Made by a program: the position numbers and the translations under genes
Shown: positions 1 through 64,000 of the stretch, in pieces
Numbering within the stretch: position 1 is the first letter of the stretch
How the letters are laid out: each line of letters opens with the position of its first letter
DNA from: Utricularia gibba
Lineage: Eukaryota > Plantae > Magnoliophyta
Assembly (NCBI GenBank): GCA_002189035.1
Contig: CM007990.1
Span: forward strand, 1 to 64,000
Length of the DNA stretch: 64,000 nucleotides
Direction: 5' to 3'
Notes under the pieces: generated by a model
The model's database searches: none
What the model was told of the DNA's origin: nothing
What the model saw: only the letters and a program-made list of their open reading frames with translations

Positions 1-1128
1 TAAACCCTAAACCCTAAACCCTAAACCCTAAACCCTAAACCCTAAACCCTAAACCCTAAACCCTAAACCCTAAACCCTAAACCCTAAACCCTAAACCCTA
101 AACCCTAAACCCTAAACCCTAAACCCTAAACCCTAAACCCTAAACCCTAAACCCTAAACCCTAAACCTAAACCCTAAACCCTAAACCCTAAACCCCCTAA
201 ACCCTAAACCCTAAACCCTAAACCCTAAACCCTAACCCTAACCCTAAACCCTAAACCCTAAAAACCCTAAACCCTAAACCCTAAACCCTAAACCCTAAAC
301 CCTAAAACCCTAAAACCCTAAACCCTAAACCCTAAACCCTAAACCCTAAACCCTGAACCCTAAACCCTTAAACCCTAAACCCTAAACCCTAAACCCTAAA
401 CCCTAAACCCTAAACCCTAAACCCTAAACCCTAAACCCTAAACCCTAAACCCTAAACCCTAAAAACCCTAAACCCTAAACCCTAAACCCTAAACCCTAAA
501 CCCTAAACCCTAAACCCTAAACCCTGAACCCTAAACCCTAAACCCTAAACCCTAAACCCTAAACCTGAACCCTGAACCCTGAACCCTAAACCCTAAACCC
601 TAAACCCTAAACCCTAAACCCTAAACCCTAAACCCTAAAACCCTAAACCCTAAACCCTAAACCCTAAACCCTAAACCCTAAACCCTAAACCCTAAACCCT
701 AAACCCTAAACCCTAAACCCTAAACCCTGAACCCTAAACCCTGAACCCTAAACCCTAAACCCTAAACCCTAAAACCTGAACCCTAAACCCTAAACCCTAA
801 ACCTAAACCCTGAACCCTAAAACCCTAAACCCTGAACCCTGAACCCTAAACCTGAACCCTGAACCCTAAACCCTAAACCCTAAACCCTAAACCCTAACCC
901 TAACCCTAAACCTAAACCCTAAACCCTGAACCCTAAACCCTAAACCTAAACCCTAAACCCTAAACCCTAAACCCTAAACCCTGAACCCTAAACCCTAAAC
1001 CCTAAACCCTAAACCCTAACCCTAACCCTAAACCCTAAACCCTAAACCCTAAGTCCTTAACCCTAAACCCTAAACCCTTAACCCTAAACCCTAAACCCTA
1101 AACCCTAATCCTAAACCCTTATCCCTAG
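1..1128. repeat. Telomeric array, Arabidopsis-type (CCCTAAA)n = (TTTAGGG)n, at the left chromosome end, with variant units
   Basis: The window opens with tandem CCCTAAA, C-rich on +, as expected for a left end. It is pure for about the first 165 nt. After that come CCCTGAA, CCTGAA, CCTAAA, CCCTAA and CCCTAAAA variants, and it degenerates after about 1050. Confidence 0.99.
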
Positions 1129-2595
1129 CCGTAAAGCCAAAACATTAAACGCGAACTCCTACCCACTGAACCCGAAGGCGTAAATCGAGATTTCTTTCGC
1201 TTGAACATGCAAGCCCACCCTGTTGATTTGCTAAACGCCGAGGGATACCTGAGCTATGTATCAGGCTATGAACACTTTTGCTGGGTTCACCGATGGAGAA
1301 TACTCGGAGCTTTTACTCACTCGGGCAGCCATGGTCATGCGTGGCCAAGAGGGCCCACTTGGAGACTTGGGGGATCTCTTTCTGAGTTGCTCCTACGGAA
1401 CCAATTTCGAAAAGATTGGAAAAATCAGTCATTCACAACCACTGATGAAGGATGCTTCGAAATCCCCCCGCGAAGACAGGTTCTGGAGATTCTCAATCGA
1501 GGGAGGAATAGTGCGGGAAGGGAGCGAGACCAAGCCGAGCCACTAGGTTTGAGCTTGAACGAAATGATGCTTTTCCCCTAACCCCACAAGGTTCTGATAC
1601 GGAGCTTTACCTATGTCTCGGCGTTGAACGGCGATGATCTACGTTTCACGCGGCGACGATTCAAAAGGATTGATTCATAACATGAGGGCTTTGATTACAA
1701 AGAGACCTCTCCAGTATCAATTCATCTAACAATAGCCACGTGTATTTGAAAAACCAAAAAGAGAAAAGTAGATTCCCCATTTCCGAACACACATCGAATC
1801 CTGAAAAGATATCACAAGATGAAGCTGGAGCAGACTGGATGCGAAAATTGCGATCGTAATCGAGTTATTGAAACTCAGATAGGTGCTCCATCATACGATG
1901 AAGTCCATGAAAATTTGAAAACAGAACGGATTGCGGAATGAAACTTGATACATAATTTCAAACAAACCGACGGACTGCTGCTACCGATTTGCTTTTAGAA
2001 CATTGAAACTTGCTCTACCTCGTAGAGTGTGGATTGTTTTTCACACTATTCTATAGGTCCAACTAGTTATTTAGAAATAATAATTATTTATAGCAAGCAT
2101 TTATTTAGAAATTTTAATTTTTTCACTAATCATAAACTATGATATCAAACAAATGTATTTTATAATTTATTTAATATATCATATTTTATTATTTTAAAAT
2201 TTTAGTCTACGACGTTTGTGTCCATTTTTGTAACGGATAATTTAAGTGTGTCATAAATAAACAGCATCGACCTACGGAAAATGCAAATCAAAATTCATGT
2301 ATAAACCCAATGGCAACCGCAAAAGAGAGGATACGTTTTAATATTCATGCAGTCTGCAGCATAGCGTGAAATATATTGAAATCCTGCATTTGAAATTCGA
2401 ATGGAAGAAAATGGATCATTCTTCAAAAGCACATTTTTACATTACAACCCTAACACCATGGGCATGGGAAGGCTTCGCTTCGCATCAATCAACCAATTAT
2501 ATCTATCCACGAGTCCAAATTGGAAGTCGGTTGTAACGGAAGCTTTTTTATTGCAATTTCTGAATGTTTTCCTCTCGCCGATAATTATTCCCTAA

Positions 2596-3144
2596 CTACC
2601 ACCGGCACCGGCGAGGGGCATCCCACAGGCGCACAACACTGCCGTTCAGCACCGTGGGATCTTGCCATCGGTACCAATCCAACTCCCCCACTTTCATTCT
2701 CATCACCGTCGTTTTCTCCCAATCGCAGCAGATCAACTCCAGCTGATGATGGCTTAGGCCAACGAATTCCTCTTCTTCTGCATCTCCTTCTGTTTCCTTG
2801 ATATCGCCCTCGTTCTTGTCATAATACGTGGCAGTAAACTTCAATTTTGTGCTGCCTTGTCGAGCCAAAAGTGGTTTCCCAATCGTCTGCGGAGACACCA
2901 GAAGGCGCTCATCCGGTCCCAGAGCAAGACGCGGAGCCGGAAGTTGTGCGGACTCCAAGGCGTCACGGGCGGGCCAAAGAGGCTCCGGCTCCCGCAATGA
3001 AATTGATCTGATTCTCCAGTAGCTTAAGGCGGCTGTAATAAAAGCCACCCAAGCCCATATACTGTTGATGGCTGATGTGAAGCCGTAGGACAAGTAGTCA
3101 AGAGCAAGAGCTTCTGACGCTGAAGCTAATGCCAGGATGCTCAT
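2596..3144 (-). CDS. Uncharacterised single-exon plant transmembrane protein (At5g20790/At3g43110-like), 182 aa
   Basis: ATG at 3144 (MSILAL...). N-terminal EALALDYLSYGF..NSIWAWVAFITAALSYWRIR and C-terminal WYRWQDPTVLNGSVVRLWD match my recall of this plant family. Confidence 0.8.
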   Translation of the reverse strand: MSILALASASEALALDYLSYGFTSAINSIWAWVAFITAALSYWRIRSISLREPEPLWPARDALESAQLPAPRLALGPDERLLVSPQTIGKPLLARQGSTKLKFTATYYDKNEGDIKETEGDAEEEEFVGLSHHQLELICCDWEKTTVMRMKVGELDWYRWQDPTVLNGSVVRLWDAPRRCRW

Positions 3145-3649
3145 TCTCCTCCTCAACTACTGCTCAGAGGTTGAATTGGGGGTTTTAAATAACCATGTGG
3201 TGAACGAGGTGGAATATCAGGGTAGATTCCGGGGATCCAATAGGAAGATGCGAATTTTCCCTTTGGAGCTTAGCGGCTGAATGGTATGTCTGAGTATGTG
3301 TTTGGGCCTTGCAGATTTAACTTGTATAGCTCCCGCAACGTAAGACTGGTTTTATTATTGAGTCTACACAACAGACCAGACGGATGTGCTAGATTTCGTA
3401 ATCGCAGTGGCACATTTCGGACCATAAAAACCAAGATCATGCAATCCCTCGATTTTCGTAATCCACAAACAAAAAAAGGATATTCCTACTCCATCCTTCC
3501 AATTGTCCGTCCAATGCGAAACCTCGTAACTGCAGCACACTGAATGTCATCCCAATACAACTACGAGCCTCCGTCTTCTTCTCTTATTTTTCTCTCCGAG
3601 TCGGGACATATATTGCACAAACATGTGGTAATTATTACAGGGTAATTGA

Positions 3650-4815
3650 TGGAGTTTTGCCATCAATGCCCAGCGCCCCAGTTGAATCTCTCTAAACTTC
3701 CCAAGGTTGGGCCTCGGAGTCCGTCCAGATTTTTGGTATTTGGGTTGCCGGTTATTCTCGTCGTTTTATTGACTACGCTTTTCCTCCTTGTAACCTACTA
3801 TTTCACAAGGAAGCTGTAGTATTCGGAGGTGATGGAAAATTGGGAACTAGACTACGTATCTCATAGATTCAAATACAAAGATTTGTATGACGCCACCAAA
3901 GGCTTTAAAGACGTGCAATAATTGGGATCAGGAGGATTTGGGAAAGTTTCACGAGTCAAGCCAAGGGATCAAAGAATTTGTAGCTGAAATATTTAGCATT
4001 GGGCGTCTTCGTCACCGAAATCTAGTACCTTTGCTAGGCTATTGCAGACGACATGGAGAATTCCTTTTGGTGTATGAGTATATGCCCAACGGGAGTTTGG
4101 ACAAACATCTTCATAGCGGATCAAACTCCAACCTCAACTGGGCACAAAGATTTCATATTATAAAAGGCGTGGCATGTGGACTTGTTTACCTTCATGAAGA
4201 ATTGGAACAAGTTGTGATCCATAGGTACATAAAACCTAGCAACGTGCTGTTAGATGAGAAATGGAATGCAAGATTGGATGACTTTGGCCTCGCAAGACTA
4301 CATGATCATGGCTCTGACGCATCAACCACGAGCATAGGATTGTCGGAACTCTAGGCTATCTTGCACCAGAGCAAACGCAGACAGGCAGGGCCACCAAGAG
4401 CAGTGATGTGTATGGTTTTGGTGCCTTGTTACTCGAAGTTGCAACTGGTAGGCGACCCATAGGATTCGAAACATCGCTAGCAGACTGGGTTCATTCTATG
4501 TGGATTAAAAATGAAATGCTACGTGCCATGGATCCAAAGTTGAACGGTGAGTTCCCTAGGGATGAAGCGGAGTTGACGTTGAAACTTGGATTGATGCGTT
4601 CTTACCTTCGGCCTGAGGTTCGGCCAAGCATGAGAGACATTGTGGCGTATTTCGAGGATCCATCAACATTGCAAGTACAGGAGTTTTCCATTCCTCGGGA
4701 CATCTCGTATTCCCATGGATTTAACCAAGTTCCTCCACTGTTCCTGTCGCCGACATCGATTAGCACCTCGGGGGCTTTCTCCATTTCAAGTTCGCTTGTT
4801 GCTGGAGGTCGATGA
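3650..4815 (+). pseudogene. L-type lectin receptor kinase (LecRK clade IV-like) pseudogene with no lectin domain
   Basis: Reads WSFAIN..LNLSKLPK, a TM helix, then [24 protein letters not shown]. In-frame stops are TAG 3817-3819 and TAA 3919-3921. Subdomain I-II is deleted after [11 protein letters not shown] has become HRY, and there is a frameshift before [10 protein letters not shown] (~4340). Confidence 0.93.
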
Positions 4816-5353
4816 GAACATAAATTCAAGTATCACGTTGCCTAGAGAAGCCGATTTCCGAATGGTAGAAACGGGGGCTCAAAAGATAGGAAATGTATTC
4901 TGGGTGGCCGCAGCCGCATGCTTCACCAATAAATAGTTGATGCCTACAGTTTACGAATTCCCATGTGTTTTTTTTTTTTTTTTTTTGACGAAGCCCTGAT
5001 CTCAAAAGAAGGGAATTATATAGTAGAATGAAGTTTTCCTGGGGTGAGAGCGAAATTGAGAGGTCACCATGATTAGAACCACTCACCTGTTAGTTGAGCT
5101 AATAAATGAAATGTGCGTGGTTAGAGGCTGTTTATCTTTTGTTAGTGTGAGGCCAAAAAGGAAAGGGCTATGGTGTAAAAAAATTTTATCTGTATGGGAT
5201 GATGATATGATCTACAATAATAAATGCCCACCTCTTTCATTGACGACTTTGGGTCATCTCTTGAATTCATTTCTACCCCCTGGAAATCACCTCTTTCATC
5301 CCCTGTGTTGTGTAGCGTTGGCAGGGGATTATCTTTCCCCTGGAAGTTTCCTC

Positions 5354-5361
5354 TATAAATA
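5354..5361 (+). promoter_or_regulatory. TATA box of the SDR gene
   Basis: CTATAAATAG about 65 nt upstream of the ATG at 5424, followed by a CT-rich leader. Confidence 0.65.
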
Positions 5362-5423
5362 GAACACGGGGGCCTTTCTTTTTTCTTCTTTCTTTCACCA
5401 GGCTGGCTTCTTTTCCTAAAAGG

Positions 5424-7989
5424 ATGCTGAGGTTGGTCACCGGAATCCCGGGACCAAGCGGCTTCGGATCAGCTTCCACCGCGGAACAGGTTACTCAGGG
5501 GATTGACGCTTCCACTCTCACTGCCATAATCACCGGTAAGATATTCTTTCTAATTCATTCATTAACATAAACCGATTCCGCGTGTAGTGTGTAATATCAG
5601 TCGTCGTCCTCTATTCTATGCTCCATTGACTAGACAGTAGATACGGACTGGAGGAGTGTTGGATCTCACAGCATATACATATATGTTTTTTTTTATCCCA
5701 AGTACACATGGGTACAGGAGTGGAAAATAATATCCCCGAGTTGACATGATTTATACTACCATTCTTTTTGTTGGATCTATAGATACGATTGCCATTGAAA
5801 AAAAAATATAGATACTATTTGATATCTAAATCTTATATCCGAGAATATGTGACTGACATTTAAAAATAATGTTGCCCTAATCAGTACGAGGTTACAAAGG
5901 AAAGGAAAGCCACCAATATGTGGGGTAGGATAGGACTCAACTTAATGTGTGGGACTTAAAAAAACAATCCGTAACTGTTTCACAGCCGCCCAACGCATAT
6001 GCTGATACTACTAGTAGTACTGTTGGCCTTGGGCGATCCCACCCACTTAAACAACAGTTTTGGAAACAAGGGTACTGTTGAGCTTGCAGGTTTTTTTTTT
6101 TTTTTTTTTCTATTAGATAAGGAGTCTTGGATCGTGACAGAGTGTATTTTCCAAAATCAGTAGAGGGGGGAGTTGTACTATGTATTGAAAAAAAAGTATT
6201 ATATACGTATATATACTTGAGCTCAAAAGCCTACTGAAGGTTATTTCTTAAACAACGCGACGTTGTAAAGGTGATGGTGGAATTAGGAGCATCCTTCCTC
6301 CCATTGATGGTTATTTTGTAAAAATAAATACAAACAAAATAAGTTGGTGCCAGGAATTAAGAGTAGAGAGCGAAGGATAATGATATTTGAGATGGACATA
6401 ATTGGCCATGACAACACACTACAAGGATTGAATTTATTGCACCATGTTACTTGGCATCTACAGCTTTTCCTTCTCTGTCAAGTATCATCTCACGATGATC
6501 CATCCATCGTCGAAAGAAAGGAAAGGTAGTCATTTAGAACAGCCGAATTCTATTATACCATCAAATCTTGAACCTCTCCTGCCCTGTCCCTGTTTGATTT
6601 CTGGTAGATATACTTTTCAAGGGAGAATTTCTAGGGGAATCGTGAATGTGACTAATGGTTTCTAATTTAGGCGGTGCAAGTGGGATAGGATTGGAGACAG
6701 CAAGAGTTTTGGCACAAAGAAAAGCTCATGTCATCATCGGGGCTAGAAATATGGAAGCTGCAAATGAAGCAAAGCAGCTAATTCTCAACGATAACAAGGA
6801 TGCGCGGATTGCTGTGCTCAAACTCGACTTGAATTCACTCAACTCCATCAAAACCTTTGCAGAAAATTTCATAGCTCTTAATCTCCCTCTCAACATCTTA
6901 ATGTAGGCGACAATGTATATTCATTCGTTTTTTTCATCCACTCCACCAAGATCAGAATGACTAGTGCTAGTTGTTGCAGAAACAATGCTGGGGTCATGTT
7001 CTGCCCTTTTCAGCTCTCTGAAGATGGGATTGAGACCCATTTCGCTACGAATCATATCGGTAACAACACATTTCTGCACAGCAATTCTTTTTCACACATC
7101 TCTGGACTGCATTCTTTGCTCTCATGACTTCGTTTCTGCAGGTCACTTCTACTTGACCAACCTTCTTATAGGCAAGATGAAGGAGACCGCTAAAAGTTCT
7201 GGGGTTGAGGGTAGAATTGTAAACGTCTCATCTGTAGCTCACGTCTACACTTACCAGGGTGGTATTATCTTCGATAAGATTAATGATGGAAGCAGGTCTT
7301 GTTCGTGTTGCCATTTCTTTCCTACAAGCTACTGGCATAGCATCAATTCGGGATCCCAGTTTAGGTTTGATGTTTGGTTTGCAGATATGACGAGAAGAAG
7401 GCCTATGGTCAGTCCAAATTAGCAAACATTCTGCATGCAAACGAGCTCTCCCGTAGACTAAAGGTAGGAAGCAGGTTCAGTCATCTTTGTTCTGGTCTGG
7501 TGTTGATTGGATCTCCTCTGCACTCGCAGGAGGAAGGCGTGGATATTACTGCAAACTCCGTGCATCCAGGTCTAATAATGACCAGTCTGTTCAAGCACAA
7601 ATCCTGGATGAGTGCGTACCACATAACACAACCTTTTTTCATGCAAGAGAACCCAAACATGAAATAAAAGCAAATTTTGTGGTGCAGAAATTGTGATGCT
7701 CTTAAGCTTCTGTCTGTGGAAAAATGTCCCCCAGGTATGCAAAACTGTGGCATAGATTTTCTTTCCCATTTGATTCGTTGGTTGGTTGATTGATAGGTTA
7801 TTCATCCAGGGAGCGGCCACGACATGCTACGTCGCGCTTCACCCTGGAATAAAAGGAGTAACTGGAAAATACTTCGCGGACTGCAACTTTGCCACGAGAA
7901 GCCAGATGGCAAAGGACCAAGTTCTGGGCGAGGAATTGTGGGAATACAGCAACAAGTTGATCCACGAAGCAGATAAATCCCACAACTAA
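5424..7989 (+). CDS. Short-chain dehydrogenase/reductase, TIC32-like (8 exons)
   Basis: Exon 1 (5424-5535, [24 protein letters not shown]) is missing from the ORF track. It splices to 6671, giving TGGASGIG. Also NNAG, catalytic YGQSK, VHPG and [23 protein letters not shown] borders checked by eye. Confidence 0.95.
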
Positions 7990-8134
7990 AATGTTCCAAC
8001 CACCTTTTATTTCTTCCTTCCATCAACCCCCATTCGATTGTTTAATTATAAATCTTTGGGCTTGACTTGAACGATGGGATAATAATGATTCAGACATCGG
8101 GGAATATCTGTTCAGAAACAAAGAGCTTAACTTC

Positions 8135-10423
8135 TCACGGATTCCTGGAACCCAGAAGGCGACCAAAAATTGGCAAAGCCTCTTCGAATTTATGGATTCT
8201 GAGGAACCCTTTTATCATATCTCTATCGCCATCAGAAAATCGTGCTTTCTCCATAACCTTGTCAATGAGATTTACTAGAGTTTCTTCCATGTTCAGAGCA
8301 CACAGACCTTGGGCCAGGATATAGAACGAAGAAAATTCTGGGAGATAGCCCTTCGTAGTCATTTCAAACGCAAAGTCAATCGCTTCTCTGATGGGGCCAC
8401 CGCCAGAACAGAGTCCTCGAAAAGCAATTCTGTACGATGTAGCATCAGGAGGCTCAGCTGTCTCCTCCATTTCCCTGAAAAGCCTCATAGCTTCTGCGTT
8501 TTTCTTCCTTATGAAGAGTGACCTAAGTATCGCATTGTAGGCCTGTGGAGTCACACTTAATCCCTTCATCTGGATACTTTTAAGTAGCCTCATACCGACC
8601 TCAGTTCTACCAGCTTTACAAAGCCCTTGGATCAGCGTTCCGTAAGTCACAGCATCTGGTTCACAATTATTTGATGTCATCTTCTGCACAGTGTCAGCTG
8701 CATTCTTAATATCCCCCACTTTACAGAAGTAAGCAAGGAAAGAGTTATAAGTGAACTTGTCAGGTTTTAGACCTTCAGTTATCATTTGGTCCATCAGAAG
8801 AGAGGCATCTTCTAACCTGTTGCATTTGCAAAGGCCATCAATGAGTGTGTTGTATGTGACCATATCTCGGGATAATCCTTGCAGTTCCATCTGATCAAAT
8901 ATCTCCTCCGCTTCTTCAATTTTCTTTCTCTTGCAGAAGCCAGCGATCATGGTATTGTAGGTTATGACACTTCTCGGACACCCACTTGATTCCATATCCT
9001 TGAGAAGTTTCATAGCTTCACCAAACTTGCCTTTTGCACAAAGAGTGTCCAATAAAATGTTGTAGGTAAATTCATCTGGTTTGCACCCTCTAGGCTTCAT
9101 CTCCGATAGGAAATCCATAGCCTTAGTAAAGTTCCCCGTTAAGCACAGGCTCTGTATTAAAGTGTTAAATGTATACAATTCAGGAAGAATACCATTGCAT
9201 CCCAAAACAAGAGCGAGCTGAGTAGCCTCTTGCACTCGATTTTCTTTGCAGAGGATGCTGATTATCGCATTATATGTGGCCGCATTAGGAGAGCAATCTC
9301 TTGAGAGCATATGCTCCATGACTTCCATGGCCATACCAACATCACTTTTTTTGCAGAAAGCAGATATGATAGCGTTGTATGAATAAATATCAGGGTCAAA
9401 GCCCTCCTGGAGCATCAAATCCAAAACCTCTAAGGCATGATCCGCGTGTCCCTCTTTGCATAACCCACATATCAAGGTAGTGAATGTAAGGTTATCTGGA
9501 CAAAACCCACGTCCAACCATCTCCTGCACAAACTTCAGAGCCCCCGCAATATTTCCCTGTTTGCAAAACCCGTCAATCAAGACATTTATAGCACTATTAT
9601 TGCACGGACATTGAACCGCTACCATTTGTTCTCTAAGTCTCAAGGCGCCCTCAAGGTCTCCGATTTCAATATATGCCTGCGTTATTATAGACACAGTCTC
9701 CTCATCCGGAACCAAATTATACTGCGACATCTCCTCCATCAACAGAATAGCGGTCCTGATTTGGTGAACCTTACAAAGTGCTTTTATCAGTAAATTGTAC
9801 GTCAAAACATCGGGATTCACACCATTTTGACGCATCAATGAATGCAAAGATTCTACAAGAATCAATTTACTTTCATCAACGAGAATATTCAGCAAGAAGT
9901 TATAGGTTTGAGTACCTGGGCTTAGTCCAAACTCTTTTTTCATTAACTCAATAACGCCAAAAGCTTCATCATACATCCCAAATTTCGCATAACTGTCTAT
10001 CAAGTTCCGGAATATACGGTCAACAGCCTCCACTTCAGAACGTTTCATTTCATCCAAAACCTGCTTTACCGAATCAAAACAACCCATATTCCCAAGCTTA
10101 AGAATAAGCTCCTCAAAAATAGGCAAATTAGGAGAAAAATGTGGCTGCTTCATGGCCCAGAGGAAGAGCCGAAAACCGGATGCTCCATCCTCCTGTGAAC
10201 GAAGGGTCTCCAGGAATTGTTCAGTTGTGAAACCCGGTGAAAGAGAGATACCTGAACGGCTTGGGGAAACGGCACATAGGACAGTCGACGGCTGGTTATT
10301 TAGGGGAACTGGAGATGAGGTTAGGTTTGGGCGGCTAGACACCGGGTTACAAAGAAACGGGCGGTGGAGAGAGTGAATAGCCGGCGTGTTTGTGTACCAT
10401 TTCAGGCAAGAATTGAGAGCCAT
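8135..10423 (-). CDS. MEE40: P-class pentatricopeptide repeat protein, chloroplast-type, MEE40 (At3g53700)-like, 762 aa, intronless
   Basis: Uninterrupted ORF with many 35-aa P repeats, a transit-like N-terminus and C-terminal GLCSGGGPIREAIDFAFEM..KGYLPEFSSF. Confidence 0.92.
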   Translation of the reverse strand: MALNSCLKWYTNTPAIHSLHRPFLCNPVSSRPNLTSSPVPLNNQPSTVLCAVSPSRSGISLSPGFTTEQFLETLRSQEDGASGFRLFLWAMKQPHFSPNLPIFEELILKLGNMGCFDSVKQVLDEMKRSEVEAVDRIFRNLIDSYAKFGMYDEAFGVIELMKKEFGLSPGTQTYNFLLNILVDESKLILVESLHSLMRQNGVNPDVLTYNLLIKALCKVHQIRTAILLMEEMSQYNLVPDEETVSIITQAYIEIGDLEGALRLREQMVAVQCPCNNSAINVLIDGFCKQGNIAGALKFVQEMVGRGFCPDNLTFTTLICGLCKEGHADHALEVLDLMLQEGFDPDIYSYNAIISAFCKKSDVGMAMEVMEHMLSRDCSPNAATYNAIISILCKENRVQEATQLALVLGCNGILPELYTFNTLIQSLCLTGNFTKAMDFLSEMKPRGCKPDEFTYNILLDTLCAKGKFGEAMKLLKDMESSGCPRSVITYNTMIAGFCKRKKIEEAEEIFDQMELQGLSRDMVTYNTLIDGLCKCNRLEDASLLMDQMITEGLKPDKFTYNSFLAYFCKVGDIKNAADTVQKMTSNNCEPDAVTYGTLIQGLCKAGRTEVGMRLLKSIQMKGLSVTPQAYNAILRSLFIRKKNAEAMRLFREMEETAEPPDATSYRIAFRGLCSGGGPIREAIDFAFEMTTKGYLPEFSSFYILAQGLCALNMEETLVNLIDKVMEKARFSDGDRDMIKGFLRIHKFEEALPIFGRLLGSRNP

Positions 10424-10590
10424 GACTCATTCAAAAACCAGCTTGAGCTCGAGGACTACTGACCAAAAGTCATACGAGAATGGAAGAAAGAGGGTGATCC
10501 CAGCCCTCACATTTGATTCAGAGAGGATCGGTTAGCAGGGCTTGCTCGTTTAGCTGATGGCGTTGGCAGTTTCTTGTTGGGTCTGGATAA

Positions 10591-10619
10591 GGCCCATTAA
10601 TTACCAAATTCCTGGCCCA
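10591..10619 (-). promoter_or_regulatory. Two site II elements (TGGGCC) upstream of MEE40
   Basis: GGCCCA at 10591-10596 and 10614-10619, about 170-195 nt upstream of the ATG. Confidence 0.5.
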
Positions 10620-11669
10620 ATATGTTTATTTTTAAGGCATTGTTGCTGGTTGGTATTAAGTATTGAAAAGGAATAGTTTTAATCTTGTTGGTCAAGTTTC
10701 GGTCATTAGTTTGAATTCAGCTGTTGTATTTGACCTTATCAGTTGCACCATTTAGGCAGTATCGTACAAACGTAGATGCAAAACACAAAGTAAACTAATG
10801 AAACGAAGCTACTATTGGTCCCGGGTGTGAATGTGGACAGAATTCAATACAATACCTGTGAGTTGGTTTGAGAAATAGGGGTTATGGCAGCGCCTTGGTC
10901 CAAAACTTGGTTTAAGAAATGAGAGGATGACAAGAGTTGGACCACACCAAGTTCAAAAAGCAACAAAAAGTTGACTGCGGCGGTTGTACTATTTTTCTGC
11001 GTATGCTACAGCACAGTGTGATTTTTTTTTTTTATTTGACTCCCAGCCTCACAATGAAGCACAGTTGGCCCTCAACTGTGGTTTGGACTGGAGCATGCCA
11101 AGTTTGTTTGGTGTGATTTAAGAATGCAAGCCCTCAATTGTTTTTTCGACAAGTACGAAAATCATGAACGAGTAGGTTGGAATGGTAGGCACTGCAGCTA
11201 AACGGCTCTAGCCGTGAGAGGTCGTTATGTAACAGTACCGCTATGGGACGCATAGCCTATGCAAACGCGTATCAGATAAGCTTTTGTTGATCCGTTCAGC
11301 ACATGTGAAAACTGAAACAAGATCAGCTCCTGGGATGCTGCCTAGTAATCAATCGTTCCTTTAGGTCAGAGTAAAACGACGAGCTTGTATATGTGGTTTC
11401 GGGACTGTGGAATTCTTGAGATTTTCATGACCATGATGTTGATATTTATTTTTTCAGAGGGTTAGTAGTCGAGTTATCTGAGGAGTGAGCTTAACTTGAA
11501 AATAAGGCAGAATTGCATACGAGAAAGCGAAAGTAGGATACACCCATAGACATTACACGCACACAGAGAGATCGAGAAAATTGAAAGAAAAACGAACCGG
11601 CGAGTGCGGTTGAGGAGATTGAAATCAGGAAGGAGTAGAGTGATTCACATCAGAAGCAGAAGGAACCCA

Positions 11670-11915
11670 TTACAGCTGAGTAGCTAACCGACTCGGCGGC
11701 GGCTGCATTTCTTCATCGACGGAGGGCTTAGGTGGTGGGAGGGGAATGCCTCCAGCTTTTGTGGGAACTGTTACCTGCTGCTTGGGAGTAGGAGTAGTGA
11801 GGAGGACGTCATCGGGATGGCCGGACCTCGTGGAGAGATCGTCCGTGAGGAACAGAAAGCTCTGCGATGGGCGGCGCTGGTGAAGGCTTTTGGTCTTGCG
11901 CTGGGGTTGAGACAT
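11670..11915 (-). CDS. Hypothetical 81-aa proline-rich small protein
   Basis: True ATG at 11915. It has an HQRRPSQS motif and a Pro-rich tail. Upstream is a CT/AAC-microsatellite-rich region that looks like a leader. No family recognised with certainty. Confidence 0.45.
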   Translation of the reverse strand: MSQPQRKTKSLHQRRPSQSFLFLTDDLSTRSGHPDDVLLTTPTPKQQVTVPTKAGGIPLPPPKPSVDEEMQPPPSRLATQL

Positions 11916-12134
11916 TTTTCCCTTGTTTTTTTTCTTTGAAATTGTTGGCTTAAATGGTTGGTTGGGTTGGGGGTATTATTTATAGGCAAGAAGTTGGGTT
12001 GGGGCAGACAGTTAATGGTCATTAATTCGAATCCAAGCTCATCCAAAGGTGTCTTTGTGTGTGGAACAGTGGAAGTGAACGATTCAACCTTCATTCAAAA
12101 CACAAAAACAAAAGGCAAAATTATATTATTGGTA

Positions 12135-12219
12135 TTGTTGTTGTTGTTGTTGTTGTTGTTATCCTGCTACCGTAATGTAACGAAGAGACACAACGTTAGG
12201 GGGAGGAGGAGGAGGAGGA
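12135..12219. repeat. Microsatellites (TTG)8 at 12135-12160 and (GGA)6 at 12202-12219
   Basis: Read directly from the sequence. Confidence 0.95.
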
Positions 12220-13181
12220 GCGGAGTGGATGAGATTTGCTCTGTACTGCTGCTGTCTCACTCCAATTCAAACTGGATCCAAGCAAGGGTCCACGATCATC
12301 CATCTGCGGCGATAGCATCTAGCACCGGAAACTTCAAACTAGCATGTAGGCTGTAGCCGCGCCGAGGGACCTCCTTACTGTTGCCATTTTAATCTTATTG
12401 TTATAGCTTAGGTCACAACTCTATGCCATGGGCAAGGTTTACTCTCTTTCCATTCTTCGTTCTTGACTACCCTTCTCGAAGAGAAAACGGCAGGTCGGCA
12501 GCCAGTCCACATGGTCAAACCAGGAACACTTTTTCCTTGTGATTTAGTAATTTCTCCTGGCGGCGTCCTTCCACATCCTCCTCTCTCGTAACCCCATCAA
12601 ATAACACACATGATGCACATACACTCACATGCATCTTTTCTTTCTCTGCACACTACATGCATATCGCCAGTGTTTGTGGTTTTATTGCTATGCACTAAAA
12701 TGCAGTACAGCATGCATGTGATCTAGCAATTACTTTGATCTGGACCAAGAAAGTTTGATTTGGACCTGTCGATTGGGCTTGCAATGAATGTCGGCATGGA
12801 CTATTTTATTCACAATATCTATTTGCATATAACTCCAGAAAAAGAAAATCAAGTCGGCAGCCCTTTTTGTTCTTTTGTGACATATCACTAGCTCAAGATG
12901 TAGGTACTTGGCTGTGCTTTCTTGCACTATTTGACTCCACTTTAGCATATGCTGCATCAACACGAGTACATAAATAATCTTGTACTCCCTTCCTTAAATT
13001 GTAGTATTCATGAAATAACTATATAATTCACCCGTTAAGGATACATATATATGAAAGCATAACCTCATTGTGCCCTAACTGCTATTTTTAAGAGTGAGAG
13101 GTGGAATCAGCCTGGCTGTGTGTCTAGGAAGAGCGACCCCACGATTTATTTTCCTAATATTTTCTGTCATTCTCTTCATTT

Positions 13182-14740
13182 ATGCGTCTCCAAATTGATA
13201 TGGGTATTGTTTCCGTGGCAACCCTAAGTATGATTACGAGGCAATGTTGTGGCTACCTTCTAAATCGTACACTTCACTTAGCATTCGCTCCTGGTAAGCC
13301 TAGTCATCCTGTTAATTCGTTCAAGCAGGCTACTGCTCACCAACTAGTCGACGAAATGCCTGATCCAAATGTAGAATCAGCGACAACATGGATTGGGCGC
13401 CTTGCAAATAATGGCAGACACCGGGAAGCCATATTTCATTTCTCCAGGATGTTTCTACTGGGGACATCGTACCAAATGAGTACACATTAGGAACGGTAAT
13501 CCATTCATCTGTACTTCTTAAGGATCTGGACCTTGGGCGACAAATTCACTCTCACGCGACAAAAATCAATCTTAGCTGCAATGTCTTCGTGGGGAGTGCG
13601 ATATTGGATCTTTATGACAAGTTAAGCAATTTTTCTGACGCCCTGACGGCTTTCCAGGATATTAAAGATCCGAATGTTGTTTCTTACACAACTTTGATTC
13701 GTGTTTATATGAAAGAAGGAAGGCTGAATGAAGCTCGGATGGTTTTTCGATCGATGCCTAGGAGAAATGTGGTTTCATGGAACACCATGATCAGTGGATA
13801 CAGCCAATTTGGCGAAAATGAGCAGGCTTTGACTTCCTTCATTGAGATGTTGAGAGAGGGAGTTATTCCTAGCCAATCTTCTTACCCGTGTGCCGTTGTG
13901 TGTGCAGCCAACCTTGGTGCTCTTGGAACAGGCAGGAGCATTCACGCCAGTGCAATTAAATTCTTAGGTGAACTTGGCTTGTTTCTCTCCAGTTCCTTGG
14001 TAAGTTTCTATGCCAAGTGTGGAGTCATGGAGGATGGCCTTCTGATGTTCATGAATATGAAGGAGAAAAACATAGTTTCCTGGAATGCTTGCATTTGTGG
14101 TCATGCACAGAATGGGCAAGGGAAAGAAGCGATACAAGTCTATAGAATGATGAGAGAAGGCGGCATAGAACCAAATAGCGTCACGCTTCTCGGATTGCTA
14201 ACAGCAATCAGCCATGCTGGTCTAGTTGAAGATGGCTATAGGTATTTTAACGAGGCAAGGCAAAAGGGCACAAGTCTCCTTACGGCAGAACATTATGCGT
14301 GCATGATTGATTTGCTGTCGCGGTCAGGGAGGTTTCGGGAAGCTGAAATGTTTATTCACGATCTGCCATTTGATCCAGGTGTTGGGTTCTGGAAGGCACT
14401 GCTTGGTGGATGTCAAGTGCATTCGAACACGAAGTTGGGAGAGGCTGCAATAAGGAAGATCTTGGATTTGAATCCTGGAGATATATCTTCTTATGTAATG
14501 CTTTCTAATGCTCTGTCTGCTGCAGGGAGATGGGAGAACGTAGTGGATATAAGAGGAATGATGAAGAACAAGGGGCTAACCAGAGTTCCTGGTAACAGCT
14601 GGATAGAAATCAAAAGCAAAGTTCATGTGTTTGTCACAGGAGATAGAAACCACAGCAATATGCACGAAATTCACACGCTAATCGGATTTCACATCCAACA
14701 TGCAGTGGACTATGAAGTGGCAATCGATGATGTGGCTTAG
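13182..14740 (+). CDS. PLS-E class PPR protein (At5g42450-like), with one frameshift at ~13460-13465
   Basis: The frame DEMPDPNVESATTWIGR..FSRMFLL switches to IVPNEYTLGTVI..NVFVGSAILD, which runs to the E domain (PGNSWIE) and stop 14740. Motifs WNTMISGYSQ and FWKALLGGCQVH are present. Confidence 0.9.
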
Positions 14741-15026
14741 CTTGATTCTAACGCAGGTGGATATCACTTTCCTTTTGTAACATATATAATCATCTTCAGG
14801 GCACATTCGTCTGAAGTGATACTTTCAAAGAATCTGAATGATCAAACAACGAAAGCCAATGTTAGTTATTGAAACTGAAGCAAGGACACTAACACATTGA
14901 AAAATGCCGCATTACCGGTGCAAAACATAAAACTTGAGTTGTCAAACATCCATGACATAACATAAACTTGGGTGCCATCGGTACCACTCACCCGAGTAAT
15001 AGAACAAATCAGAATATTATCGAAAT

Positions 15027-16210
<1,184 letters not shown>

Positions 16211-16640
16211 TGCAACCATATGTAGCTCTCACCCTTCCATAGAAGCACTCAGCTGCCAAAAAAACCAAGAAGAATAGCATCAGCCACACTGTAAGATTCA
16301 ACATGAACTTTATTTTCTGCTAATGAGAAAGCGAGAACCTGACCTGCTCCCGACGCAGGGTTCTACTGGAGAAGTTCAACAATTTATTTAATAGCGAGCC
16401 CATGACATCAGGTCCGTGTCGTCTGAATGAGCTTTTAAAGGGTTTTTTGGGCCACATAAGGGACCCCATTCAATAGTGGCCGCGGATATCAACAAAAAAT
16501 TATTTATTATTGTAGATGCTCCCTTACACATTTCTCAGAACTTTCCCAGCTTCGTCCGCTCTTGGTCGCAATTCTCCTCCTTTTTTTCGTTCCTATTGGA
16601 CTTGACAATCGATGTTTCGAAGTGCTGGCCTGTGAATCTA

Positions 16641-16775
16641 ATGGAAACACAAAGAGGGGTTTGTCTCTCTCAATGGAGGATGGATAACAGGCCAAGAAAA
16701 AGACCTCGTTTGACGTGGGATGTGGCTCCGGCGATTCCTCCTCCGGAGACAATGCATTCTATGTCTAAACCCTAA
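16641..16775 (+). pseudogene. AFC1: Orphan first exon of LAMMER kinase AFC1
   Basis: METQRGVCLSQWRMDNRPRKRPRLTWDVAPAIPPPE matches the AFC1 N-terminal RPRKRPRLTWD motif. No kinase exons follow. The frame ends at a TAA inside a telomere repeat (16773-16775). Confidence 0.85.
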
Positions 16776-16783
16776 ACCCTAAA
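16765..16783 (+). repeat. Short interstitial telomeric repeat / telo-box, CTAAACCCTAAACCCTAAA
   Basis: 19 nt of perfect telomere repeat in the same orientation as the terminal array. Confidence 0.9.
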
Positions 16784-16819
16784 TCAGTTGTAACCATTAT
16801 CCTCATCTTTGCCTCATAG

Positions 16820-17324
16820 AACTAAGAAAGCACTACCAACTGCCAAAGCTGGAGTCTGGGGCATGTGCTGCCCTTGCTCCCATTGAAGAAGAGTGCGTTG
16901 TATCTGAAGACAGCCTAGGAGAAGAATTTGGGTGCTGGCGCATGTCTTATGCAGTTGATGTGCTGGTTGGCTCGGGTATTGAAGAGACGTACTTCAGCAT
17001 CTTAGGAACACACTGGAATTATCCAGATAATACGCTGGACCCAGGCCTGTTTAACGATCTCGAAGTAAGTACGGCACTGGAGTCCCTTAGGGGACATCCG
17101 ATAAAATTGGAACGGCACCGGAAACTAGAGGGTCCGAGTCAGAGAGGAAGCTACTTTTTGACCTATTAAATTCAGGTTTGTCACAGATCTTCCAAGATCA
17201 TGTTGAATCTTACCCCGGGATGACGTCAAAAGTAGCGGGACGGCTTGATTCCAATAGAGAAAAGGAAGCAGTCGGCGATGCAATCGCCAGATTGATCAGC
17301 CCGGAGAAGCATCAAGTGTGCTAA
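16820..17324 (+). pseudogene. Orphan last exon of a TRM/LONGIFOLIA-family DUF4378 gene (At3g53540-like), frameshifted
   Basis: An acceptor cctcatAG at 16818-16819 precedes ELRKHYQLPKLES...SYAVDVLVGSG..WNYPDNTLDPGLFNDLE. After a frameshift it continues SERKLLFDLLNSGLSQIFQDH. These are DUF4378 hallmarks (LKLES, YxxDVL, PLDPxLFxxLE, RKLLFD). Confidence 0.8.
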
Positions 17325-17925
17325 ACAAGAAACCCATGATGGATACCTGATTACTCCATTATTTTTTTGGCTGAGTCGTGAATCAAATGCAACTGCAACC
17401 ACGGACTCAAGCATCTTCTAAGTGAGTTCCCAGCAACCAGAGACATGAAAAGGAGCTACCGAACTGACGGCGAATGATGAAGTCCTGAAGATCCGAGAAA
17501 ATGTGAGCTCCGAAGAAGGACGCGGCGCAGTTCCGGAGCACACCAAGGGAAATAAATCTGATTCAAGCCCTGAAAGATGTCTCGTTGTTCTTGGGCCCGA
17601 ATACTCAAGCCTTCTGGGCCAGAACTCTACTCAAGACCCCAGCCCACGGAAGCAGTCCAGGATACCGGGTATGCCGTACAAACAGGCAAGAAAGAAGACT
17701 ACTCTACGAGATGAAGGCAACGGTCGATTCCTAGCCCTGACAAGATCTAACGGGCGACATTCCACTTTGTATATAAATCTCCTCTAAGTCAGCAAGAAAA
17801 ATACGTCCTTTAGGCGTACAACAATTTTCAATTCTTACAAACTCTCTCAATATCATGCTCAACCACAAAAGAGCTCTTCAACAATCAATGTTTTTCAAAG
17901 CACTTAAACGAACAACCCAGGGGGT

Positions 17926-17930
17926 AAAAA
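17926..17930 (-). terminator. Pol III T5 terminator of tRNA-Arg
   Basis: AAAAA on +, about 10 nt past the tRNA 3' end. Confidence 0.8.
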
Positions 17931-17939
17931 GTAGAGATC

Positions 17940-18013
17940 CGACCACAGTGGGAGTCGAACCCACGACCTTCTGATCCGAAGTCAGACGCGCTAATCCACT
18001 GCGCTATGCGGTC
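17940..18013 (-). tRNA. trnR-TCG: tRNA-Arg(TCG)
   Basis: The reverse complement folds as a cloverleaf: GACCGCA/TGTGGTC acceptor stem, TCTGA-CT-TCG-GA-TCAGA anticodon arm and GGTTCGACTCC B box. There is an upstream CAA and a downstream T5 terminator. Confidence 0.97.
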
Positions 18014-18110
18014 ATTGGCAAAGCAATGCAATATTTAATATAAAAGACCAACACAGGTGAAACTACTATAAACCTACACCCACCGTAACGCCTTCTTTCG
18101 CCGGAACGAA

Positions 18111-19421
18111 ATGACGAAGATGCCTGTCCTTCTCTCCCTTTTCCTTCTGCTGCTTCGCTTCTCCATGGCCGAGATCAAGAACCTTAAGATTTCGTCAGAT
18201 TCTCGCTCGATGATACTCTTCGAACGATTCGGATTCACGCATACCGGTCACGCCACGATCACAGTCTCAGGCGTCTCCGTCATTTCCGGTGTTTCTTCCG
18301 CGGACTCATCTCAATTAGGTTTCTTCCTTCTCTCTGAAGAATCCCTGATTCAAGTGCTGCTTGAGCTGCAATCTAATCCTTCCTTTTGCGTCCTTGATTC
18401 GAAGTATATTAATCTTCTATTTACCTTAAGAGATCTCTCCCCTCCACCCTCTTCCTCGTTCAATCTCTCTTACCCTGTGACCGCTCCTAATGAATATTCG
18501 CTGTTTTTTGCCAACTGTGCACCTGAATCGAAGGTGTCCATGGACGTAAGGACCGAGCTTTATAATATGGATGGTCGTGGGAGAAATCAGAAGGACTATT
18601 TATCTGCTGGGTTAACTCAATTACCCACTTTGTATTTCTGTTTCTCAGTTCTTTATGTTTCCTTTCTGGGGTACTGGATCTATTTCTGCTTCCTGAATAA
18701 GAAATCTGTGCATAGGATTCATTTGCTCATGGGTCTTTTGGTGATTATGAAAGCACTGAACTTGCTTTGTGCTGCTGAGGATAAGCATTACGTTAAGGTT
18801 ACAGGGACACCGCATGGATGGGATATATTGTTTTACATTTTCCAGTTTATCAGGGCTGTCTTGCTATTCACTGTCATAGTTTTGATCGGTACTGGGTGGT
18901 CTTTTCTGAAGCCCTTTCTGCAGGAGAGGGAGAAGAAGGTGTTGATGATTGTCATCCCATTGCAGGTCCTGGCTAATGTAGCCTTCATTGTAATTGGGGA
19001 GACAGGGCCTTTCATTAAGGATTGGGTGACCTGGAATCAGGTTTTCTTACTGGTAGATATCGTTTGTTGCTCTGCAATTATCTTCCCTATTGTTTGGTCC
19101 ATTCGGTCTCTGAGGGAGACGTCCAAGACTGATGGCAAGGCTGCAAGAAACCTAGCAAAGCTTACGCTTTTTAGGCAGTTCTACATTGTTGTGATCGGAT
19201 ACCTGTACTTCACCAGGATCGTAGTGTTTGCTCTGAGGACAATCTCTGCTTATAAGTATCAGTGGGTAGCTAATGCGGGTGAAGAGATTGCAAGTCTTGC
19301 TTTCTATGTGATCATCTTTTACATGTTTAGGCCACTTGAGAAGAATGAGTACTTTGTACTTGACGAGGTGGATGAAGAGGCTGCAGAAGTTGCTCTTCGT
19401 GAGGAAGAGTTCGAACTTTGA
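18111..19421 (+). CDS. GPR107/GPR108 (lung seven-transmembrane, CAND6/CAND7-like) protein, 436 aa, intronless
   Basis: Signal peptide followed by AEIKNLKI, lumenal LFFANCAPE, seven hydrophobic helices, LFRQFYIVVIGYLYFTRI and an acidic C-terminus. Confidence 0.95.
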   Translation: MTKMPVLLSLFLLLLRFSMAEIKNLKISSDSRSMILFERFGFTHTGHATITVSGVSVISGVSSADSSQLGFFLLSEESLIQVLLELQSNPSFCVLDSKYINLLFTLRDLSPPPSSSFNLSYPVTAPNEYSLFFANCAPESKVSMDVRTELYNMDGRGRNQKDYLSAGLTQLPTLYFCFSVLYVSFLGYWIYFCFLNKKSVHRIHLLMGLLVIMKALNLLCAAEDKHYVKVTGTPHGWDILFYIFQFIRAVLLFTVIVLIGTGWSFLKPFLQEREKKVLMIVIPLQVLANVAFIVIGETGPFIKDWVTWNQVFLLVDIVCCSAIIFPIVWSIRSLRETSKTDGKAARNLAKLTLFRQFYIVVIGYLYFTRIVVFALRTISAYKYQWVANAGEEIASLAFYVIIFYMFRPLEKNEYFVLDEVDEEAAEVALREEEFEL

Positions 19422-19506
19422 GGTTGGAATCGGATTGATGCGACGCCCCTGTTGCAATTGATGTTGGTGAGAGTTCTTGTTTGGTGGATATATGAGAGAT
19501 AGATTG

Positions 19507-19723
19507 ATGGCTTGAACTTTATGTAAACCTTCTTGTTTTTTTAACTCCGGCAGGTGTGGCCTGCCGCCTCTTGGATTAAGCAGCATCTCTTTGTTTGTTG
19601 TAGTGTCCCTTTAGATTCATGGCTTGAACGTTATGTAAACCCTCTTGTTTTTTAAATCCGGCAGGTGGTCTGCCGCCTCTTGGATTAAGCAGCATTTCTT
19701 TGTTCGTTGTAGTGTCCCTTTAG
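19507..19723 (+). repeat. Tandem duplication with ~112-bp period, downstream of the GPR107-like gene
   Basis: Copy 1 (19507-19614) and copy 2 (19619-19723) both run ATGGCTTGAAC...GTAGTGTCCCTTTAG with only scattered differences. Confidence 0.95.
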
Positions 19724-20997
19724 TTAAATAGCAGCCAGATTCTGATGTTGATCCATGTCATTTTCAGAGTCTCTTCGATTTCCGGTGGGTAGCACGGTGG
19801 AGCTCCAATAACTCATGACGGACTTCCTAGCAACTTTTTTCTAATTTTTTTTCAGCTATGAAACAACGTTGGGCAAGAGTGATTCACATCAAAGCTCTGA
19901 TTTTGATTTTTAAATTTACAGAGACCGTGGAAACTATGCTCACGGATGATAAAAGGAACCCATTGCAAGTTGCAACGGCATCATTTTTACCCCATACCTT
20001 CCATTCAAACGGGCTTCTGAAAAACCACAACGTTTTTTAGAAGACGACTGGCCTGGTCGTTGTTTTCTCGTCACTCACCCATGGCCTGGCCCCGGCCTGG
20101 TATCGTTGTATATTTTCATTCTGAAATGGACGCATGGGTTTCCTCTGTACCCTTGTCACGCTGAGTTATACGAGTCTCTTGTTCTAGCCTGCTCGTTTCT
20201 GGGTAAAAGAAAAAAAAGGATGGTTGCTACTAACAATTTGCTATTAACGAAATGAAGTTTTGTATTGTCTATTTCAGTGGATGCATTACCTCAATGTTGG
20301 GTCTCCCCTGAAAATCCAGACTTCATGCGGATTGGCTGCTACTAGCGATTGTTTTGAGAATTGTATTGCTCGGCATCAAATCAGGACAAGATCTTTTCTT
20401 TTTTAAACCTAGCACAAATTCCTTGTTCTTCTCTTCGGCTTTTACTGCTTCACTATCATTGGTGGTAATCAAAAGGATAAAAAGTACTAATACATACACT
20501 GCATTTTCTTCCTTCATCCCTTTGGATCCTAGGCTGCAGTGATGGAATACTTGGCTGAGGGAGTTTTTTGACGAAGAACTTCAATCCCACATTTGGTGGA
20601 ACTTCCTTCAATACCACGACTCAGCCTATGAGGGAGACAATCAAACAAGCTGGCTTCGGAACGCTGGTGGAGAGAATAACTGGTGATCGGACATGTGACT
20701 GGAAGGATAACTGGCAAGAAGACCTCCAAGCCTTGGATTTATCCTGGAAAGTAGGCTGCGAGAGTCACCGGAGGAACTGGAAAAACTCAGGGATCATAGA
20801 TGTTGGGTCAACCACAAAAACGTGAATCCCCGTCGTTCGCCCATCAAGAAATGGACCATTTCTTTCGGAGACAGAAGACAAACCTAGAAAACATTTTTTC
20901 AGTAAGTCGTGGTGATTGTGAATGAGAAGAAACAGCAGGGTCGGTAATGGGAAGCACTAGGAAGAGACGACGACGGCTCCTCCATTGTTTCTAAGGT

Positions 20998-21398
20998 GCA
21001 TAATCAAGATATTCTATGTGATGTACGGGATCACGCGTACGAAAGAAGCAGCGGTTACTGGCCTGGTTACTCTGTTTCCTCTTAAACAAATGTGATTCTG
21101 ATCGGGGCTTCTAGCCTCGATGATAATAGCATAAATCAAATAAGCAAGAAAGAGTTCACAAGTCGCACAAAAAAACACAGCAGTGAGTCGCACATTTATA
21201 CTCACTGGGAAAACCAAAAAATAACAGAAACAGGCGTGGCAGCACCATGCGTGCCTTGCACGAATAGTGCGTGAATCTTGGCGTCCTAACGGTCCGGCGT
21301 CTTTAGCATAATCAAGATATTCTATGTGATGTACGGGATCACGCGTACGAAAGAAGTAGCGGTTACTGGCCTGGTTACTCTGTTTCCTCTTGAACAAA
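20998..21398. repeat. Two 93-bp direct repeats (20998-21090, 21306-21398) separated by a 215-bp spacer
   Basis: The copies differ at 2 of 93 positions (gaagCagc/gaagTagc and cttAaac/cttGaac). Confidence 0.95.
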
Positions 21399-23923
21399 AC
21401 GCTGGTAATATTTGTTGTTGATGTTGTTGCTGCTGGTGTTGTGTGAGCGTGAATCACGTGTTCTATAACGGGTGTGTTTGAATAAATTGGTTTAATCACA
21501 AGACACGCAGACAAAAGCTTCATTCACCGCTCATGTGTCCCAACAACTCTATGTCTACAACCTTATCCAGAAGACAAGGATGAGAAAAAGGGACAAAGAA
21601 AACAGTCAAACATGGCTACTCAACTCAACGCACTGCCAATTGACGACATGGTTCAATAATTATGCCCATGTGATCTTCAATCGTATCGTCTCCTGAGGAA
21701 CAGAATCTGGTCAACTCATATAATTGTAGCCCCTGCCTCGCCTTTGTTGGGGTGGCTTTGTGCAAAATGCAAATACTTTAGCTGTGGAAGTTGGCAGTCC
21801 CTCCCCTCATACCCTCGTGTAAGCTATTACTACTACTACTGCTGCTGCTGCTTGCTTGCAAAGATAGCAACAACCATTTTGCAGAGCAAGTCCCATTTTA
21901 CTGTGGCAGAACAGGATCGCAGCAAGCTCCCGAGACTCCGGGAACAAACCAATACACTTCATTCAAGATACCATCTTGTCCACAAAATCAGAATCTAGAT
22001 TTCCTTTAACCTTCTCTACTTTTACAGGCACAGGAAGTCCGTCGGGGATTCAATAAAACGAGAAGTTGTGGTTGGTGAGGCGTTTCAAATTTCATCACAT
22101 TCAAAAAAGCTTCTCCGTAAAATCTGACCAGCACGGCAAGTCTTTTTCCGTCGTCCAAAAAAAGGAAAGGGAAAAGCAAACCTCTGGTTTCAGTCTTCAC
22201 GCAAGCTCACATTGCATCACGTGCGTATACTCGAAACGAGTTCCCTCACCAGCAAAGCCCTCCTCCAAACAGGGCAATGGAATTTCCACTCTTGTTGAAA
22301 AGTATGTAGGTATATGCGTCCGTGGAATTTTTTTTATTCTTCAGAGTACGCTGGTCAGACGACACAGTATTCATTCTTGAAAGAGAAGCAGCCAGCCAGC
22401 CCCGCCCCATAAGCCATAAGGTGGCCGTCTGGCTTCTATCCTGTTGAACGAAAACAGCAAGACCAGCATGGCATGCCTTACACTAACGGTTTTCCACTGG
22501 TGACTCAGACATTTTGCCGACACACACCACCACACCCACTACCAGTACTACTGCTAGGATTCTTCTTCCCTTGGCCCCCACCCCCTGAGCCTATTTCTCA
22601 CTTATGTATCACCCATGTATATCCAACCGCATCCCCCACATTAGTTACACAAACTTGTCCTACGCCGCTGCACGGCGGGGCCCTTATAATTAATAAGCGC
22701 ACTCCCTCCCAATACAATCTCATGTAAGTTTGAAACATGTGCAAGACCTCCAAAGTACATCAATCCCTAGGAAGAAAAATGAAGTGATCTTTTTACAGCC
22801 ACAACGTGGTAGTAAACGAGTAGTAGTGGTGCTGCTGGTATATGAGAGGTTGTTATGTAATAAGTGAATCCTGGAATGCGGTTCGTGGTGGTCGCTCCGC
22901 TCCGAGTGGTGGTGTTGTAAAAACAGCGTACGTGTGTATCAGTGGCACGTGAATAGAGGCAGCAGAATTTGAGATGGGAGAGGAAAAAGGTGCAGAGTAT
23001 CAACTGAGAAGTGAAACGTGTTGGGCCATGGGGACCAATTCTTCCTTCCATCATGGCCTTCTTAGCTTTAGTAGTTGCAGCATTGACTTCTCTTCCATTC
23101 CTCCTCCCCACCTCAATTACTATCCGACGTCATCCCAGACATCACCGCTTCTCAATCCCATCACGCCTTCAGGAGAAGGGAGATCGATATTGTATGGGTT
23201 GGCCGGATCTTGCAACGAAAACTCAGGAATACCCGATGCTTCCGACTCTTCAACTCAAAGTGCTTGCTGCCTCGCTTGAATCAATCATCACTATCACCAG
23301 CTCACCCACCTTTCCTTCCCACTCATCTGACACACACACACGGCTGTTTCTCTTTTCTTCGTGTTTCTGATGTAACTAACTTCCCCCAGCACTTCACCTC
23401 CTCCTCTTCCTCCTCCTTTCTGCCCCCATTTTCCATTAAATTCCAAAAGATATTTTGGCAGCCAAAGAGAGAGAGATTACATGACGACTCGTTCGTTGGC
23501 ACGCAGGACCACGGGGGGAGGAGGAAAGGAAGAAAGACTACATTACAGCCTACGTCCACAACGCAACTCCAGCTTGTCGCTCTCTCTCACTCACTCCATA
23601 AATAACACGATAGCAACACTTGGCTAAAAAAGTCCCCTCCCGACATTGAAAACACAACTCACTTACCCAATCTCTTTACACGCTCCTTGTTTCCACGATG
23701 CTGTTGCGGTCTGATTCCCTCTCGCTCTAGTGAAAATCTGATGTCACCGACTTTTCAAATGATTCTGAATTAGGCATTGACTTTATCGAATTCCAACTTC
23801 CTACACAACATACCTTGCTTGGATTCCCGTTTTTTTCCGACGTTCATACACCCACCCCCCACTTTCGCCTCGAGGACAACACGGGAAATACACCCCCAGC
23901 TCTTGCTACTTACCAATACCACA

Positions 23924-23931
23924 TATAAATA
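23924..23931 (+). promoter_or_regulatory. TATA box of CYP81
   Basis: TATAAATA about 72 nt upstream of the ATG at 24003. Confidence 0.65.
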
Positions 23932-24002
23932 GGATGGTCCAGCAGCAGCAGTAACCCCCATCATCATACCCTTCATTGAGAGCAGGGCAATAGACCTTCC
24001 TT

Positions 24003-25788
24003 ATGGGGATTCTCTGCCTGTGCCTCTCTCCCTTCATTCTCATAGCCCTCTACGCCCTCCTCCTCCATCTTCTCCACAAGCTCCGGAACCTTCCCCCAGC
24101 CCCTTCCCTGCGCTTCCCCTCATCGGCCACATCTATCTGCTCAAAAGGAAAAAGCCATTCCACAAAAGCTTAGCCGCGCTCGCCCGCCACCACGGCCCTG
24201 CCCTCTTTCTCCGCGTAGGTTCTCGCCCCGTCCTCCTTGTATCCTCCCCCCAGCTCGCCCAAGAATGCCTCAGCAACAAGAACGACGTCGTCTTCGCCAA
24301 CCGCCCCGAGCTCCTCAATGGTCGCTACTTTGGCTACAACTACACCAGCCTGTCCTGGTCATCCTACGGGGACCACTGGCGCAATCTCCGTCGAATTTCT
24401 TCGCTGCAGCTTCTTTCCAGCGTCAGGATACAGGAGCTTTCCTACATTCGAGCTGATGAGGCGTCCTGCCTTGCCAATAACCTGCTCCTCCAGCTTCGGG
24501 ATGACGTCGTACAAGTCAAATCAGCGCTTTTCGGGTTCATGTTCAATGTGTTGACCCGGATGATCGCTGGACGAAGGTATAGCTCTAATAATATCTCTCT
24601 TCTACTCCTAGCAACCTCCATGCAAGTAATGTATTGGTGCTTAAGGTACTATGGTGAGAGTTCGGACAACAAGTCAGAGGAAGCGAGGTTGCTGGAGGAG
24701 ATATGGGAAGAGACGAAGAAGGTGGCTTACGAGACCAACGTGGTGGACTTCCTGCCGTTGATGAGGTGGTTTGGGTTCAGAGATGTGGAGAAAAAGTTGA
24801 ATTCAATTCAGGAGAAGAGAGATAAGTTTATGCAGAACGTGATCGACGACCATCGGCGATCCTCCGGGAGCGAGAAGATGCAGAACAAAACCATGGTTGA
24901 AGTTATGCTGGATCTACAGGCATCCCAGCCCGAGTATTACACAGATGAGACCATTAAAAATCTTCTTTTGGTAACGACTCCTTTACTCAACAAACAAAAA
25001 TTTATTACCTTTCTTCCCCACCCTGTCATCCTGGCCCCGCTCCTGTGCACAGTCACAACAACAACTACCAACACATGTCGGAATTAAATAAAACTTCCCG
25101 CTGTTGCGAAATCTATTTTTTTTTCTTACCTGACCTGGCGCTCCTTGCACTCTCAGGTCCTACTCCAAGGTGGTTCTTCAACCTCCACAATCTCTCTAGA
25201 ATGGGCATTTGCTCTGCTCCTCGAAAACCCTGAGATTCTAAAAAAAGCTCAGTCGGAAATCGACGCCGTCGTAGGATTCCACCGCCTCATCACGGACGCC
25301 GACGTGGCGCGATTGGGTTATCTCCGGCACATCATACTCGAGACTCTGCGTCTGCATCCTCCAGTCTCAATTCTGATGCCACACCGCGCCTCAGCGGACT
25401 GCGAGGTGGCGGGATTCCGCATCCCGAAGGGACTATACTGTTGGTGAACATCTGGGAGATCCACCACAACCCGGAGATATGGAGCGAGCCAGAGAAGTTC
25501 CGGCCGGAGAGATTCGAGGGGTTGGATGAGAAGAAGGTTCTCGGGATGAGATTCTGCCCCTTCGGATCGGGGAGGCGGGCCTGCCCTGGTGAGAATTTAG
25601 GGCTTCTGAACATTGGGCTGGGCTTAGGTGTGTTGATCCAGTGCTTCGAGTGGGAGAGAGTTGGGGAGATCGACAAGAGTGAAGGGGCGGGAACCACCAC
25701 CCCAATGACCCACCCTCTGAAGGCCCGATGTCGGCCTCGATCATTTATAACCAATTTTCTTAGCCGTAGTCGCTGGCCGGCCCATTAG
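24003..25788 (+). CDS. CYP81: Cytochrome P450, CYP81 family (3 exons; two 1-nt frameshifts at C5 24093-24097 and G3 25429-25431)
   Basis: ATG 24003 gives the anchor MGILCLCLSPFILIALYALLLHLLHKLRNLPP. Motifs: PxLPLIGH, FANRP, WRNLRRI, ETLR, PERF and heme-binding FGSGRRACPG. Introns are 24577-24645 and ~24971-25156. Confidence 0.92.
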
Positions 25789-26106
25789 CGAGTGGGTCCC
25801 ACGTGCAATCAAAACACTTAGTATGTATTTAATTTAAAAGTGGGTAATGTATTTATTTGACAGCACGAAGCAAACAAACCAACACAAATGCCCCTCCCAT
25901 TTTGTGGGATTGCTCTTGCGAGTTGGGTCACTGTGATTGGGTTTTCTAGAATCTGGAATCGAGTTGACTTTTTGTGAAAAATGATGGATGATTAAGTGCT
26001 GACGACGTCATTGCTTACCGCAAGGCGTTATCCCACCCCATTGTATAACTAGCGTGGCTGTGGGAAGTGCTGCTTCTCTTCCATCAATTGGGGAGAAAGT
26101 GGAAGA

Positions 26107-27780
26107 ATGGCGGTGTCCCCGTAAGTTAAGTTATCGCTTTCCTTTCCATCTTCATTACCCACGAGGATTCATCTGCTTTTTGGATTCCATTTGGCACTCC
26201 CAGTTTCCTACACGAGATTCTTCCTCCGGAGCTGGATTCCACCTCTCTGCCGCCGGCACTTTTTGATGGAACCACCAGGTAATCAACACGCAAACAAAAA
26301 GGGTTGTGTTTGATAAGGTCATTTTTTCGGCGCTCAGCGGTTAGCACTCCCACCTCTGTTTATGTAGGCTGTACATCAATTACCAGTGTCCATTCGCTCA
26401 GCGTGTATGGATTGCCAGGAATTTTAAGGTCACTGTTCCTCACTTGTTGCCTTCTTCCTGATAAAATACAACTTCAGTCGGGATAAAAATTTATTTACGG
26501 ATGGTGTTCCTTGTGTTAGTGAGCTGCGAATCTCAAACATGTACTGCATCTAATGTTTCATGAAACATGGGATTTCCATGGTGGCGTCTCAGTCACTGCT
26601 CTCTTGCTTGTTCGATCTAATCCACAGGGCTTACAGGGCAAGATAAACTTGGTCCCAATTAACCTTCAAAACAGGCCTGCTTGGTACAAGGAGAAGGTTT
26701 ATCCTGAAAACAAGGTGCTTGCTTTTATCTTCTCAGAGTTAATCGGGGTCATAATTTCACGTGAACCAGAGTCTTCATGCCGTGCGCATTACTTATAGTC
26801 ATCCTTTTGGCTTATGAAGGTGCCATCGTTGGAGCACGATGGGAGAGTTATTGGAGAGAGCTTGGATTTAATTAAATACCTAGACGCCAACTTTGAAGGA
26901 CCATCTCTGTTACCTGATGTGAGATGATTCGCATTTGTTCTTACACTTCCCTATCATCTTCAACAATTTTGATGCAAACAAAAGAGTGAAAATGTTTTAG
27001 GATCCTGCAAAATTGAAGTTTGCTGCCCAGATCATGGACGAATACCTGAATACAATGACCAAAAATTTGTATTCATCCTTCAAGGCTGAGGATACTGTAA
27101 AAGCAGCAGGTATTTGAGGGTGCATTGCCATCTCCCAGTTTTCTTTGAATCTTTGAAAACTAACATCATTCTTCCTGCTGCTACAGCTCCAGAATTTGAT
27201 TTCTTGGAAACTGCCCTTAGTAAGTTTGAAGATGGTCCTTTCTTCCTTGGCCAGTTCAGTCAAGTAAGATAGATTGTACAATGTGGAAATAAGAGTCAAA
27301 TACTTAGTTGGCCAATTAGTTGGGAAGTTTTTCAGCTGCAAGTATAGTTATATTTTCATCCCAATGCTATCTTCGCGGTCTGCAGGTAGATGTCGCCCTT
27401 GTTCCATTTATTGAGAGATTCAGCATCTTTTTCAAGGCACAATGGGGATACGATATTACAGAAGGCAGGCCAAAGCTAGCAGCATTCATTCAGGTTCGCG
27501 TTTCATCATGTGCTTTGCAAAGATTTTCCTTCTTTTTCTGTTGTGGGAATCTGATTCATGCGCCATCATTTCTGCATTTTTTTGACCAGGAACTTGAGAA
27601 GATGGATGCTTACAAGCAAACCAAGGCCGACCCTGAGCATGTCATCCAGATGTACAGACAACGCTTCTTGGTACACTTAATGACTTAACATTTGATCTAG
27701 TATCTACGCTTGCTTCAACTTCCTGAATCCTTCTTCTTGATCTAGAGCTTTTGAACAAAATGTGCCATTTGCAGAAATAA
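26107..27780 (+). CDS. GSTL: Glutathione S-transferase, lambda class (10 exons)
   Basis: Spliced product LPPELDSTS.PPALFDGTTRLYINYQCPFAQRVW (active-site Cys), NRPAWYKEKVYPENKVPSLEH, GESLDL and DGPFFLGQFS. The last exon is AAA TAA at 27775-27780. Confidence 0.93.
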
Positions 27781-28354
27781 AAATGGATACCCCTTCTACT
27801 GCTGGAATAAGGAGGCTGATGCTGAAGGCCGTAGGGGGTTCATCATGGTTGCTCAGTATTATTATTTTTCTCGTTTCTAGAGACCTGTCAAGAAATAAGG
27901 TCATTGTGCTTTGTATTGTTCTCCTCGTCCCATGATGTAATCACAATATAGGTGAATCTGTGTGGTAACTTGAGCCAGTTGTGTGTGCTGGTGGATCCAA
28001 ACACGCTTTGATAATCCTTAAAGATAAAAGTAAAAAAAAAAAAAATGCAATAATGCTTAAATGATTTGCCAGAATAGTTAGCTTCAGTAGTCACGTGGTG
28101 TTGTTGAACCATCTGGAGAGTTGGTTGGCCATGGAAGGTGTCAACTACCACGACTATGGAGACCGCGTAATTTTTCAGTTCTCTGGATCCAATAGTTGGG
28201 TTGCGGCGCTTGCCACATTCCAACTTTCAATACACATTCTTCTTTTACAGGCCTGCTTCAATTGCTTCTTGAACTGTGATTTCAACGTGCTAATCTTTCT
28301 TGCCTGAATCAGAACAAACATTTCAGAATCTGGTTTCATCAGTTCTCGAATTTG

Positions 28355-29813
28355 ATGATGGAAGCGAAAGCTACGAAGACTGTGATAGCTAAACCTGTTG
28401 CATGTAAACCCAGCTTCTCCGTCTCCAATATCTCCTCGAAACATGTTGGTTCATGTCCAGAAAACGCTGCTGCAGTGATCAAACCAGAAACGGTGCGGCT
28501 GAAGCCCAACTGCAATGTAAATTTACTACTTTTTTCTCTCAGGATTTCAGTTAATTTCTTTCCGTTCTGAAGTATGCTGCTGTCTGCCTGTCTGCCTGTC
28601 TGATGATTTCTCAGGGGCCTTCACTCCCAACATTCAAATCCAGTTTCACTTCTAATGTGCTCTACAAACCAGTACCCAAGCTTGTTTCCACTGCAGTAAA
28701 TAATTTGGTTAGTTTTCTTAATGCCCGTACTGGTTGTCTAGATATCTTCATTAGATAACTCAAGTTTCACTTCATCAGAATAAGCCTCGTGAAGAACAAG
28801 GCCTTAATCCTACGTCACATTCAAGCCACACCTCCCGGTTGAGCAACTCCCTGGGGAGCACTAAGATGTACTTGGACAGTGATAAAGTGCAAACTTTAGT
28901 TTATGACAGCAAAACCCTGGTTCATCATGACAAACATACTTGGAGGAAATATGGGCAGAAACAAGTTAAGGGGAAAGACCATCCACGAAGCTACTATAAA
29001 TGCACATATCCCAATTGCACAATGAGAAAGAGGGTGGAGAGAAGGGTTGATGGCCAGTTGGAGGAGTCAGCTTATCAAGGTAAGCATAGACGTGCAACGC
29101 AGCAGCCTCTTCCTCGTCGCGCAACCGCAACTCAGGATTTAAGTCTCTCAAGATCGAACGCTCAAGGTGCTGATGATGCTGTTGTCACCATCCATGCTGG
29201 AAGTTCAACTTCAAAGAAGTATGTAGATTTAGCTGGGGAATCTGAGATGGAAAAGGGAGATGGCCATGGAAGAGGAATGTGAGCTCAAGAAAACATTTGT
29301 CTTCCCATAGATATAGATTGCTGATGTGTGTGATTTTATGTCACTAACATTCTTTTTTTTCAAATTGTGTTCTTGTTTCAAGCACACAGATTAGACGATC
29401 CAAGCAACTACTCAGAAGAACCTAAATGGAATCCTGCCGATATCAGTAATTCCGTGGTAGACGGAGACAAATTTGGGTGGAGAAAGTATGGGCAGAATGT
29501 GACTAAGAAAAATCCATACTCCAGGTTGCAACATTGATATGATCAAATCCCACATGTTTCTCTTGAAACCGATAATGATGTTAAGGGGCATTGTTTGGTT
29601 TGCAGAAGCTACTACAGATGCACTAACCCAAAATGCAAGGCGAGGAAGTATGTTGAGAGATCAATCGATAATCCTCGAACCTTCATCACGATATATGAAG
29701 GTAAGCATGATCATGGCATCACAGTGAAGGGAACAAACTGGGACTTGCTCAGAGACAATTTGCCTGCATCTGATATAGGATCCGTCAATGAGCCAAATCC
29801 TATTCTGTACTGA
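28355..29813 (+). CDS. WRKY44: Group I WRKY transcription factor, WRKY44/TTG2-like, strongly diverged (5 exons)
   Basis: N-terminal VIAKPVA..AAVIKPETVRLKP and NVLYKPVPKLVS are typical of WRKY44. Domain 1 is WRKYGQK with C-X4-C-X22-H-X-R. Domain 2 is WRKYGQN with C-X4-C-X23-HDH. An in-frame splice path exists. Confidence 0.8.
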
Positions 29814-30692
29814 ATAAGTTGGAAATTCCTGGGCCGTTTGTGACCTCGAGTATGCTTTGTATTCCAACTTGCAAGTGCCGACTTTGGAAATAAGGCATCT
29901 GAAGATTCATGATCTAATACTTTGTGAAACTTCACCAACTCAATAAAGAAATTGCGTTGTACAGGGCATACTAGAGAAGACTTCACCGTTCTTTCATAGA
30001 TGGTGCTGCAGTATTAGATATTTCACTGCTGCACCCCTGATGGCCAACTATAATTAAGACATCTTTTATTATAGAACCCATAGCATACTTCTCTCCAATC
30101 TTCCTCAGAACTGCAATTCGTGCTTCTACTTGTTGACTAACACTGCAAAGTAGCTGACCAGGATAGTACAGCACTGACAGTACAAGAAAGCCATCCATTT
30201 CAACCACTGCAGTGAACTATGTATGCTGCATGTACCCTGTCGACACCTGGAAGGTCAGTGCAGATATTCTCAGCGTTTTACATTTCAGGCGCTCTGCTAC
30301 CTTCTCAAGTGGCATATCTTGCCTTTCTGTTCTTCATCTAGGGAGCCATAAGCAGAACCACGCGAAGATCAACTACCAACGTCCTCCCAAACGTATATAA
30401 TGATAATGGATGCTGTTTTAAAGTTGAATTCCGTCGCCTATCAAATCACGGGTTTTGCTCCGCGACTGCGTACGGTGCTGCTTAATTGTTTTCATCTGTG
30501 ATTTCTTCATAGAAACTAGAAACAGCATAAGATGCTTTGCCTGTGCTATATATAAAAGAGTTGTAAATTCATCTCCCATTCCTGTGATCCTCTTTCCCTT
30601 TACAGCTTTTGCTTTTCCTCCTTTTAATTCTTCTACTGCTTCTCCTCTTCGTCTCCTTTTCTCCGCCAGCATATCGAGTGCATGTTCCTTCC

Positions 30693-32487
30693 ATGGAGGA
30701 ACAGGGGTCGTGGGAAGAATATGCAGGGCCCCTAAATTCTACTGGAGTTCTGGGCGATGCCCTTTGGACCCAAACGGCAGCCAAGGGAAGGGAGAGTTTC
30801 AAGGATCAAATCCAAGGCTTCGCGACGGCAGGGGCAGAGCTCGCGATGGATCTTGGCCGGAGTTGCTGGGACCTCGCACTGCAGACGATTCTCGCAGAGG
30901 ATTCTTACTTGGTAAACCAGGCAAGACAACCGTTGGCGAAGGTTTCGGAGAAATTGAGTTTTTTTAATGAGTTTCTCCCAGAAGATCGGGATCCCCTTCG
31001 CGCTTGGCTCGTCATTTTTGTCGTTTCTTTACTTGCTTTCGCTGGTAAGCGCTGGGTTATTATTTAGCATTCTTTGTGTTCATGAAATTGCACCTGAAGT
31101 TTCATTCCTTTCAGTTCTGAATGTCACCAGCAAACCCGAGATTTCAGAGATGAAAACTTCTCTTCAGGCACACACTGCAGAACCAGAATGCGTACTTCTT
31201 CCTGATGGAAGATACATGGCATACCATGAACTGGGAGTTGACGCCCGAAAAGCCCGATTTACCTTGATTCTTCCTCATGCTTTGGTTTGTCCACAATCTT
31301 CCGGTAACTCAAGCGGACGTCCAGTATCCATATTGGATTTCTGATTCTAGTCTAGTTAACAATGTGAATACAGGTGTTTTCGGCATAAACTCAACGTTGC
31401 TTGAAGCATTTGGCGTTCGTCTCATCAGCTATGATCTCCGCAGCGCGGGACAGACTAGTAACCCTGCGCTCGAAATAAACCTCAATACCTCAGCTCATGA
31501 TATGCTCTACCTAGCGGATTTCCTGGGAGTTGAGGGAAAATTCTGGGTGTTGGGGTACTCAACTCGGGCTCTCCATGCTTGGGCTGCTCTCAAATATATT
31601 CCAGATAGAGTTGCAGGTACAAAACCCACTTGTAAACTAAAACCCATCGTTTTTTTGTTTAGGTTAAGAAAGAATCATTTGTTACAGGTGCGATCATGTT
31701 TGCCCCATTTATCAACCCGTACGACAAGGGTATGAACAGAGAAGAAAAATCTAGGATTTGGAGCAGGTGGCCATGGAGAAGAAGAATGCTCTTTCTTGTT
31801 GCTCGAAGATTCCCAAAGCTCCTTCCTTTCTTGTATGGTTCTCAAGGACGGAGAGTCAAACTTTCATATTCTTCTTTGTCCAAGAAGGTAAAGAAAATGT
31901 AAATCTTTGTCTTTATCGTCCAGGAATGCTTCAATAGATCTGTAAACAGGATAAGGACCTTGTGGAAACAAGATCAACTTGTCAAAAAATCTTGCAATGG
32001 GATGACGAAGGTATGCTCCAAGCCTGTAACTCGGGGTTCAGTCTCCTGGATCTTCAACTGCAGAAAAAATGCCCAAGAAGATATTCTCTTCTCCCATGGT
32101 TGCTGTTTCTCTACGCTCGACCCGAATGCGAAATGACCGGATTTCTAGGTCCAATTCACGTATGGCAGGTATAAGGTCTTTCTGCGTCTTCAAGCTTGTG
32201 TTTCCTATATAGGGAGTCTAGTTTTTGTCTCACCAGCCGTTCATCAGGGGATGGATGATTTTGTGGTATCACCGGTGGTTTCTGATTACGTGGAACGTGT
32301 TCTGCCAAGAGCCTTCATCCACAGACTTCCCCGAGAGGATCACTTCTCTTACTTCCTCTTCTGTGAAGAGTGTCATAGAAGGATCCTAATGAGTATTTTT
32401 GGAAGCCCCAAAGGCCCTGTTCTAATTGAAGACAAATCTCAGGTAACCAATGGTGCTGCTGACGATGATCGCGATGTGCCTGAGTAA
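30693..32487 (+). CDS. Alpha/beta-hydrolase fold protein (At5g02970/At3g09690-like), 6 exons, diverged
   Basis: Motifs KLSFFNEFLPEDRDP, LPDGRYMAYHE, KFWVLGYS, GFLGPIHVWQGMDD and HFSYFLFCEECHR. All six exons join in frame with GT-AG borders. Confidence 0.85.
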
Positions 32488-32587
32488 AAGGTCGGTTGTT
32501 TACAATATGATGGGAAAAGACGTTTCATTAACATATGTTATTACTTGGAGGCGCCAGAACACAAACATGAGTTTTTTCGTATGGCGA

Positions 32588-33763
32588 CTACAAAAAAGTT
32601 TTCCAAATCTGTAAATCCCACACTAATACTTTCGAGGAACCCTCCATTTGGATTCCCTTTACTTGAGCTTCCTCTTCGAGAACCTCTTTTCTGACAAAGT
32701 CAAGCGAATTCTGCAGGAAATTTAAATCAACCAAAAGCGGAAGTATTGGATCCTTGCCCCGGGCAATGAATCTGCATTGTTCTTATTTCTTAGTTTATAT
32801 TGCATACCTGTGGGTTGTCTTGAACAAGTGAAGTGCGTCCCCATCGTTCAGGATCCCATAGAATGGAGCTGTTGAACGCAAAGCCCGATATGTGAACAGA
32901 TGACATCACTGAATCTGTAACATGGCTCATCTGTTTGAAATGCCACCCGATTACTCCCTTGTGATCACATACCGGCCCTTCGGTTGCAATCTTATACCTA
33001 GAGGCAGAAAGCTTGGCCACAGGCCATGCTCCGAATCCCCTGAAAATGAAAGCAACTGTTGAATTTGATGTCGGATGTAAGATTCCAACTAGGAGGACAT
33101 ATAAAAGAATGCTTACTCAACAGCTTGTATCTGTTGGAATAAACTGAGATCATAAACATTTGAAAGCTCTGCAAAAAGGACTATTCCACTGAGCCTATGG
33201 TGCTCAATGTGAAACAGAGCAAGATTTCTCTGATGATCTGTTTCGAGATCAACATCAGAGAAGTTCTCCTTGGAGATAATATGCCTGTACATGATCCCAC
33301 TTTTCCGCAGTATCTCGGGAACCACCGTTTCATGGGATTGGTGTTCGACTACAATCCACAATATTGGCTGAGCCACCAGCTTCAGCGTGTTTGCCAGTCT
33401 TCTGAGTAACACCCCCCGCAGCTTAGCATTCGTCCTTGTTGGTGTAACAGCGATTACAAGTTTTCTCGGATTCAACTCCCTTGCCGCCATTCTTTCTTTA
33501 TTTTCCGAAACTCTCTCTTTCACCTCGGTTCTGTCCAACAAGCTTCCGTTGAAGATGTCTTCTTCATCTGCTTGGTGCAGGACTTTCACGGGCTCTTCCA
33601 AATACCTTGAAGAAAGGGGTACTCTGACGTGAGTGAATGAATTTGAGGGATTGCCTAAAGGAGCAAAACCAGTGAAGAAACCCATGAGGAAACAAAGCAT
33701 AAAATGAACTGTGGCCTTCCTCCATAACTGCTCCTTTCCCTTTGATCTTTCTGACGTTCCCAT
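32588..33763 (-). CDS. IRX9: GT43 xylan beta-1,4-xylosyltransferase IRX9 (3 exons)
   Basis: MGTSERSKGKEQLWRKATVHFMLCFLMGFFTGFAP, WIVVE, HQRNLALFHIEHHRLSGIVLFA and ISGFAFNSSILWDPERWGR. Stop TAG at 32590-32588. Confidence 0.95.
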
Positions 33764-34747
33764 GGTATCAGCGAAAACAAAAGCTGGAGGAGTGAGCTTA
33801 ATCAAGAATCCGAAGAGGTTAGGCTGCACTATGCATTGGACCGCGGAGAAGAATAAAGATGAAGTTGGTGAAACAAGGATCCATCCTTGTTTCAGAGGCT
33901 TTGCGATGCCTTCAACTACAAAACAACGTTGTTTTCGTGTACCAGTTCACCAGACAGTCGTTCGTCTGTCACTAATTATTGATTACTGCGGAAACTGAGT
34001 ATCTGGGCCATTTCGAGTTTGGGCTCATCGGGAACCCGAGTTGCCCAACCAAAATGTAGTCCAGTTGCCCGTCTTCTTGGGCTTCCATATTCTAGAGTCT
34101 GGACCACAGTCAGTGGATTTGGGTAGGCATCAGGTCAACCCGTAAACACATCCTCTATTCCTGTCTTGTCTCATCTCTGTACTGGATTTTCCTGTCGAGC
34201 CGGATCATGGGTCAACCCGTATTGATCGGACCGGTTCGGGTTATGTCAAGATTCCGGTTTACAAGAATGGGTACTTCGCTTCCGTCATCATCGTCAGGAC
34301 CGGCAACCTCGCAGGTGTTTTCTCACCCTTCATCTATCCAAAATTCCAAATCAAAACCCCAAAGAACACAATCAAACTCCGGTTCTCGGTAATTGCTGAA
34401 AGATTTTTTCACCTTTCGCTCCTGAAAGTCCAAATCTTACTCGAAGTGGAGCTCCCCTCAAAGAGATTTCGTGTTGAATTGAAAGCGATGCAGATGCATG
34501 CAATGCGTACTTAGTTGTGGCGTCAAAGCTATTACAAAAGTCAATGCGATACGTGAAGCATTCATCTTCTGAAGTTCCTCCAAGGGCTTATCACTGGATG
34601 CTAAGAGTGTAAGGAAGAGAAACCCTTGGTACACCAACCTCGCCGTTAGTCCGTCGAAGGGGATTGTATCCGGATTTCAGAGTTCTTCTCAAAAGGTTAC
34701 TTCTTTTTGCATTTCTTTTTAACGGTTCGTATTGGTAGAAAGAGATT

Positions 34748-37700
34748 ATGAACAGCGGAACGAGTAATTCTTTGCTGTCCTCGGCATCGGGGTCGGCGTC
34801 GGGGAACAACGGCCAGGTGCCGGGTTTGAAGACGTATTTCAAAACCCAAGAAGGTAAATATAAACTTCAGTATGAAAAGACTCATCCTACAGGTCTTCTG
34901 CACTACGCCCATGGAAAAACGGTTACCCAGGTTGGCTGATTTTTTTTTTTTTTCTCTAAGACTTGCTCGGCGTGATGGACAAAGTGCTTAATTAAGAACC
35001 TCGAAGATTTTTTTTTTTTTTTTTGTTCAGTTATGATTATCGGCTGGTTGGGAGATCCTAAAATTGGAAGTCACTCCTCGATTGTTGTAAATATATTAAG
35101 ATTGAGTTCAGTATCATCCGTAGCCTGTTGTGATAAATGTCTCTTTGCAGATTGTTAGTAGTGTTCTTATAATCTTTCTTTTTAATTGTAATCACTCATG
35201 CCCTTCGCCATGGTATCTGTAAAAGGATGAATCTTAATAATAGGATGAAAACTTGTAGCTCTTAGGATCGTTTTTTGTCTGGAAAATTGTGAAATAAGCT
35301 GTGAGCATTATAATCATGCAAATGTTTAACTATTTTCCAGGTGACGCTAGCTCATCTCAAGGATAAGCCAGTGCAGGCACCCACACAGACATCTTCCGGT
35401 TTAGGAGTGAGTAGTGGAGTGAGGTCTGCAGCATCCCGATTATTAGGCGGTGCAAATGGGAGTAGGGCACTAAGTTTTGTTGGAGGGAACGGTGGGGGTA
35501 AATCAGTGAGTGGGACTACTATTCGAATAGGATCATTAGGGTCCTCAAGTTCAAGTAATCTTATTGGTAACCAAAATTTTGATGGCAAGGGGTCTTACTT
35601 GATTTTCAATGTTGGTGATTCCATTTTCATCAGTGACTTGAACTCTCAAGATAAGGTAGTGTTTGTTGCCTTCATTTATTAGTGCATTCGAAGGTCATTT
35701 TGTTGTATATCTCTAAGGCTTGATCTGCGTTCCAGGATCCTATAAAGTCTATACAGTTTAGCAACTCAAATCCTGTTTGCCACTCTTATGATCATGACTC
35801 CAAGGATGGGCATGATTTACTTATCGGTTTGAACTCTGGAGATGGTATGTGCTCTACGTCAGAAATTTAAACCGTACCTCAAATTTGGCCATTGTTTAAA
35901 AAAGGCGTTATTTGAGCTTTTTGTAGTTTATTCAGCATCTCTAAGGCAGCAGCTGCAGGATGTTGGGAGAAAGCTTGTGGGAGCTCAACACTATAATAAA
36001 GATGGATTCATTAATAACAAGTACCAAGTTTGATTACTGTCTTAGATTTTCATAATCTGTGTGTAAAACATTATGAGAATTGTGTTGACGCTGCATGAGT
36101 TATGGACATAATGCTGAGGCCGGATTGAATTTTACTATATTTCTGGGTTTCATTTACACCTGTGTACGTTGTTCAGAATGTTTGTGTTTGTACATCTTGC
36201 AGTTTTATTGTGATGCGTGTGCTGTTTGTTTCTCAAATAATGCCTGCGTCTCTCTGAATATCCCTCGTTTTTTTTCTTTACAACAGCCGTTGTACTTGTA
36301 TTGCTTGGGTTCCCAATGGAGATGGAACTTTTGTTGTTGCTCATTCGGATGGCAATATGTACATATATGAAAAGGCAAGTTTGCAAATTATGTTGTTAGT
36401 AATCATGATTTCCTTATATTGCTTGATCATTTAAATGATTTTTTTAATCATCCCAGCTTAGAGATGGTTCAGGTGACCCTTCTTTTCCTGTTATAAAAGA
36501 TCAAGCTCTATTTTGTGTATCTCATGCACGCTACAGTAAGGTACTCGTTTGTTCCATGGCCATCATGGGGTTTCTTCACTTTAAAATTAGCCAAGTGCTA
36601 TGTTAGGCTGCTATAATTTGTTTTTTTTTGTTATTATTTTCAGATTGGCTTGTTATCCATTTGTGTGCTCGATTTTTTTGTGTGTTTGCCAGCGTCATCA
36701 TTACATGTAGTTTTTTGGATCTGGACTGCTTACTTTTCGGTGCTTCCCCTTTATTATCATTTTTGTTGTATAAACATCTCTGTTGTAGTTTCTACAGAAC
36801 CCTGTTGCCAGATGGCATATGGGCCAAGGTTCAATAAATGGATTAGAGTTTTCGCCCGATGGTTCATATTTGGCAACTGTGGGAAGAGATGGTATTATAT
36901 TCTCACTCATTATAGTTCTATTTCTTTTTCCCACGTATCTTCAGGAAAAAAAAAATGTTATCACAGGATTCCTGAGAGTCTTTGACTATAAAAAGGAACT
37001 ACTGCATTGTGGAGGGAAAAGTTATTATGGTGGTCTCTTATGTTGTGCGTGGAGGCAAGTTTTAGTTTTCTGTCATTCCTTGACTTTCTTTCTCTAGTAA
37101 ATGAATTTGAGCTCTCTAAAGGGCTTCGCCTTCTTGTCAAGATTAAGTGATCAGTCCTATAGCATTCTGAAATAACTGATGTAAAACATCAGCTTCGATG
37201 GAAAATATATTTTGACTGGAGGCGAGGATGATCTTGTTCAAGTTTGGAGCATGGAGGATAAAAAAGTTGTTGCATGGGGTGAGGGGCACAATTCATGGGT
37301 GAGATTCCTTGTTTTGTTGAATTGGCATTTTTCTGTGGCATATTTCAAAGCATTAGCTCATGATTGTTTTCTATTCATGGTTTATATCCTCTTTGTACCT
37401 GCAAAGTCAATTTGATGTATGATGTAGGGAACCCATTTTTCTGATGATGTTTCTCATCCGCACTGGTTGAATCTCCTGCCTTTTGGTTCCTTGTCAGTAC
37501 AGGTCAGTGGCGTGGCATTTGATCCATATTGGCAGCCTCCGAATTCAGATGTTGTCGAAAATGTTATATACCGCTTTGGTTCAGTTGGGCAGGTACTGAA
37601 TATTAGTGCTTTCATCATCCGCTAGCCTGAATCATGTGGTATTAATAATACTCATGTCGGCCATGGTCTTGCTATTTTAGTTAACAAAGCAACAGGCAGG

Positions 37701-38236
37701 AAGATGAACATAATTCCTGTTTTCTCCAAACTTAGGGAATCACGTTTAATGAAACGCATCATGCACACAATAATACCCAATGGCTTGTGTTTTTTTTCCC
37801 TGTTCAATTGCATTCCTTTATGGGCTTATTTCCCATGCAGGATGCCCAGTTGCTCTTATGGGACCTTGAAATGGATGAGCTTGTAGTTCCTGTCCGCCGT
37901 GCCCCCGGTGGTTCACCAACTTTTAGTGCTGGAGGTCAGTCTGCTCACTGGGACGATGCATCCCCAACTAGCACCTTAAGACCTGCCCCAAGCATGCGAG
38001 ACGTTCCAAAGCTCTCCCCGCTGGTGGTTCATCGTGCTCACACTGAACCACTCTCGGGATTGAATTTTACACGGGACTCGGTTCTCACAGTTTCCAGGGA
38101 GAGCAACATTAAGATTTGGATGAGGCCAAGTTCCTCGGATGGACAACCAACTACCACCGATTCTTTTGTAAGCGCCAACTCAAATGAAAAACCATCACAA
38201 TCAGATAACGTCTGCAGTTCTGTTCCCAAACAATGA
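34748..38236 (+). CDS. WD40-repeat protein, WDR20/DMWD-like (At2g37160/At3g53390-like), multi-exon
   Basis: GLKTYFKTQEGKYKLQYEKTHP..HGKTVTQ|VTLAHLK, YLIFNVGD, FSPDGSYLATVGRDG, KSYYGGLLCCAW, TGGEDDLVQVW and FGSVGQD. Confidence 0.93.
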
Positions 38237-39597
38237 CGAGGCATGAGACTGCATAGAGATTGTTCGTTCAACCCATTTGCTTGCACGGTGCTTATCTGAT
38301 ATGACATTATCGCCAGGCAAGATGACAGGAGCCTTTGTATAGTCAGAGAGCGTAAACCACCGAGTCCTGTGAGGAGCATCTGTGACACTTTAGACAGAAC
38401 CGCTTGCTCAGTCCATTTTGTAAGTATTTAAAGAACTCTCTGACAAGGATTTCAGGCACATGAAAAAGAAATAAACGATGTTGCTGTCTCTTTCTCAAAC
38501 CTTTTTTTTTTTTTTTTTACTTTAATGATGCTGGTTCATTGGTAACAGCATCGTTCATTGGTAGCATTGGTTCAAGAATGCCGATCCGCATCCCTATTCA
38601 GCAAGACGCAGGCTTCACACGGTCATGGCCTTATTTTTGCCGCGTCCCACTTTGCATTGGTTGGGAGGTTTGCGCCGTCGCGCCAACCGAATATGCTGGT
38701 TGAGCACTGCGCTGCTGGGAAATCGGCAGCCTTGTCTCCCGAGCTCTCCAATTCCAGATTTTCAAGAATATGGAAGTACCACACACTGCACCTCCAAAAC
38801 TACTGATAGAAGAGCTTGTAGATGAAGCTAGAGACATGCACAGAGGAAAACAGACACGCTGGACATATGTTTTCACTTGCCAAATCTATCAGCTTAACCA
38901 ATGAATAGAAAAGCATGCGCAGAGAGCATTAGCAAAGTGAGCTGGACAGAGCATATCCTCCTCGTACTGCATAGAAGAAAAAAGAGGCCTCCTAGATTCT
39001 TTCAAGTGAGGGTGAGATCACATACCGATGACGGTTGAAGTCATTGATGCGAGGACACCTGAAAATGTCATATAGAAATACGCTGGTTCCCCTCTTAATA
39101 ATAAGAAATGAATGAAGCAGATGTAGAAGCATTAAATGTGACAGTGGGGATCCGAATAGCGTCACGATCCAGGGAAGGCATCAGCTGTACGCCAAATAGG
39201 GAGGGATACTTAGACAGCATTTAATACCCATTTACTTATCTTGCATAATACATTTGTTGGAGTGCACGTGCTACTTTCTATCTGTGAATTAAAGGTGAGC
39301 GAGCATACCTGATGCCACAGCACCGCATAAAGGTGATCATCTACACAGTTGATACAGAAAAACGACCTGATCCGTGTTGCAGCGCATGCCCACTACTTGT
39401 TCAAGTTGAACAGATACATGGCTCAGGAGAAAGTGTGTTTGATATTATTATTATTATTATTCCATTACACAAACCAAGCTAAGGTTTTGCATGTGGACTC
39501 CATTTTTCAAGAAAAAAATTCCATGCACAAATTCCAATCTTGCAGTTTGAACATTGAAAACAAAAACTGGTTTCATATGGTATGGTTTCGTGTGGAT

Positions 39598-41916
39598 CTA
39601 GAAAACGAGTCCCTCCTGCACCAATTGCTCCAATGAAAGAGCTAAATCCGACATGCAAATTGTTCTTGTCCCACTGCTATCTTGTTGTCTGAGAGCGAGC
39701 TCCGCTATCTCTGCAAGTTTCAACAGAGGCTCAATGTTTTTAGGTGTAGTCACACGTCTGTCGATGATGACTCCAGCTTTGCCCTTTTTAATACAAGGCA
39801 AGGCCCAGTCCACGATGTTAGGAGGATCACATTCCTCATCATGAGCCTTTCTTCCTGTGAGAATTTCAAGAAGCACAACTCCAAATCCGTGCACATCCAT
39901 TCTCATATCTGCATCAACATCTCTTTCCTTGGGAGTCAGCAGCCCGAAACCGGAAATTCTTGCGCACCAATCGGCATCGAGGAGGATTTTCGAGCTCCGG
40001 ATGCTGCGGTGGGCAATCGGAGGCACAACATCCTTGTGAAGATATTCAAGACCCTTGGCTGCCTGCATTGCAATTCTCAATCTCAGGCTCCAGTTCAGAG
40101 TTCGCAGGTTCCCATGGATATGATCCTTGAGTGTTCCCTGTGGCATAAACTCATAAACCAACAGACGTTCCCCCATTTCTGCACAGTATCCCAACAGGTT
40201 CACAATGTTCTTATGCCTGACATTGCATAGGATTTCAAGCTCCATTTCAAAGTCACGGATGTTCGAGTGGATTATCGTGGCTGCATTTGCTCGCCTCACT
40301 GCAACCTGCCTTCCATCGGCAAGTACAGCTTTGTACACAAACCCATAGCTTCCCCTCCCAAGTTCGTTGAACTCTTTAAACCCATTAGTTGCATCCTTAA
40401 GTTCAGAGAGTCTGAAAACCTTGGGTGCACCGGGGAAATTCGCAACCGGTGCTGCTAGATTTTGAGCATCACTTTCATCAGACCCACGTTCAGTTTTGGC
40501 AATGCAAGGAAGGAACAACTTATTGCTCTTTATATCCAGGCTTACTAATCGAGGGAAAAAGTACCAGGCACCCAAAATCAACAGGAATCCAGAAGCAGAG
40601 GAACCAAGTTTAAGCAGCAACTGACCTAAATGACCCGCATTCCAATGTCCTCCCTTCAAAGAATGAAGTCCACAACTATTCCTGCACGAACTGTTCTGGC
40701 AAAGAGAGCAAGGGGTGCAAACTCTGTCTGCATCGACAGTACATGTACTGGAAGGGAAAAAACCTTCTGAACAATTCAAGCCACAAAAAGAACATATCTT
40801 TAGATCTTTCCTCACACACAAACTCGTTAAAGGTTCATTAAGAAGGCTGGCGTTGAAAGCAAACATGTTTTCTTTACAAGGACCAGGAGTGCAAAGTCCT
40901 GGGCTACACAGCTCCAACGGTGGATCAAAATCAGCCGCCGAAGATGTGTTTGTGAACCAGCAATCTAGAATCAAATCACTCTCCCTGATACCGCAAGTGA
41001 CAAAATTGGATGAAGCAACAGACAGAAAGCCAGAACCTTTTGGGATCAATGAATAATTGAAATTTCCCCAGCATTCAATACCATGGTTGTCTGCTCTTAT
41101 GCCACAAAAATGGAGTTCCCCGGCGGCAAGATAGACGAATCCAACCCTAGATGGAGGCTTACCGTGAGAATCAGGATTCCCCCAACACTGAACTTCGCCA
41201 TTCATCACTGAAACGCCGCAAAGTGAATCCATACCTGAAGCCAAGGTCACAAAGTTCCCTGAAATGCTTGAAAGGCCCAGATTTGCAGCGTTCGGGCCCC
41301 AGCAAACGACCCCGCCATCTCTGGGGGAACCGCAGGAAAACCCGTCACCAGAAACAAGTTCTTTAAACACGGGGGTGCTGAAGTTCTGATCGTAAAAACG
41401 GTTGCTTTGTTTATAGATCAAACTCTCATTGGATCCCTTGGGAATTCGAATATCCCAGCAATCAACTCTCCCAAAATCTCTTTCTGCGTAATATGATCCC
41501 CGAATTGCGCAGACGTGATCCCTACCAGCGGCAATATGAGAATAAGCATCAGGCTTCAAAACAGTAGGAACGAGATCAGAATTCTCAGACGATCCCAATG
41601 AATTCCAGCATAGTGCCTGGGAAGTGTTCGCCAAAATGCCGCACATAAACCCCTCCCCACCAGACAACGCCGCCAAGGGAGGCAAAACAGTAGAGTAATG
41701 CAACGCTCTTGAAGACGATGAAGTACGATTAACCGTTTCCCAGCAAATCACAGCCTGCTCCCCGCTCGCGCCAATGGAGCAGAAAAGACTGTAATCTCCG
41801 AAGGACGCTGCGATAGGTCCCATAGATCCGAACCCAGTTGCCGGAGAGGCATAAGGTAGGAGAAAACAGATTAACGCACACAATTGCGGTGAAAATCCCC
41901 GTGAAGAAAGTCTCAT
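39598..41916 (-). CDS. CCR2: CRINKLY4-related receptor-like (pseudo)kinase CCR2-like, 772 aa, intronless
   Basis: GFGSMGPIAASFG start of the crinkly repeats, a TNFR-like Cys region, a TM helix and a kinase-like domain with GRGSYG. HRD/DFG are degenerate (HRSIRSSKILL, ISGFG) and the activation segment is short. Confidence 0.92.
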   Translation of the reverse strand: MRLSSRGFSPQLCALICFLLPYASPATGFGSMGPIAASFGDYSLFCSIGASGEQAVICWETVNRTSSSSRALHYSTVLPPLAALSGGEGFMCGILANTSQALCWNSLGSSENSDLVPTVLKPDAYSHIAAGRDHVCAIRGSYYAERDFGRVDCWDIRIPKGSNESLIYKQSNRFYDQNFSTPVFKELVSGDGFSCGSPRDGGVVCWGPNAANLGLSSISGNFVTLASGMDSLCGVSVMNGEVQCWGNPDSHGKPPSRVGFVYLAAGELHFCGIRADNHGIECWGNFNYSLIPKGSGFLSVASSNFVTCGIRESDLILDCWFTNTSSAADFDPPLELCSPGLCTPGPCKENMFAFNASLLNEPLTSLCVRKDLKICSFCGLNCSEGFFPSSTCTVDADRVCTPCSLCQNSSCRNSCGLHSLKGGHWNAGHLGQLLLKLGSSASGFLLILGAWYFFPRLVSLDIKSNKLFLPCIAKTERGSDESDAQNLAAPVANFPGAPKVFRLSELKDATNGFKEFNELGRGSYGFVYKAVLADGRQVAVRRANAATIIHSNIRDFEMELEILCNVRHKNIVNLLGYCAEMGERLLVYEFMPQGTLKDHIHGNLRTLNWSLRLRIAMQAAKGLEYLHKDVVPPIAHRSIRSSKILLDADWCARISGFGLLTPKERDVDADMRMDVHGFGVVLLEILTGRKAHDEECDPPNIVDWALPCIKKGKAGVIIDRRVTTPKNIEPLLKLAEIAELALRQQDSSGTRTICMSDLALSLEQLVQEGLVF

Positions 41917-43640
41917 GAGTTCTGTTGCTCTTTTGCAGTAGAAGTAGAAATGCGCATGGATTGAAGACTTCGCCGAGTACGAGGCTCCACGACGATGCGA
42001 CTTGACTTCCTCTGGAGCTGCTGATGCAAAGGGAACGTGAATTCTGGGGCTACTTGCTCCATTTTCACTCCAGCTGTTGTTATTTGTTCGTTTTTTTTTT
42101 CCTTGTTACAGTGGGCATTTCGCCGCAAAGATGCTGCATCGTCTACCAATGGATAAAAAGCCAAAAGCTTTGCTCTTTCTAACCTCCAGTGAGCAATTGG
42201 TTGGCCTTTAAAACGGTAATTTCCTTGGCATGGTCTGAGCTGCCCAGAATCAGCATGTTTTTTTAGTGATGTTCATCTGCTCAAAAGAACCTTGATTTGG
42301 AGATTATATGGAGTGCTTAATGGAAACAACTTGGTCTAATATTTTTTTGACTGAGAAGCATCTCATTATGACAAGATTAGTGTGGGGTTGGGGGTGGGCT
42401 GTAATGTTTAGCCACCAAAGAGCAAAGCAGCGATGCACATGATGCGCGTAAGGGATAAGTTTTCTGGAATAATATTCGTGGGATCGTGTTGTGTGACAGA
42501 TCACTGGGCAGAATGGGTTTTGACCCCATGCCATTAAATGAAAAGTTTTGTTTATTAGTTGGGTATGAAATGAATAAGGAAAGAAATCCATTTTCTTACG
42601 GTAAAACAACGCTAAGAATTCATTATGCCGAAGCTGAAGAACAAAGAACTTATCCGGTAAAAACCTAGTGATTCTGTGTCCTTGATGCTACACACTACAC
42701 AGCAGCATGTGGATTTTCGCCCTTGTGATCACAGCGCGAGTCCAAAGCAGTTGATCTGGGAATCCCTACAGTCAACATAGCAGAACACGGCAAGTACATC
42801 CCATCCAATACTTGGGACCGGGCGGGGTTGGGCTGCAGCCGTCATCAGACTGCAGAGCACTTGCTTTCAGTGTGTTGGACTTGATTGTGTTGGCTTCGAT
42901 CGTAAGTGCAGTGAAGCGAAGCACGATGGAAGAGATCGGAGATCCATAAAATGTAGGCAGATGACATCCAAGAATGGTGGGTGATTTCATCAAAAAGGCA
43001 GAATAAGGTCACATATTTATTACATTCTTCGTGAGTGTGAGTGACACGACACACACACGGGGCTTGTTCATTTCTGACACTGCCACGCCCAGGCAATGAA
43101 ATCCGTAGTTAATGCACACTGCGGATCCGTGGACACTTTGAAAGAGCTTGGGAGTTTCCTAGAAGAACTACCGCATTTTGAAAGAGATTCATGTTCAACG
43201 GCCAACACTCAGAAGTAGGAAACTCAAAGTAAACCATTGATCATCACACACGTTGACTGATGGGCGATACACGTACAAGAATAGCGAGCGAGCGAGCTGC
43301 TGCTTGCTACCTTTGTAAGAGAGAAAGAGAACGAAGCCGGGCCTGATGGATTTGACTCCCCAAAAGACAATTTATAAAGCAGGCCCACTCCATGAATACA
43401 ATCCCTGCTTTTTTTTTTCGGAATCAAAATTCCCATCTGTGGGCTGGGCTGCGCTCATCTTCACCCCACACACTACACGGCTCAAAGAGTGAGATGTCGA
43501 TAGCAATTTCTATGTACACCGACCGATTCCTGGGAGGTAATCAGGAGATGAAGCAAGACAGGGCACAACACGGGATAATTAACTCCATAACCATCCACCT
43601 CGCCTGGCTCCTCATCACGTATTTGACACAAACCAGAAGT

Positions 43641-43834
43641 CTACTCCTTGGGAGGTGCAGGAAGAGGGGGTAAGCAGCGTACGCCGGCGGTGCGGGAACC
43701 GGGGGTCCCAGTCCTCCATAGAACTGCCCGCCGAACTGCTGCTGTCTGGCGCGCCTTCGGTAGAGGAGGTACCCGGCGATCACCAGGATCAGTAGCAGCA
43801 ACAACAGTAAGGGCAACGATATCACCACGTACAT
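43641..43834 (-). CDS. Small single-pass membrane protein with a Pro-rich tail (~64 aa if the G5 at 43666-43670 is really G6)
   Basis: ATG 43834 gives MYVVISLPLLLLLLLILVIAGYLLYRRRARQQQFGGQFYGGLGPPVPAPPAYAAY. Adding one C gives PPLPAPPKE* (TAG 43643-43641). The TM helix is followed by a basic stop-transfer stretch. Confidence 0.7.
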
Positions 43835-45719
43835 CCCTGCCAGCCACAGACACGAATCAAAAGGAAAATTACGACACAAGCTCTCGATAGCTCAGAGGAG
43901 GAACTCCTCTTTTGATTCTACTCCGAATTACGGACCTCCCCTTGCGTTGACGTTTTAATATGGGCCTGTTAATTTTGAAAACAGAAAGGCCCAGCCCGCG
44001 TCGCACGCCGCACTAAAAGACAATCATGCGCGCCGATCGTCGAAAGATGCAGGAACGGGAGACCACCCTCCCCCACCCACCAAACACAGAAGAAGAAGCA
44101 GAAGAAGATGAAGAAGAAAAGAAACAAAAGGATAGGAGAAATGAATATCTGAGAACCATATAGAAGAAGGGACAAAACACTGTTTGGTTTCAATACTTGG
44201 AATCGATGGGTTCGTCACTATTGCTCGTTGCAATCAGCTGTGGTCTGGTTTGGACGGACCCATTTTGTGTCTCCCGGAGTATGATTGATCCGACAGGTGG
44301 TCGTCTCATTGAAGACGTGGCCTCCCTTGGCCGCTACACTCCAACTCAAACCCCAAATAAGTCGTTCCCAGGGAATTAACTCCGTCCGTGTCGCTCGTAT
44401 CCAAGAGAAACTGTCAAAGAACGCAGCTTGATTTGTTCAATGTTGCAGCATGACGCATAGAAGGAGCGCGCGCATGATCTCAACCCCATTCCTCGCGATC
44501 GCCTTTCCTGGCCCCGGCCCCGGCCCCGGGTCAATGACACTCCTTTTTTTTCATTTTAATCCAGCGGGCCCTTCTTGTCCCTCACCAAAAAGTAAAAACT
44601 CAGACTTCCAAATCTTATCGCATAAACGTGAAGACCTTGGTCCATATGTTTTCTTTCTCTTTTTCCTTTTAGAAAAAGTGGTGGAATGAGCAGGGAAGGG
44701 GGTCTGTCTATCTCTTTTGAAAACCATGTAGCCAACCCATGAACATGGACACAGTTGTTGAAGTGAGATTGATAATGTTGGAAGTGTGTCATCGCTTTTG
44801 GGGGCAGTGCAGTGCGGTAGCTTACAACAGTCGGCACCTTATGCATGATTTTCAGCCCAACCAAATTGTTGTGCTGTTCAATCCAACTCCAGACTCCCCT
44901 CTCTCGCTCCTTTTAACCACACACCACAACACCAGCAGCATCATGATTCAAATGACTAGTGCCATCATCCCGCCCCTGGACAAGAACACAACAATCACTG
45001 CTTCCCTCCACCAAACCTACATAATTATTTTGTTACCAACTCATCCATTCGGTAGAACCAGCTGCTTAGCTCGCAAAGCAAAGTGGTCAGTCCAACTTTG
45101 ACTCCCCTCCTCCCTCCCTTGCTCTTCTTACCCCCTCTCTTTAGTTTGTAAACCTGCAGGTTTTCGCTGTTGAAAGTCGGCATAAAGGCAGGCAGGCAAG
45201 GCTGAAGCGTAGAAACTGGAACAAGGCAAAAAGCAAATGGAGAAAGAGGACATTCTTCGTACATGCCGGAGCAAAAACAACCCCCTACCTAAGTGCTTGG
45301 AATTTACGTATCCCTTTTCACATGCCAACCGGTCACTTCTTTTTTATCCCAATTGCCGGTAGCGTCTCCACATATCACAAGTCTTCGGTAAAAAAATGTT
45401 GAATGCACAGTAAAAGTATGATGACGATGCCACGAGGTAGTGGGGTCAGGGAAGCTGCACAGCTGTTGAATTTCATCTTTTCATTTCTGGGTGTGGGAAG
45501 ACAAGAGGAAAGAACCAAAATTGGTAAAGCGGAGTGAATGAATGTGCCCTGCCGTCAGTGAATGCAGCTTTGTATGTGTGATATATAAAACTTCCATCCC
45601 GCAGTATATACGTACAAAGCTTTGTACTTTATCAGACACCAAGAGACCCAAATAGGTGCTTTTGTAGTTGTATGTATGTGTGCTTCTGTATCTGCCAATC
45701 TCTATGTATGTGGACAGGT

Positions 45720-45727
45720 TATATAAA
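45720..45727 (+). promoter_or_regulatory. TATA box of LOG
   Basis: TATATAAA about 63 nt upstream of the ATG at 45790. Confidence 0.6.
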
Positions 45728-45789
45728 GCAGCAGCAGGCAAGGGTTGGTGAGGTCCTGTTGTCTATAGGTAACACATAGGAAGGGGGAA

Positions 45790-47303
45790 ATGTCAAAGGA
45801 AAAGATGGAGTTGGGGCAGGGTGAGGTGACTCCATCAAGATTCAGACGCGTTTGCGTTTTCTGTGGGAGTAGCCAGGGAAAGAAGTCTAGTTATCAAGAA
45901 GCTGCCATTGAGCTCGGCAGAGTCTTGGTATACCACTACCCTGCTCTGCTTCTCCTCTTTGTTGTTCTCCTATAACCTGTAAACTAACTTTTGCGAAGAA
46001 GGTATCAAGAAGAATTGACTTGGTTTATGGGGGAGGAAGCATAGGGCTAATGGGTCTGGTTTCGCAAGCTGTTCATGACGGTGGTCGCCATGTTATCGGG
46101 TGCGTAAGCTCCCTTCTCCTCATAGCTGCACTACAATCTACACCTCGGTATAGCTATTTGCTACGCCATGCTCGTAGTGAATGGGAAAATAATTTTATTG
46201 TCTTGTGCTCCCACGCAGGGTCATTCCGAGAACTCTCATGCCCCGAGAGGTATGGATTTTTCTAATCAACGATCGTAAATCACACACATTACGTGGGGTT
46301 GGAACCCCTCGATACTGCTTGTCCACAAGCTTTGGTTTGGTGTCCAAATCCAACATCGCCTACCTTTTTAGTTAGCTTTGGGGCTTCTTAATGGTTTCTT
46401 TCTGTTACGCATATGGCAAGCACCTCACTAGTGTTCCATGCCGTGGCTGGCTTTTTGGGTCTCTGATGTTTATCCATATCTTCTCCTCTCTCTATCACTT
46501 GGGTCCAGGGGCTGCTCTCTGTACTCGTTCATTTTTCGCGTATTCTTAGTTATATATATAGAATGGGGGTTGCGGGTGTCGTTTACTGTAGTTTAAGATA
46601 CGGAAATTTAACTGCTTTCATGCAAGTACTGCATTTTCAAAGCTTAACAGCACTCAGCTTTAAACATCACTCCGCTTTCCGCTTTATTGTGTGCTTCGTC
46701 ATTCGTTTTGCAGTTAACTGGTGTAACAGTAGGGGAGGTAAAACCTGTCGCAGATATGCACCAAAGAAAAGCTGAGATGGCTAAGCACTCAGATGCATTC
46801 ATTGCCTTGCCAGGTTCGCCATATGCACCTCTCTGAAATCATTTGGTTTTAGGACACTGATTCGTATATTTCATGCAGGTGGTTATGGAACACTGGAGGA
46901 GTTGCTAGAAGTAATAGCTTGGGCGCAACTCGGAATCCATGAAAAACCGGCAAGTTGCTTACCGTTGGTATCAATTCAGAATCTAAAGGCGAGTGAGATC
47001 CAAACTCAATCCGTGTTGCAGGTGGGATTGCTCAATGTTGATGGATATTACAACTCCCTACTTTCATTCATCGACGAAGCTGTCGAGGAAGGGTTCATTA
47101 GCCAGAATGCTCGTCACATCATTGTGTCGGCTCCCACACCCAAAGAACTTGTCATGAAAATGGAGGTAGCAAACTAAGTTCAGAGATCAATGTTATTCCT
47201 AAGACAACCATTTAAATTCAGTGTTTACGTGAGGCAGGAATACGTGCCCCAGCATGAGCGAGTTGCCTCACAACTGAACTGGGAAAGTGGCCAGATCCCC
47301 TAG
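45790..47303 (+). CDS. LOG: Cytokinin riboside 5'-monophosphate phosphoribohydrolase LONELY GUY (7 exons)
   Basis: [59 protein letters not shown] and last exon [16 protein letters not shown]. Confidence 0.97.
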
Positions 47304-48471
47304 AAACACAGTGTCTCCATATGAAAGAGCAGGAGGAGTTGAAAAGGGGGCAGGCAAAATGATGAATGGATGGGTGTATAGTCAAGGGATGGATAGCTCC
47401 ACTACACATGCTGCTGCTGCTGCTGCTGCTATCATTCATACCTTCATCCCAAACTTGTGTCTGTTTATTAATGTGTAACGTAGCTACTGATGATAAGATA
47501 CGGTATGTAGTTTATTGTTATTTCCTCTGTTCTTCCCCGGCGCTTGTTCAACTTGAACCACTTACAGTAGAATAAAAGGTAAACTGAAAATTGAAAAAAA
47601 GAAGCAAGCTTTTGAATTCTAAATGCATGGGGTGGAGAAACCAGGAATGGTTTGGGACATGATGATGAATAAGACAGAGCAGCATGGTCCCGAACACAAG
47701 AACATATAGATAGTAGTTGTTTGGTGTCGTCAACAAATGCTGGTCCCCCAGGCATAAGCCATTGTTGTGGCTATATTGGGTCATCCATCCGCAGCTGTCA
47801 TGAATGTAATCGCAGATAGAGAAAAAGCTGGGGACTTGAGTAACGATGGGGTGTCATCTGGTACCATACAGTAGGTGTGTTGAGTAGATGAGATGAGATG
47901 GGATGAGAAAACAAAAGGCTGTGCAGCCGGAAATGCATCGTCTGGGTGGGCCAATGGGCAAAGCAAGTGCTTTCATGGGCCGGGCTTCGAGGCCCATATC
48001 CAAATAGAGAGTATTTATTTAAGCCCATCATTTTCTTCCTGTGACTCGCCCCGCAGGCGCAGGCGCGGCGCAGTTAAGTAGATAACTGCTGGCCTGGCTG
48101 ATACTATTATTGTGAATTGTGTGTTGGTCAGATGCTCCAAACCAAACCGAAGTCCGGTCACAGAAAAATACGGCAACGCCTTGCCCGACGGGTTCCCCTC
48201 ATTGGTTGTTTTACCGGTCAACGACCGAACGAAGGGCATGGTGGGGCCCACTGAAACAGCTGGGGCCTGGGGTACCTCCATGTCCCCTCGGCTTTCCATT
48301 AAATAAATTTCCGCCACTATATTATTCTCTATCCTGAATTAAATGAAATCCCATAAAAAAAGAGAGAATGAAAATTCTCTACCCATTCCAGCCCAGCAGT
48401 GCTACTGCCTGTCTGTCTGTCTGTGACTGTGTTTCGCTCAGCTGCCCTTGGCTTCTGGGTCTCCCCCAGCC

Positions 48472-48501
48472 AATAGGAATAGGAATAGGAATAGGAATAG
48501 G
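48472..48501. repeat. Microsatellite (AATAGG)5
   Basis: Read directly from the sequence. Confidence 0.9.
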
Positions 48502-50192
48502 AATGGGAACAGGAAGAAAATATGGAATGAACGGGAGGGGAAGAGGAAGGGATGGGGGGGCCCGGCTGCATGTGATGAGCTGTCCGGGGCGGCAGCAGAC
48601 AAACACACACTGTGTGTGGTGGGGTGGGGTGCAGTGGGGCTACGACTCCACGCCCACGCCATTTATTAGTAAGTAGGTAGCTGATCTTGAAAACATACAT
48701 GCAGTGCATCCTAAGATAAATTGTTATCAGACGCTTTCCTTTCCTTCCACCTGCGTCACTCAACCCATTTACCACGGATGGCTTGTCCCAGCACCTCGCC
48801 CTCTCTTCTTAATGTATAACCATACCAGTAAAAAAAACAACAACAACAACAACAACAATAGAGCTAATCACACATAACTGAGTGCCAACTACTCTGCGGA
48901 ATCGATGTTAATAAATACACAGAGAAGAAGCAGAAGAGGAATCTCTCTGGTTTTGTTTTTGGCAACAGAATCTTCCTCGTCTTCAATAATTGCTTGTTTT
49001 CTATGTGGACAATGACGTTTGTATCGAAGCTAAGAACCCAGCGTTGCCCAAAACTTACCGGAGCCAGTAGTGCGTGCCGGCGTCCAGTAGTCAGAGAGCC
49101 AGCCAGCCAGCCTTTCCCTCTCTTTCTGACGGTTACCCACTAATGTAAGATTCCAGACCAATTCCTTTCTCAAGTCCTCATCACCACTCAGGAATCTTTT
49201 CTTCTTCAACTCCAGCCTTCGTCATAACTCACTAAACATGGTCTGGTCCCTTCCTTTTTCAAGAGTTTGGTTGCCTTCCACAAAAGAAGAGAAAAAACTC
49301 TTACTACGGTGGCAGTAGGTCAACACAAGGTAAAAAGTACATGGCACGCCACGAAATAGAGGAGGAGTTACCCGGGAAAAAAGGAGAGTGAACGCAGGCA
49401 TTAATCAGTTGGAGTTGAAGGAAGAGATGGCAAGTTGGCGATTTGTTCCAGGGGAGCAAAATGCTGAAAGCAAAAGGACAGTTGTTGGTAGTTATGGTTG
49501 TTGGTTCCATCCCCATTAATCAATGCCATAACTGGTACATCCTTCTTTTACCCTCCAAATTGTCCTCCATCCTTCCTTCCTTTTACTTGCTCACTCCATC
49601 TCGCGCAAGTACCATCAATCCACCCATCTGCAATCCTGCTCGCCATGCTCGCGGTGGCGGTTGCCGTCACTCAACACAACACGCATGACAGACACACGGT
49701 GGCGCGCCCAAGTCAAAGCCAGGATAGACAGATAGATAGATGGCATGGCTAGGCCTCCCAAGCAACTGTGCACTTGCAATAAACAAGATGAATAAAAAAT
49801 ACCACAATAATTACGTCTAGACGTTTTCGCATCCCACCAAAGGCGCAGATGAGCAGCAGCGCAGCTGCACCCCAGTCAATAATTCCACGTATTTTAATCC
49901 CTACCATCCATATTTTATTCCCCTATTTTTATTTGTTTATCCCTCAATCTTTTTCCGTACTCGTAATTATATATATTCGCACAATATTTTAATTCTACTT
50001 GTGTCTCACATTGACCCAAACTTACCGCTCCGAGTTTTACTGTATGAGTTACCGTGGAAGAGAAAGTAGTCTGGTCAGGTGAAAAAGGGATACCAGAGGA
50101 GAGAGAACAACACCTCGTTTGCTGCTTGCTTTGCTTTGCTTGAGAGGAAAGAGAAGGCCCGGCTTGTTGAGGGACGGTTTCTTTGTTGTGGC

Positions 50193-50216
50193 CTGTGGCT
50201 GTGGCTGTGGCTGTGG
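50193..50216. repeat. Microsatellite (CTGTGG)4 upstream of ARF
   Basis: Read directly from the sequence. Confidence 0.85.
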
Positions 50217-50718
50217 GGAAGCGAAGGCACGTGTATGTCTTTCTCTCTCCCCTGTGTATATATCCGTCTAGGGCCTTTTTTTTCATGGGGACGTAACCTT
50301 GTTGGAGGGGGAGAGGGGGCGGGAAGGAGAGGAAGGCGCAGTTCTGTGCCTGGCTGGTTGGACGGGAATTAGTGTGTGAGAATCATCGCGTCCTCATCAA
50401 TCTGTCTCTTCGTTGATTTCTACTGCCTCGGATTCTTGTTTGCTGTCGGTGCGTGTATTTCGTTGTTGTTTCTGTCGCCTACTTGTGTTTATACAGCGGA
50501 GAATCGAGTTTCGATTTTTGTAGGACGGAGATTTCATTTGTAGGCATTGTTAGCTATGTTTGTGAAGAGTGGGAGTGCGGGAGCTATGGGACGGCTGTTG
50601 TTAATCGGAGATCTAGGATATGAGATTTATGTTATAGCGCCGGAGTTTTGCCAAGACCGTTTCTGCGCTTGTTGAGTTGAGTTTTTTTTTTTTACTTCCT
50701 CCTGAAAAATCATTTCCC

Positions 50719-53158
50719 ATGGAATCCAGAGAAGCATCATCTGGAACAGACAACTGCATAGACTCTCGATTGTGGTATGCTTGTGCCGGAAGCATGGTCC
50801 AAATGCCCTCCGTTAATTCAAGCGTGTTCTACTTTCCTCAGGGTCATTGTGAGCATGCACTGGGGAGTGTTGATTTCAGGAACAGTCCCAGGATTCCTGC
50901 GCGCATACCATGTAGGGTCTCTGGGATTAAGTTCATGGCAGATCGGGTGACAGATGAGGTTTTTGCGAAAATTAGGTTAGTTCCCGTTAGTGGAAGTGAG
51001 ATGGGTCTTGACGATGAGAAGAGTTTGCGGACGAGTGCTTCTGAGAGTGGAGACAAACACACATCGTTTGCCAAGACCTTAACGCAGTCTGATGCCAACA
51101 ATGGGGTGGATTCTCAGTTCCTAGGTTCTGCGCTGAGACAATCTTTCCCAGTCTTGACTATAATAATGATCCTCCTGTTCAGACGATTGTGGCAAAGGAT
51201 GTCCATGGTGAGACATGGAAATTCAGGCATATCTACCGTGGGACGCCCAGACGGCATCTCTTGACAACGGGATGGAGTATTTTTGTGAACCACAAGAGCC
51301 TGGTTGCGGGTGACTCTGTTGTGTTCATGAGGGGTGAAAACTCTGACGTTTATCTTGGAATCAGACGAGCTAAGAAGGGGACTGGGGGCGGTTTAGAAAC
51401 TCCAACATGGTGGAACTCAGCAAGTGGCAACTCTGGTACTACTCTTTGTCTAGATTTTTCACCTTTCAGTGGAGAAGGTGAAACTGAACTTGGTAGACAT
51501 GGTTACACCACCGAAAATAGGATTAACAGAGGAAGAGTAAAAGCGGAAGATGTAGTACAAGCAGCAACTCTTGCTGCAAATGGACAACCATTTGATGTCA
51601 TTTACTATCCCCGTGCTAACACTCCTGAATTCTGCGTGAAGGCATCTCAAGTAATTGCAGCCCTGCGAATACAATGGTCCCCTGGTATGCGGTTCAAAAT
51701 GCCTTTCGAGACAGAGGACTCTTCGCGGATCAGCTGGTTCATGGGGACCATTTCTTCTGTTCAGGTCGCTGACCCTATTCAGTGGCCTGATTCACCTTGG
51801 AGGCTTCTACAGGTGAGCAATTTAGTTGCTAAATCTTTGCCGCTTTTGCTTCTGATAAGTGGAAAATTGAGGATCCATTCAACTGCCCTAGTCTAATGTT
51901 TTCATTTTTTTTTTCGCCGTGTAAGTTTGTTTTTTGGGCAATAGTCACATCACCCATATAGGATTTAACTATTTTTTAGAAGTCATTGGCCACACGGAAC
52001 ATAGTTATCATCAGCAAAAACGGTTCCTTCCTCTGTATTTGAGTTCTCTACATTATATCCGGACTCCATTTTGAAAGCATGTCATAAAGCCACCGCATTC
52101 TAGACAGGCACTCTCTCAGCTTCTTTTTCCCAGCAAAGAGTCTTAGATCTCTCATCATTGCAGGTAACCTGGGACGAGCCCGATCTCTTGCAAAACGTGA
52201 AACGGGTGAGCCCGTGGTTGGTAGAACTGGTACCAGACATTCCCTCGGGCCTCCTATCTTTCTCATCTCCCAGAAAAAGACTCAGATCACCACATCAAGA
52301 CTTCCCTCTTGGTGGGAAAGTCCTCTTGCCTTCGTTTTCAAGCCATCCGGTTCTCCCGCCCAACAATATCTTTGGCTGTCTTCCTATCACCACTCCTGGT
52401 AGCATTCAGGGAGCCAGGCACGCTCAATATGGTTTCGCAACACCATATTTCCACTCATCTGAACAGCCCTCTGTTTGTTTCAGGCCTCTTATATCTTTTC
52501 CCTTGCCTTGCCAAGGCTCCAATCCTGTCATTCCGATTCCCGAAAGAGACGAGAACGTGTCGTGTCTTCTGAGCATAGGGAACTCGGCTCAGGAATCAAT
52601 CAAGTCTGATAACTCAAAAGCAGCCCCAGCCCCAGCCCCGTTCGTGCTCTTTGGCAAGCCTATTCTTACTGATCACCAGATTTCACAGCTATGCTCAAAT
52701 GACTCTGCTGCTGTTTCCCAGACCCGACTAAGCAATACGTGTAATGTTTCTGGATCTTGCTTTGACCTCATTCAGAACAAGGAACCTCCGCCCTCAGCCT
52801 CTCCCTCTTCCTCCCCCTTCCCGGCCTTGACGGCCTTTGCAAAGTCTTCTTGGAATCTGAAGACGTTGGCCGGACACTCGATCTTTCTTCAGTTGACTGC
52901 TACGCGGATGTGCGCTTAAGGCTTAAAGACTTGTTCGGCATTCAAGTCCCGGAAACACCAAATCTTATAATCTACAGGGATGCTGCAGGCACCGTTCGAC
53001 AGCTGGGTGATGAACCCTTTTGGTGAGTCCCGGTTACATCCTAAATCTTCCATTTCTCTCTGATGACCATGCACTGTTTTTGCAGTACGTTCGTGAGATC
53101 TGCCCGGCGGTTAACTGTTCTTACTGATATGTCGACGAACTGCAGCGCAGGAGTATGA
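50719..53158 (+). CDS. ARF: Auxin response factor, miR160-targeted ARF10/16/18 class (frameshifts at G4 51103-51106 and ~C5 52813-52817)
   Basis: LWYACAG, YFPQGHCE, FAKTLTQSDANN(GGGFSVP), WKFRHIYRGTPRRHLLTTGW, FETEDSSRISWF, a miR160 site and a PB1-like CKVFLESEDVGRTLDLS..GDEPF. Confidence 0.93.
52400..52420 (+). promoter_or_regulatory. miR160 target site in the ARF CDS
   Basis: TAGCATTCAGGGAGCCAGGCA pairs with miR160 (UGCCUGGCUCCCUGUAUGCCA) with mismatches only at miRNA positions 15 and 20. Confidence 0.92.
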
Positions 53159-53373
53159 TCGGGTTGATTTTGAAACCCAATTCATCCATATTCTTGATTG
53201 TTCTTTTATCAGATAGTGAAACTTGTGAACAGATACCAAGATTTTCAACTGGTCGTGTTTTTTCCTTTTGTTGGTAACACCAACCGCATCCAGAAATAGC
53301 AGCCAACAAAAAGAAATGGATCTCCTAAACCTACAGCAATCATCCTGGCTCTAATGAAGGGTGAAGAAGAAGC

Positions 53374-56300
53374 TCACTGCTTTCCGAACCTGAGCAAGCA
53401 GGCGAAAGCTAGAAACCTGCACAAGATGCCGCTGACGAGGAGCGAGATGAGATTGTAAGTCCAATGGTGAACATCGTATCCCATATCATTCAACGTCGCA
53501 CAGCGCGTGATGAGCCACACTCCCGTGTATCTGAACCAGGGAAGAGCAACAACACACATGGTCACCACTTGCTGTGCTTGTGTTGTTGCGGGAAACACAC
53601 GGGTTAACCCACCTCTCAGCATTGGCGATGAGGAAGGCTTCCAAAGCCCAGCTGGGGTAGCAGTAGCCACTGAATAGCCTTCCGAATTTGTCGTCCTTGC
53701 CCTGGTTTGCGATGAGCGTCAGCACGACGGGGAGGAGCACACACCACTGTGGAATATGGAGGGAGAGCATCACTGACATGATCCTTCCAAAGGGCGGAAA
53801 CCAGTGTATGATTGATTACCTACCAGTTGTGCTTGACTTGGCTGGAAGAGGATGGCGAACACATAGGCGATCCCTGTCACGCAGTACGTCAGACACACCA
53901 GCACAACGTAGTTGTCGAGGAACGTCGATCTGGGGTTGCTGAAGGAGTAGAACATGGACAAGAAAACCATTGGTTTCACCAGGGTGTTGAAATGATCAAC
54001 ACTGTCTTTCGAAAGGAAATAAGCTAGGCTGCTCGCCCCGCTTTCTCTCTCTCTCTTATATTGTAATTTGTCGATGGTGAAGGATCTCAATGCCGAAATC
54101 TTGCACAGCAAAGCTGCGAAATGAAAATGGAAACAAGCATATTCAACAAAGAGCTGAGCTGAGCTGAGCAAGAAGGTGAGGCATAACACTGCCCTTCCGG
54201 ATGCTCCACTTCACTTACAGACGGCAATCACCGTGTACATGTATCCGTAATAGCCGAAAGTGTCACCCTTGACTGTCGAAAGGGTCCCCAAACAGGCACC
54301 GGCAACAAGAAGGATAAGATAATCTGCTGCCTGCAGCTGACCTTCGCGTAGCCGTTGCTTCACAGTTCTTGAAATGGCAAGCCCACAGAAGAGTTGCACT
54401 AGGTAACCGGCACAAGCATGTTTGGAAAGGAGATAGACAAGAGGAATGCATACCTTCCTATGAAGTACCGATACTGCTTCATCACACCAGGAGTTCGGCG
54501 ATTCGATAGATCCTGGTTCGTGAAGAAATTGTGCTGTGCGTGCTCTTGTTTATCCTTCAACTCATTTGAAGCAAAGGCTGGTTCTGGACCAGCTTGCGCG
54601 GTGTTGTTTCCTTTAGAGGCTGCTGCGATTTCATCACAGATTTGTAGCATATCTGAAGGCACAGTGTAGCCATTGTAGAGCATCCATCGGACTGGAAGCT
54701 GTTCCACCGTGAGGCCTGGAGCAGTTGGCTTCGTTATGCCCTCAAGTATATCAATAAAGTGGTCGGGTGGAGTAACCCTTTCCGGTACGTTGATTCCAAA
54801 GCTTGAGAAGTATTCTTCTACTTTCTTCACGGGTCCATGGTACACAGGAAGGCCGCCCTTTGCCAAAAGAACTAAATCATCGAACATCTTATATAAAGCA
54901 TAGCTGTTGCAAGAAAAAGAAAACATGAGTCATGTAATGATTGAATCAGCTCTGGTTCCTATGTTATGTACCTAGGTTGATGGACAACCATGCAGACATT
55001 CACTCCTTCAAGAGACTCCCGTCTGAGAGCTCTGATGAGTAAGTTTGAAGAGGAACTATCTAAACCAGACGTGGGTTCATCCAAGATAAGCAATGAAGGT
55101 TCCATAACCATTTCTAGCCCTACATTTACACGTTTCCTCTGGCCACCGGAGATACCTCGCTTCTCTACTGTGCCAACAAGAGAATCTCTCACTCCCTGCA
55201 GTCCAAGGGATTCTATGACTCTTTCCACCACAAGAACCTTATCAGCCTTTGGCATGTCTTCAGAAAGTCTGAAAAAATGGGGCAGCAGAACGCAAAAACT
55301 TGTAACCGTCTATAAAACCAGGAAGTCTAAGTACAAGGATTATCTACCTGCACCGGGCACTGAACCGGAGGTTCTCTTCAACAGTTAAGTCACCGTGAAC
55401 AATGTCATCTTGAGGGACAAAACCTACAATTTTTTTGTAACAATGGATGGGATCAGGCTTTCCATTTATGAGAATTGAACCCGATATATGGCATCCCCTT
55501 ATCTTCCCGGTGACAGCAGAAAGAAATGTCGTCTTCCCTGCGCCTGATGGACCCATAACAGCAGTAACACGACCAGGAAGGATTTTCCCGGTCACACGCC
55601 TCATCAGATGCTTGTTCTTGTGTTTCAGAGTTATGGTGAGATCTTGGAATGCAACTTCAATTGTAGGCCTAGTCTTTGTATCTGTATCAACGGCCATTGA
55701 AATTACTCCTGAGAACGTCAAGTTTTGATTTTTATGCTCCATAGCCTTTTCTTTCTCCAGTTGGCCATACGCATACTTAAAAATTTGGCTTTTTGACTGC
55801 AACTGCTTTGCCTTCGGCATTTGCTTCTTGATATTTTTATCTCCGATTGTCATATCAAAGCCTCTGTGGTTGTCTGGATTTTCTTCAAGTGATTGTACCA
55901 TCTCAGTGAGGTTTTTTGGTTCATTTTGCGGCATTGATGAAGGTGGCGCATCAACCGGTTTACGAGAAAATGTGCGTGAGAGCTGTTTTTGCAAGCCAGC
56001 AGCATGTTTTTTTGCTGCTTCTTTTGCAAATTTCCATCTTTGTCTTGCTTGTGCTGTTTCTCTTGCACTTTTAGCAGCTCTTTCTCTGGATCGAGCCAGT
56101 CTTTCATGGCGAGTTGTGATTACTTGATCAGAGCAATTGTAAAAAACAAACAGCACCAGGCTCACGGTACCCTGCAACGTATGAATGAGATGGGCATCAA
56201 ATGCAAAAGCCATTTTTCCAAACAAGACAAGCTCAACTCAAAACTTCGGCTCACAATCAGCATAAATCCATATAAATGCATGTCTTGCTTATCCGTGTTC

Positions 56301-57728
56301 GGGTTGCATGAGCTCAGCTTAAAGCAAGCTGCAAGTTCAAGTCAAATCTCAGCTTAGTGTTAGCGTCACAAAACAATATAAAACGTTTCACAAGTACCAA
56401 TTTGTTCAGTGGAACCCTGCCTACAGTAATGCCTGGATCACAACGAAAGAAAAAAAAAAGCATTAGAAACCGAAGATTGCGAGCAAACTCCCATGTTCAA
56501 CAGCATATCATGGTTTTGCCATTGAAGAGCTTAGAAATGCTGAAGTGATGCATACCCCTTTCCACATTGAACCTTCTTCGTGGTTGTTGGGCAGTAGGAT
56601 CCTGCACCACAAAATATTTCGTCGCTGCTAGTTACCCCGGCCCAAATGTCCGCTCCACCACAAGTATGATTCGGTTTACCAGCTGGTAATTGGTAACTGT
56701 ACCTGTGGTTTCATTTTTGAAAAAAAGTTCTTTATCAGTCAATTTTGTTAATTGGTATTCATTGCTGAGTGGAAGGAGCTTACGGCTGGCATCTTCCGGT
56801 TACTTTGCTGAGCGTAGCACGTGGACAATATGAACCAAGAGGGCATGCTTTAGAACCAGAATTACACAGTCAGTACGCAGAGCTACTTCATGGCCTTGTT
56901 GTACAAAACCAAAGAGCTGAGCATACTTACGGATCATGCAGGTGAGACCACGGGGGCAGAAAAAACCGGCACAGCAAGGCTTACAATCTCGAATCCTAAC
57001 TGGGAAATTCTCAGAGTTTTTCAGGTCAACCTGTTGATTTTGAGGAACAGTACAACCCCAACCAGGCTCACATCCTGGAACCCAAGATGTTAAATTACAA
57101 TTTATGTTGGGTTTTAGGAATTGAGCATCAGCTGATTTTGTGCCCATAAAACTGGAAAAGTAGAACTTCATTTCTGCTGCTGTACATATTCTCTTTGTCA
57201 CATCTGTTGAAATCCAGAAAACCAGTGCTCAGAACTAGCAACGCAAAATAAAGAAGAAAGATTTAACAGGAGACTGTGACTATGCAAGCTAGTGCACGTG
57301 ATGGCCCTTAGGTCGCTCATTTTATAATAAAAAGGAACAATACCTTTCGTCTCCTGTACACAATTGCTCAAGAAATCCAAGTTGTTCTGGAACTTGAACG
57401 CTCCAATCAAATCGGCATCCCTGAAGATGTGAAAATATTTAGACAAAAGAATCATTAAGGCAAATCGTATATGAGGAGTCCACTGAACTCACACATCCCT
57501 GGTGCAAAATCCCAATGTATCTGTGATCTCAACGTGGAAAACCTGCGTGAGATTCAGGATTTGGTTGTATATCATCGAAGTAACGAGTGGCAGCACTTTC
57601 GGATTGCTAGAATCATCTTCATCCAGGCAAAAAATTTTCCAGGGAGAACCCAGAACCAGAACCAGGAGAAGCAGCTCCAGGCATTGGCTTCTGGAGACCC
57701 TGATTCTCTTCATATCAACCATGAGCAT
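53374..57728 (-). CDS. ABCG half-transporter with a large Cys-rich extracellular N-terminus, WBC30 (At2g37010)/ABCG24/28-like, multi-exon
   Basis: Signal peptide and [32 protein letters not shown], Walker [10 protein letters not shown], signature SGGQRKRV, Walker B LILDEPT and TM exons ending LLRFGKQ*. Confidence 0.93.
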
Positions 57729-59300
57729 TCATTCAAACACAAGAAGTGGAGTCATCCAAGGATATCATTAACAGAGAGATAATCCTCTCCCTTTCTCCAA
57801 GGTCATTTTTTCAGGGAATGCAGCTCCCTCAATTTTAAGAGCTCTAGTGGAAAACGATTCGTGCAAGATACAAGCTTTGGCCGATTCTCTGACAAACAAG
57901 AACCAGAGGGGATGCCTGAAGGACAGGGGAATGGTTTGCGGGGCCGGGAAGGAGCTCCGGTGTTAGAAGGAAGAGTTGGAGGGGAGACAATCATGGCGAA
58001 ATTTTCTGAACCCAAATATAGGTGCATGCTGCTTCCGCTGCATTCCTATTATAACGTAACCATTGTGATCGCCATCCGCTTGACTCCCTTCAGACAACTC
58101 AAATATGTAAATAAATCATCACAATTTCTTGAACCCTAATCGACCAATCACAAAATATCACCTCACACCCAACGGGTTACGTGGTTCCACTCAAATTCTC
58201 TCAAAGCCATAAGATTGAAAGAGACCCAGAAAAAAGACAACCCGTTTGCCAAAAATCTACTCCAACGTAGTAGATTGAGCTGCTCACAGCGCAATACAGA
58301 AAAAATTTCTTCTTTTTTCTAACAGGCAGGCGAAAAAATGAAATCGGCTGCCTTTTTGCTATGCTATCGGGAGAATCACAAGGGATACAAATACAGAAGT
58401 GAGCAGATGTAGTGAATATACAAAAATATGATATTGGAGTGACGGGTATACATTAAAAATTAAGCGACCGAGAAATGCCCGTTGCAGTTCAAGAAACTGC
58501 GTAAGACAACGGTATCTTTCGTCCACTAAAATGCGCCCCCAATCCGAAGACTGCCGTACTCTGACTTCTGCTGCCATTTCCGATCATCTTCTTCGATTTT
58601 TACCGGCTCTGTTGTCTTCTTGTTGATTGCGCATGAACCGCTATAAATCCCTTCTTCATTTTTTGTGCTCTCTCTCTCTCTTTTTCAACCCTCTCCCAGT
58701 ACCTGGGCATTTGTTCTATGATTGGATGGTGAATCTCTAGCCTCGTTGGTGAAACAGGAATCGGATGTGGGTTTGGTTTCTTTGATCTACTTTTGAAGGG
58801 TGTGATCATTTGTATCCTACGCGCTGTGAATTTCTGCTTGCCTTGGATGTTCCTTGCTTCGGTGTACTTCAACCTTTTTTTTTTCTGGGTTCTCATGATC
58901 TATAGCTCTATAAACCATTCTCGGTTCCTAACACGTTCTGGGATTCGTTTATGTTGGAAAAGGTGACTTTTTCTGGGCCCCGTGACCCATTTATTCAAGT
59001 GTAGACTACAGAATGGAGTTTGGAAGCAAATTGATATGGCAGTGCTCTTCTTATTGTGCCAATATGGTGCTGATTCCAGCACCTACTCATGCCGAATGAT
59101 TTAATACCCATTGCTTATCTTTTCCGTTGTTTGGTTTTTTTGAATCGTATTTTGACATTTTATGCGTATAACTGAACACCTATAGCTCATTGCTTAATTT
59201 CCATCCGCGAAGTGCGCTACTTTAGCAGATTTACAATTTTGGAACTTAGTTGGATGAATGCTGTATGCAGGTTCTATAAACACTGACTGGGGGAAGCAAA

Positions 59301-61382
59301 ATGCATGAGCCTGAATCAGATGCTCCTCATTTGGGATTCTTCAACATTGACAATATTTTCAGTAACAATTATTATGGGGACAGCTCTCAACATGACGTGA
59401 AAATTTGTCATGAACAATATGTCAAAGATGACCAATGCCCATCTGAGAGTTGTAACGTGGAAAATGATGAAATGTTTGCCCATGCTCTTCTTCAAGAAGA
59501 ACTTTCCCGGCTATCTGTTGCACAATCGCCAGAGTTATCCTGGTCAGGGGAAGAATACTTGCGAAGTTCTTCTGCTGTCCCAGAATGGCACAATTCCTCT
59601 AATGACTACTATCTTGGTACACAAGATTGTTGAATGAAGTCTTGCTTAGGTGTATCTCGTAAGCTTGTCAATTAACTGTCAAATGATCAGGTCAGGAAAA
59701 TGGCTTGCATGAGACTGATGATGCTGGATGTTTTTCTAGTTCTGGAAATAGATCAGGAGATGAGGATGATCACTCCTATACATTGGATATAACAGATGAG
59801 AGTGAACTCGACGGAGAGGTTGAAAAGAGATTGTATCAAATGATTCCTGTTCCTGTAAGTCCCATTCGGTGTTTCAAATTTTACAACATAAAACTTGAGT
59901 ATGCTGTGATTTGTAACTTGTTATTCCGTGTGTGTTTTCTTGTTAGTTTAAATGCATGTTTGTTATGTCGAAAACCTCATATGAGTTTTGCGTGGTACAA
60001 ACCTAATACAGCTTAGCTCAACTGAAGATTCTTAGTATTGACTTGCCTATTATGCATCTTTGATCATTGGTAAATTATGCAATGTTCCGGAAAGTTGTTT
60101 AAGTGATTGCCATGCACTCCGCTGCAGCATGTTCCCAGAATCAATGGAGATATACCTTCAGTTGATGAAGCTACGTCTGACTATCAAAGGCTAGTGGACA
60201 GGTTCTTATACCCATCTCACTTGCTAAGCTCAAATGTCGAATTAAAATGATTTTTTGTCATGCTCCTCTTGCTTTTGTGTGTGTGTAGCTACTATTTCTG
60301 ATAGCTATAGGCACATAAACCCTTTGAAGATTCTTATCTCTTGTCAATTCTACTAGTCTCATGGATGTACATTATAATTTCTTTCCTCTACGTTGTTTGT
60401 AAATGTATACTTCAGATTGCAGCTGTACGACTTGATCGAGCACAAGGTTCAGGGAGACGGGAACTGCCAGGTTGGTAATAGTTACATTCAAGTTCCATCA
60501 CCCTGCACCACGATGAATAGATGCTCAATCTTTCGCCTTGACGCAATATAAAAACCAAGAATAATCATCATGTTACTGCAGTTTCGTGCTTTGTCTGATC
60601 AATTTTACCGCACCCCTGAACACCACAAATCTGTAAGGCAGCAAGTAGTTCAGCAGGTGATTACAGTTACTAATTTCAATTTCACATATCCTTGGCTGCA
60701 GTGGTTCGTTCATGCCCGTTTTCCGTGTTTGTTGGTCATTTTCAGCTCAAATCACATCCTGAAATATACGAGGGGTACGTTCCCATGGAATACGCCGACT
60801 ATATGAAAAAGATGTCCAAGTATGATGCCTCTCCACCTTGTTATTGCTCACCCCCTCCTGCATCATCATTGATCTTCAAACTCTGTGAGATAACCCTGTT
60901 GCTAATTAGGAACGGTGAGTGGGGAGATCATGTAACTCTGCAAGCTGCTGCTGACTGGGTACTGGTTTGCTATCTATCTGTACCACCCAAATTGCTGAGT
61001 GCTGAACCTCTTCTCCTTCTGCAGTATGGTGTGAGGATAGTGGTGGTAACTTCATTCAAAGACACCTGCTACATCGAGATTCTTCCCAAAGACCAAAAAT
61101 CAAAAAGAGGTTACAATTTCGCCTACATCTCTTAACAAGTTGACGCTTGTTTGATCTGGTCTTGGATGATGCAGTAATTTACTTGAGTTTCTGGGCTGAG
61201 GTACATTACAACTCAATCTACCCTCAAGGAGGTGAAACTTTCTTTCCAGTTCATGCTGCTGCTTGTGAGAATGGCTTTTTTTATTTTTTATTTAATTTCT
61301 GGGGCCTTTTCATTCATCAGACGAACCTCCAAGCGACATCAAGAGGAAGAGAAGATGGTGGAGCTTCAGAAACAAGCAGTAG
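59301..61382 (+). CDS. OTU-domain deubiquitinase (At5g03330/At5g04250-like), multi-exon
   Basis: ELDGEVEKRL, HVPRING, catalytic GDGNCQFRALSDQ, GEWGDHVTLQAAAD and LSFWAEVHYNSIY. Last exon ..KRRWWSFRNKQ*. Confidence 0.94.
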
Positions 61383-61600
61383 AACAAGAGGGGAGATTCG
61401 CTCTGGCTATGGACCTCTGGACTAAAGGGCAGCCATCATTCTCGTATGTATGGATGGGATCGGAGAAGGCTATTTGATCTAAAACTTGCTGAATTTATTC
61501 ATGAATATATACTGAATAAAAAGAACAAAATAGGGGAGCATATGAGATAGATGGATGGTTAGCAGCTACGGCTCCCACCTCCGCTACCTTCTGCTACCAT

Positions 61601-62227
61601 TTATTTCCCATCCACCTCTTCCTCTGCCGTCGCCGGCTGCAGCAGCAATGCGGTGAATGGAATTTGGCGGTACCCTAGGAACTCCGGGTGGACATGCGAC
61701 GGAGGACTATGGTGGTGGCACAGGTCCAGACGACAACTCGGATCGGTGTGAGGCAATTCAAACGAGTTACCCCCAATCCCATGGATTGGAGTCACTGAAT
61801 GAAGCGCAATCTGCATCAGGGGCATGGAGACCGGTGCGTGGACGGAGAGCACTGGACTGGAGGGCGGAAGCGTACTCGACGTAGATACTGCCTCCGACGG
61901 CAGGGAGCCGGTTCCGGTGGCCGCGATGATGGATTTCTCGGCGTGTTTCAGGAGCCATTCGATCGTCTCCCCGTCGGACCGGTGACCTAGCTCCCGAGTC
62001 AGTTGAAAGACGCGAGCGGCACAAAGCGCTGGCATCCGTACCCGACGTCCACGGCCGTTGACCTTGGTGTGGCGATCTTTGGTGGTGCTGGACTTGGTCC
62101 CCCTCGTCGTCTTCCGAGAAACGGCAAGCTTAGGTCTCGAGTTAGCGGGGCCCACATCGTGGCCGGAGGATGGTGGCGGAGGAACGTCGGGGCCGGCGAT
62201 TTGAACAAAGATATCTGAGGAAGTCAT
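61601..62227 (-). CDS. TCP11: Class I TCP transcription factor TCP11-like, 208 aa, intronless
   Basis: [44 protein letters not shown] and C-terminal FTALLLQ. Confidence 0.93.
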
Positions 62228-62255
62228 TGTTTGACCAACGTTGAACGGGGTTGAT

Positions 62256-62498
62256 TAGGGTTTGTAATTAGCAAGGAGTAGGACGTGTGCGTTTAGTTTA
62301 GTAGGGCCGGGCTGTGACGTGGGTTCCAGGGGCTTGGGGCCCACCACGGCCAGGGCCAATGTAATGATCCGATTCCTGCCATGCTATCGCGGTCCCACCA
62401 GACACAATCATGAGCCAGCAGTAATGACCTTAGCCCAACATCCTGAGCTGGTCCACCGGGCCCAACCATGTGTGAATCGTCGTCGGCCCAACTGGGCC
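62256..62498 (-). promoter_or_regulatory. TCP11 promoter: telo-box plus TCP-binding and site II cluster
   Basis: TAGGGTTT at 62256-62263, GGNCCCAC at 62337-62344 and 62391-62398, and GGCCCA/TGGGCC at 62459, 62485 and 62493. Confidence 0.55.
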
Positions 62499-63783
62499 CC
62501 CCCGCCACGCAGAAGAGAAGAGTCAGCGAACAACCAAGTTTTCGTGCGCGCCGTGCCCGTGTTCCAAGTTTCACACGCCGAGTCGTATTTTGGAGATGGT
62601 CTCCCTGATTTTTCATTTTCCACCGGCTGACTAATCATAGTGGGGTTTCCTCAATCATGGAGACCAACAGGAGGGGTTCTGTGGTGGTGGTGTTCAGATG
62701 AGGATGTTCCACTCGTGTGTTCGACGAAGCAAGAACATCCCTCGGAGTAAGTTCAACTCAAATGGTGCGTAGTTGCAAGATGGCTGAGTCAGAAAACAGC
62801 AGGGGGAGAGAGGCGCTTTGGTTCGTTTTGTCTTCTGGATTGTAACGAAATACACTTAACCGATTGTGTGTGTTTTGTTTGACCTCAGGCTTGATCGGGT
62901 GTTGTCCGGATCCAGACGGAGACAGAGACACGCAACCTAACCTAACCTACAAAAAAGTAAAGTAAACCCTGGGCTTTGTTAAAAGAAGACGCATCGATTA
63001 CAGATAATGTTTTGTAAATGGGAGTGACGTCATGACGTGCGTCATGGAATACATCTCTGGGATGCCATGCCACCACGTTGCCAAGTATGGTGCATGCATC
63101 CTTCCACAGTCGAGTCCAAGGGCAAGAACGAGAAACCAATGAAGATGAAGATTTTCAAAGCACGCCGTCGCGGCATGAAATAATCCAGTGGCAGCGGGGG
63201 ATCCCACCCCACATCCGCAGCCGCGCATGAAACGCGTGCGGTCGCCGCCTGTCCCATCGACGTTGCGGAAGCGACAACTTACGCCGTAGGGATTATTAGT
63301 TTAATGGCCTGGCCTCGTTAGTATCAATCCGACTTGGTTTCTTCTTGTCCCGGGACACGCAATTTTGAGAATATAATAAATAATAAAAGAGTCTTCTCTT
63401 TGTTGGTGGGCACCGGCAGTCATGGCCTGCATTCCCAACACAACCCCCGCTCGGTGAGAAATGTTTCACAATGCCCGCGTCTCGCCATGCCATGCCATCC
63501 ATTGGCTGGTGGTATAATTATACATACATCCATGAGACAGCAGCCAGCCGGGGCGGGGCGAGGAGGGAGGGGCCGGGGCCGTCCAAAGCCAACCACCCGC
63601 CCCGTACAGAACTGTGCGTGCTGCCTTTTGTCAATCCAGGTATTGAAGCCAAGCAACAGACGATATGAAAAACAAGTCCGCGTATGATGGTTCTGTTCTC
63701 ATTGGGATTACAATTACATTGCCCCCCTCAGTTTCTACCATACACATAAGTAGCAAAATAACCAGCACTGTCTTCTCTATTCC

Positions 63784-64000
63784 TCACATTATGTGACAAC
63801 CGTTGGGGTTCTCGTCGCTAAACATCTGGGGGTCCAAGTTGTTGTTCATGTACGTCGCCGTGGGGGGTGGAGGAACCGGACCTCCATGCACTGCCACTGG
63901 GTAACCCATACCCGGGTTGAAGTAACCCGGATACTGCTCTTGGTTAAAGTAACCGTAGTTGGGTTGCTGCAAGTACGTTGGAGGGGGCGGCGGTGGTGCA
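63784..64000 (-). CDS. 3' end of a heavy-metal-associated isoprenylated plant protein (HIPP), partial
   Basis: Pro/Tyr/Gly-rich tail ending PQMFSDENPNGCHIM*, the HIPP C-terminal motif with a CaaX prenylation signal. It runs off the window. Confidence 0.88.
   Translation of the reverse strand, partial: APPPPPPTYLQQPNYGYFNQEQYPGYFNPGMGYPVAVHGGPVPPPPTATYMNNNLDPQMFSDENPNGCHIM

Follow-up and report, generated by a model that had tools for sequence, protein, structure and literature searches.

A perfect 19-nt stretch of telomere repeat lies between a remnant of the LAMMER kinase gene AFC1 and a remnant of a TRM/DUF4378 gene in the window, by which we mean the whole stretch of 64,000 nucleotides that was analysed, and we give an even chance to the reading that this stretch is a junction-associated telomeric filler that was added at a break. 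The locus is a dead remnant of gene loss in a compact Lamiales genome, probably of the Lentibulariaceae: all that survives of the TRM gene is the end of its last intron and a decayed last exon, and the 5′UTR and first coding exon of AFC1 stand where the rest of it used to be. Gene stubs that are left by the loss of duplicates are routine in small plant genomes, and it is the telomeric join that is unusual. For mammals, there are documented cases of telomere repeats at internal sites of repair; for plants, they are mostly a proposal. A join in which telomere units bridge two recognisable gene pieces would be a clean single-locus example, as in the related species examined neither partner gene has such units at the matching position. 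Judged against the intact loci of related species, this one locus is by itself no more than suggestive of telomeric repair. The features on which the following analysis draws are, in the order of their positions:

1–1109, + strand: terminal telomere array in which CCCTAAA is the main unit and about 8% of the units are CCCTGAA; the start of the window is a chromosome end
15028–16210, − strand: RPL23a, apparently intact, with exon 1 at 16210–16195, the main exon at about 15722–15353 and the last exon at 15116–15028
16572–16745, + strand: AFC1 (LAMMER kinase) stub, consisting of 5′UTR matches and the first coding exon, with the ATG at 16641
16746–16764, + strand: 19 nt without significant homology, candidate exon end and donor, or filler
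16765–16783, + strand: perfect telomere repeat 19-mer of 2.7 units, with the C-rich strand on +
16784–16819, + strand: tail of the last TRM intron, about 35 nt, with a pyrimidine tract and an AG acceptor
16820–17067, + strand: first part of the TRM/DUF4378 last exon, in frame from 16822, matching Penstemon TRM residues 768–860
17068–17093, + strand: frameshifting insertion of 26 nt that starts with GTAAGT and ends with TTAG, too short for a normal plant intron
17094–17324, + strand: second part of the TRM last exon, in a different frame, with a Pfam DUF4378 match and an early stop at 17322–17324
17939–18014, − strand: tRNA-Arg(TCG), found by Rfam
18111–19421, + strand: CAND7/GPR107-like gene, intact and intronless, used as the synteny anchor

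The earlier note had placed the first exon of AFC1 at 16641–16748. This is borne out by homology, and the end is approximately right, with secure similarity reaching only to 16745. The translation of 16638–16745 matches the N-terminus of Arabidopsis AFC1 at 58% over 36 amino acids (E 3e-9), and the stub matches the AFC1 N-termini of Genlisea, Andrographis, Salvia and Sesamum at 61–68% over 34–36 amino acids (E 1e-6 to 8e-9). At the DNA level, 16640–16742 matches Genlisea AFC1 at 75% over 103 nt (E 4e-14). The N-terminal feature of LAMMER/AFC1 proteins, RPRKRPR(L/M)TWD after MET(Q/K)R, is present in the stub, in which the RPRKRPRLTWD motif is retained and the DFPHR motif has decayed, and the divergence of the stub from its orthologues exceeds that between intact AFC1 genes. 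Short 5′UTR matches to Andrographis AFC1 lie at 16572–16594 and 16608–16625, in the correct order upstream of the exon. Neither a CMGC/CLK-type kinase-domain exon nor any other AFC1 exon was found in the whole 64 kb window, and the AFC1 piece can for this reason be counted as a gene fragment and not as a gene.

The AFC1 orthologues were searched for with the natural 358-aa ORF of an Arabidopsis metatranscriptome contig (L015) that carries a partly spliced AFC1. Contigs with Arabidopsis AFC1 and with grass AFC genes were retrieved from public metagenomes by means of a degenerate DNA pattern for KRPRLTWD, and exons and natural ORFs were searched separately, one by one. An origin of the AFC1 piece as a retrocopy was considered and ruled out, as the Andrographis-like 5′UTR matches are in genomic order and no precise intron loss is seen.

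The acceptor and last exon of a TRM/DUF4378 gene, which had been proposed to begin at 16820, are confirmed by alignment to the exons of Penstemon TRM and by the Pfam DUF4378 match. Position 16820 aligns to the base with which the last exon of Penstemon TRM begins, both the pyrimidine tract and the AG acceptor are kept, and weak similarity to the TRM intron extends back to about 16785. The DUF4378 match (PF14309) is partial, with an E-value of 1e-5 and a score of 26.4 bits against a cut-off of 25.7, and the C-termini of Lamiales TRM proteins match the stub with E-values of 5e-8 to 2e-16. A HMMER search with 16783–17067 against 1.8 billion representative proteins returned only Lamiales proteins of the DUF4378/TRM type (570–970 aa), with the matches near the C-terminus, and short fragments.

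The TRM stub represents only residues 768–923 of a 972-aa protein. The N-terminal VARLMGL and DUF3741 regions, both of which are listed as domains in intact orthologues, and the long central part are absent from it, and the other exons of both AFC1 and TRM, which the earlier note had reported missing, were not detected in the 64 kb window. What is left of the TRM exon has been damaged by the 26-nt frameshift insertion, by several in-frame indels and by the deletion of about 90 nt of the conserved C-terminus, and reads as the remnant of a dead gene. The 26-nt insertion and a nearby insertion of 15 nt (17111–17125) have an ACGGCAC(T/C)GGA core in common, which suggests a local templated duplication. 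No second copy of either the linker of the join or the 26-nt insertion exists elsewhere in the window and, thus, no local template was found for them.

The gene order of related genomes places the TRM stub. In Andrographis, RPL23a lies directly upstream of TRM, head to head with it and 4 kb apart. Primulina TRM is followed at a distance of 1.1 kb by a tRNA-Arg(TCG) on the opposite strand (contig L009, 15172–15245) and then by Ank-PGG; this opposite-strand pairing of TRM and tRNA-Arg(TCG) is conserved between the window and Primulina (Gesneriaceae). The order in Genlisea is Ank-PGG, a 244-aa gene, Lipin and CAND7, and Lipin adjoins CAND7 in both Sesamum paralogues. From the gene orders of Andrographis, Primulina, Genlisea and Sesamum, we infer that the ancestral order was RPL23a, TRM, tRNA-Arg, Ank-PGG, Lipin and CAND7. 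Of these genes, RPL23a, the tail of TRM, the tRNA and CAND7 are still present in the window, and the TRM stub is thereby evidently in its ancestral slot. The exons of RPL23a in the window have 87–100% amino acid identity to Andrographis RPL23a, and the CAND7 protein is 88–90% identical to Lamiales proteins, with no identical record returned by an exact look-up. In a maximum-likelihood tree, CAND7 is sister to Genlisea aurea (support 100/97); the tree does not separate the old paralogue blocks and so gives no sign as to which stub is "at home".

Several observations concern the surroundings of this block. Only 96 nt (18015–18110) separate tRNA-Arg from the CAND7 ATG, and Ank-PGG and Lipin are gone; their loss is a second large loss, and it is without telomeric filler. 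In Andrographis, the spacer between RPL23a and TRM (contig L007, 5971–10000) contains no called gene, AFC1 trace or telo-box, and measures 4 kb, which is long beside the spacers of about 100–400 bp that separate the adjacent called genes on its left side. The subtelomeric 15 kb of the window carry a protein-kinase domain fragment and two PPR genes (3887–4354, 8135–10423, 13589–14740), among which the EamA genes that flank Andrographis RPL23a have no counterpart.

The position of the AFC1 piece is not accounted for by the same ancestral order. The earlier note had taken AFC1 (At3g53570) and a TRM gene (At3g53540) to be near neighbours in Arabidopsis. This argument does not carry over to a genome that belongs to Lamiales and not to Brassicaceae, and AFC1 is not adjacent to TRM at the TRM loci of the four Lamiales covered. 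Andrographis AFC1 is 3 Mb from TRM and on the opposite strand, Penstemon smallii has AFC1 and TRM on different chromosomes, and no trace of AFC1 was found within 10 kb of TRM in Andrographis, Penstemon, Olea or Primulina. In seven Lamiales loci, no AFC1 exon, AFC1 kinase remnant or homologue of the Arabidopsis TPR neighbour was found near TRM/CAND7, and no RPL23a was found upstream of the intact AFC1 of Genlisea (in 1.19 kb) or Andrographis (in 10 kb). For the putative adjacency of AFC1 and TRM19 in Arabidopsis, a literature search found no AGI code for TRM19. In the public metatranscriptome contig L015 of Arabidopsis (335–3391), the partly spliced AFC1 runs into a downstream TPR gene on the same strand.

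Locus tags nevertheless connect AFC1 to the anchor of the block. The AFC1 and CAND7 tags are 105685 versus 105678 and 105681 in Salvia splendens, 102316 versus 102308 and 102309 for the homeologue in the same species, 64800 versus 67400 in Buddleja, 004820 versus 004806 in Cinchona and 024196 versus 024214 in Escallonia, which corresponds to a distance of a few to a few dozen genes. On the basis of these tags, AFC1 is part of the same old conserved block as CAND7 in several asterids. The proposal that a single deletion fused two neighbours therefore stands only in part: the adjacency that it presupposes is unsupported in the Lamiales covered, and AFC1 is a member of the CAND7 block. As no AFC1–TRM adjacency was found, and no RPL23a upstream of intact AFC1, one deletion is only one of two live options for the AFC1 piece, which may either have been situated between RPL23a and TRM in this lineage before that deletion or have been captured or copied in at the break from a linked AFC1.

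The assignable AFC1 and TRM parts are separated by 39 nt, of which 19 nt are perfect telomere repeat. This 19-mer has the orientation of the terminal array at 1–1109, which is composed of 142 units (115 CCCTAAA, 12 CCCTGAA, or TTCAGGG on the G-strand, and a few length variants) and from which the AFC1/TRM join lies 15.7 kb inward. A 14-nt telomere-repeat pattern with one mismatch allowed matches the whole window only in the terminal array and in the 19-mer, compared to an expectation of 0.03 matches per whole window from shuffles. The identity of the 19-mer to the telomere stops at 19 nt with no extension beyond. The telo-box core AAACCCTA is present in it, and outside of the telomere one other telo-box 8-mer occurs in 63 kb, which is about the chance level. 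Rfam found only the tRNA, and a snoRNA gene is thus ruled out as the source of the telo-box.

The 19-mer sits between AFC1- and TRM-derived DNA and is separated from the AFC1 stub by the 19 nt at 16746–16764. MAFFT places the GT at 16763–16764 on the donor of the orthologues, with an identity near chance at that site, and a comparison of 16746–16764 with Genlisea intron 1 gave no significant match (the best local score was equalled in 30 of 500 shuffles). These 19 nt are either the diverged end of the AFC1 exon with its donor or further filler. The telomeric 19-mer is perfect while the stubs that adjoin it are decayed, which fits either a recent event or selection on a working motif.

The earlier note had raised the possibility that an intact AFC1 intron already has the repeat. 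Intact AFC1 of Andrographis and of Genlisea has no telomere repeat at the matching position of intron 1, and the last intron of TRM is likewise without one in each of four Lamiales (Andrographis, Penstemon, Olea and Primulina). In Genlisea, the telomere motif is absent from all 4.5 kb of the AFC1 contig. Intron 1 of Andrographis AFC1 contains one copy of TAGGGTTT, about 165 nt from its start; this copy is inverted relative to the 19-mer, and its flanks are unrelated. Arabidopsis AFC1 has a single telo-box, also inverted, which is upstream of the exon and about 230 nt upstream of the motif. No telo-box was found at the Andrographis RPL23a locus or at any of the four TRM loci.

These comparisons bear most directly on the explanation that requires no telomerase, namely that the repeat is a native telo-box of the AFC1 5′ region or intron 1, or of the divergent RPL23a/AFC1 promoter, that was spared by ordinary deletions. 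We regard this explanation as the main rival of telomeric filler, albeit an unlikely one. Telo-boxes of Arabidopsis are found mostly in 5′UTRs and in introns 1 and 2, with an excess at ribosomal-protein genes (PMC3022908), and the 5′ ends of AFC1 do carry telo-boxes in both Andrographis (TAGGGTTT, in intron 1) and Arabidopsis (upstream). As described above, however, each of these orthologues has only a single, inverted unit with unrelated flanks, the 4.5 kb of the Genlisea AFC1 contig contain no such motif, and the Andrographis RPL23a locus is without a telo-box. The stretch 16746–16764 could be the remains of an intron that carried the motif, and the perfection of the repeat despite its decayed flanks is what a native element would also display. 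Such an origin requires deletions on both sides of the motif that ended at it or very near it, and telo-box 8-mers occur at chance level in the window. The layout can be read in both ways: a site II-like TGGGCC at 16448–16453 is upstream of the repeat in the AFC1 orientation, but on the RPL23a side the repeat is found farther upstream than the site II motif, at about 555 nt from the ATG, which is unusual. The 19-mer is about 125 nt downstream of the AFC1 ATG and 310 nt from TGGGCC.

Under the reading in which the 19-mer is filler at a repaired break, the course of events would be as follows. A double-strand break would have left a centromere-side end within the TRM intron. This end would have gained a few telomere units, either from telomerase that was starting to heal it or from telomeric DNA that was copied during end joining, and the extended TRM end would then have been ligated to the AFC1-bearing end with the loss of the intervening DNA. 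The C-rich strand is on +, and the G-rich repeat would hence have been added at the 3′ end of the centromere-side (TRM) fragment. The suggestion in the earlier note that the orientation of the repeat suits extension of one broken end holds in this form, with the 19-mer matching the polarity for the centromere-side end. As for the source of the units, the sequence appears to be compatible with both telomerase synthesis and the copying of telomeric DNA.

The same polarity would result from two separate events, in which a new telomere formed on a break in the last intron of TRM, so that the chromosome ended for a time at the TRM stub, and this telomere, once shortened, was joined to a distal fragment that bore the PPR genes, RPL23a and AFC1 exon 1, with 19 nt of repeat remaining. 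A healed centromere-side end would have precisely the orientation seen here, and the locus is subtelomeric. However, the distal RPL23a is the ancestral neighbor of TRM in Andrographis, so that the distal fragment is most simply the original one, which leads back to a single step, and an extra event is required; we consider this sequence of events improbable. Finally, a history without any break, in which a chance CTAAAC-like motif expanded by slippage or the join is an assembly or consensus error, is very improbable, as the resemblance of the Andrographis AFC1 intron start (GTACTAAC) to one telomere unit is outweighed by the 0.03 matches to the 14-nt telomere pattern that shuffles yield per window, by the uncommonness of slippage of a 7-nt unit to 2.7 perfect copies and by the length of the 19-nt tract, which is too short for a long-read misjoin.

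The closest parallel to telomeric filler at a repaired break comes from mammals, in which short interstitial telomeric sequences at double-strand break sites have been read, by comparative genomics, as the work of telomerase in break repair (Nergadze and co-workers; PMC2246262, PMC7215372, PMC8537989). Similar to these sequences, the 19-mer consists of short exact telomere units at an internal site and is absent from the matching loci of related species. The mammalian cases, however, are clean insertions with flanks that are contiguous in an empty orthologous site, whereas here a multi-kb loss and the join of two genes are involved. Furthermore, the present join is found in a plant with a 7-nt unit.

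In Arabidopsis, telo-boxes have a published overall density of about 155 per Mb, which rises to about 680 per Mb within 5′UTRs (PMC3022908), and Gaspin, Rami and Lescure (2010, PMC3022908) proposed that telo boxes originate when telomerase adds units to free 3′ ends in 5′ regions that are open. The present join is in accord with that model. The 19-mer resembles plant telo boxes (AAACCCTA) in carrying the same motif and in being located in the 5′ region of paired genes, one of which encodes a ribosomal protein. Typical telo boxes, by contrast, comprise one unit near the transcription start and downstream of site II, whereas the repeat described here comprises 2.7 units between two gene stubs and has no conserved counterpart in the orthologues. 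A broader interpretation would make telomerase a recurrent emergency patch at internal breaks in a shrinking genome, with this join having also planted a multi-unit telo-box beside a ribosomal-protein gene. We put this forward as a conjecture that is rather doubtful. If it were true, the proposal that plant telo boxes originate from telomerase would gain direct evidence at the sequence level from this join.

The reported fillers at plant junctions usually have genomic sequence, nearby or ectopic, or T-DNA as their template, and we know of no established example of telomere repeats as plant filler. Filler DNA at plant end-joining junctions was reportedly described by Gorbunova and Levy in 1997 and by Salomon and Puchta in 1998. 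The AFC1/TRM join is similar to such junctions in that it is a deletion junction with bases foreign to both flanks, possibly in patches (the AFC1 piece, the 19 nt without homology and the telomere units). It differs from them in that the usual fillers are genomic or T-DNA copies and the bases here are telomere units. Chromosome healing by de novo telomere addition likewise places G-rich repeats on a centromere-side 3′ end, and the subtelomeric setting is shared with it, but healing gives a terminal array, whereas the repeat at the join is limited to 19 nt and still has distal DNA joined to it.

The gene stubs as such are what the deletion of duplicates ordinarily leaves. The loss of duplicate genes by deletion in the small genomes of Lentibulariaceae was reportedly described by Ibarra-Laclette et al. 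in 2013. As in such genomes, the remnants are found in ancestral slots between intact neighbors, with Ank-PGG and Lipin also missing. The stubs themselves are no different from the remnants of such losses, and it is the telomeric join that sets the locus apart.

The AFC1 stub and RPL23a are head to head, with ATGs that are 431 bp apart, as previously stated (RPL23a ATG at 16210 on the − strand, AFC1 ATG at 16641). The 431-bp spacer contains the TGGGCC at 16448–16453, and there is no telo-box between this site II-like motif and RPL23a. It was likewise correctly noted that the linker supplies the stop of the AFC1 ORF: read-through in the AFC1 frame ends at 16773–16775, inside the repeat. Putative splicing between the GT at 16763 and the AG at 16819 would excise only 57 nt and lead into the TRM exon out of frame, with a stop after about 21 codons. 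Since AFC1 read-through stops in the repeat and the putative splice leaves the TRM frame, no fusion protein would be expected from the join. Transcription of the stub from the divergent RPL23a promoter is possible.
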